A DNA stretch of 11,529 nt from the IMG/VR virus record IMGVR_UViG_2534681833_000007, positions 1 through 11,529 of that record, one strand, 5' to 3'. The translations under genes and the position numbers were made by a program. This document shows positions 1 to 11,529 of the stretch, in pieces (within the stretch, counting starts at the first letter, position 1; each line of letters opens with the position of its first letter). The stretch is from a virus (lineage: Duplodnaviria; Heunggongvirae; Uroviricota; Caudoviricetes). The notes under the pieces were generated by a model that worked only from the letters and a program-made list of their open reading frames with translations, ran no database searches and was not told where the DNA came from.

Positions 1-904
1 ACAGCGCCCATTTGTCCACATCCGCCGCACCAAGACGTTTACCCATGCCGTAGCGCGGGTGGGTCAGCATATCCCACAGACACCAGGCCATGTTATTGCT
101 GTATGCCGGTTTAAACGTTCCGTCCCAGATACCGCTGTATTGCCGCGTCTGCGGGTTATAGTTCGACGGCACCTGCAGAATACGCCCGCGCAGATGATAA
201 TTACGGCTCACCTGCTGGCTGCCGAACTGCTCCGAATCCACCTGCACGCCGACCAGTGCCGTATTCGGGTAGCACTGTTTCACATCGATGATTTCGGTGT
301 ATGACGACCAGAGCGTTTTGTTCTGCAGCTGGTCTGTGGTGCTGTCCGGCGTCATCCTGCGCATCCGGATATTAAACGGGCGCGGCGGCAGGTTATCCAC
401 CACCACCGAGGCCAGATACTGCGAGGTGGTTTTGCCCTTAATGGTGATGTCTTTTTCCGTCACCCAGCCACCGTTACGTTGTATCTGAACCAGCAGGCGG
501 ACTTCCGATGGATTCCTGTCCCCCTTTGAGGTGGTTTCCACCAGTGCCTGCACACCGAAGGTAAAGCGCAGACGGTCGATGTTTGCCGACGTGATGGTGC
601 GGGTGATCGGCGTGTCATATTTCACTTCCGTACCCAGCACCGTCTCGGAGCCGGAGGATTCAAATCCCTCCGGCGGTGTCTGCTCCTGCTCGCCTGCCCG
701 GAACACCACCGTGACGCCGGAGATATTGGTATTCCCCTCGCTGTCCAGCACCGGCGTACTGTTCAGCAGCACGCTTTTTAATCCATCCACCGGACCTTCA
801 ACCGGACCTTCGCTGATGGCATCAATCACACTCAGCAACTGCGTGGACTTCAGGTTGTCCTTCGCTTCGCGCGGGGTATGCCCCTTACTGCTGCCTTTAC
901 CCAT
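1..904 (-). CDS. J: Host specificity / central tail fibre protein J (lambda gpJ-like), N-terminal 301 codons; 3' end lies beyond window start
   Basis: Minus-strand ATG at 904..902 (plus-strand 'cat'), translation MGKGSSKGHTPREAKDNLKSTQLLSVIDAISEGPVEGPVDGLKS... stays open to position 1 and matches my recollection of the lambda gpJ N-terminus almost residue for residue. GAGGA immediately upstream of the ATG. Not in the ORF track because no stop falls inside the window. Confidence 0.9.
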   Translation of the reverse strand, partial: MGKGSSKGHTPREAKDNLKSTQLLSVIDAISEGPVEGPVDGLKSVLLNSTPVLDSEGNTNISGVTVVFRAGEQEQTPPEGFESSGSETVLGTEVKYDTPITRTITSANIDRLRFTFGVQALVETTSKGDRNPSEVRLLVQIQRNGGWVTEKDITIKGKTTSQYLASVVVDNLPPRPFNIRMRRMTPDSTTDQLQNKTLWSSYTEIIDVKQCYPNTALVGVQVDSEQFGSQQVSRNYHLRGRILQVPSNYNPQTRQYSGIWDGTFKPAYSNNMAWCLWDMLTHPRYGMGKRLGAADVDKWAL

Positions 905-925
905 TCCTCACGCTCCATAAACGAC

Positions 926-946
926 AAAACCGCCCGGAGGCGGTTT
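926..946 (-). terminator. Terminator-like hairpin in the I-J intergenic gap (8-bp stem AAACCGCC/GGCGGTTT, 4-nt loop, then U-rich UUUUGUCGUUU on the minus-strand RNA)
   Basis: Perfect inverted repeat 927-934 / 939-946 seen directly in the sequence, between the I stop (965-967) and the J start (904). Function not demonstrated. Confidence 0.35.
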
Positions 947-964
947 CACATAAAACATTTTTCA

Positions 965-1612
965 TCAGCGACCAATCACCACAACCTGACCACCATCACC
1001 TTCATCTGCCGTGCTGATCTCCTGAGATACCACCCGCGACCCCACACGCATTTCACCGTACAGAACGGGCAGAACATTGCCCTGGGCAACCATGTTATCC
1101 AGTGACGAGAAATACGTGTTCTGTTTGCCGTTATCTGTACTGGCTGCCGTGGGCGTCCTGGCTTTCGGTGCCAGCATCTGCGCCACACCACCCAGGATCA
1201 TACTGGCCCCTGCTGCATACATACCCGATACAGCCGCGGCCCCTAGCCAGCCCACAGGGTTCCACCATGCCACCGCAATCAGCGCCGCACCCAGCACCGC
1301 CTGAAACACACCGCCACTTTTGGCCCCCTCCAGACGCGGAACGATGTGGATCACGGCACCATTTGCCAGCGGCTCATTAAGACGGGCAGACAATTCGGTT
1401 TCACCTGCATCACGCCCGGCAATCCGTACCTGATACCAGCCGTCACTCAGTTTCTGACGAAACGCCGGGATCTGCATGGCCAGCGCCCGGATGGCTTCGG
1501 CCCCCGTTTTCACACGAAGGTCGATGCGGCGGCCAAATCGTTGTAAATTCCCGTAAAGGCAGATGCGTGCCATGCCCGGTGACGCCAGAGGGAGTGTGTG
1601 CGTCGCTGCCAT
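965..1612 (-). CDS. I: Tail assembly protein I (lambda gpI-like)
   Basis: 215-aa ORF starting MAATHTLPLASPGMARICLYG... and ending ...GDGGQVVVIGR, matching recalled lambda gpI. ATG at 1612. Overlaps the 3' end of K by about 100 nt, as in lambda. Confidence 0.9.
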   Translation of the reverse strand: MAATHTLPLASPGMARICLYGNLQRFGRRIDLRVKTGAEAIRALAMQIPAFRQKLSDGWYQVRIAGRDAGETELSARLNEPLANGAVIHIVPRLEGAKSGGVFQAVLGAALIAVAWWNPVGWLGAAAVSGMYAAGASMILGGVAQMLAPKARTPTAASTDNGKQNTYFSSLDNMVAQGNVLPVLYGEMRVGSRVVSQEISTADEGDGGQVVVIGR

Positions 1613-2253
1613 TTGTCGGTATACCTCTCTCGTTTGCTCAGTTGTTCAGGAATATGGTGCAGCAGCTCGCCGTCGCCGCAGTAAATGGCGGCATGATTCG
1701 GCACCGATGAACCAAAACAGCACAGCAGCACATCGCCCGGCTGCGCCTCTGTCAGTGCGACACGGTAAAAACTAGTCGCCTCCATATTGTCAAGATAGAG
1801 ATTCTGGCCGTTACGCCACCAGTCATCCCCGCGATAAAAATCCGGCATCTCAATTTCCGCCAGATGGTATGCATCCCGGAACAGCGTGTAACAGTCCGTC
1901 ACCCCGTGCTCAAAGCGCCGCCCGGTAAGATGTGGCACACAGCGGAACTTGTGAATCGCCCCCCGGCAGACCAGCCACCACGGCAAATCACTCTGCACCT
2001 GCAGCCGCCTGTCGACCTCACTCAGCCAGGGCAGACCACCGGGGTGGCTGTGGACCAGTGCCACAACCTCCCCCTGCATCTCTGCCTGCAGCCAGTCCTC
2101 CGGCGACATCCGGAAATACGCCTCCGGCTCACCGGAGATATTCACGCAGGGAAAATATCTGTCCCCCTCCGGCGTTCTCACCACGAAGCCGCACGACTCC
2201 GCTGGCGCACATGGCCGGGCGTGCGCCAGAATCGCTGATTCTGTCTCTGTCAT
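1510..2253 (-). CDS. K: Tail tip assembly protein K (lambda gpK-like; MPN/JAMM plus NlpC/P60 domains)
   Basis: In-frame ATG at 2253, 5 nt after the L stop, gives 247 aa beginning MTETESAILAHARPCAPAESCGF... JAMM signature HSHPGGLPWLSEVD present; later Cys/His consistent with NlpC/P60. The track ORF (start 2328) begins at a GTG inside L and is probably too long; an internal ATG at 2109 would give the shorter 199-aa form. Confidence 0.85.
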   Translation of the reverse strand: MTETESAILAHARPCAPAESCGFVVRTPEGDRYFPCVNISGEPEAYFRMSPEDWLQAEMQGEVVALVHSHPGGLPWLSEVDRRLQVQSDLPWWLVCRGAIHKFRCVPHLTGRRFEHGVTDCYTLFRDAYHLAEIEMPDFYRGDDWWRNGQNLYLDNMEATSFYRVALTEAQPGDVLLCCFGSSVPNHAAIYCGDGELLHHIPEQLSKRERYTDKWQRRTHSLWRHRAWHASAFTGIYNDLAAASTFV

Positions 2254-2257
2254 GGGT

Positions 2258-2956
2258 TTACTGCGAAAGTTTGTTAATGGAAAGGTAGCCGCCAAAATTG
2301 CCGACGTTATTGCGGAACTTGCAACCACTCAGGCATTTGCTGCATTTATCCTTCGTGATATCGGACGTTGGCTGGTCATATTCATCCGCGACCGCCGGGC
2401 CATCATAACCGCACTCATCGCCGCGGTAGATCCAGGTGCAGGTGTTGGCCAGCATGATGCGCCCCGGAAAAACAGCACCATCCGTTTCCGTCGGTGTGGA
2501 CAGCACAAAAGAGGCACTGACCGCGCTCAGTTCGCTGCACTGTTCGATGCGCCAGCGGCTGATCACCTCCTGCTCCGGATCGGCGTCACTGTTTCCGTTG
2601 ACGAAGTTCACCGCATCCAGAAAACGGGCGTAAACCTTACGCCGGACCACCGTTCCGCCGACCAGACTCTGCAGATCTTCCGCCATCCCGGTGACCATGC
2701 CGTACAGATTAGAGACTTTAAGCGTTGGCCTTGCACTGGCTCCTTTGCCGTTCATCTCAAATCCGCTTCCCTGAATGGGATAAGCCTGATACTGCCGCCC
2801 CTGCCAGGTGACTGGTTCACCTTTTTCGTTCTGCTCATTACAGAAGAAATAACGATCTCCGCCGACTTCTGTCAGATCAATTTCCCAGAGCACGACCAGC
2901 GCGGATTGCTCCGTTTTAGTGCACTCATTGAGTGTTTCCTGCTGTATATCCTGCAT
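2258..2956 (-). CDS. L: Minor tail protein L (lambda gpL-like)
   Basis: 232-aa ORF MQDIQQETLNECTKTEQSALVVLWEIDLTEVGG...FGGYLSINKLSQ, near-identical to recalled lambda gpL. Its ATG (2956..2954) overlaps the M stop as TGATG. Confidence 0.92.
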   Translation of the reverse strand: MQDIQQETLNECTKTEQSALVVLWEIDLTEVGGDRYFFCNEQNEKGEPVTWQGRQYQAYPIQGSGFEMNGKGASARPTLKVSNLYGMVTGMAEDLQSLVGGTVVRRKVYARFLDAVNFVNGNSDADPEQEVISRWRIEQCSELSAVSASFVLSTPTETDGAVFPGRIMLANTCTWIYRGDECGYDGPAVADEYDQPTSDITKDKCSKCLSGCKFRNNVGNFGGYLSINKLSQ

Positions 2957-3312
2957 CAGTGAGTGACCTCTTCAAAGGTACAGTTAAAATCGGTATACAT
3001 GGTATTATCCGAAATGCTCCACTCCCTGCAGACAACCCGGACAGTCCTGTTGTGTTTTGGCGGACGCCACAAAAAAGCACGAATCCCGGCATGACGGGAT
3101 AAAAAACTGTCCAGCGCGGCACGGGAATATTCATCTGTGACACGAAATACCGGTTTAAACGTTTTCAGATCCGCATTCAGACCACCAGCCCGTCGCTGTT
3201 CATATCCGTCACCAAACTTTACCGTAATAACTGATGGCTTTCGTGTCGTCTCCATCCCCTCACGGGGGATCCAGTTAAAAACTTCAGGCTCAGGCACTGT
3301 ACAATCCTCCAT
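2956..3312 (-). CDS. M: Minor tail protein M (divergent lambda gpM homologue)
   Basis: Conserved core ...KFGDGY...AGLNA.LKT...SFL...FLW.PP... aligns with recalled lambda gpM at roughly 35-40 percent identity. Start placed at ATG 3312 (118 aa) because the lambda N-terminus (KTFRWKVKPGMD) aligns with EVFNWIPREGME upstream of the alternative ATG at 3255. The track start at 3342 is a TTG. Confidence 0.75.
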   Translation of the reverse strand: MEDCTVPEPEVFNWIPREGMETTRKPSVITVKFGDGYEQRRAGGLNADLKTFKPVFRVTDEYSRAALDSFLSRHAGIRAFLWRPPKHNRTVRVVCREWSISDNTMYTDFNCTFEEVTH

Positions 3313-6300
3313 CCCGACGCGATGACTGCATAATTGACACAACCCTGCTGTCGATCAGATCCACCAGTCCCCTGGCTGAGCGCGCATCTATCTCGCCATT
3401 GCTCCCTTGATTCTGAATGCTGATGTGATACACGGGAGAATAAACAAATCCACCGCCACCATTCACATTTCCAATGGCCCTGACCCCAAGAGAGCCGTCC
3501 GCTGCCCGTGTCAGTGGCATGATTGCTTCAGGCCCGGCCTCGCCCATCAACCCGGCACCTTTCGCAAAAGCAAAATACGTCGGTGTATCCACAATAGTGT
3601 TACTGTAAGCACTCAGATTTGCCGATGTGTAAACACCACCTTTTGCGTTTGCCACTGCCCCCGAAATCCATCCGCCGACCGTACCAAGCCACCCTCCGGC
3701 ACCGGAGAGTGATTTCAGTCCGTTAACAATGGCTGCATTCATCAGAATTTTTGAAACTTCCCGGAGAACTGAACTCCCCCAGTTCCTCCAGTCCACAACA
3801 TTCCCGGCCAGTGCATCGGAAATATTTGATACCAGCCCGTCCATCGTGGAAACGACAGCATCTGCCGCCTGTGAAGCATAATCGGTGGCACTGTCTGCCC
3901 AGTTGGTCAGTCCCTCCTGGAGTCCGGCATTCCAGTTATTACGTAAAGCATCGGCCTTTGCATAATAATCCTGCTGATCGCTGAGACGCTCTTCCAGATA
4001 TTTTTTATTCAGTTCTTTCTCCTGTTTCCACAGAGCTTCTTCAATTTCTCCGGCCTGATACTGTCTCAGCAGCTCGTTATTTTTCTGCTCAAACGCCTGC
4101 CGGATACTCCACATTTCCTGGAGTCGTTCACGCATCCGTGAGCCTTCACCATATCCCAGCAACTGCGCTTCGTCAGATGCCCGGGCACTGGCATTACTGT
4201 CCGCCAGACTGCTCTCATACGCAGCAAGCTGCTCACGAATCTTTTTCTGGTCGATGAGTGCTGCATTCTGCAAAAGCGTTTTTTTCTGCGCTTCTGACAG
4301 GGTTGATAATTCGCCCTGACTGACCTGATATTTCATCTTAGCCAGTTCAGTATTCTGCCCTGCCAGTGCTATTTGTTCTTTTTGCTGTTTAATCAGCCGT
4401 TTATAAATATCTTCTGTTTTTTCCGCTTCGGTCTTTTTATGCGCTTTGGGTTTATTTGCCTGGTTATTTCGCCAGGCATCCAGTGAGTTATTGATATAAT
4501 TCTGTCTGGCTGTCTGATACGCCTCTCCCACAAAGCCGAGATCATCCGCAGCATAACCCAGGCGGGCACGCTCACGGGCTTCCCCCTTCAGGCGGGACAG
4601 AGCCAGTTCGCGCTCACTGTTATTCAGTGCGGCCTGCTGTTTATCATCCAGGGTTGCCTGTGGTAGCCGTAACGGTACATTCACCAGCCCCTGTCGCTGC
4701 TGAAGTAATTCATTACCGAGCCCGAGAAGGCGATTAAACTCGGTATGCTGCCCATTCATGATCAACAGGGACTGATACGCTTTGTTTTGTTCCGCGGCCT
4801 GTTGACGGATCAACGCCACCCGTCGCTCCTCCAGCCCGGCAAGCACATCCTGAATGGATTGCGCTTTGCCCTGCATTTGTGTGAGACGGGACTGTTCAAC
4901 TGCCAGTTGATTTGTTGCTTCTGCAAGCCCTTCTGTGACAGTTTTTACCGACGTCATGTGGTTAATCATAAAACCGTTATCGGTTGTCCAGCCCGGGTTT
5001 GCCAGCACATACTGATAGCCAGCAATTTTTTCCTGTAAGGATTTAATCTTACTTTTCTGCTCGTCAATTAACCTGTTTTGCTCATCAAGTGCCTGCCGCG
5101 TCTTTTCCTCATTATCTGACGCTTCAGGAAGCGACATTGCCGACGTTTTCTGGCGAATTTCGTCGATTGTTGCGGCATACTGGCGTGCAGATTCTCTGGC
5201 CTGCTCCTGATTCTGATACATCGTGTACCAGGCCGTCGCCCCCAGCATGACGAGTCCCGGCACACCACCAACCAACCCCAGCGCACCACTTAACAGACGA
5301 CTCCCCACTGACGTGACAGTATTCAGCGTTGTCTGTGCCGCTGTTCTGGCCGCAATATTACGGGTAAGTGACGCCTGGGCAGCTGTCAGCTTCGCTTCTG
5401 CTGCGGCCTGCCTTTCGGTACCGCGAGCAGCAACAACCGCCTGTTGCGCACGATAAACCGCCGCACGCGCCCTGGCGGTTGCTATCTGTGTCCCCCGAAG
5501 TTGCGCTTCAGCAAGAGCCACTTCTTTTCTGGCTGCAGTAATTAATCCGGCAGTTGCAGATCCAGCAGACGACGCCATATTGCCAAAATATCGGGCTACC
5601 CCGACGGCAACCAGTGCGCCAGCTGCAGCAGCCACGGTATCCATATTGTCTGCAACACCATTCAACACCCCGGTGAGTGTCTTTGTCACTCCGCTTGCCT
5701 CGTTCGCACCACCAACCCAGGCCATAAAGGCGTTTTCAACTTTGGTTGCAGAGGATGAAACAGTATCAGGCATTGCTGCATATTCATCACGCAACGCCCC
5801 AAGCTGACTAATCAGTGCAGGAACAACCTTATCGGCGGTCAGTTTTCCGTTATCCGCCATGGCCTTCAGATCCTTACGGGCAACACCCATTCCCGCAGCC
5901 AGCGCACGAATAACACGATCGCCGTTCTCATTCACAGAGTTAAATTCTTCACCGCGCAGCACTCCCTGCGCCAGTGCCTGACTGAACTGCGTGATCACCG
6001 AACTGGCTTCTGCTGTACTGGCACCGGATAATTTCAGGCCCGTAGAGATCGCCTCGGTGACTTTCAGTACCTCCTCAGAACTGTAGCCATACTCCCGCAT
6101 GGAAGCTGCAGAGCGGGCAAAAAGGCTGGCGTTATCAGAAAACGCCGTTCCCGTTCTCTGGCTGATTGCCATTAATTCACGTTGTGATACCTGAAAATCA
6201 TCACTGGACTGTGAAGCCTGCTTCAGACGGGCATTTACTGAATTCCACTCATCGGCGAGAGAAATAAGATGACCGGTAGCAAAAGCTCCGGCAAATGCCC

Positions 6301-6523
6301 CCGCCATATTCAGTGCCGAAGATTTAGCTATATTTATCTGATCCGTCACTTCTGCCAGTGCACGCCGCATTTCACGGGATGCAGCAGCGGACTGCCGGCC
6401 TCCGTTCTGCATGGTACGGTAGTAATCCTGCCCCATACGCGAAGCCCGGGAGATCTCTGACTGGAATGACCGGGAATTTGCCGAGATTTTAATAATCAGT
6501 TCACGTAATGTCGCCACACTCAT
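3290..6523 (-). CDS. Tail tape measure protein (1077 aa)
   Basis: Very long ORF placed between the chaperone pair and M; Ala/Gln-rich helical central region typical of tape measure proteins, Gly-rich hydrophobic C-terminal segment. ATG at 6523 preceded by GGAGA. Longer than lambda gpH (853 aa as I recall) and not obviously co-linear with it. Confidence 0.9.
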   Translation of the reverse strand: MSVATLRELIIKISANSRSFQSEISRASRMGQDYYRTMQNGGRQSAAASREMRRALAEVTDQINIAKSSALNMAGAFAGAFATGHLISLADEWNSVNARLKQASQSSDDFQVSQRELMAISQRTGTAFSDNASLFARSAASMREYGYSSEEVLKVTEAISTGLKLSGASTAEASSVITQFSQALAQGVLRGEEFNSVNENGDRVIRALAAGMGVARKDLKAMADNGKLTADKVVPALISQLGALRDEYAAMPDTVSSSATKVENAFMAWVGGANEASGVTKTLTGVLNGVADNMDTVAAAAGALVAVGVARYFGNMASSAGSATAGLITAARKEVALAEAQLRGTQIATARARAAVYRAQQAVVAARGTERQAAAEAKLTAAQASLTRNIAARTAAQTTLNTVTSVGSRLLSGALGLVGGVPGLVMLGATAWYTMYQNQEQARESARQYAATIDEIRQKTSAMSLPEASDNEEKTRQALDEQNRLIDEQKSKIKSLQEKIAGYQYVLANPGWTTDNGFMINHMTSVKTVTEGLAEATNQLAVEQSRLTQMQGKAQSIQDVLAGLEERRVALIRQQAAEQNKAYQSLLIMNGQHTEFNRLLGLGNELLQQRQGLVNVPLRLPQATLDDKQQAALNNSERELALSRLKGEARERARLGYAADDLGFVGEAYQTARQNYINNSLDAWRNNQANKPKAHKKTEAEKTEDIYKRLIKQQKEQIALAGQNTELAKMKYQVSQGELSTLSEAQKKTLLQNAALIDQKKIREQLAAYESSLADSNASARASDEAQLLGYGEGSRMRERLQEMWSIRQAFEQKNNELLRQYQAGEIEEALWKQEKELNKKYLEERLSDQQDYYAKADALRNNWNAGLQEGLTNWADSATDYASQAADAVVSTMDGLVSNISDALAGNVVDWRNWGSSVLREVSKILMNAAIVNGLKSLSGAGGWLGTVGGWISGAVANAKGGVYTSANLSAYSNTIVDTPTYFAFAKGAGLMGEAGPEAIMPLTRAADGSLGVRAIGNVNGGGGFVYSPVYHISIQNQGSNGEIDARSARGLVDLIDSRVVSIMQSSRRDGGLYSA

Positions 6524-6533
6524 TCTCCGGACG

Positions 6534-6554
6534 AAAAAAACCGCCGAAGCGGTT
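6534..6554 (-). terminator. Terminator-like hairpin just upstream of the tape measure start (stem AACCGC/GCGGUU, UUCG loop, then U5 on the minus-strand RNA)
   Basis: Inverted repeat 6539-6544 / 6549-6554 with loop 6545-6548 and a 7-A run at 6534-6540 on the plus strand, lying in the 40-nt gap between the T stop (6563) and the tape measure ATG (6523). Confidence 0.3.
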
Positions 6555-6562
6555 ATGTTGAC

Positions 6563-7236
6563 TCACTGAGACACTATTAAAAGCGCGTTTTCCAGTCCGG
6601 CAAATGGATCTGAGACGCCTTCTGTCTGCTCTTGTTCCCACTGAAGAAGCGCATCATTCAGTGGGACTTTGACACCCTGCGCACCGTAAACCGCAGAAAC
6701 TATCTGGGCAGCCCGGATATCAGCCCGCTCGTCACCCAGCGGGCTGAACCTGTCAAATTCTGCCCACATCATGATTTCTGATGCGGACATTTCCCGGCGT
6801 AACTCTGACAATGTGCGCCCCATCCTGAGCGCCAGCATCATCAGAAAACGCATCCCCGGAAGCGCTACTTTTTTTTAACCTCGCCGGCATCACTGATCAG
6901 TTCCAGAGACTGCCGAAGAAGCCGCGCATGCACCGGGCCATACACGGCAATCACCTGTTCACGATCATCCTCTGAAAATACAGGTTGCAGTCCGGTATCA
7001 CACAGAACATCAATGAATAGTTCAACATCTGCCTCCAGATTTCGGCGGGCGCGCTCCGCAACGGATAACGGTGTCTCATCATCTTTTGCTTTAACGATCT
7101 CCTGCCAGCGCAACCAGGCTTCTGCAGAAGGTTCCCGTAATACAACCGTTGCCCCTTCCCATTCAGGCACATCAACAGTTTTATGGCGAAACCCCGACAT
7201 CGTTGCCAGTGCCAGATTGCGGATATTTTTAGTCAT
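6563..7236 (-). CDS. Tail assembly chaperone G-T fusion, made by -1 programmed ribosomal frameshift near the 3' end of G
   Basis: The 6563-6853 ORF (T part) is in the -1 frame relative to G (codon phase checked: G codons start at coordinate 1 mod 3, T codons at 2 mod 3). G ends ...GAG GTT AAA AAA AAG TAG, so a slip on A AAA AAG reads on as ...KK-VALPG-MRFLMMLAL... This is the conserved G/GT arrangement found immediately upstream of tape measure genes. Confidence 0.75.
6865..7236 (-). CDS. Tail assembly chaperone (lambda gpG-equivalent)
   Basis: ORF directly upstream of the tape measure gene, ending in the slippery site. Start chosen at ATG 7236 (GAGGAT about 7 nt upstream); an alternative ATG at 7251 overlaps the major tail protein stop (TAATG) and would add MRIDV. 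Confidence 0.8.
   Translation of the reverse strand: MTKNIRNLALATMSGFRHKTVDVPEWEGATVVLREPSAEAWLRWQEIVKAKDDETPLSVAERARRNLEADVELFIDVLCDTGLQPVFSEDDREQVIAVYGPVHARLLRQSLELISDAGEVKKK
6868..6874 (-). promoter_or_regulatory. -1 frameshift slippery heptamer A AAA AAG (G to G-T)
   Basis: Plus-strand C + T8 run at 6868-6876; on the minus strand the heptamer is in X XXY YYZ phase with the G frame, and the G stop TAG follows immediately. Confidence 0.7.
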
Positions 7237-7250
7237 CACATCTATCCTCA

Positions 7251-7955
7251 TTAACTGACGGTAACAGTGCAGGAAGTGGAGGTCACCTTGTTAACAGGGC
7301 TTGCTGAATCAGAAATCTCGCAGGTATACGCACCGGCATCACCTGATGCTGCTGATGCCTTACTGAATGTTGCCGCCGTCTGTCCGGAAACAGGAGAACT
7401 ACCTTTCTTCCAGACATAAGAATAAGGCGGCACACCACCGGCAGCCTCAACCACCATTTCGAGTTTCGCTCCGGCAGAAACCTGCAGCGTGCTGTTTAAA
7501 TCGACCTTCACTTTCAGCGGCTCTGTCGTCAGCACAGGTTTACCTTTCAGGCGCAGGGAAAACGTTGCAGCCACAACACCATTAGTTCCTGCAGACCAGG
7601 TATGCTGACGCACCTCTGCCATAAAGGTAAATCCGTTGCCTGACGGAAAAATAACTTTAAAGCCATACGTGGTGTCATTGTCATAGGCACTGCGCAACGC
7701 GTTCTGGGCAGCATTGAGGTAAAAGTTGCCTGACATGGAAATCTCTGACGCGGCACCAAGGCCGTTAATATTTTCCTGCTCAACAGAACACAGCGTGGTG
7801 ACATCAATATCCTGCTTTTGTCCTGCGGTAAACTGCACCTCTTTGATTGTACAGCTCAGGCCAAGATAGCTGGCAGAATCCAGGGTTTCTGCTGTTACCG
7901 GTGCAGACGAAATCATAATTTTCGTCAGTTGCGAACGCTCAAAATTAGAGGACAT
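7251..7955 (-). CDS. Major tail (tube) protein with C-terminal Ig-like domain
   Basis: Sits in the position of lambda V (after the terminator-like gene, before the chaperone pair). 234 aa from ATG 7955 with AGGAGA 6 nt upstream. C-terminal ~90 aa (...GGVPPYSYVWKKGSS...GAYTCEISD...CTVTVS) has an Ig-fold-like pattern. Not recognisably lambda gpV by sequence. The track start at 8006 reads through the hairpin and U-tract and is probably wrong. Confidence 0.8.
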   Translation of the reverse strand: MSSNFERSQLTKIMISSAPVTAETLDSASYLGLSCTIKEVQFTAGQKQDIDVTTLCSVEQENINGLGAASEISMSGNFYLNAAQNALRSAYDNDTTYGFKVIFPSGNGFTFMAEVRQHTWSAGTNGVVAATFSLRLKGKPVLTTEPLKVKVDLNSTLQVSAGAKLEMVVEAAGGVPPYSYVWKKGSSPVSGQTAATFSKASAASGDAGAYTCEISDSASPVNKVTSTSCTVTVS

Positions 7956-7969
7956 ACTCGTCTCCTGAA

Positions 7970-7994
7970 AATAAAAAACCCGCCAGCGGCGGGT
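7970..7994 (-). terminator. Intrinsic-terminator-like hairpin upstream of the major tail protein gene (stem CCCGCC/GGCGGG, then UUUUUUAUUUU on the minus-strand RNA)
   Basis: All-GC 6-bp stem 7979-7984 / 7988-7993 (one further A-U pair 7978/7994), 3-nt loop, followed on the minus strand by a U-run (plus-strand A-run 7971-7978). Lies between the upstream gene stop (8015) and the RBS/ATG at 7955. Confidence 0.4.
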
Positions 7995-8014
7995 GGGTAA
8001 AATCATTAACGACC

Positions 8015-8359
8015 TCAGGCTATTACCTGAAATTCAAGCGTGGCTCTGCTCAGACGGGAATCAGGATCATAACCCTGAGTTTTAGAAATAACGGAGGGTG
8101 CAAGTTGCCTTACCGCATCAAGCGCCTGCTCACGGATATCATCTGCGTCATCAGGTACTGTTGCCCAGACATCGATCTGCACGGTAATTCTGGATTCAGC
8201 CTGACCATCAAGCACATCAGACGCAGTGTCAGACACCACAGAAAATACCAGCCATGGCGGAGATACCGCAGGCTTTCCCTCCGTCAGCGGGACCACATAA
8301 GGATAAACCTGTCCTCCGGCCAGTTGAGACAGCAGGGAATACAGTGTGGTCTCTCTCAT
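8015..8359 (-). CDS. Tail terminator / tail-component protein (lambda U-position; family not identified from sequence)
   Basis: 114-aa ORF. Its ATG at 8359 overlaps the upstream stop (ATGA). Called by position between the gp10-like gene and the major tail protein gene. Confidence 0.7.
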   Translation of the reverse strand: MRETTLYSLLSQLAGGQVYPYVVPLTEGKPAVSPPWLVFSVVSDTASDVLDGQAESRITVQIDVWATVPDDADDIREQALDAVRQLAPSVISKTQGYDPDSRLSRATLEFQVIA

Positions 8360-8802
8360 TTACTTAAGACCTCATCAATAGCCTGATTCATTCGCTGTAT
8401 GGCAATCTGTGCTGCCAGTTCCTCTGTCGTATCGAAAGCCGGGCGAATGAACGGATGCGCGGGCATGTTTATCGTTCCCAGCTCCACAAAGCGCCAGTAA
8501 AACGCATTTCGGGGATCACTGGCTTTCATGCTGTTATCACTGTTTCCGGTTCGCAGGTTCCGTCCACGAATGTGGACACCCGAGATAATTTCCCCCCGAC
8601 GCTTTGAACGCTGAGTGAGAACAACCACATTTTTCTTCAGTTTCCCGGTTCGCTCCGGCGCACGTTCAACAACTGCATCCCGCATAACTTCAGCACCGGC
8701 ACGGGTGGCATCGCGCAGTACCTTATTGTTTTCTGCCCTGCTGAGCGTCTCCAGATCCCGTGCAATATCCGCCAGACCTGAAAAATCAAGACTGAAATCC
8801 AT
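8356..8802 (-). CDS. Tail completion / head-tail joining protein, HK97 gp10-like (lambda Z-position)
   Basis: 148 aa from ATG 8802 (AAGGGGA about 7 nt upstream; the track start at 8805 is a GTG). Contains ...MPAHPFIRPAFD..., which I associate with the HK97 gp10 family. Its ATG overlaps the stop of the truncated upstream remnant (TGATG). Confidence 0.75.
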   Translation of the reverse strand: MDFSLDFSGLADIARDLETLSRAENNKVLRDATRAGAEVMRDAVVERAPERTGKLKKNVVVLTQRSKRRGEIISGVHIRGRNLRTGNSDNSMKASDPRNAFYWRFVELGTINMPAHPFIRPAFDTTEELAAQIAIQRMNQAIDEVLSK

Positions 8803-8922
8803 CACACATTCCCCTTCTGAGAACAGAGTATCTCAAGCCGTGTGGCACGAGCATCCGGTATCGGCGGACCGTCTATACTCAGAATCGCGCCTTTGAATGC
8901 ACCAGTCAGCACTTTCAGACAT
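8802..8922 (-). pseudogene. 3' remnant (39 codons plus stop) of a phage morphogenesis gene whose 5' part is replaced by IS2
   Basis: Minus-strand frame is open from the IS2 boundary (8922) to a TGA at 8804..8802, translating CLKVLTGAFKGAILSIDGPPIPDARATRLEILCSQKGNV*. The stop overlaps the next gene's ATG in the coupled fashion seen for the rest of the operon. No start codon or N-terminal part exists on this side of IS2. Confidence 0.5.
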
Positions 8923-8963
8923 TAGACTGGCCCCCTGAATCTCCAGACAACCAATATCACTTA
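8923..8963 (+). repeat. IS2 left terminal inverted repeat (IRL)
   Basis: Imperfect inverted repeat with 10213-10253; shared blocks GCCCC...TCCAGACA...TATCACTTA seen directly. Confidence 0.8.
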
Positions 8964-9013
8964 TTTAAGTGATAGTCTTAATACTAGTTTTTAGACTAGT
9001 CATTGGAGAGCAG

Positions 9014-9379
9014 ATGATTGATGTCTTAGGACCGGAGAAACGCAGACGGCGTACTACACAGGAAAAGATCGCTATTGTTCAGCAGAGTTTTGAACCGGGA
9101 ATGACAGTCTCCCTTGTTGCCCGGCAACACGGTGTGGCAGCCAGCCAGTTATTTCTCTGGCGCAAGCAATACCAGGAGGGAAGTCTTACTGCTGTGGCCG
9201 CAGGAGAACAGGTCGTTCCTGCCTCTGAACTTGCTGCCGCCATGAAGCAGATTAAAGAACTCCAGCGCCTGCTCGGCAAAAAAACGATGGAAAATGAACT
9301 CCTTAAAGAAGCCGTTGAATATGGGCGTGCAAAAAAGTGGATAGCGCACGCGCCCTTATTGCCCGGGGATGGGGAGTAA
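9014..9379 (+). CDS. insC: IS2 OrfA (InsC), HTH transposase-regulator component
   Basis: ATG 9014 with GGAGAG upstream; 121 aa [56 protein letters not shown]... matches recalled IS2 InsC. The track start at 8969 is an upstream extension. Confidence 0.92.
9331..9337 (+). promoter_or_regulatory. IS2 orfA-orfB -1 frameshift heptamer A AAA AAG
   Basis: AAAAAAG at 9331-9337 is in X XXY YYZ phase with orfA (codons GCA AAA AAG); orfB is in the -1 frame and begins at this point. Confidence 0.7.
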
Positions 9380-10242
9380 GCTTAGTCAGCCGTTGTCTCC
9401 GGGTGTCGCGTGCGCAGTTGCACGTCATTCTCAGACGAACCGATGACTGGAAAGATGGTCGCCGCAGCCGTCACTCAGATGATACGGATGTGCTTCTCCG
9501 TATACACCATGTTATCGGAGAGCTGCCCACATATGGTTATCGTCGGGTATGGGCGCTGCTTCGCAGACAGGCCGAACTTGATGGTATGCCTGCGATCAAT
9601 GCCAAACGTATTTACCGGATCATGCGCCAGAATGCGCTGTTGCTTGAGCGAAAACCCGCTGTACCGCCATCGAAACGGGCACATACCGGCAGAGTGGCTG
9701 TGAAAGAAAGTAATCAGCGATGGTGCTCTGACGGGTTCGAGTTCCGCTGTGATAACGGAGAAAAACTGCGAGTCACGTTCGCGCTGGACTGCTGTGACCG
9801 TGAGGCACTGCACTGGGCGGTCACTACGGGCGGCTTCAACAGTGAAACAGTACAGGACGTCATGCTGGGAGCGGTGGAACGCCGTTTCGGCAACGAGCTT
9901 CCGGCGTCTCCAGTAGAGTGGCTGACGGATAATGGTTCATGCTACCGGGCTAATGAAACACGGCAGTTTGCCCGGATGTTGGGGCTTGAACCGAAGAACA
10001 CGGCGGTGCGGAGTCCGGAGAGTAACGGCATAGCAGAGAGCTTCGTGAAAACGATAAAGCGTGACTACATCAGTGTCATGCCCAAACCAGACGGGTTAAC
10101 GGCAGCAAAGAACCTTGCAGAGGCATTCGAGCATTATAACGAATGGCATCCGCATAGTGCACTGGGTTATCGCTCGCCACGGGAATATCTACGGCAGCAA
10201 GCCAGTAATGGGTTAAGTGATAACAGGTGTCTGGAAATATAG
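9337..10242 (+). CDS. insD: IS2 OrfB (InsD), DDE transposase catalytic part; normally expressed as an OrfAB fusion by -1 frameshift
   Basis: 301-aa ORF (GTG at 9337) ...[29 protein letters not shown]...[18 protein letters not shown]..., matching recalled IS2 InsD closely; appears full length. Confidence 0.9.
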
Positions 10243-10253
10243 GGGCAAATCCA
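10213..10253 (+). repeat. IS2 right terminal inverted repeat (IRR)
   Basis: The reverse complement TGGATTTGCCCCTATATTTCCAGACACCTGTTATCACTTAA pairs with IRL. Confidence 0.8.
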
Positions 10254-10651
10254 GGCAAATCCTTTACGTTACTCTCTGATGACTTCTTATATTTATAATA
10301 CCAATCAGACAGCCTTATCCCATCGGTGATATCAGTCTCCTCCTCGCCAGGAACGGGCTGACTCACTGTAACCACCTCCGAAAACAACTCTGCAATTATC
10401 AGAACGCTAGTTTTCCCCTTGTCTCACGAAAGTCCTCCCTCCTTTATCGCGCGTGCGTGCGGAAGCATCTTTTCGCAACAACCACCCGGGATTCCGCTAC
10501 GGCTCTGCCATCGCAATCCCCCCGTTTATCTCCGGACAGCCACATTCCCGATTATTTTTTACGTTTCTCCCCGGTTGTTATGCCAGTGAAGGTGGCGCGC
10601 TGTTTTCATGACCACACCGGCTGGTTTAACAACATCCGGAGGAACATTCTC

Positions 10652-10858
10652 ATGGCTACCCCTGTTTCGCTGATGGATGACCAGATGGTCGACATGGCGT
10701 TTATCACTCAACTTACCGGCTTAACCGATAAGTGGTTTTACAAACTCATCAAAGATGGGGGCTTTCCTGCCCCCATCAAAATGGGGCGCAGCTCCCGCTG
10801 GCTGAAAAGTGAAGTGGAAGCCTGGCTGCAGGCGCGTATTGCACAGCCCCGTCCGTAA
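10652..10858 (+). CDS. AlpA-family phage/island regulatory protein (small HTH, excisionase-like)
   Basis: ATG 10652 with GGAGG 8 nt upstream; 68 aa MATPVSLMDDQMVDMAFITQLTGLTDKWFYKLIKDGGFPAPIKMGRSSRWLKSEVEAWLQARIAQPRP. Size and motif resemble AlpA-like proteins of P4/CP4-57-type integrative elements. The track ORF from 10457 is an upstream extension with no RBS. Confidence 0.75.
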   Translation: MATPVSLMDDQMVDMAFITQLTGLTDKWFYKLIKDGGFPAPIKMGRSSRWLKSEVEAWLQARIAQPRP

Positions 10859-10952
10859 TTTCTGACCGTTATCCGTTCACCCGCAGCAGACGTAATCTCC
10901 GGCCTGCCGGCGGCATTCTGCTGCCTGTTATATCCCCGTGAGGAATATGAAA

Positions 10953-11529
10953 ATGAAACAACAGTATCAGACCCGCTACGAATGGCTCCACGAAAGCTAC
11001 CAGAAATGGCTGACCGGCTTCACCCGGCACGCCGTATCCTGGGGCGTGTGTCATCCGAATATCTACTACTTCCATAATCTGACGCCCGGTTGGGTGTCAT
11101 TCAATGGTGAAAAACCGGAGATTGCCATCGTACCCCAGAGCCTGCACCGGCTGATTTATGGCCCTGACAAACGGGCCACGCCGCCCCTGGATGATGATCT
11201 GATAGTGAATTTATGCACCAGTGAACATCTGCTGGTTCATCATCCGATGCTGGAAGGCATTCTCCTGTCTGAATGTGAACGTCTGAGGCAGCGTTCTCTG
11301 GCAAATAAACTGATCAGCCTCTTCCGTCAGTTTGGTGGCACGGAGTTGCGCCTCAAACTGGTCTGGCTTTGCTGGCTTGATTTAATGACCGGAAACAGCC
11401 TTGACGACTGGACAGAGAATCTGAAACGGAAATCAGAAAAAGAGCTGGAGGAATGGATCATCAACCGTCAGAAGCAGAGCGCAGCACTGACGGATCTGAT
11501 GGATCAGTACGTGCTCCTGTCATACCGCA
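10953..11529 (+). CDS. Hypothetical protein, 5' part only (at least 192 codons); continues beyond window end
   Basis: Open frame with no stop from ATG 10947 / ATG 10953 to the window end; GAGGA at 10940-10944 gives better spacing to 10953. Translation MK(MK)QQYQTRYEWLHESYQKWLTGFTRHAVSWGVCHPNIYYFHNL... Not in the ORF track because it has no stop in the window. I do not recognise the family. Confidence 0.55.
   Translation, partial: MKQQYQTRYEWLHESYQKWLTGFTRHAVSWGVCHPNIYYFHNLTPGWVSFNGEKPEIAIVPQSLHRLIYGPDKRATPPLDDDLIVNLCTSEHLLVHHPMLEGILLSECERLRQRSLANKLISLFRQFGGTELRLKLVWLCWLDLMTGNSLDDWTENLKRKSEKELEEWIINRQKQSAALTDLMDQYVLLSYR

Follow-up and report, generated by a model that had tools for sequence, protein, structure and literature searches.

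A lambda-type tail tip joined to an HK97-type tail shaft at the M/L boundary of an E. coli prophage remnant

Tail genes of an IS2-truncated prophage

The window, an 11,529-nt stretch of viral DNA (positions 1 to 11,529 of IMG/VR record IMGVR_UViG_2534681833_000007), carries an E. coli prophage remnant in which every tail gene lies on the minus strand. The series begins with a neck or tail-completion protein of the HK97 gp10 kind (8356-8805; Pfam HK97-gp10_like), followed by a tail terminator (8015-8359; Pfam Tail_completion_gp17) and a major tail (tube) protein with a C-terminal Ig-like domain (7251-8006; PHROG 158, E = 1e-109; Pfam Ig_2 and Ig_3). The tail assembly chaperones G (6865-7251; Pfam Phage_TAC_1) and T (6563-6853; Pfam Phage_tail_T) are homologues of HK97 gp13 and gp14. 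A slippery heptamer, A-AAA-AAG, was found at 6868-6874, directly before the G stop codon, and the -1 frame leads uninterrupted into the T ORF; as read from the sequence, a programmed -1 frameshift would join G and T. The tape-measure gene (3290-6523) encodes 1077 amino acids with matches to Pfam TMP_3, Phage_HK97_TLTM (E = 1.3e-93) and Tape_meas_lam_C. Plus-strand ORFs within it, for example at 3407-3712 and 4745-5038, overlap this well-supported gene and were taken as spurious.

The distal tail protein M (118 aa; 2956-3312) matches Pfam Phage_min_tail (PF05939; E = 1.2e-31, above the gathering score) and PDB chain 8iyk_M (E = 5e-24). We took M from the ATG at 3312, its ORF being open to a TTG at 3342; the gene overlaps the stop codon of the tape measure (H) and the start codon of L and lies between the two. 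The tail tip genes are L, the hub protein (232 aa; 2258-2956; Pfam Phage_tail_L, E = 1.6e-99; PDB 8iyk_L, E = 1.5e-150), the assembly protein K (247 aa; 1510-2253; Pfam Prok-JAB and NLPC_P60), the tip protein I (215 aa; 965-1612; Pfam Lambda_tail_I, E = 6e-23) and the N-terminus of J, the central tail fibre or tip protein (1-904, ORF from 2), which leaves the window at position 1 after codon 301. For K we adopted the start at 2253 used in RefSeq relatives, where the 744-nt gene is annotated as a 'C40 family peptidase'; the longest K ORF reaches 2328. The J genes of relatives span 3396-3480 nt (1131-1159 aa). In lambda, the C-terminus of J is the receptor-binding part and carries LamB specificity.

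Upstream of the neck gene, the prophage ends in a 3' remnant of the head-closure gene (8806-8922, minus strand). The window is 100% identical to the intact ETEC1747 prophage up to 8922, 121 nt before the end of the ETEC1747 head-closure gene, where identity stops. The adjoining 1331 bp (8923-10253, plus strand) are a copy of IS2 (IS3 family), identified by aligned segments and by features annotated as IS3 family or IS2 transposase, with terminal inverted repeats at 8932-8963 and 10214-10245. A target-site duplication is absent at this element; the flanking pentamers are GACAT and GGCAA. Strain CV839-06 carries both halves around the IS2 joint at 99.9-100%, in an assembly that is broken and closed inside the prophage. 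The window copy is a prophage remnant, unable to make particles alone.

The first-pass annotation had named HK97, HK022, phi80 and N15 as phages with which to compare the genes upstream of the tip. These genes proved to be HK97-like and unlike those of the other three: six of them stand in HK97 order at 51-79% amino acid identity (gp10, 79%; terminator, 51%; major tail protein, gp12, 71%; G and T, 64% each; tape measure, 55%). N15 and phi80 were rejected as relatives of either module, as they share no nucleotide similarity with the window, their tip proteins are just 28-37% identical, and G, T and the terminator have no match in either phage. HK022 was likewise rejected as the shaft donor type, sharing only a 181-nt stretch at the 3' end of the tape-measure gene and a 26% gp10 match.

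A step in similarity to lambda between M and L

Comparison with lambda 5000-20000 by blastn returned a single HSP that pairs window 1-2976 with lambda 13409-16408 (90.0% over 3008 columns, E = 0); upstream of window 2976 there was no nucleotide match to this part of lambda. In 60-nt windows, identity was ~0.40-0.50 upstream of ~2980, 0.75-0.80 at 2966-2850 and mostly 0.90-1.00 thereafter. The step was abrupt, from ~0.45 to 0.77 inside one 60-nt window at 2976-2956, with 0.92 reached by ~2870. The edge of nucleotide homology to lambda is therefore the overlap of the M stop and L start together with the last seven M codons (2956-2976). Protein identities to lambda followed the same division, with 98.7% for J (residues 1-301), 93.5% for L, 92.5% for K (computed over 199 aa), 77.6% for I and 40.4% for M. 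On the far side of the step, the tape measure aligned with lambda H at 26.5% over its C-terminal 359 aa only (the C-terminal third), the major tail protein was 23% identical to lambda V, and G, T, the terminator and the gp10-like protein had no significant lambda match in protein comparisons.

These results agree with much of what the first-pass annotation had stated, namely an M about 35-40% identical to that of lambda, a tape measure of 1077 rather than 853 aa, and a major tail protein and joining genes that are not lambda-like. A lambda-type tip on a different shaft, with a recombination junction at or near the M/L overlap, was also found as predicted; the profile is non-uniform and L, K, I and J are all closer to lambda than M is. 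The interval given there, 2900-6523, takes in M and the tape measure on the divergent side; similarity to lambda is found at 1-2976. Nucleotide identity to lambda is 0.88-1.00 in J. The description of L, K, I and J as near-identical to lambda with scattered differences is generous for L and K, which are patchy at 0.73-1.00, and fails for I. A divergent patch inside I (1190-1437), at 0.38-0.67 nucleotide identity to lambda and with a 24-nt length difference, is a small second mosaic segment with two alleles. The patch allele assorts independently of the shaft: one IMG/VR locus (L014) has a window-type shaft with a lambda-type I (96%), and two (L049 and L067) have a lambda shaft with a window-type I (95-98%).

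Taken literally, the first-pass reading was of one recent illegitimate recombination exactly at the M/L overlap, in a direct ancestor, that set lambda's own tip onto a foreign shaft. Such an event would account for a step exactly at a gene boundary and for a J 98.7% identical to that of lambda. However, identity to lambda is only 0.73-0.93 across the first ~260 nt of L and does not reach 0.98 or more until ~2696.

At the junction itself, ACTGATGCAGGATAT is conserved in the window, lambda and BP-4795. The 20-nt overhang of homology into M codes for a conserved FE(E/Q)V C-terminus and contains a purine-rich GAGG/AGGTGG ~10 nt upstream of the L ATG, which we read as the putative ribosome-binding site of L. 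Across M types a block is conserved, GCAGGTGGTGAACTG followed by ATGCAGGATAT in lambda-type and BP-type M, and ACTG followed by ATGCAGGATAT in all three types. The M-L joins themselves vary among loci, some having an 8-12-nt spacer, others an overlap of stop and start codons or an inserted hairpin with a T-run after it. In every IMG/VR locus with a lambda-type M, similarity to the window was lost at 2956-2976, whether L was 70% or 95% alike.

We considered whether the junction could be an assembly chimera of two prophages in the source genome. E. coli genomes hold several similar prophages (a median of 8 matching places per genome), and the assembly of the close relative CV839-06 breaks inside the prophage. 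However, the junction segment 2700-3400 was contiguous, at a coverage of at least 80%, in 872 of 5,426 complete E. coli genomes, and the junction recurs in the independently sequenced induced phages vB_EcoS-640R1, PhiR49_2, Evi and phi467. A chimera is thus extremely improbable; with this frequency, the junction is ordinary and already known in kind.

A second, older junction, relative to HK97 and HK022, lies at 3452-3469, where nucleotide similarity to both phages stops ~160 nt before the tape-measure stop codon. HK97 gives its last HSP at window 3452-3575 (72.6%) and HK022 its sole one at window 3469-3649 (181 nt, 72.9%). The window M is 39.5% identical to HK97 M over 76 aa, and M with the tape-measure C-terminus forms a segment that resembles neither HK97 nor lambda. 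In its final ~45 residues, the tape measure follows lambda in its indels and lacks a 7-residue insertion present in HK97 and HK022. This pattern agrees with the suggestion that these residues and M are 'lambda-clade' and may have arrived with the tip; the supporting identities are low, at 33% against 27% for the 45 residues (counted by hand) and 41% against 32-34% for M, so that the comparison is suggestive only. The tape measure is also internally mosaic. Over its full length it is 55% identical to HK97 gp16 and 77% to the BP-4795 protein; along its length, identity to HK97 is 86-97% over residues 1-250, 15-40% at ~300-700 apart from a 61% patch at ~410-460, and 57-79% at 680-830.

Conflicting gene relationships and shared tip alleles

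M and L group the same phages differently when compared by pairwise identities. For M, window and BP-4795 (64.6%) and lambda and locus L047 (80%) pair together, against 40% for window-lambda and 45.5% for BP-4795-lambda. For L, the pairs are window and lambda (93.5%) and BP-4795 and L047 (93%), against 77.6% for window-BP-4795 and 76.7% for lambda-BP-4795. A three-way nucleotide profile flips at 2957. Because the gene relationships conflict, recombination rather than unequal evolutionary rates explains the step. The alternative, that no recombination took place and that the step only reflects a much higher evolutionary rate in the shaft genes, the tape measure and M than in L, K, I and J, could draw on the somewhat lower conservation of M than of L between window and BP-4795 (65% versus 78%). 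It is refuted by the incongruent quartets, in which the window M is nearer BP-4795 and the window L nearer lambda; moreover, lambda homologues of G, T and the terminator are undetectable, yet these proteins are 51-64% identical to those of HK97, and the change occurs within ~20 nt. We regard it as very improbable.

All four combinations of two shaft types with two tip alleles were found in public phage contigs (IMG/VR loci, numbered L). The window combination is shared by L011-L022, that of BP-4795 by L023-L032, that of lambda by L046 and L085-L090, and that of L047 by L055 and L060. In addition, L040 has a third M type (50% and 42% identity) beside a 94% lambda-type L. 'Recurrent' here refers to a handful of independent combinations, the IMG/VR loci being phylogenetically non-independent. 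M does not always stay with the shaft: L044 has a lambda-type M (93%) behind a shaft that diverges from lambda (V 55%, H 26%), and L057, L072 and L084 have ~80% lambda-like shafts with 88-98% lambda-type M. M/L is therefore one joint among several, with the H/M boundary or a point within H also serving.

These combinations bear on the single recent event raised above. BP-4795-type Stx phages show the same M/L step relative to lambda, from 45.5% in M to 76.7% in L, so the joint predates the similarity between the window and lambda tips, and the lambda-type tip allele also lies behind the third M type in L040. The comparisons give no direction of transfer, and lambda is as much 'recombinant' as the window prophage, since each of the two shaft types is found with each of the two tip alleles. 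One event private to a direct ancestor is thus quite unlikely. With its abrupt change in similarity, incongruent relationships and modules recombined elsewhere, M/L is a recurrent module boundary and an edge of homology, and this boundary is old, no private event of the window prophage.

Probable exchange of tip and shaft modules and comparison with known systems

With the step, the conflicting relationships, their recurrence and the gene identities observed directly, we infer recombination as the mechanism. Very probably, the tail module consists of two exchangeable units, an HK97-type shaft set with its own M and a lambda-type tip set L-K-I-J from a shared pool, and the M/L edge arose from repeated re-pairing. 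The first unit comprises the neck protein, terminator, tube protein, G and GT chaperones, the 1077-aa tape measure and then its own M; the second comes from a pool of tips common to many coliphages, 70-99% identical at the nucleotide level in all. The shaft-plus-M sets are unrelated or barely related types, such that phages and prophages residing in one cell could recombine, by homology or homeology, anywhere in L-K-I-J and nowhere upstream. Because tips are homologous and shafts are not, crossovers would be confined to L-K-I-J, tips would be re-paired with shafts, and M/L would stand out as a sharp edge of similarity. The patchy identity across L-K-I-J (0.73-1.00) is what repeated crossovers in a homologous block are expected to produce.

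The M/L boundary falls at a structural interface. Cryo-EM of the lambda tail, from which the roles of gpM, gpL, gpJ and the gpH C-terminal helix are known, shows a hexameric gpM ring that sits with one face on the tube ring and contacts the gpL/gpJ ring electrostatically through its E-loops (PMC10721106). By analogy, M would serve as the adaptor between the tube and the L/J hub in the window phage, and the tip-shaft combination would work because the boundary matches the interface between gpM ring and hub. Scaling the 32 tube rings of lambda by 1077/853 aa predicts ~40 rings, a tail longer than that of lambda. It is doubtful, although conceivable, that the tails of coliphage siphoviruses reassort preferentially at M/L, beyond its being a passive edge of homology, with the conserved block providing a short 'linker' at which relaxed Red/Rad52-type recombination could act and M serving as a near-universal adaptor plugging any L-K-I-J tip onto unrelated shafts; if so, M/L would offer a defined cut point for engineering host range.

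Under the two-unit reading, E. coli lambdoid phages with unrelated shafts exchange the host-recognition tip L-K-I-J as a whole, at a point that coincides with the gpM ring/hub interface of the lambda structure. This is useful background when the host range of a prophage is predicted from its tip alleles instead of from whole-genome relatedness, and it suggests a cut site for engineering chimeric tails. Beyond good annotation it matters little and raises no new question: the junction is real but is textbook lambdoid phage mosaicism, already known in kind. The literature searched held general accounts of mosaicism and no explicit earlier description of the M/L joint.

The tip resembles that of lambda (L, K, I and J, NC_001416 13429-18903; PDB 8iyk) in gene order, overlaps, the 60-nt gap between I and J, and Pfam families, with collinear nucleotide homology and all four family domains; unlike in lambda, the centre of I is replaced, M and the tape measure diverge as described, and none of the upstream genes is lambda-like. 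The shaft resembles that of HK97 from the gp10 family to gp16 (NC_002167 5880-11704) in gene order, near-equal gene sizes (tape measures of 1077 and 1089 aa) and the putative -1 G/T frameshift; by contrast, the window and HK97 share only 35-40% identity in M, L, K, I and J, and the HK97 morons gp15, gp22 and gp23 are missing. Long-tailed Stx and lambdoid prophages of the BP-4795 (NC_004813) type and the induced phages vB_EcoS-640R1, PhiR49_2, Evi and phi467 have an identical architecture of HK97-type shaft, M, L-K-I-J, Lom and Stf, and the four induced phages are 96-97% identical in DNA to the window tail region. BP-4795 is collinear with the window at 55-84% amino acid identity without a step at M/L, and differs in its tip allele (L 78% and J 79% to the window) and its 65% M; the window copy is truncated by IS2. 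Finally, the modular, mosaic model of lambdoid genomes places joints at gene boundaries and has interacting structural genes transferred together (PMC9836094). The window prophage resembles it in its abrupt gene-boundary transitions, its modules of interacting proteins and its recombined sets, and differs from it in nothing of kind.

Lambda similarity across the tail module

The tail genes occupy the minus strand of the window, running from the N-terminus of J (2-904; the gene continues beyond the window edge) through I (965-1612), K (1510-2253), L (2258-2956), M (2956-3312, with its ORF open to 3342), the 1077-aa tape measure H (3290-6523; Pfam Phage_HK97_TLTM), T (6563-6853), G (6865-7251), the major tail protein (7251-8006) and the terminator (8015-8359) to an HK97-gp10-like protein (8356-8805). 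The Pfam and PHROG assignments fit these roles, and M and L match solved lambda chains (PDB 8iyk_M, E = 5e-24; 8iyk_L, E = 1.5e-150). Reading the sequence, we found an A-AAA-AAG slippery heptamer at 6868-6874, directly 5' of the G stop codon, from which the -1 frame runs on into the T ORF; this is predicted to be the usual, conserved G/GT tail-chaperone frameshift arrangement. The G homologue of ETEC1747, a close relative, is annotated as a pseudogene.

The first-pass annotation had proposed that L, K, I and J near-identical to lambda (NC_001416) are joined near 2956 to non-lambda upstream genes. When the reverse-complemented window was compared by blastn with lambda 5000-20000, the sole HSP paired window 1-2976 with lambda 13409-16408 (90.0% identity, 3008 columns), and nothing upstream of 2976 matched that region. 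A sliding-identity check against lambda, set beforehand, returned a step near 2980 rather than a uniform profile: in 60-nt windows, identity was 0.25-0.65 upstream of about 2980, a range that is background plus a small bump at the conserved FGDGY motif of M, then 0.75-0.80 at 2966-2850 and mostly 0.90-1.00 thereafter. At the protein level, M is 40.4% identical to its lambda counterpart, close to the 35-40% first estimated, the tape measure (853 aa in lambda, as originally stated) is 26.5% identical over its C-terminal 359 residues only, the major tail protein is 23% identical, and G, T and the terminator had no lambda match. The observation was thus confirmed, with one refinement in the tip genes. 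Near-identity held for J (98.7% over residues 1-301). L (93.5%) and K (92.5%) have patchy nucleotide identity (0.73-1.00) and are not near-identical throughout, and in I (77.6%) a central patch of ~250 nt (window ~1190-1437) has been replaced. Identity to lambda in this patch is 0.38-0.67, with a 24-nt length difference, between flanks at 0.9 or higher. Two alleles of the patch occur on both shaft backgrounds described below (IMG/VR loci L014, L049 and L067), and it forms a small independent mosaic unit within a tip gene, assorting independently of everything else.

The homology of K to lambda (window 1510-2328) reaches upstream of the annotated lambda K start at 14276; tblastn aligned 276 residues, from lambda 14057 on (locus L001), and the JAB domain of the window K falls within the additional part. 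The 199-aa annotation of lambda K may therefore be short at its N-terminus.

Conflicting relationships of shaft and tip

Among HK97 (NC_002167), HK022, phi80 and N15, the phages named for comparison with the upstream genes, HK97 alone matched. Its gene order and sizes are those of the window shaft, with identities of 79% for the gp10-like protein, 51% for the terminator, 71% for the tube protein, 64% for both G and T, and 55% over the full length of the tape measure (1089 aa in HK97). By contrast, the M, L, K, I and J of HK97 are only 35-40% identical to those of the window, so the window combines a shaft of HK97 type with a tip of lambda type. HK022 shares just 181 nt with the window, near the tape-measure 3' end, and neither N15 nor phi80 has DNA similarity to it. 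The tape measure itself is internally mosaic relative to both HK97 and the Stx phage BP-4795 (NC_004813). Against HK97, amino acid identity is 86-97% at residues 1-250, 15-40% at ~300-700 except for a 61% patch at ~410-460, and 57-79% at 680-830; against BP-4795 it is 71-100% at residues 1-640, 43-55% at 805-940 and 98% at 957-1012. The boundary relative to HK97 and HK022 lies elsewhere than M/L: nucleotide similarity to these two stops at window 3452-3469, ~160 nt before the tape-measure stop, and the last ~45 residues have an indel pattern suggestive of the lambda type.

BP-4795 has the same architecture as the window and is collinear with it at 55-84% amino acid identity. Identity between these two does not step at M/L (M 64.6%, L 77.6%), whereas BP-4795 compared with lambda shows the same step as the window does (M 45.5%, L 76.7%). 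M places the window with BP-4795, whereas L, K and J place it with lambda, and the three-way nucleotide profile of window, lambda and BP-4795 flips exactly at 2957, in agreement with the junction first placed near 2956. Variation in evolutionary rate, the alternative explanation for the step, is ruled out by these conflicting groupings and by the flip; the sequence relationships instead support recombination, as first interpreted.

We scored 80 IMG/VR loci encoding M relatives against the window, lambda and BP-4795 proteins. Together with the reference phages, they provided all four combinations of shaft and tip. An HK97-type shaft with window/BP-type M is paired with a lambda-allele tip in the window and L011-L022, and with a BP/Stx-allele tip in BP-4795 and L023-L032. 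Lambda-type shaft and M are paired with a lambda-allele tip in lambda, L046 and L085-L090, and with a BP/Stx-allele tip in L047, L055 and L060, in which V, H and M share 77-80% identity with lambda and the tip proteins L, K, I and J share 91-99% with BP-4795. At L040, a third M type (50% to window, 42% to lambda) lies beside a 94% lambda-type L. M usually, though not always, travels with the shaft: L044 has a 93% lambda-type M behind a divergent shaft, and L057, L072 and L084 have 88-98% lambda-type M behind a ~80% lambda-like shaft. H/M, or a point within H, therefore also serves as a joint.

The M/L joint and a possible route to it

In all loci whose M is of lambda type, the nucleotide match to the window stops at 2956-2976, and this holds for an L of 70% as for one of 95% identity. 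The 20-nt overhang into M (2957-2976) codes for FE(E/Q)V, the conserved C-terminus of M, and also has a purine-rich stretch (GAGG or AGGTGG) ~10 nt upstream of the L ATG, which we read as the putative ribosome-binding site of L; the overhang need not mark the crossover point. The joint is built differently across lineages, as a stop/start overlap (ACTGATG), an 8-12-nt spacer, or an inserted hairpin and then a T-run. At L030 and L045, a GC-rich hairpin with a trailing T-run (e.g. GGGGCGCATTGCGCCCCTTTTTT), rather than the end of M, lies directly upstream of the L ATG, which suggests that a terminator or an insertion separates M from L at this joint.

All these phages share homologous L-K-I-J (70-99%) but not homologous shaft-plus-M sets, so tips and shafts could be re-paired by a crossover anywhere inside L-J. 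We infer that co-resident lambdoid phages and prophages would re-pair them by homologous or homeologous recombination, that the patchy identity in L, K and I is the trace expected of repeated crossovers, and that M/L would be the edge of homology, the original joints being old. The lambda distal tail protein, gpM, forms a hexameric ring, whose beta-sandwich face stacks on the gpV tube and whose E-loops contact the gpL/gpJ ring electrostatically; the gpH C-terminal helix is located within the tip (PMC10721106). With gpM between the gpV tube and the gpL/gpJ ring, a boundary at M/L makes structural sense, and by analogy the window M may act as an adaptor. The tail may also be longer, at ~40 rings if the 32 rings of lambda are scaled by 1077/853 aa.

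IS2 and the distribution of the module

The prophage is cut within the head-closure gene, of which the last 121 nt are left, by a complete 1331-bp IS2 of the IS3 family (8923-10253), with inverted repeats and plus-strand orfA (8969-9379) and orfB (9337-10242). The flanking pentamers are unlike (GACAT and GGCAA), so IS2 did not simply insert here but forms a recombinant IS joint and marks a rearrangement or deletion. Beyond it, 10254-11529 is 99.9% identical to an unrelated non-phage island of strain CV839-06, located there near YfjI-family and Ag43 genes; this part holds a small plus-strand HTH regulator (~10652-10858) and a hypothetical gene that continues past the window end. Given the IS2 cut and the non-phage DNA, the tail module is part of a remnant without adjacent head genes. 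The contiguous IS2-to-tail junction was found in no complete genome of the collection. The 'complete' circular CV839-06 record (NZ_CP025753.1) ends 55 nt upstream of the prophage's gp10-like gene and restarts within a second, similar prophage of opposite orientation, in its truncated tape-measure gene (record ends L091 and L092), as if the assembly had been mis-closed at repeats of prophage or IS2 sequence.

Of 5,426 complete E. coli genomes, 872 contain the segment spanning the M/L junction (2700-3400) at a coverage of at least 80%; E. coli genomes with matching prophages number 4,082. The intact prophage of ETEC1747 has an HK97-type head and a tail region 99.9% identical to the window, the SMS-3-5 prophage is another intact relative, and the induced phages vB_EcoS-640R1, PhiR49_2, Evi and phi467 have the same tail at 96-97%. 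Our literature search found no paper singling out the M/L joint. The finding is an ordinary one: lambdoid phages are established as mosaics of modules that join at gene boundaries, with interacting structural genes transferred together (PMC9836094), and the M/L joint is an instance of this known phenomenon.

Follow-up and report, generated by a model that had tools for sequence, protein, structure and literature searches.

A G/GT-type −1 frameshift signal in the tail module of an IS2-truncated prophage

The tail module of this prophage places two short genes, G and T, in overlapping frames between the genes for the major tail protein and the tape measure protein. This arrangement raises the question of whether G and T are made only as separate products or whether some ribosomes slip from one frame to the other and produce a fused GT protein, and, if so, what in the sequence directs them. 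Throughout, "the window" is the whole stretch of DNA analysed here, 11,529 nucleotides (nt) in length. We conclude that the locus very probably encodes a programmed −1 ribosomal frameshift of the G/GT kind, within a siphovirus tail module of HK97/lambda type. An earlier note on this DNA had proposed that such a slip, on A AAA AAG, gives a G-T fusion, and the identity of the genes, the geometry of the frames, conservation across the family and a published measurement all support the proposal.

Gene identity and geometry of the slip site

The minus strand carries, in order, the major tail gene, G, T (6853..6563 from its first ATG) and the tape measure gene (Table 1). The G product matches the Pfam family Phage_TAC_1 (PF06222) over its full length (E = 2.4e-58; 195.9 bits versus a gathering cut-off of 25), and T matches Phage_tail_T (PF06223; E = 3.1e-19; 69.6 bits versus a gathering cut-off of 25.9). 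A Pfam search of G at E ≤ 0.01 returned no chaperone family besides Phage_TAC_1; lambda G belongs to a different Pfam family. The T domain of lambda is homologous to that of the window, both being Phage_tail_T, and the T-frame motif LALRMGRT aligns with LAREMGRP in lambda T. The start of G is preceded by GAGGA 8 nt ahead of its ATG, and PGAP picks the same ATG in an identical prophage.

Table 1. Coordinates of features in and around the G/T locus
Feature	Position	Strand	Remarks
Tape measure protein gene	3290..6523	−	Pfam TMP_3, Phage_HK97_TLTM, Tape_meas_lam_C
Terminator-like hairpin and T run	6539..6554	−	Between T stop and tape measure start
T-frame coding sequence after the predicted slip	6563..6868	−	VALPG plus 96 aa; stop TGA 6565-6563
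Predicted RNA hairpins 3′ of the heptamer	6800..6866	−	Not supported as stimulator
ATG in the T frame, possible but unlikely T start	6851..6853	−	11 nt past the G stop
0-frame stop TAG of G	6865..6867	−	Abuts the 3′ end of the heptamer
G-like tail assembly chaperone gene	6865..7236	−	123 aa; 13.9 kDa; ATG 7236; stop TAG 6867-6865
Slippery heptamer A AAA AAG, in the G frame	6868..6874	−	P-site AAA 6873-6871; A-site AAG 6870-6868
Run of eight A containing the heptamer	6869..6876	−	Followed by G6868
TAA in the −1 (T) frame	6875..6877	−	Abuts the 5′ end of the heptamer; closes the T frame upstream
Major tail protein gene, C-terminal Ig-like domain	7251..8006	−	Weak Pfam matches to Phage_TTP_11, Phage_tail_2, Ig_2
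IS2 orfA/orfB frameshift heptamer A AAA AAG	9331..9337	+	Unrelated element; IS2 spans 8923-10253

The neighbouring genes encode the presumed partners of the two chaperone forms: the tape measure protein for G and GT, and the major tail protein for the T domain. The true start of the major tail gene is probably downstream of 8006; PGAP calls this gene as a 705-nt CDS, and its equivalent in HK446 is annotated as similar to the HK97 major tail subunit. A terminator-like hairpin separates T from the tape measure gene. HK446 has an annotated terminator directly ahead of its tape measure gene.

In its own frame, G ends GGC GAG GTT AAA AAA AAG TAG, with GTT at 6879-6877 and the three lysine codons at 6876-6868; the stop lies directly 3′ of the heptamer, as had been reported from first inspection. 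The −1 frame across the same stretch reads GGT TAA AAA AAA GTA GCG CTT CCG GGG ATG CGT. The downstream frame is indeed the −1 frame: it is open from 6874 to 6563 and overlaps G by 7 nt, a space that the heptamer fills exactly. Because the −1-frame TAA and the 0-frame TAG bound this overlap, a productive shift is confined to the 7-nt heptamer itself. Re-reading of G6868 would yield a GT protein of 224 aa (25.2 kDa) with the predicted junction ...EVKKKVALPGMRF..., also written DAGEVKKKVALPGMRF, and the junction peptide named in the earlier note agrees with this translation.

The heptamer is not in itself rare in the window, where AAAAAAG occurs three times versus 1.65 expected and 48 of 200 shuffles reach that count. 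The placing of the G/T copy, in frame and filling the whole overlap between the two stops, is far beyond chance. Its last codon specifies Lys123, which is invariant in the G protein alignment and is encoded by the rarer AAG (E. coli usage: AAA 0.76, AAG 0.24).

On this geometry, most ribosomes would translate G and terminate at its TAG, and a minority would move back by one base at A AAA AAG. There, the single E. coli tRNA-Lys would re-pair from AAG to AAA, the preceding tRNA-Lys would re-pair from AAA to AAA, and the slipped ribosomes would read GTA GCG CTT... in the T frame to complete GT. Judged by analogy to lambda, both G and the corresponding part of GT would coat the tape measure protein, the T part would recruit the major tail protein, and the frequency of the shift would set the G:GT ratio. 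The same analogy suggests that G and GT have lambda-like functions.

Conservation, known systems and stimulatory elements

To ask how far this arrangement extends, we compared 50 homologous loci from species other than the window's. T lies in the −1 frame at 47 of these, and every one of the 47 carries A_AAG at the end of G. The complete heptamer A AAA AAG is found at 28 loci, 21 with the window's exact arrangement of heptamer and directly adjacent stop and 7 with the stop 12-24 nt later. G GAA AAG occupies the site at 8 loci, and 11 have only N NNA AAG followed by TAA; at one of these 11 (L035) the region open to shifting is just GGCAAAG, leaving A_AAG and the adjacent stop only. The stop comes directly after the AAG codon at 32 of the 47 loci, where it is always TAG or TAA, and further downstream at 15. 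The site arrangement is kept in homologues down to about 50% protein identity.

A member of this family has been measured. Antonov et al. (2013, Table S2) report 7% frameshifting in E. coli for the A AAA AAG TAG signal of a "Phage_TAC" cluster. The supplement names no organisms; the tested cassette could be assigned by its sequence, which is the same letter for letter as the end of G in Stx2 phage 1717. The G of that phage shares 68% identity with the window's. Extrapolating from this homologous cassette, slippage on the window's sequence would occur at roughly 5-10%. The efficiency could differ from 7% because the measured homologue has A6G (AGA AAA AAG), not the A8G of the window (GTT AAA AAA AAG).

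The closest named systems are HK97-type pairs similar to HK97 gp13/gp14, found in HK446, HK106 and O157 Stx prophages (Stx2 phage 1717 among them); these pairs share the combination of Phage_TAC_1 and Phage_tail_T, the gene position and the −1 register. In the Stx-prophage member, A AAA AAG runs straight into TAG, a signal identical to the window's, although the G proteins of the HK97-type and Stx-prophage group are only 64-68% identical to the G studied here. HK446/HK97-type phages differ in reading CGG GAA AAG with five more codons before the stop, the heptamer ascribed to HK97 itself resting on the HK446 and HK106 annotations. HK446 also has an extra small gene (gp15-like) ahead of the tape measure gene, which is absent in the window. 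Both HK446 and HK106 have a joined GT CDS annotated as "similar to HK97 gp14".

The lambda G/GT frameshift has been treated in a series of studies (Levin, Hendrix & Casjens 1993; Xu, Hendrix & Duda 2004, 2013, 2014). Its heptamer, correctly given in the earlier note, is G GGA AAG, with a shift of about 4% and a G:GT ratio of about 30:1. There too the −1 slip lies near the 3′ end of G and tRNA-Lys moves from AAG to AAA, and the ratio of the chaperones is governed by a shift of a few percent; the lambda G stop is 15 nt downstream of the heptamer, whereas that of the window is adjacent. On this reading, the window's site is the ordinary, well-known G/GT −1 frameshift of the lambda/HK97 type.

The same A AAA AAG and the same logic of tRNA-Lys re-pairing serve dnaX and the orfAB genes of the IS2/IS3 family, none of which is related to the window's G and T. 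A_AA.A_AA.G is among the most efficient heptamers in E. coli, and A_AA.G is the most shift-prone tetramer. Slips on the tetramer A_AAG, or "shifty stop" slips (Weiss et al. 1987; Sharma et al. 2014), find their counterpart in the 11 homologues with A_AAG and an adjacent stop only. Unlike such tetramer sites, the window carries the full heptamer and so does not depend on single-tRNA slippage. A further difference concerns accessory signals: dnaX relies on an upstream Shine-Dalgarno (SD)-like sequence and a downstream hairpin, and IS3 and IS911 on a pseudoknot or three-way junction, whereas no conserved stimulator accompanies the site described here.

This last statement rests on several searches. 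Folding of 6867..6800 gave a minimum free energy of −27.7 kcal/mol (z = −2.7), and folding of 6900..6760 gave z = −3.5, so the suggestion that the downstream RNA would fold held for the window. Comparison with relatives did not bear out a stimulatory role. RNAalifold on 18 aligned homologues with A AAA AAG and adjacent stop yielded a consensus of −0.93 kcal/mol with 0 compensatory pairs, the covariation score of the window's own structure was reached by 151 of 500 column shuffles, and the helix nearest the slip site pairs in 49% of cells across the alignment. One helix is well conserved, GCGCUC-N6-GGGCGC, which begins 35 nt past the heptamer; it encodes the conserved ALRMGR motif and never covaries. 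On these grounds, lacking a consensus structure or covariation in homologues, the downstream RNA was rejected as a demonstrated stimulator. An SD-like stimulator would be sought 6-17 nt upstream of the motif, and the candidate GAGG at 6882..6879 was rejected because only 4 nt separate it from the heptamer and relatives do not conserve it (e.g., GAAGTTATT in L122). An Rfam scan of the whole window returned no family at its gathering score. As no stimulatory element was found, the level of shifting may be low. The lambda G/GT slip reportedly needs no stimulatory structure.

Alternative readings of the locus

The chances are about even that the signal is an inert relic in this host, its sequence intact in a defective prophage and neither G nor GT made or needed. 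Such a reading concerns function in this host, not the mechanism that the sequence encodes. The match to an intact prophage (99.5% over 8.5 kb) ends at 8922, inside the head-closure gene, exactly where IS2 starts. The two flanks of IS2 differ (GACAT versus GGCAA), which implies a rearrangement or deletion rather than a simple insertion. An unrelated AlpA-like regulator region follows beyond IS2, and terminase, portal, protease and capsid genes are all absent from the window. Tail-gene expression in this host is doubtful because IS2 cuts the prophage at 8922/8923 and the prophage lacks the head genes and the upstream late region. The exact IS2/prophage junction was not found in complete E. coli genomes; all matches begin at the IS2 end. 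Weighing on the other side, the tail module is nearly identical to those of intact prophages and its open reading frames are undisrupted, so the loss is recent. In addition, the genes absent here could be located at another site in the genome, and tail genes of a defective prophage are usable through recombination with, or complementation of, incoming phages. The earlier claim that tail assembly needs a G:GT ratio fixed by shift efficiency stands by analogy with lambda, but an IS2-truncated prophage may build no tails.

IS2 brings a second A AAA AAG into the window, and the earlier note had drawn attention to its sharing with G/T. The element's orfA reads CGT GCA AAA AAG TGG, with the heptamer in X XXY YYZ register and orfB in the −1 frame, and an A6G frameshift window in IS2 has been described (PMC3219604). 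The shared heptamer is thus real, but the coincidence is biologically meaningless, A AAA AAG being among the commonest and most efficient −1 motifs in bacteria. We rejected a meaningful link, since the count does not exceed chance and IS2 is an unrelated element that inserted secondarily; shuffled sequences match the AAAAAAG count often enough, as given above, that two elements with the same heptamer are unremarkable.

With regard to mechanism, conservation suggests that the adjacent stop may aid the slip by giving the P-site tRNA-Lys time, as in a "shifty stop". An adjacent stop is not essential, since 15 of the 47 homologues place theirs further downstream. One could go further and suppose that the family's essential signal is only A_AAG plus an adjacent stop, at which the P-site tRNA-Lys slips while awaiting release factor, with the length of the A run (3, 6, 7, 8 or 9) acting as an evolutionary dial on G:GT and polymerase slippage joining in at A8-A9. 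We regard this extended reading as possible but improbable. If it were true, the window's site would be recoded at two levels and would make more GT than the 7% of A6G.

Polymerase slippage as a source of GT in its own right is distinctly unlikely. RNA polymerase would stutter on A8 (a T8 template) and add one A in some transcripts, giving GT (EVKKKVALPG...) in addition to, or in place of, ribosomal frameshifting. The run here is 8 long, A runs with n > 7 have been implicated in programmed transcriptional realignment, and yield in the cassettes climbs with run length, from 10% at A7 to 40% at A9 and 63% at A11 (Antonov et al.). Two near relatives, L131 and L132, carry A9 (GTT AAA AAA AAA TAG). 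However, the documented cases of highly efficient slippage by bacterial RNA polymerase involve runs of 9 or more, and the same −1 frame is kept in homologues with A3 (GCA AAG TAA, 11 loci) or A6 (measured at 7%), in which polymerase slippage is not expected. Relatives with runs of 3, 6, 7, 8 or 9 all reach the same outcome, and the conserved trait is a codon register, the in-frame A_AAG, a property relevant to ribosomes but of no consequence to RNA polymerase. Even so, some of any GT product could stem from polymerase slippage, and mass spectrometry is blind to the distinction because both routes yield EVKKKVALPGMR.

It is very improbable that ribosomes start T independently at ATG 6853, whether by initiation or by reinitiation after terminating on G, with no need for a frameshift. 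The ATG is in frame a short way past the G stop, and in the PGAP annotation a separate T CDS of 96 aa begins there. However, this ATG is not conserved, being replaced by GTG in L085, by ATA in L103, L131 and L132, by ATT in L122-L128 and Stx phage 1717, and by ACG, ACA, ACT or CTG in distant homologues. GTG, ATA and ATT all occur in near-identical prophages. No properly spaced SD sequence precedes the ATG, the only SD-like bases, GGGG, abutting it. The five T-frame codons from the heptamer to the ATG are open in all relatives, with the −1 register kept at 47 of 50 loci, and ATT stands in place of the ATG in the homologue measured at 7%. In lambda it is GT that serves as the functional species.

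Finally, DNA-level slippage in the A8 tract, which would make the locus alternate among three states (G-only, fused GT and broken), is hardly credible: A7 variants exist, as four IMG/VR contigs and as a protein cluster of 54 members (P0001) that continues into the +1 frame, and in a single A6 contig G and T are fused in frame (P0002), but among contigs with the same flanks A8G accounts for 118 of 122, A7G for 4 and A9G, the single-step fused form, for 0, counts on which we rejected phase variation; A7 moreover gives a +1-frame extension rather than GT, which fits sequencing error or decay, and lambda requires G and GT simultaneously, which switching cannot supply in one infection.

Annotation and use of the natural variants

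Of 5426 complete E. coli genomes, 874 carry at least 80% of this region, mostly at 95-99% identity. Both PGAP and the majority of phage records treat G and T as distinct genes, and they are two separate proteins in every RefSeq record among the matches listed. No slippage join is present in the one RefSeq record examined in detail, nor in one phage record. With G and T kept separate and unjoined, the 224-aa GT is therefore missing from those records.

Beyond correct annotation, the significance of the ribosomal G/GT frameshift at this locus is small. The family as a whole is a set of natural variants of one site, comprising A_AAG plus stop, A6G, A7G, A8G, A9 and G GAA AAG, and with this series one could measure the influence of run length and of an adjacent stop on −1 frameshifting. 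Since the site is read by two tRNA-Lys, the thiolation state of U34 in host tRNA-Lys should affect the G:GT ratio, an influence demonstrated for the lambda frameshift.

A probable −1 frameshift site at the end of the G gene

The earlier note had proposed that a −1 slip at the end of the tail assembly chaperone gene G fuses it to the downstream T ORF, and our analysis confirms the observation and supports this reading: the site represents the lambda G/GT frameshift in its HK97-type form. In frame 0 the gene ends GGC GAG GTT AAA AAA AAG TAG, so that an eight-nucleotide A run (A8) holds the in-frame heptamer A AAA AAG with the stop codon next to it. The same bases in the −1 frame read GGT TAA AAA AAA GTA GCG CTT CCG GGG ATG; their TAA closes the T frame directly 5' of the heptamer, and a productive shift is therefore confined to the heptamer's seven bases. 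Reading G6868 twice gives a predicted GT protein of 224 aa and 25.2 kDa, and translation of this slip yields the junction DAGEVKKKVALPGMRF, exactly the peptide that had been predicted.

Features of the window; the relevant tail genes are all on the minus strand
Feature	Coordinates	Strand	Evidence
HK97-gp10-like gene	8805..8356	−	Pfam
gp17-like tail completion gene	8359..8015	−	Pfam
Major tail protein, C-terminal Ig domain (mechanical ORF, 251 aa)	8006..7251	−	Pfam
Terminator-like hairpin and T run before major tail gene	7994-7978	−	
G-like chaperone, 123 aa	7236..6865	−	PF06222 Phage_TAC_1, E 2.4e-58, full length
−1-frame TAA	6877..6875	−	
A8 run	6876..6869	−	
Heptamer A AAA AAG	6874..6868	−	
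G stop TAG	6867..6865	−	
T-like ORF, 96 aa	6853..6563	−	PF06223 Phage_tail_T, E 3.1e-19
Distal helix GCGCUC-N6-GGGCGC	6826-6809	−	
Terminator-like hairpin and T run before tape measure gene	6554-6539	−	
Tape measure protein, 1077 aa	6523..3290	−	Pfam
lambda M/L/K/I-like genes	downstream of tape measure	−	ORF list
Third AAAAAAG copy	3071-3077	+	
IS2	8923..10253		
IS2 orfA heptamer	9331..9337		
Damaged region around IS2	8806-10258		
ORF in AlpA-like regulator region	10457-10858		

Lambda uses G GGA AAG, as the earlier note stated and the lambda sequence bears out, with the G stop 15 nt downstream, whereas here the heptamer is A AAA AAG and the stop adjoins it. The lambda shift occurs at a frequency of about 4%, for a G:GT ratio of about 30:1; there, G binds the tape measure protein, as does GT through its G part, and T is the portion that binds the major tail protein. 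In phages HK446 and HK106, G is 64% identical to that of the window, and joined GT coding sequences are annotated as similar to HK97 gp14. Antonov et al. (2013) grouped 41 frameshifted genes resembling an HK97 protein into a "Phage_TAC" cluster and assayed two of its cassettes in E. coli; the second (G GGA AAG) gave 6% frameshifting, and the first (A AAA AAG TAG; 7%) has exactly the sequence of the G end in Stx2 phage 1717, a phage whose G protein shares 68% identity with that of the window. Frameshifting has thus already been demonstrated for the same heptamer and adjacent TAG in the same gene family, and the type of signal found in the window is already known to shift.

The late tail operon also contains terminator-like hairpins with T runs before the major tail and tape measure genes, the same two genes that are preceded by annotated rho-independent terminators in HK446; the region has 7 intrinsic-terminator-like sites versus 2.5 expected. 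The mechanical major tail ORF begins upstream of its hairpin. PGAP assigns a 705-nt coding sequence to this protein in an identical prophage, so the true start probably lies further downstream.

Conservation of the site and a possible role of the adjacent stop

We collected 50 homologous loci from genome contigs of different species and 80 from IMG/VR, and located the G C terminus and T in each by tblastn. Of the 50 genomic loci, 47 have T in the −1 frame, and in every one of these the overlap ends with A_AAG read in the G frame. The three others, from Leclercia NCTC13032 (L016), Serratia sp. L9 (L025), and Candidatus Symbiopectobacterium endolongispinus (L048), look like indel-damaged or pseudogenised copies.

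Arrangement of the shift site in the 47 genomic loci with T in the −1 frame
Arrangement	Loci	Examples
A AAA AAG, then TAG/TAA directly (as in the window)	21	Serratia, Symbiopectobacterium, Brenneria, Pectobacterium, Morganella, Proteus, Providencia, Yersinia, Kosakonia, Enterobacter, Buttiauxella
A AAA AAG, stop 12-24 nt later	7	L019, L028, L038
G GAA AAG, then more codons (HK446/HK97-like)	8	L003, L020
N NNA AAG, then TAA directly, no heptamer	11	L007, L018, L021, L029, L032, L033, L035, L036, L049, L050, L052 (all)

Within the C-terminal tail of the aligned G proteins, only the lysine at the site is invariant; it is encoded by the rarer codon AAG (E. coli usage, 0.24). In the best-supported mechanism, two tRNA-Lys would slip −1 in tandem on A AAA AAG. 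Few heptamers shift as efficiently in E. coli as A_AA.A_AA.G, and no tetramer outperforms A_AA.G; the rule behind this is that the A-site tRNA re-pairs cognately (ZZN to ZZZ). A stop directly follows AAG in 32 of the 47 homologues, 11 of which lack the heptamer; in one of these (L035) the entire shift window between both stops is GGCAAAG. This pattern suggests that slippage of the P-site tRNA-Lys, while a slowly decoded stop occupies the A site, can contribute, in line with the "shifty stop" concept as outlined by Weiss et al. (1987). An adjacent stop is not essential, since it lies further downstream in 15 homologues. In all 32 loci the adjacent stop is TAG or TAA, never TGA; TGA would likewise give Val (GTG) in the T frame.

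The earlier note had also pointed out that IS2 uses the same heptamer. The IS2 site is as described (CGT GCA AAA AAG TGG in orfA, heptamer in register, orfB in the −1 frame), and its A6G frameshift window is a textbook case (PMC3219604). As an informative parallel, however, it adds nothing: the window holds three copies of the string versus 1.65 expected, 48 of 200 shuffles do as well, and with a count so near chance the co-occurrence is uninformative. A link between IS2 and G/T was therefore rejected, both having the heptamer because it is the best motif available in E. coli. What is informative about the G/T copy is its placement and conservation. The third copy lies opposite the tail genes, in the region of the M-like gene, and no coding context is apparent for it.

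Other routes to T and candidate stimulators

Slippage of RNA polymerase on the A8 run could add to the GT yield at this site. The run is borderline for such slippage, for which Antonov et al. cite n > 7 and which is documented as efficient in bacteria for runs of 9 or more. As a family-wide mechanism it is ruled out, since relatives attain the identical −1 frame with A3 or A6 runs and what is conserved is the codon register, a ribosomal feature. Two IMG/VR loci (L131 and L132; G 78% identical) end GTT AAA AAA AAA TAG; here the A run reaches nine and the heptamer becomes A AAA AAA, a sequence that would be prone to polymerase and ribosomal slippage alike.

Independent initiation of T at the ATG at 6853 would make a fusion unnecessary to T synthesis, but relatives do not keep this codon: prophages with 80-99% identity to that of the window have GTG, ATA, or ATT there, distant ones have ACG, ACA, ACT, or CTG, and the homologue tested experimentally for frameshifting has ATT; no properly spaced Shine-Dalgarno sequence was found before it. 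DNA-level variation of the A tract was rejected: exact-pattern scans of IMG/VR returned 118 contigs with A8G, 4 with A7G (4/122), and none with A9G, and the A7 form gives no GT, G being extended by 37 codons in the +1 frame (protein cluster P0001). A7 variants (L099, L104, L121, and L137-L140; P0001, P0003, and P0004), in which T is out of reach of a −1 shift, may reflect either homopolymer errors in sequencing or genuine inactivating mutations; one A7-type protein cluster (160 aa) has 54 members.

Returning to ribosomal frameshifting, the suggested stimulatory RNA downstream adds nothing to this reading. In the window, the RNA 3' of the heptamer is more stably folded than its shuffled versions (z = −2.7 for 68 nt; z = −3.5 for 141 nt), but among 18 diverse homologues sharing the heptamer-stop arrangement, RNAalifold gave a consensus of −0.93 kcal/mol with no compensatory pairs, the window's own structure scored no gain over column shuffles, and the helix adjoining the site pairs in only 49% of alignment cells. 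The distal helix is strongly conserved across genera, third codon positions included, and shows no covariation or compensatory change in the homologues; it encodes the T motif ALRMGR (LAREMGR in lambda T). Lying 35 nt 3' of the heptamer, it is too distant for a classical stimulator. Upstream, the sole Shine-Dalgarno-like sequence is a non-conserved GAGG, and its spacing of 4 nt to the heptamer falls short of the 6-17 nt range used for −1 stimulation. An Rfam search of the window gave no match. With these tests negative, the signal comes down to a bare heptamer and an adjacent stop.

Prophage context and annotation

The G/T region (at least 80% of its length) is present in 874 of 5,426 complete E. 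coli genomes, with identities mostly of 95-99%, and in phages including phi467 and Evi. Over 8.5 kb the window is 99.5% identical to an intact prophage; this match ends at 8922 within the head-closure gene, where IS2 starts. The 5-mers flanking IS2 differ (GACAT versus GGCAA), with no target-site duplication, and thus point to an IS2-associated deletion or rearrangement, excluding simple insertion. Past IS2 the DNA is unrelated, an AlpA-like regulator region; the window lacks the terminase, portal, protease, and capsid genes together with all that lies upstream, and the IS2/prophage junction occurs in no complete E. coli genome of the collection. Although undamaged, the frameshift signal probably lies idle in this host.

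In all RefSeq records shown, G and T are annotated as two proteins. The one examined in detail (NZ_CP019020.1) has no slippage join, a phage record (ON470580.1) cuts the region into three "tail assembly chaperone" fragments, and a joined GT coding sequence is found only in the entries for HK446 and HK106. Taken together, the feature is a correctly recognised case of a well-characterised recoding event, whose GT product is left out of the public annotation of this region.

Follow-up and report, generated by a model that had tools for sequence, protein, structure and literature searches.

A candidate intrinsic terminator before the major tail gene of HK97-type tail modules and its conservation among relatives

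Why should a hairpin with the shape of a strong transcription terminator stand inside a phage late operon, directly in front of the gene for the most-needed tail protein? The question is raised by a short intergenic gap in a stretch of 11,529 nucleotides of tailed-phage DNA (Caudoviricetes; positions 1 to 11,529 of IMG/VR record IMGVR_UViG_2534681833_000007; this whole stretch is hereafter called the window). An initial annotation, made from the letters of the sequence, had noticed a CCCGCC/GGCGGG stem ahead of the ribosome binding site of the major tail gene, and had offered two readings of it: a terminator that is tolerated because the operon is read through under late antitermination, or a stabiliser of the downstream message.

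Sequence, fold and coding status of the hairpin

Read on the minus strand, the region runs from GCC TGA (8017-8015) at the end of the tail terminator gene through ggtcgttaatgattttaccc, ACCCGCC, GCT, GGCGGGT, TTTTTATTTT, a single c, AGGAGA, and cgagt to the ATG of the major tail gene (7955-7953), and the gap between the stop codon and this ATG (7956-8014) measures exactly 59 nt (Table 1). The stem described in the initial annotation was borne out in both coordinates and sequence, and PHROGs returned the same two neighbours that had been named for it, a tail terminator and a major tail protein. The surrounding genes form an HK97-type tail module on the minus strand, which also holds the G/T chaperone pair and M-, L-, K-, and I-like genes (PHROGs, Pfam), and the major tail protein of the window is 72% identical to HK97 gp12 (tblastn).

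Table 1. Coordinates of the hairpin, its immediate surroundings, and the other features of the window discussed in the text
Feature	Position	Strand	Description	Evidence
Third, weaker terminator-like module	925..945	-	AAACCGCC-UCCG-GGCGGUUU and U-rich UGUCGUUU, then GGAG and ATG	Covariance-model match 913-945, E 2.3e-03; scan
Tape-measure gene	6523-3290	-		PHROGs, Pfam
Second terminator-like module	6539..6554	-	AACCGC-UUCG-GCGGUU and U-tract, in the 39-nt gap 6524-6562 before the tape-measure gene	Scan; covariance-model match 6517-6572, E 8.8e-05
Major tail (tube) protein gene (downstream gene)	7251..7955	-	HK97 gp12-like, 234 aa, C-terminal Ig domain	phrog_158, E 3.9e-108; Pfam Ig_2
Ribosome binding region of the major tail gene	7956..7967	-	AGGAGA 7966-7961, 5 nt before ATG	Sequence
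U-tract	7968..7977	-	UUUUUAUUUU, 0 nt after the stem	Sequence
Candidate terminator hairpin	7978..7994	-	ACCCGCC / GCU loop / GGCGGGU; 7 pairs, 6 G-C and a closing A-U	Sequence, fold, scan, covariance model
Untranslated spacer	7995..8014	-	20 nt from tail-terminator stop to hairpin; holds the non-conserved ATG 8006	Sequence
Tail terminator / tail completion protein gene (upstream gene)	8015..8359	-	HK97 gp11-like, 114 aa	PHROG 347/78; Pfam PF11367, 44.1 bits
Neck/tail-completion gene	8805-8356	-	HK97 gp10-like	PHROGs, Pfam
IS2-type insertion sequence	8923..10253	+		Megablast coverage breaks at 8922 and 10253; Pfam HTH_Tnp_1, rve

Counted from GGCGGG, the tail of the hairpin consists of six U, one A, and four U, and 22 nt separate the end of the hairpin from the major tail ATG. 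The free energy of 7965-7998, which the initial annotation had put forward as a check on its proposal, came to -12.6 kcal/mol compared with -5.9 ± 2.1 for dinucleotide shuffles (z = -3.15; 2 of 200 shuffles were as stable), and the identical hairpin was recovered when it was folded in a 91-nt context. A scan of the window detected 18 terminator-like sites versus 10.9 ± 3.3 expected from shuffles, among which the hairpin before the major tail gene ranked first, with the most stem pairs and the most G-C pairs. A covariance model derived from sites ahead of major tail genes matched this hairpin at 7953-8012 on the minus strand (E 3.9e-07), and the Rfam covariance models, applied at their gathering score, had no match anywhere in the window. 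The features by which intrinsic terminators are recognised are present, namely a G+C-rich stem within the range of about 5-14 bp, a loop within that of 3-8 nt, and an adjoining U-tract on the transcribed strand; the element also lies outside translated sequence, beginning 20 nt past the TGA at 8017-8015. A bidirectional terminator or an antisense role was considered and rejected, since the hairpin has no U-tract on the plus strand and no terminator-like site lies in antisense orientation within the phage part of the window.

When the longest open reading frame is taken mechanically, the major tail gene starts at ATG 8006 and would include the hairpin, which would then be coding sequence. We rejected this possibility because that start is not conserved, with an in-frame start as far upstream found in only 25 of the 111 distinct loci that we compared, and because the N-termini of homologues (n = 10, with identities from 100% down to 36%) align at a downstream methionine (MSS/MSA/MTS) and fit the downstream ATG; the hairpin is therefore regarded as non-coding. 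In the GenBank records of phages Evi (L001, 9800-10555) and YYZ-2008 (L003, 2932-3717), the coding sequence of the major tail protein runs through the hairpin from an upstream ATG, and judging from these alignments the starts in both records are probably placed too far upstream. This has practical value for the annotation of major tail gene starts in some GenBank records. A separate 6-bp hairpin, UCAGGU-AAUA-GCCUGA (8015-8030, minus strand), includes the stop codon of the tail terminator gene, and similar stop-codon-spanning hairpins (GGTCAC...GTGACC) are found in YYZ-2008, FSL SP-016, and phiE125, and not in all relatives.

Conservation among relatives and the HK97 orthologue

The comparison covered 169 homologous loci, including 10 phage records, 78 loci from species-representative genomes, and 80 IMG/VR contigs, which reduced to 111 distinct upstream regions. 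A hairpin was scored as present if its stem had 5 or more pairs, 4 or more of them G-C, if its loop measured 3-8 nt, and if the 8 nt adjoining the stem on the 3' side contained 5 or more T. By this detector, a hairpin with its U-tract ended 10-40 nt before the major tail ATG in 108 of the 111 distinct loci, at tail protein identities down to 39%, which is far beyond chance given the background of about 0.4-0.5 terminator-like sites per kb; over the sense strand of these loci as a whole, the detector scored 0.52 sites per kb. Within Enterobacterales, the carriers include Escherichia, Klebsiella, Enterobacter, Serratia, Yersinia, Proteus, Providencia, Morganella, Xenorhabdus, and Pantoea, and beyond this order the element was found in Halomonas/Vreelandella/Salinicola (Halomonadaceae) and in Burkholderia phage phiE125. 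The three exceptions comprise weaker hairpins in two loci (L034 and L150) and a decayed copy in a third, L103 (IMG/VR UViG_2562617113_000015). This last locus is a close relative, the only one with such decay, and may be a degenerating prophage; its hairpin has decayed about 50 nt before the ATG (CCCACCGCTGTCGGA vs CCCGCCGCTGGCGGG) and the flanks are intact.

The median gap from stop codon to ATG was 59 nt, as in the window, and the median distance from stop codon to hairpin was 19 nt (93 loci); where it was measured, the end of the hairpin lay 18-26 nt before the major tail ATG, with a median of 22. Free energies of the hairpin ranged from -7 to -15.5 kcal/mol across loci, and 45 distinct pairs of stem arms were recovered, CCCGCC/GGCGGG, GACCGCC/GGCGGTT, AGCCACC/GGTGGTT, AAGCTGC/GCAGCTT, and GACCGTC/GACGGTT among them. 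Because plain MAFFT alignment of the spacers misregisters hairpins with 3-nt and 4-nt loops, covariation was assessed on covariance-model alignments and presence by the alignment-free test above. In the covariance-model alignment of 81 distinct sequences upstream of the major tail gene, 88% of cells were paired versus 69% in shuffles; such alignments are fitted to the structure, so that pairing percentages are somewhat inflated, and the presence test by the detector constitutes independent evidence. Double-sided changes in the same 81 sequences numbered 98 versus 22.6 ± 4 in shuffles, a count matched by none of 1000, and the covariation score over 141 model matches was 0.549 versus 0.158 (0 of 500 shuffles) and collapsed once the pairing partners were slid.

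Conservation extends past the stem. The T columns that follow it were invariant or at least 90% conserved in a 62-sequence alignment, the GGAG column was conserved in the spacer alignment (A2), and the U-tract abuts GGAG in essentially all loci. UNCG tetraloops accounted for 41 of 81 loops, and across the related loci 250 terminator-like sites were found on the sense strand compared with 75 on the antisense strand. Terminators would be expected to show such a conserved U-tract and UNCG loops, whereas hairpins that merely stabilise RNA would not. That a predicted terminator has been kept at one junction, with compensatory changes in its stem, across several bacterial families shows that it is under selection.

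The hairpin does not pose a fresh puzzle, as the orthologous site is already annotated in HK97. In the HK97 record (AF069529), positions 6692-6719, which lie between gene 11 and the gene for the major tail subunit (gene 12), are marked as a regulatory feature of the type "terminator, putative", and the sequence there reads AACCCGCC-AGAT-GGCGGGTT-TTCTTTTT, then AGGAGA and ATG. The HK97 site and that of the window have orthologous flanking genes, near-equal arms (AACCCGCC...GGCGGGTT in HK97), a U-tract, AGGAGA, and an ATG about 20 nt on, whereas they differ in the loop (AGAU in HK97, GCU in the window), the length of the stem (9 versus 7 pairs), and the distance from the end of the hairpin to the ATG (20 versus 22 nt). 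With the same flanking orthologues, the same position, and a structure conserved through compensatory changes, the hairpin of the window is, by sequence comparison, the orthologue of the putative terminator between HK97 genes 11 and 12. The element is therefore already known and not new, being annotated in HK97 and belonging to a known class.

Further putative terminators are annotated in HK97: one overlaps the end of gene 3, two follow gene 5 (capsid) and gene 12, respectively, one precedes gene I, and one comes after moron gene 15, immediately ahead of the tape-measure gene H. The hairpin directly after gene 12 distinguishes HK97 from the window lineage, which has none there. In the literature that we searched, no termination, read-through, or 3'-end data were found for the element or for any orthologue. 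For the window itself the hairpin matters little, as it is the expected HK97 orthologue in an IS2-decapitated prophage remnant; its strict conservation is a modest addition, and the element offers a well-defined and easily mutated test case for the purpose of phage intra-operon terminators.

Late-operon context and competing explanations

No Q gene or late promoter was found upstream on the same strand within the 11.5-kb window. The late operon can be read instead in phage Evi, whose genome is intact and which is 97.6% identical to the window over the neck-to-major-tail segment (7251-8805). There a Q antiterminator (Pfam PF03589, 170.8 bits, E 6.9e-51) lies upstream of the operon, the late genes follow on a single strand in the order Q, lysis genes, terminase, portal, protease, capsid, connectors, and tail, and strong terminator-like hairpins follow the capsid gene and precede both the major tail gene and the tape-measure gene. 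Directly upstream of the lysis-head-tail genes, an annotated antitermination protein is also present in ECP1 (50% identity) and in Halomonas phage H4907 (39%). Q together with a late operon is accordingly seen in Evi and, by annotation only, in ECP1 and the Halomonas phage, and is missing from the window. The first reading of the initial annotation, a terminator tolerated through late antitermination, is partly supported: hairpin geometry, covariation, the invariant U-tract, the Q gene of Evi, and the annotations in ECP1 and the Halomonas phage are all in its favour, and what tells against it is that the window has neither Q nor late promoter and that its operon has been cut by IS2.

We consider it fairly probable (roughly 60%) that the hairpin is a genuine Rho-independent terminator, which stops unmodified RNA polymerase, is bypassed by Q-modified polymerase, and serves as a default-off barrier for the tail genes; termination, bypass through Q, and the selective benefit are all matters that we infer. 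Mechanistically, the nascent RNA would fold into the 7-bp G+C-rich hairpin followed by the U-tract, and unmodified polymerase would release its transcript at about 7972-7970, where 3' ends are expected from terminator geometry. In an intact phage, the late operon (lysis, terminase, head, connector, and tail genes) would be read by polymerase that had been modified by Q at the late promoter, and such polymerase would pass terminators with ordinary stems, leading to expression of the tail genes in lytic growth. The tail tube gene and all expression downstream of it would in this way be made dependent on Q, and transcription that arrives from elsewhere (e.g., spurious promoters, moron promoters, and read-in from the host or an insertion sequence) would be halted. 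As a by-product, RNA that ends or is processed at the hairpin would acquire a nuclease-resistant 3' end.

The dimensions of the hairpin are compatible with bypass. In the average terminator of E. coli the stem measures 7-8 bp and the loop 3-4 nt, stems longer than 14 bp resist processive antitermination in the conAn system, and complexes modified by Q are generally said to bypass terminators whatever their sequence (PMC10325885). By analogy with the conAn study, the 7-bp stem of the window would fall outside the class that is expected to stop an antiterminated polymerase.

Several observations fit less well with a default-off barrier. Generic insulation leaves unexplained both the strict conservation of one particular junction and the constant spacing of 18-26 nt, phage lambda has a gap of only 7 nt between its U and V genes, indicating that the element is not required by Q-driven late operons generally, and the annotation in HK97 reads "putative". 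Presence in 108 of the 111 loci combined with a fixed geometry (about 19 nt past the stop codon and about 22 nt before the start, with the U-tract fused to the ribosome binding region) suggests something more than a generic insulator. It is conceivable, as a speculative and rather unlikely extension, that a dual-purpose "terminator-restart" module has been selected at the head-tail/tail boundary of HK97-type phages. If this were so, one version would have the tail tube protein kept silent in lysogens, its leaky expression being costly and perhaps sensed by host defences, and in another version processing would yield a separately stabilised and highly translated tail-tube message in lytic growth.

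The most tenable alternative to a default-off barrier, itself unlikely, is a partial attenuator, in which Q-modified polymerase would sometimes terminate and the terminators of the operon would step down its transcripts, helping to set protein stoichiometry. Besides the present site, the series would comprise the one that follows the capsid gene and those that precede the tape-measure gene and J. Terminator-like sites do stand at fixed operon junctions in many relatives, Evi included, partial termination is among the two roles proposed for the terminators of phage L (PMC8022706), and attenuation is plausible for the sites after capsid and tail genes. At the junction studied here, however, a step-down just before the most-needed tail protein, and after connector genes whose products are used in about a dozen copies, would oppose the stoichiometric need, and the sequence-indifferent bypass described for Q-modified complexes (PMC10325885) argues against attenuation as well.

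A role in RNA stability or processing is a rather improbable explanation. Following endonucleolytic cleavage, the hairpin would cap the 3' end of the upstream RNA or the 5' end of the tail-gene message and thereby shape their half-lives. RNase E prefers A/U-rich single-stranded sequence, and sequence of this kind flanks the hairpin; HK97 and many relatives also have hairpins after the major tail and capsid genes, where a 3' cap would stabilise the most-needed messages. The present hairpin lies upstream of the highly expressed gene, however, and as a 3' cap would protect the low-copy connector genes, and in the window lineage no hairpin follows the major tail gene. Its strictly conserved adjoining U-tract is needed for termination and not for blocking an exonuclease. 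A 5' stabiliser would have to lie at the extreme 5' end of the message, which would presuppose an additional processing event. The second reading of the initial annotation, a stabiliser of the downstream message, found no support on similar grounds, since a 3' hairpin guards the RNA upstream of it, the conserved U-tract is needless for an exonuclease barrier, and an in silico break of the stem leaves predicted access to the ribosome binding site unchanged.

The same stem-break result bears on a translation-initiation module, which we regard as decidedly improbable and in which the U-rich tract would be a landing or standby site for the ribosome (protein S1) and the hairpin would insulate the ribosome binding site, providing uncoupled, high-level initiation. 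Such a module would account for the tight spacing from hairpin to start (18-26 nt, median 22) and for the U-tract abutting GGAG, and the junction is among the few in the operon without translational coupling. When the stem was broken in silico, however, the predicted access of positions -15 to +6 in 76 loci did not differ significantly (0.488 versus 0.474, p 0.09, partition function); the same module also precedes the low-copy tape-measure and J genes, and a minimal spacer in a compact genome would give constant spacing too. It is highly improbable that the hairpin has no function, whether as a chance palindrome, a neutral relic, or a shared sequence marking a recombination joint between head-tail and tail genes: the stem is short, one close relative (L103) has a decayed copy, and identity to HK97 of 51% in gp11 versus 80% in the N-terminal domain of the major tail protein is as expected near a mosaic joint, but chance and neutral relic are excluded by the presence in 108 of 111 loci, the 45 stems, and the significant compensatory change.

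Known systems, the IS2-truncated copy and other modules of the tail operon

Intra-operon terminators are common in the late operons of phages, and they have been described in several other systems. Phage L (P22-like) similarly has a predicted intrinsic terminator inside a single-promoter, antitermination-dependent late operon, whereas its terminator follows procapsid/head genes, its structural module is that of an unrelated podovirus, and the study reported no analysis of how far it is conserved (PMC8022706). For the authors of that study, intra-operon terminators are no peculiarity of this phage and have roles yet to be established; they proposed either partial termination or the stopping of spurious, non-antiterminated transcription (PMC8022706). 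In the lambdoid class that includes phage L, intra-operon terminators are passed by Q/gp23-modified polymerase. The conjugation operons of the pLS20 type likewise contain many internal terminators of ordinary length that are passed only when the transcription complex has been modified at the main promoter (PMC8955417, PMC10325885), and the suppression of spurious transcription by internal terminators together with processive antitermination was demonstrated for these operons (PMC8955417). The conAn system of pLS20 differs in that it uses an RNA/protein antiterminator pair instead of Q, belongs to another host phylum and another kind of element, and has been proven experimentally, whereas the element in the window is predicted.

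Closer in gene content is the U-V junction of phage lambda, which joins genes of the same functions (tail terminator and major tail protein) in a Q-dependent late operon, yet has no hairpin in its 7-nt gap. Because of this, the element is viewed as a trait of HK97-type tail modules and not of lambdoid late operons generally. Bacillus phage SPP1 also has predicted stem-loop terminators in a siphovirus late cluster near its tail tube gene (PMC6316719). One of them (11,255-11,304) follows the tail tube gene 17.1*, another (12,009-12,049) lies towards the end of the chaperone gene, inside 17.5*, and neither precedes the tail tube gene (PMC6316719). The published positions thus contradict the idea that the SPP1 terminators flank that gene. 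Q-type antitermination is not known in SPP1.

The copy in the window has been truncated. Similarity to intact prophages ends at 8922, and the cut made by the IS2-type element lies 117 nt upstream of the neck gene; the end at 8923 is what we take to be the IS2 inverted repeat. The DNA beyond IS2 (10254-11529) holds an AlpA-like open reading frame (10457-10858), and in E. coli ETEC1747 the DNA to the right of IS2 lies 2.4 Mb from these tail genes, which points to either an IS2-mediated rearrangement or a chimeric assembly. Since IS2 has severed the operon from its late promoter, the hairpin of the window is probably an inherited relic, which could do no more than block read-through that arrives from IS2.

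Two further modules of hairpin, U-tract, Shine-Dalgarno sequence, and start codon were detected in the tail operon (Table 1), the weaker of which lies in the gap between the I-like gene (stop at 965) and the J-like start (about 904). Together with the module before the major tail gene, they occupy all gaps of more than 30 nt between genes of the tail operon, with the other junctions overlapping or nearly contiguous. Among relatives, terminator-like sites peak at about 1.5-1.8 kb upstream of the major tail start (after the capsid gene), at the start itself, and at +400-500 and +1200-1500. Major tail genes without the C-terminal Ig domain (about 155 aa; e.g., L007, L008, L072, and L073) usually have a hairpin right after the gene, 400-500 nt past its start; the Ig-bearing gene of the window overlaps the chaperone start at 7251 and is followed by no hairpin.

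Two minor observations concern the genes next to the second module. The first ATG of the tape-measure gene (6523) lies 1 nt after GGAG, and an in-frame GTG at 6517, with a more usual spacing of 7 nt (window 6515-6528, minus strand), may be the real start of this gene. The chaperone open reading frames (6563-7251, minus strand) encode a 128-aa G-like and a 96-aa T-like product, both of which match PHROG 14766, a family that spans the two, as expected for a conserved product of programmed -1 frameshifting such as that annotated in HK97 (gp13/gp14).

Follow-up and report, generated by a model that had tools for sequence, protein, structure and literature searches.

Introduction

In Hfr formation, IS2 and IS3 copies of the F plasmid recombine with chromosomal copies, which gives two direct ISs carrying one 'foreign' flank each. 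More generally, an IS devoid of target duplication is commonly explained by IS–IS recombination or by an adjacent deletion (PMC11708052), and in the long-term evolution experiment IS–IS recombination lies behind most of the large rearrangements of Escherichia coli (PMC4173774). IS2, which transposes by copy-out-paste-in and forms (IS2)2 dimers (PMC3299598, PMC3219604, PMC9333248), has imperfect terminal inverted repeats of 41/42 bp (PMC3299598), and the active IR–IR junction of its dimers can yield deletions, inversions and cointegrates (PMC9333248), in principle with split duplications. IR-targeted insertion is known for IS30 and IS911, dual target specificity being documented, within the IS3 family, for IS911 only (PMC9333248).

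The locus considered here is an IS2 copy found in a stretch of 11,529 nucleotides (positions 1 to 11,529 of IMG/VR record IMGVR_UViG_2534681833_000007, Caudoviricetes), the whole of which is called the window. Like the duplication-less ISs described previously (PMC4173774, PMC11708052), this is an intact element whose two target flanks are traceable to separate insertions and are non-contiguous in relatives, several identical IS copies being present per genome. In these studies, parental and product genomes were at hand and the type of event was known, whereas a single junction is visible here. The size, the repeats, the A6G motif and the 5-bp duplications of sister copies are alike in the dimer-forming IS2 system, but the window shows neither an IR–IR junction nor a tandem dimer, so that any dimer route is one that we infer. 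In comparison with Hfr formation, the part of the integrating replicon would be played by a phage genome, and neither a second IS2 nor a head-side junction is observed. As in IS30 and IS911, the island insertion adjoins a native 9-nt copy of the IRR tip, but a single site is concerned, the mimic lies in tandem with IRR and there is no IRL–IRR junction. Globally, the comparison of the two flanks with their counterparts in other genomes argues strongly that this IS2 is a hybrid-flank copy marking the breakpoint of an IS2-mediated rearrangement, a reading that we regard as probable.

A complete IS2 flanked by two different pentamers

The features of the window are listed in Table 1. The element begins with TAGACTGGCCCCC (IRL) and finishes with GGGGCAAATCCA (IRR), and both termini are common to 15 other IS2 copies, which fixes its ends. 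Its size and its repeats, the type of its OrfA and OrfB proteins and its frameshift site are those expected of IS2 (PMC3299598 for the repeats), and identical copies in relatives carry the annotation 'programmed frameshift'. Within the lineage, this IS2 variant occupies 7–20 places per genome, with copies 100% identical to that of the window. The 5-bp duplication is the only IS2 character lacking, and its absence reflects the history of this copy and not the nature of the element.

Table 1. Coordinates of the features of the window, from the prophage side to the island side
Position	Strand	Feature	Evidence and remarks
1..8359	-	Lambda-like tail module of an HK97-head-type prophage	gpJ (partial, cut by window start), I, K, L, M, tape measure protein, T, G, major tail protein, gp17
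8356..8805	-	HK97-gp10-family gene, intact	NCBIfam TIGR01725, 85.7 bits, cut-off 30.8
8802..8922	-	3' remnant of phage head-closure gene	39 codons (8805-8921) and stop (8802-8804); first 73 codons missing
8918..8922	.	GACAT	Target pentamer (left copy) of an IS2 that inserted into the phage gene; partner copy missing
8923..10253	+	Complete IS2 (IS3 family)	1331 bp; 100% identical to multi-copy elements of CV839-06, ETEC1731 and ETEC1747
about 8923-8964		IRL of IS2	Inverted arm 8932-8963
9014..9379	+	IS2 orfA (TnpA/InsC, 121 aa)	NCBIfam NF006928, IS2 repressor TnpA, 276.4 bits, curated cut-off 229
9331..9337	+	A6G slippery heptamer, -1 frameshift site for OrfAB transposase	Read from sequence
9337..10242	+	IS2 orfB (TnpB/InsD, 301 aa)	NCBIfam NF006918, IS2 transposase TnpB, 709.7 bits, curated cut-off 597
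about 10213-10253		IRR of IS2	Inverted arm 10214-10245
10254..10258	.	GGCAA	Right copy of the duplication from the ancestral island IS2 insertion; partner copy missing here
10254..10262	+	GGCAAATCC	Native island sequence matching 9 nt of the IS2 IRR tip (GGCAAATCCA)
10259..10651	+	Native alpA upstream region of a CP4-57-like island	99.6-99.8% identity to IS-free and IS-bearing island alleles
10652..10858	+	AlpA-family helix-turn-helix gene, 68 aa	Pfam PF05930 Phage_AlpA on identical protein
10953..11529	+	Hypothetical gene of the island (200 aa in relatives), truncated at window end	No NCBIfam match

The pentamers that adjoin the element, GACAT (left) and GGCAA (right), do not constitute a duplication, and no shift of the boundaries yields one. 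By way of control, a perfect 5-bp duplication flanks IS2 at 13 of the 14 other distinct loci sampled, as well as the copy of locus L004 (see below). Finished genomes nevertheless include IS2 copies without duplication, such as that of locus L045.

The first-pass annotation, which had placed the IS2 ends at 8923 and 10253 and denied any duplication between the flanking pentamers, proved right on both counts, a perfect 5-bp repeat having been looked for and none existing. It had also counted 39 surviving codons in the gene located upstream of the gp10-like gene and considered the right side as AlpA island DNA instead of the missing half of this phage gene. Both statements hold, as detailed in the next two sections.

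The left junction: an IS2 target in a phage head-closure gene

The names given to the genes of the tail module are based on annotations and Pfam families. The prophage side is 99.88% identical, over 8922 bp (11 differences), to an intact prophage of ETEC1747, and its tail genes are without decay. The translation of the truncated gene adjoining IS2 corresponds to residues 74–112 of the 112-aa protein of the IS-free allele (L002), and the corresponding gene of sister prophages belongs to the Pfam family Phage_HCP. The head-closure gene is therefore destroyed in this copy of the prophage. A full head module is found in every sister contig that encodes an identical tape measure protein; that of ETEC1747 (portal, protease, capsid and terminase) is located around 2,103,500–2,107,500. 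The prophage family is often present in multiple copies and in several orientations per genome (for example, two copies in UMNK88).

In the IS-free phage allele (L002, ETEC1747), the site reads TTTCAGACAT/GAAGTTG. In HCP5S3_I2 (L004), an independent IS2 in the opposite orientation occupies the same pentamer (GACAT/IS2/GACAT), and both halves of the gene are kept. The comparison of these filled and empty alleles shows that IS2 does use the site of the left junction as a target. An IS2 insertion at another place of the same region was also encountered (L001), between gp17 and gp10, with TACAG as duplication.

The right junction: an older insertion in an AlpA island

In the pig ETEC strains ETEC1747 and ETEC1731 and in AIGA01, the island site is filled and flanked by a perfect duplication (GGCAA/IS2/GGCAA), whereas the empty site of strain 7/2 (L005) carries a single GGCAA. 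Three pig ETEC genomes match the right junction at 100% over 300 bp; judging from these alleles, this junction is that of an older IS2 insertion in the island. The sequence beyond it is native island DNA. The AlpA-family gene is annotated in relatives as a helix-turn-helix regulator, and its neighbours there are the 200-aa hypothetical gene, YfjI/DUF3987, a GTPase and Ag43, as in a CP4-57-like AlpA island. The island DNA located to the left of IS2 is IS-rich accessory DNA. The IS2 copies recovered upstream of alpA all have the same orientation, a uniformity that was dismissed because the query used (the IRR end and its flank) recovers only that orientation.

Each flank of the window can thus be assigned to a site of its own, filled at L003, L014 and L017 and empty at L005 for GGCAA, filled at L004 and empty at L002 for GACAT. 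According to this comparison of filled and empty sites, the mismatched flanks derive from two separate IS2 insertion sites.

Linkage of the two flanks in other genomes

Among 5,426 complete E. coli genomes, not one contains the whole window or its left junction. The order phage–IS2–alpA was found neither in these genomes and in plasmids, searched with the window and both junctions, nor by exact junction patterns in GTDB genome contigs, metagenome contigs or viral contigs, nor did exact-protein look-ups with the tape measure protein, AlpA and gp10 reveal this arrangement. The reading of the first-pass annotation implied that the two flanks are not neighbours in IS-free relatives, and no genome searched has both flanks contiguous. 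In ETEC1747, the closest relative, they match at 99.9% and 99.8% and are located at 2,107,512 and 4,546,488, i.e. 2.44 Mb apart in the same orientation, the two arcs between them measuring 2.44 and 2.80 Mb. In ETEC1731, the surroundings of the island IS2 are devoid of prophages up to a distance of 49 kb.

The reciprocal junction, in which the IRR of IS2 would adjoin GACAT and the head side, is absent from the complete E. coli genomes, metagenome contigs and viral contigs searched. A candidate for it (match H151) consists of two pieces joined around an IS that has a different position, and four matches that seemed to cover positions 1–10253 (H1–H4) correspond to the phage joined with IS2 at other positions, as in L001. 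Nor was the postulated precursor found in the genomes searched; it would carry, at GACAT, a simple IS2 insertion oriented as in the window.

Proposed origin of the junction

The scenario that best accounts for these data begins with an IS2 insertion upstream of alpA, in the CP4-57-like island of an ancestor of a pig ETEC lineage, with duplication of GGCAA. This step is shown by the filled and empty island alleles, and the right junction of the island insertion is kept base for base in the window. Transposition chemistry would then have joined an IS2 end to GACAT in the head-closure gene of the prophage, a pentamer that the allele of HCP5S3_I2 shows to be a real target. Finally, both junctions would have come to share one IS2, most likely by RecA-type homologous recombination between the island IS2 and a newer identical copy in the phage gene. 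Alternatively, the last two steps may be one, the phage target having been attacked by an IS dimer located at the island, in which abutted IS2 ends form an active junction. As lineage copies are 100% identical, the crossover point inside IS2 is invisible and a SNP-mosaic test is impossible.

In the product, the tail operon of the phage adjoins the part of the island that carries alpA, and the head-closure gene has lost its first 73 codons. The head and packaging genes would be either deleted or located beside a reciprocal copy (island-left GGCAA / IS2 / GACAT head side). The junctions expected for the latter are ...CTTACTCTGGCAA/TAGACTGG... and ...GCAAATCCA/GACATGAAGTTGCTG..., the island-left side ending with ...CTTACTCTGGCAA and the head side being GACATGAAGTTGCTG.

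Alternative explanations

What happened to the remainder of the prophage depends on the type of rearrangement. A deletion, resulting from recombination between two direct IS2 copies or from an adjacent deletion promoted by one IS2, would have eliminated not only the phage genes for head, packaging and early functions but also the left part of the island, leaving a tail-only remnant. It accounts for the hybrid flanks, would affect on the island side IS-rich accessory DNA that could be lost, and belongs to the type of IS-mediated rearrangement most often seen in the long-term evolution experiment (82/110 events; PMC4173774). However, given the position and the common orientation of the loci in ETEC1747, a simple deletion would remove 2.80 Mb and be lethal, a short local deletion finds no support in ETEC1731, where the island IS2 has no neighbouring prophage, and the tail genes, nearly identical to those of an intact prophage, are undecayed. 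Deletion is thus possible but rather doubtful. From the first-pass annotation, which proposed an IS2-mediated deletion or recombination leaving a tail-only prophage, the origin of the flanks from two IS2 sites is retained; neither the deletion nor the tail-only state is established, the latter because the window ends inside gpJ and the rest of the prophage is out of view. Conversely, nothing may have been lost if the window displays one of two reciprocal junctions, generated by inversion or translocation between IS2 copies or by the fusion of a phage circle into the island IS2. In that case, the prophage would be complete, though in two parts or in permuted order, with an IS2 copy at each side. 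This predicts the same hybrid flanks, is consistent with undecayed tail genes and agrees with the several copies and orientations of the prophage family per genome; we regard it, tentatively, as a possible outcome. Fusion, whether through an IS2-dimer cointegrate or through homologous recombination of the kind that forms Hfr strains, would remove the geometric problem raised by the flank positions in ETEC1747. The cointegrate would moreover create both junctions in one step and need no earlier IS2 in the phage; for copy-out-paste-in ISs, cointegrates and inversions arising from IS dimers are documented, and IS2 is listed as dimer-forming (PMC9333248). Nevertheless, the reciprocal junction is missing from all the genomes and contigs searched for it, fusion requires that the phage be present as a circle, excised or replicating, and that the cell survive, and the orientation of the flanks relative to ETEC1747 does not fit an inversion. 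Since an ETEC1747-like chromosome fits neither a viable simple deletion nor an inversion, a different backbone or a route by fusion or duplication is needed. The specific proposal that a whole phage genome fused into the island through IS2 is, in itself, unlikely; its product may be a permuted prophage between two direct IS2 copies inside the CP4-57-like island.

The junction could also be an assembly chimera, in which two ordinary IS2 insertions, flanked by GACAT and GGCAA duplications respectively, had their wrong flanks joined through the identical 1.3-kb repeat. The numerous identical IS2 copies per genome offer no internal anchor for the join, the event that the junction implies would not be viable on the complete backbone closest to it, and the arrangement is absent from all other assemblies searched. 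On the other hand, short-read assemblers usually break contigs at such repeats rather than crossing them, IS2 without duplication exists in finished genomes (L045), and the left junction would still be real and require that the head-closure gene had received an IS2 insertion not seen elsewhere, so that we consider a chimera improbable. A single ordinary IS2 insertion, with a duplication eroded by point mutations or with wrongly called ends, has practically no chance of being correct. GACAT and GGCAA do agree at 3/5 positions, but this agreement is a coincidence because each pentamer is native to its own IS-free locus. Indeed, both pentamers and their surroundings belong to two loci with intact empty sites (L002, L005), the left and right flanks are unrelated sequences, and the 15 other copies exclude mis-called ends. 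Decayed duplication and shifted boundary were therefore ruled out by the empty sites, and the rearrangement between two IS2 sites is retained as the preferred reading.

Significance and use of the target sites

This locus belongs to an ordinary and well-known type of breakpoint, that of IS-mediated rearrangements. It is of use for annotation and quality control, mismatched IS flanks marking a rearrangement or a possible mis-join, and it has the advantage that both parental insertion sites can be exactly named. It also warns that, as long as the rest of the genome is out of view, the prophage should not be declared a tail-only remnant. A mis-join made by the assembler across the repeat would be indistinguishable from a rearrangement.

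Beyond these points, the locus brings no new biology except a small natural data set on the re-use of IS2 targets. The nonamer GGCAAATCC, which follows the IRR in the window, also occurs in the IS-free allele L005; it is therefore native target DNA and not an IS2 tip. The chance of a match of at least 9 nt to the IRR tip is about 0.27% per 55-nt site and about 3% across the 13 sites sampled. That IS2 targets IR-like or structurally special sequences is, on the whole, not very probable. The mimic of the IRR tip and the repeated use of sites hint, however, at a natural IS2 targeting such as that known for IS911 and IS30.

The IS2 element and its flanking DNA

The window carries a complete IS2 (see table), whose left inverted repeat starts TAGACTGGCCCCC and whose right inverted repeat ends GGGGCAAATCCA. 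Several complete genomes have copies that are 100% identical to it, among them those of pig ETEC CV839-06, ETEC1731 and ETEC1747, and in these three each chromosome has 7–20 places matching IS2. The window element is an IS2 by all defining features save the duplication: the flanking pentamers are GACAT on the left and GGCAA on the right.

Features of the window and their positions
Feature	Position	Remarks
Lambda-like tail operon, partial gpJ to gp17, minus strand	Left of IS2	
HK97-gp10-family gene	Left of IS2, minus strand, between gp17 and the head-closure gene remnant	TIGR01725
Head-closure gene remnant	8805-8921, stop codon 8802-8804, minus strand	Last 39 of 112 codons only
Complete IS2	8923-10253	1331 bp
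IS2 OrfA	9014-9379	NCBIfam IS2 TnpA, 276 bits (curated cut-off 229)
A6G slippery site	9331-9337	In IS2, -1 frameshift site for the OrfAB transposase
IS2 OrfB	9337-10242	NCBIfam IS2 TnpB, 710 bits (curated cut-off 597)
Region upstream of alpA, holding IS2 in other genomes	10254-10651	Loci L006, L034, L035, L036, L037, L038, L014/L017
AlpA-family gene	10652-10858	Right of IS2; preceded by its own native upstream region

A perfect 5-bp duplication flanks IS2 at 13 of the 14 other distinct readable loci, and the phage site of HCP5S3_I2 (L004) makes one more. IS2 copies without duplication nevertheless exist, in a minority. A second example of an IS2 with hybrid flanks (CCTGT left, GATAA right), 100% identical and devoid of duplication, lies in the finished genome of strain 2018-11-1BCC (L045, NZ_AP027902 1,471,820-1,473,150). 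Since sister copies have a duplication, its absence belongs to the history of the window copy and not to IS2.

Two simpler readings of the flanks were rejected. GACAT and GGCAA match at three of five positions, an agreement that is coincidental because each pentamer is native to its own locus. The sequence GGCAAATCC that follows the element resembles the IS2 tip, yet it is native target DNA in the IS-free island of strain 7/2 (L005), and therefore the IS2 boundary cannot be moved.

Origin of the two flanks

In ETEC1747 (L003), ETEC1731 (L017) and one draft genome (L014), the same IS2 occupies the position that it has in the window, and island DNA borders it left and right. These sites read ...CTTACTCT GGCAA, IS2, GGCAA ATCCTTTACG..., a perfect duplication, while the island site of strain 7/2 is empty and has one GGCAA. 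These filled and empty sites show that the IRR-GGCAA junction of the window comes from an older, separate insertion, of which it is the right half. The 300 bp spanning this junction are 100% identical in the three pig ETEC genomes. Right of IS2, the AlpA-family gene precedes the neighbouring gene of a CP4-57-like island.

On the other side, window 1-8922 is 99.88% identical (11 differences) to the ETEC1747 prophage (L002), which reads ...TTTCAGACAT|GAAGTTGCTG... without interruption and has an intact head-closure gene; in the window copy this gene is destroyed. In HCP5S3_I2 (L004, about 4146-5485), an independent IS2 lies at the very same pentamer in the opposite orientation, flanked by a perfect GACAT duplication, and neither half of the head-closure gene is lost. 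Owing to this empty site and this filled site, the GACAT-IRL junction of the window is a genuine transposase product. The first-pass annotation was right in every detail of what it described (IS2 ends, mismatched pentamers, 39-codon remnant, AlpA-island right flank), and the IS2-mediated recombination that it claimed is supported, each flank being traced to its own IS2 insertion site.

Mechanism and nature of the rearrangement

IS ends bearing halves of two duplications are the textbook sign either of two IS copies having recombined or of an intramolecular event brought about by transposase (PMC11708052), and IS-IS recombination was involved in most large rearrangements that arose in the long-term evolution experiment (PMC4173774). 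The configuration is an IS-mediated rearrangement breakpoint, an already-known kind of feature in which nothing is surprising to a specialist; its practical value is that both parental sites are located to the base and that the join is flagged for a read check. The most likely route is homologous recombination between the island IS2 copy and a newer phage IS2 copy. IS2 itself transposes by a two-step copy-out-paste-in mechanism, via a figure-of-eight and a minicircle, in which the donor stays put and simple insertions result (PMC3299598). The alternative is a one-step event driven by an IS2 dimer: IS dimers, of which there are reports for IS2, contain an end-to-end junction that is active and that in IS30 leads to deletions, inversions and cointegrates (PMC9333248). 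Both routes give the same junction sequence, from which recombination and dimer cannot be separated, and the crossover point is invisible because the IS2 copies are identical.

The event is recent, as the near-identity of the tail genes with those of an intact prophage shows. On the ETEC1747 backbone, where the junction points are 2,107,512 and 4,546,488 and the two loci are oriented alike with respect to the window, the join corresponds to a 2.80 Mb deletion or a 2.44 Mb duplication, not to an inversion. No prophage was found within 49 kb left of the island IS2 of ETEC1731, and the window stops within gpJ. Given the ETEC1747 geometry and the lack of a prophage over these 49 kb of ETEC1731, either the source genome carries the prophage at another location (the family is frequently present in several copies, two of them in UMNK88), or the island IS2 took up a circular copy of the phage by fusion, or there is a mis-join of the contig across the IS2 repeat. 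The reciprocal junction (IS2 IRR, GACAT head side) is absent from the E. coli genomes, viral contigs and metagenome contigs searched, which means only that the source genome lies outside those collections. A tail-only remnant produced by deletion, as initially proposed, is one among several possible outcomes.

Target choice of IS2

The ancestral island target (window 10254-10262; L005 4001-4009) reads GGCAAATCC, whose 9 nt match the IS2 right-end tip GGCAAATCCA exactly, so that the island insertion left the tip tandemly repeated. A match of at least 9 nt to either IS2 tip has a chance of about 0.27% per 55-nt site and of about 3% over 13 sampled sites; the tip copy may be a sign that IS2 chooses IR-like targets, which IS911 and IS30 are known to do. 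Furthermore, CP4-57-like islands of different E. coli lineages carry full-length IS2 at a minimum of seven positions within approximately 430 bp of DNA upstream of alpA, and every one of these positions has its own perfect 5-bp duplication (GGCAA, ACGTT, CTCTC, ACCGG, CTGCT, ACGCC, GATCT). All these copies have one orientation, the only one that the query could find; this uniformity is an artefact of the search and does not speak for an orientation bias. The phage pentamer GACAT (window 8918-8922) was used twice, independently, and looks like a site-specific IS2 hot spot within the head-closure gene. Together, the repeated IS2 insertion upstream of alpA, the tip mimic and the GACAT reuse, a small sample, fit the preference for curved targets reported for IS2 (PMC3299598) and hint at IR-like targeting comparable to that of IS911 and IS30 (PMC9333248).

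Variation in the island IS2 and in the prophage

The island IS2 of ETEC1747 (L003 2134-4969) is split by an IS66-family element of approximately 2.8 kb; the insertion point corresponds to window 9223-9231 and is duplicated over 8-9 bp (CTCTGAAC[T]). In that lineage, IS2 was therefore inserted first and IS66 second.

Compared with the ETEC1747 prophage (L002 about 10870-11235), the tail assembly chaperone gene of the window (6865-7251) contains an additional T at 6869; it is intact in the window (128 aa) and annotated as a pseudogene in ETEC1747. The adjoining T gene (6563-6853) suggests that the two may form a G/GT frameshift pair of the usual kind. Of the 11 differences from this prophage, seven fall within the first 110 bases (window 1-110), in the 3' part of gpJ, a clustering that suggests a putative recombination boundary in the host-range region. 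A sister prophage of UMNK88 (L032, CP002729, 2,349,937-2,362,383) displays the opposite kind of loss: it has the head genes, gp10 and gp17, and in place of the block from the major tail gene to J it carries a short ORF and tail-fibre genes, after which chromosomal genes begin.

What the first reader, a model, noticed from the sequence alone, without database searches (positions are those of the whole stretch)
10254..11529. AlpA-family regulator followed by an unrecognised ORF that runs off the window: probable edge of a P4/CP4-57-like island or satellite
AlpA-type genes usually sit near the integrase end of P4-like, CP4-57-like or PICI-like elements and precede replication or cargo genes. The downstream ORF (at least 192 aa; MKQQYQTRYEWLHESYQKWLTGFTRHAV...) has no motif I can assign. 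Such islands often carry accessory or defence cargo, so this is the most likely place in the window for something undescribed, but only its 5' part is visible.
Basis: inference. Interest (0 to 1): 0.55.

Follow-up and report, generated by a model that had tools for sequence, protein, structure and literature searches.

The report
AlpA plus orphan island backbone gene
This is a very common piece of an E. coli genomic island: a small AlpA-type DNA-binding regulator followed by an almost complete 200-residue protein of unknown function that always travels with AlpA and a DNA-nicking enzyme, so it is island "housekeeping" rather than new cargo.

Summary
alpA lies at 10652-10858 (Pfam PF05930 above threshold). 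An ORF starts at 10953 and runs off the window. The ORF is not a 5' fragment, however: it is 200 aa long and 192 are visible.

The same DNA (99.8% identical) occurs in 3,552 of 5,426 complete E. coli genomes, about two copies each. It matches, by gene order and annotation, orf41-orf42 of the Shigella SRL pathogenicity island, where orf42 has been listed as "no similarity/hypothetical" since 2001.

In 34 of 35 informative species loci it lies directly after AlpA, clustered with a YagK/YfjJ (inovirus Gp2-like) HUH endonuclease and often a Zn-ribbon protein. This cassette sits between a conserved backbone (GTPase to RadC to CbtA) and a variable cargo slot rich in defence systems that ends in integrase-tRNA.

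ORF-X is therefore backbone, not cargo. My inference is that it is an accessory of the excision/replication module. The element is not a P4 or PICI satellite. The apparent "edge" is an IS2 breakpoint joining the island to an unrelated prophage.

The parts
8923..10253 (+). IS2 (IS3 family), 1331 bp, with orfA 8969-9379 and orfB 9337-10242. It forms the artificial left border of the finding.
   Evidence: Pfam HTH_Tnp_1 and rve/rve_3/HTH_21 hits. It is 1331/1331 identical to the IS2 in CV839-06, where it has a GGCAA target duplication. In the window the left flank is phage DNA (GACAT) with no duplication.
10254..10544 (+). Non-coding leader specific to the E. coli lineage, upstream of alpA. The minus-strand ORF 10076-10387 is spurious.
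   Evidence: Not conserved outside E. coli-type islands: 0.06-0.4 column identity. No Rfam match. No annotated CDS here in IS-free genomes. The 47-aa fragment has no family hit.
10545..10651 (+). Conserved promoter-proximal / 5'UTR region of alpA, including the RBS GGAGGA at 10638-10643.
   Evidence: About 0.55-0.6 identity across 45 loci from many genera, against about 0.25 further upstream. The simple sigma-70 scan finds no consensus promoter.
10652..10858 (+). alpA-family gene (68 aa, pI 9.3). It is the counterpart of SRL PAI orf41 (Vis-like) and only about 23% identical to K-12 AlpA.
   Evidence: PF05930 at 33.1 bits (cut-off 21) and HTH_17. PHROG 66 excisionase/regulator. TIGR01764 excisionase domain below cut-off. 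Compared with K-12 AlpA. Identical to the CV839-06 protein.
10883..10924 (+). Nested inverted repeat (hairpin) in the alpA/ORF-X spacer: outer arms GCAGCAGA/TCTGCTGC, inner arms CCGG/CCGG.
   Evidence: Found. The inner stem is kept in 24-25 of 26 sequences, with one covarying pair (GC 18, CG 5, AU 1). The outer stem is 6-10 bp in 20 of 21 sequences, but a shuffle control gives 6 bp or more 43% of the time, so it is not significant.
10953..11529 (+). ORF-X: 192 of 200 codons of a conserved orphan protein (WP_000813451-type; the counterpart of SRL PAI orf42; called 'Aec62' in one UniRef entry). The stop codon lies 26 nt beyond the window.
   Evidence: Full length taken from L001 18700-19302. No family in four libraries. 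Family limited to Enterobacterales. dN/dS 0.11. AF2 pLDDT 87, pTM 0.86. No PDB fold relative.

Best explanation
The finding is the alpA / ORF-X gene pair of a CP4-44/CP4-57-type (Shigella SRL-PAI-type) enterobacterial genomic island. In this window an IS2 cuts the pair off from the rest of the island and fuses it to an unrelated prophage.

Shown: AlpA is a small basic winged-helix/MerR-like DNA-binding protein of the excisionase/activator family. ORF-X is a real, soluble, near-neutral 200-aa protein. Its model has an N-terminal helix plus a small beta-hairpin domain and a C-terminal bundle of about six helices. It has no detectable family or fold relative. Its signature is G-[VI]-L-[LI]-S-E-C-x-R-L ... 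L-L-C-W-x-[ED]-L ... Y. Across Enterobacterales ORF-X belongs to a conserved cassette made of AlpA, ORF-X, a YagK/YfjJ (inovirus Gp2-like) HUH endonuclease, and often one or two Zn-ribbon_11/DUF7828 proteins. The cassette sits between the conserved backbone (GTPase ... DUF932, antirestriction, RadC, CbeA/CbtA) and a variable cargo slot that ends with integrase and tRNA.

Inferred: the cassette is the island's excision / post-excision replication or mobilisation module. AlpA would switch on or direct excision. The HUH protein would nick and replicate or mobilise the excised circle. ORF-X would be a non-catalytic accessory or regulatory subunit of that machinery, more closely tied to the HUH/Zn-ribbon partners than to any cargo.
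For: Identity of the element. The 1276-nt region is 99.8% identical to CV839-06 and is present in 3,552 of 5,426 complete E. coli genomes, with a median of 2 places per genome. Its neighbours in L001/L002 are YfjI, GTPase, Ag43, DUF932, antirestriction, RadC, DUF987 and CbeA/CbtA. The gene order matches SRL PAI orf39 (YfjJ/Gp2), orf40 (Hha), orf41 (Vis/AlpA), orf42 (no similarity), orf46 (GTPase), orf47 (Ag43).

Real gene. Median dN/dS is 0.11. About 200-aa homologues at 45-65% identity occur in Yersinia, Klebsiella, Salmonella, Serratia, Hafnia, Pantoea, Dickeya, Proteus and other genera.

Backbone, not cargo. AlpA is directly upstream in 34 of 35 informative species loci. The Gp2-like gene is in the same-strand cluster in nearly all loci. 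Even the subfamily at 28% identity keeps Gp2-like, AlpA, Zn-ribbon and ORF-X. An identical ORF-X protein is found next to different cargos. Cargo families vary: Dnd, BREX, type I R-M, GmrSD, TIR, T6SS, fimbriae.

Link to the HUH partner. Second ORF-X copies travel with Zn-ribbon/Gp2 genes but without AlpA (L013, L030). The Gp2-like proteins keep the H-x-H and Y..K...K motifs.

Non-enzymatic guess. The histidines conserved in close relatives are lost in distant members. pI is about 6.6 and there is no TM segment. The C-terminal domain is a helical bundle.

Analogous islands in Pseudomonas (int, defence cargo, RadC, Gp2-like, AlpA) are mobile.
Against: No experiment or homology assigns any activity to ORF-X. 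The role proposed rests only on conserved gene neighbourhood. Conserved linkage could simply reflect co-inheritance within one island lineage.

In the SRL PAI the demonstrated excision factor is rox (orf3), not the orf41 AlpA paralogue. So even this AlpA's role in excision is untested.

K-12 CP4-57, CP4-6 and CP4-44 have Gp2-family genes but no ORF-X, so ORF-X is not universally required by this kind of island.

In E. coli-type islands the Gp2 and Zn-ribbon genes are inverted and 1.5-5 kb away from alpA/ORF-X. In this window they are disconnected altogether by the IS2 rearrangement.

Rolling-circle replication or HUH-mediated mobilisation of these islands has not been shown.
Confidence: 0.55

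Rival explanations
1. One reading: ORF-X is the first gene of undescribed accessory or defence cargo at the integrase-proximal edge of a P4/PICI-like satellite.
For: Relatives of this cassette are directly followed by defence systems. AlpA is a hallmark of P4-like and PICI elements. ORF-X matches no known family.
Against: ORF-X stays constant while the cargo changes. It has no PADLOC hit. It is essentially absent from phage records, with one unverified low-coverage contig as the only hit. No Psu/Sid/Delta/epsilon or packaging genes are annotated in 80 kb around the reference copy. The nearest integrase is about 60 kb away in the nearest genome. The 'edge' is an IS2 breakpoint.
Confidence: 0.07
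2. ORF-X is an establishment, anti-defence or counter-silencing factor. It would be expressed early when the island enters a new host, like the antirestriction, RadC and DUF932 'leading-region'-type genes of the same backbone. Alternatively it is a general regulator of the adjacent cargo slot.
For: The backbone carries KlcA/ArdB-type antirestriction, RadC and DUF932 genes. An Hha/YmoA paralogue lies just upstream in E. coli-type islands. The cassette borders a defence hot spot. ORF-X is a small, mildly acidic helical protein. A preprint reports that defence and counter-defence genes concentrate near oriTs of genomic islands.
Confidence: 0.2
3. AlpA and ORF-X form a two-gene addiction or abortive-infection pair, with an HTH antitoxin or regulator plus a toxin or effector, that stabilises the island.
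For: The pair has a tight, conserved two-gene arrangement with a spacer of about 95 nt. AlpA-like HTH proteins occur as components of defence systems such as MADS: mad1 at E=1.8e-4 and NF047737 at 18.9 bits, well below its cut-off of 80.
Against: The order is regulator first with a long structured spacer, not overlapping genes. Second ORF-X copies occur without AlpA. ORF-X interrupted by an IS is tolerated while AlpA stays intact (L003), but the reverse situation was not examined. No toxin-like motif is present, and the islands already carry CbtA/CbeA.
Confidence: 0.1
4. ORF-X is a spurious or decaying ORF with no function.
For: It is annotated only as 'hypothetical'. Many database entries are fragments.
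Against: dN/dS is 0.11 over 171 pairs. Full-length conservation holds down to 28% identity with invariant motifs. The AF2 model is confident at pLDDT 87. A good RBS is present. The fragments are mostly contig-end artefacts of a multicopy region.
Confidence: 0.02

Closest known systems
Shigella flexneri SRL pathogenicity island, orf41 (Vis/AlpA-like) and orf42 ('no similarity')
   Same: Same gene order: orf39 YfjJ/Gp2, orf40 Hha/YmoA, orf41 AlpA, orf42 hypothetical, then orf46 GTPase and orf47 Ag43. The fec operon and IS66 elements lie to the left, as in L001/L002.
   Different: In the window an IS2 has cut the pair from orf38-40 and fused it to a prophage. I matched by gene order and annotation, not by aligning the SRL PAI sequence itself. 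The proven RDF of the SRL PAI is rox (orf3), not orf41.
E. coli K-12 cryptic prophage CP4-57 (intA, yfjH, alpA, yfjI, yfjJ, ..., yfjP, ...)
   Same: AlpA-family gene followed by replication-type genes (YfjI/DUF3987, and YfjJ which is Gp2-family). Defence cargo (abpAB, rnlAB). The same GTPase, DUF932, antirestriction, RadC and toxin-antitoxin backbone.
   Different: CP4-57 has no ORF-X: profile search best E = 0.8. K-12 AlpA is only about 23% identical to the window AlpA. In CP4-57 alpA lies next to intA. Here the nearest integrase is about 60 kb away or, in other genera, on the far side of the cargo.
Satellite phage P4 and P4-like elements (Vis/AlpA, alpha primase-helicase, Psu-Delta-Sid, epsilon)
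   Same: AlpA/Vis-type regulator. A DUF3987 protein (related to the helicase part of alpha) lies next door in the E. coli island. Related islands integrate next to tRNA genes beside an integrase-sized ORF.
   Different: No Psu, Delta, Sid or epsilon. The size is tens of kb rather than about 10 kb. ORF-X has no homologue in 50,697 phage/satellite records apart from one unverified contig.
Pseudomonas tmRNA-integrated genomic islands with IntY, AlpA and an inovirus Gp2-like protein (PMC12595487)
   Same: Architecture of integrase, variable defence cargo, then a conserved region with RadC, a Gp2-like protein and AlpA adjacent to each other. They are mobile islands without phage or conjugation genes.
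   Different: Different host clade. No ORF-X homologue is detectable outside Enterobacterales. Those islands were shown to be transduced by a jumbo phage, and nothing comparable is known here.
Phage-inducible chromosomal islands (PICI) of Gram-negative bacteria
   Same: alpA as a putative master regulator, next to a primase/helicase-like gene.
   Different: No capsid-morphogenesis, terS or redirecting genes. Not 10-15 kb. int is not adjacent.

Membership tests
AlpA family (Pfam PF05930, prophage CP4-57 regulatory protein / excisionase-like wHTH) | Sequence match to the family profile above the curated threshold | tested here: met
   PF05930 at 33.1 bits against cut-off 21, E=5e-8. HTH_17 at 28.9 bits against 27. 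PHROG 66 at E=1e-9.
AlpA family (Pfam PF05930, prophage CP4-57 regulatory protein / excisionase-like wHTH) | Activates the integrase gene or acts as a recombination directionality factor for its own element | not testable with these tools
   In the SRL PAI the proven RDF is a different gene, rox = orf3. The excisionase model TIGR01764 scores below its cut-off, 24.1 against 28.8.
CP4-57/CP4-44-type (SRL-PAI-type) enterobacterial integrative island | Conserved backbone: YeeP/YfjP GTPase, DUF932, antirestriction (KlcA-like), RadC/JAB, DUF987, CbeA/CbtA toxin-antitoxin | tested here: met
   All are annotated downstream of the same DNA in CV839-06 (L001) and UPEC132 (L002). The same backbone appears in Yersinia, Klebsiella, Salmonella and Dickeya loci. 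None of it is visible inside the window itself.
CP4-57/CP4-44-type (SRL-PAI-type) enterobacterial integrative island | Tyrosine integrase next to a tRNA/tmRNA attachment site | tested here: inconclusive
   A tyrosine recombinase lies about 60 kb from alpA in CV839-06. tRNA-SeC or tRNA-Leu next to ORFs of about 400 aa (not scanned against any family) lies 7-9 kb downstream of ORF-X in L036, L037 and L044. Neither is in the window, and att sites were not mapped.
P4-like satellite | Co-occurrence of int, Psu, Delta, Sid, AlpA, epsilon (Ash) and alpha primase-helicase in about 10 kb (SatelliteFinder definition, PMC10085698) | tested here: not met
   Only AlpA and a DUF3987 protein are present. No Psu/Delta/Sid/epsilon is annotated in 37 kb plus 42 kb around the reference copy. 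This test rests on RefSeq annotation, not on a dedicated profile search.
PICI (phage-inducible chromosomal island) | int, alpA and pri-rep plus capsid-morphogenesis/packaging genes in a 10-15 kb element | tested here: not met
   No packaging or capsid genes belong to the island. The tail and head genes at window 965-8922 belong to a separate HK97-like prophage joined through IS2. int is not adjacent.
Known anti-phage defence systems (PADLOC-DB) | ORF-X matches a defence-system protein model | tested here: not met
   ORF-X has no PADLOC hit at E of 0.1 or better. AlpA gives only weak HTH hits (mad1 at 1.8e-4).
Any curated protein family or solved fold, for ORF-X | Profile or structural similarity | tested here: not met

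The most novel reading that the evidence does not exclude
ORF-X would be the founding member of a new-fold protein family that is an essential, specific partner of the YagK/YfjJ HUH endonuclease, together with AlpA and the Zn-ribbon protein. The four-gene cassette would drive post-excision rolling-circle replication or helper-dependent mobilisation of a very widespread class of enterobacterial islands. The conserved hairpin in the alpA/ORF-X spacer might serve as its origin or nick site. The cassette would also mark the insertion hot spot where defence systems are exchanged.
Probability: 0.25. Interest if true: 0.6.

Novelty: already known. Interest (0 to 1): 0.3.

Why it matters
[quoted passage not shown] It has been annotated as "hypothetical" since the SRL PAI was sequenced in 2001, so the window itself reveals nothing new.

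What the follow-up adds is a concrete, testable observation. A protein with no family and no recognisable fold is a near-obligate partner of AlpA and an HUH endonuclease. The cassette sits at the boundary of a defence and virulence cargo hot spot in islands from Escherichia, Salmonella, Klebsiella, Yersinia and many other genera.

How these CP4-type islands move, and how their cargo slot is renewed, is still unclear. ORF-X is a cheap and obvious knockout target for answering that question.

Tried and rejected
- Profile searches of ORF-X against Pfam, NCBIfam, PHROGs and PADLOC found nothing.
- PDB sequence profile search found nothing.
- A second model built on a more diverse alignment was good (pLDDT 87) but still had no fold relative.
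- The idea of a His/Cys metal site, raised by the close-homologue alignment, was dropped because the histidines are not conserved in distant members.
- Rfam found nothing in 8800-11529.
- The long leader upstream of alpA was checked as a possible sRNA or regulatory element. Only about 110 nt are conserved, and no consensus promoter was found.
- The spacer hairpin: RNAalifold recovers only the 4-bp inner stem. The window sequence folds no better than shuffles (z = -1.06). My outer-stem test did not beat shuffled controls. It is reported only as suggestive.
- A named K-12 homologue was sought in CP4-57, CP4-44 and CP4-6. None exists.
- The only phage hit is an unverified 3x-coverage contig, probably host DNA.
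- Plasmid hits are mostly Mb-sized replicons or mislabelled chromosomes.
- Literature searches under 'Aec62' and partner-gene names found no functional data.
- The minus-strand ORF 10076-10387 spans the IS2 end and has no homologues, so it was rejected as a gene.
Full report
**1. What is in the window**

The 11.5-kb window is E. coli DNA with three unrelated pieces.
- Positions 965-8922 carry minus-strand tail and head-completion genes of an HK97-like/lambdoid prophage. These include tail assembly proteins, the tape measure (3290-6523), the G/T chaperones, the major tail protein, gp17, gp10 and a stub of the head-closure gene.
- Positions 8923-10253 are a complete 1331-bp IS2.
- The finding starts at 10254, the first base after the IS.

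**2. The observation**

alpA is at 10652-10858. It encodes 68 aa with pI 9.3, and the RBS GGAGGA lies 8 nt upstream. It scores 33.1 bits on Pfam PF05930 (cut-off 21) and also matches HTH_17 and PHROG 66 'excisionase and transcriptional regulator'.

After a 94-nt spacer, an ORF starts at 10953 (RBS GAGGAA 7 nt upstream) and runs to the window end. In the same DNA elsewhere the ORF is 200 aa and ends 26 nt past the window. CV839-06 differs from the window by only 3 mismatches in 1276 nt and by one amino acid. Only the residues TTVDDKRT are missing. The statement that only the 5' part is visible is therefore wrong.

**3. How common it is**

Megablast finds the 1276-nt region in 3,552 of 5,426 complete E. 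coli genomes, with a median of 2 and up to 8 places per genome, almost all chromosomal. The protein cluster has more than 4,000 member sequences. All are named 'hypothetical' apart from stray labels such as 'Aec62', which is an island ORF number.

The IS-free gene order is: Zn-ribbon x2, Gp2-family, Hha/YmoA, AlpA, ORF-X, YfjI, GTPase, Ag43, and so on. This matches Table 2 of a paper on the Shigella flexneri SRL pathogenicity island: orf39 YfjJ/Gp2, orf40 Hha, orf41 Vis/AlpA, orf42 'No similarity' (2001) / 'hypothetical protein' (2020), orf46 GTPase, orf47 Ag43. ORF-X is thus a long-known unknown. I matched the SRL PAI by gene order and annotation, not by aligning its sequence.

**4. ORF-X as a protein**

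- *Family searches.* There is no hit at E of 0.1 or better in Pfam, NCBIfam, PHROGs or PADLOC, and none in PDB sequences.
- *Distribution.* A word-indexed search of 5.8 billion proteins returns 189-254 relatives, all from Enterobacterales. An exhaustive HMM scan of 1.84 billion cluster representatives returns only 124 proteins, most of them fragments, and no link to a larger superfamily. Species-representative genomes give 37 loci in Escherichia, Salmonella, Klebsiella-group genera, Yersinia, Serratia, Hafnia, Pantoea, Mixta, Brenneria, Photorhabdus, Proteus, Morganella and others.
- *Selection.* The gene is under strong purifying selection, with a median dN/dS of 0.11 over 171 pairs.
- *Conserved residues.* Close homologues suggested a His/Cys cluster, but these histidines are lost in distant members. 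The family-wide invariants are Y16, Q17, G31, L43, P61, L64, G102, L104, S106, E107, C108, R110, L111, L120, L139, W141, L144 and Y186.
- *Physical properties.* pI is about 6.6 and there is no TM segment.

**5. Genomic context across genera**

Using profiles for ORF-X, AlpA, the Gp2-like protein and the Zn-ribbon protein, I found AlpA directly upstream of ORF-X in 34 of 35 informative species loci. Nearly every locus also has a YagK/YfjJ (REP_ORF2-G2P, inovirus Gp2-like) gene on the same strand. It lies either before alpA or after ORF-X, and about half the time it is followed by one or two Zn_ribbon_11/DUF7828 genes.

Even the subfamily at 28% identity shows Gp2-like, AlpA, Zn-ribbon and ORF-X in one cluster. 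The Gp2-like proteins keep an H-x-H motif and a Y..K...K tyrosine region, so they are plausibly active HUH endonucleases. Second, divergent ORF-X copies in L013 and L030 sit with Zn-ribbon/Gp2 genes but without a second AlpA.

*Flanks of the cassette.* On one side of the cassette is the conserved backbone, transcribed divergently: a hypothetical protein of about 300 aa, the GTPase, YfjS/YfjT/IrmA, DUF932, antirestriction, RadC, DUF987 and CbeA/CbtA. On the other side is a variable slot. Examples of its contents:
- DndBCDE plus restriction genes (Yersinia ruckeri)
- BREX plus GmrSD (Klebsiella)
- an SNF2/AAA/S8-peptidase/methylase/ResIII cluster, or a fimbrial operon, next to the very same ORF-X protein (E. 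coli)
- fimbriae (Salmonella)
- VgrG and effectors

A census of 84 large downstream ORFs from 25 loci is dominated by defence domains: DndB, type I R-M subunits, ResIII/SNF2, GmrSD, TIR, HerA/DUF87 and AAA_15/21. In three loci the slot ends with an ORF of about 400 aa next to tRNA-SeC or tRNA-Leu. I take that ORF to be an integrase from its size and position only, because I did not scan it.

ORF-X is therefore backbone, located at the border of a cargo hot spot.

**6. The 'edge'**

In CV839-06 the identical IS2 sits upstream of alpA as a simple insertion with a GGCAA target duplication, and IS-free genomes have a single GGCAA. In the window the left flank of the IS is prophage head-closure DNA (GACAT) with no duplication. 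No complete E. coli genome has that junction, and the same prophage is intact in CV839-06. The adjacency phage / IS2 / alpA therefore results from recombination between two IS2 copies or from an assembly join. It is not a natural island end.

In CV839-06 the nearest tyrosine recombinase is about 60 kb beyond alpA, past fec, capU/virK/lpxM, sugar-utilisation genes and a DUF4007/PAPS-reductase cluster. In the SRL PAI the experimentally studied excision factor rox is orf3, next to int. The orf41 AlpA-like gene is a second, interior paralogue. The window's AlpA is only about 23% identical to K-12 AlpA, and K-12's CP4-57, CP4-44 and CP4-6 have Gp2-family genes (YfjJ, YagK) but no ORF-X.

**7. Regulatory anatomy**

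Only about 110 nt upstream of alpA is conserved between genera. There is no Rfam match and no consensus sigma-70 promoter.

The alpA/ORF-X spacer has a conserved length of about 85-108 nt in most loci. It contains a nested inverted repeat, at window 10883-10924. The inner 4-bp stem is kept in 24-25 of 26 sequences, with one covarying pair. The outer stem is present in most sequences, with different arm sequences in different subfamilies, but it did not beat a shuffle control, and the window sequence folds no better than shuffles. It may be an attenuator, a protein-binding site or an HUH nick site. This remains open.

**8. Interpretation**

*Shown.* The identity of the element, the completeness and reality of ORF-X, its orphan status in sequence and fold, its restriction to Enterobacterales islands, and its near-obligate linkage to AlpA and an HUH endonuclease next to a variable cargo slot.

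*Inferred.* The cassette is the island's excision plus replication/mobilisation module, and ORF-X is a non-catalytic accessory or regulator within it. Rival readings are an establishment/anti-defence or counter-silencing factor, an AlpA/ORF-X addiction pair, novel cargo, and a non-functional ORF. They are ranked in the rivals section. The last two are effectively excluded by the data.

**9. Comparison with known systems**

The element is a member of the CP4-57/CP4-44/SRL-PAI kind of island. It fails the P4-like and PICI definitions on every hijacking or packaging component and on size. An architecturally similar class (int, defence cargo, RadC, Gp2-like, AlpA) has been described in Pseudomonas and shown to be transduced by a jumbo phage, but ORF-X has no counterpart there.

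**10. Verdict**

This is an ordinary, very widespread, already-sequenced island segment. The residual interest is that ORF-X is a conserved, structurally orphan backbone protein whose role in island mobility is experimentally tractable. Interest 0.3.

Noticed in passing
window 8806-10258: The IS2 (8923-10253) joins a prophage head-closure gene stub (flank GACAT) to the alpA leader (flank GGCAA) with no target-site duplication. The identical IS2 in CV839-06 is a simple insertion with a GGCAA duplication. No complete E. coli genome has the phage/IS2 junction. This is either an IS2-IS2 recombination (inversion or deletion) or a chimeric assembly.
   Followed up: yes
window 10883-10924: A nested hairpin in the alpA/ORF-X spacer. 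The inner CCGG/CCGG stem covaries to CCGC/GCGG and CCGA/TCGG in other genera. The outer stem uses different arm sequences in different subfamilies but is not statistically supported. It could be an attenuator, an operator or an HUH nick site.
   Followed up: partly
L004 10794-20594; L007 11772-20600; L046 12156-20600; L055 4596-9776: The slot right after the AlpA/ORF-X/Gp2 cassette holds DndBCDE plus DndB-like/DUF87 genes (Yersinia), BREX with GmrSD (Klebsiella), an unclassified SNF2 / AAA / Peptidase_S8(Y4kK) / N6_N4 methylase / ResIII cluster (E. coli), or VgrG-DUF4123-SMI1 T6SS effector sets. It behaves as a cargo hot spot. The SNF2/AAA/S8/methylase cluster was not identified further.
   Followed up: partly
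L013 11544-13627; L030 16692-18459; L027 10589-10870: Some islands carry a second, divergent ORF-X copy (about 31-36% identity) next to Zn-ribbon and/or Gp2-family genes but without a second alpA.
   Followed up: partly
L003 9700-12764: In E. coli 2013C_3964 ORF-X is split by an ISEc22 (IS66-family) insertion while alpA is intact. Loss of ORF-X is therefore tolerated in a resident island.
   Followed up: no
L060 31857-42001 (CV839-06 record positions 1341856-1352805): A DUF4007 / 1110-aa protein / PAPS-reductase-family cluster, together with a hypothetical protein and a sensor kinase, lies next to the island's tyrosine recombinase about 60 kb from alpA. It may be an Ssp-type phosphorothioation defence system. 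This resemblance is recalled from memory and was not tested.
   Followed up: no
SRL PAI orf3 versus orf41 (literature, PMC6980539): The SRL PAI has two AlpA-type genes. rox (orf3) is the characterised excision factor near int. orf41, the counterpart of the window's alpA, is uncharacterised. This suggests a composite island made of two CP4-type modules.
   Followed up: partly
L061 (OR851001.1) 1107-1646: A 3.6-kb 'UNVERIFIED_ORG Salmonella phage' contig with 3x coverage encodes a 33%-identical ORF-X homologue. It is most likely host island DNA in a phage preparation. It was not checked for neighbouring alpA or Gp2 genes beyond the HMM scan, which found ORF-X only.
   Followed up: partly
window 7251-8006 (-): The prophage major tail protein carries a C-terminal extension (sequence ...PPYSYVWKKGSSPVSGQTAATF...AGAYTCEISD...) that looks like an Ig-like decoration domain. 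RefSeq annotates it as hypothetical or as a phage tail protein.
   Followed up: no
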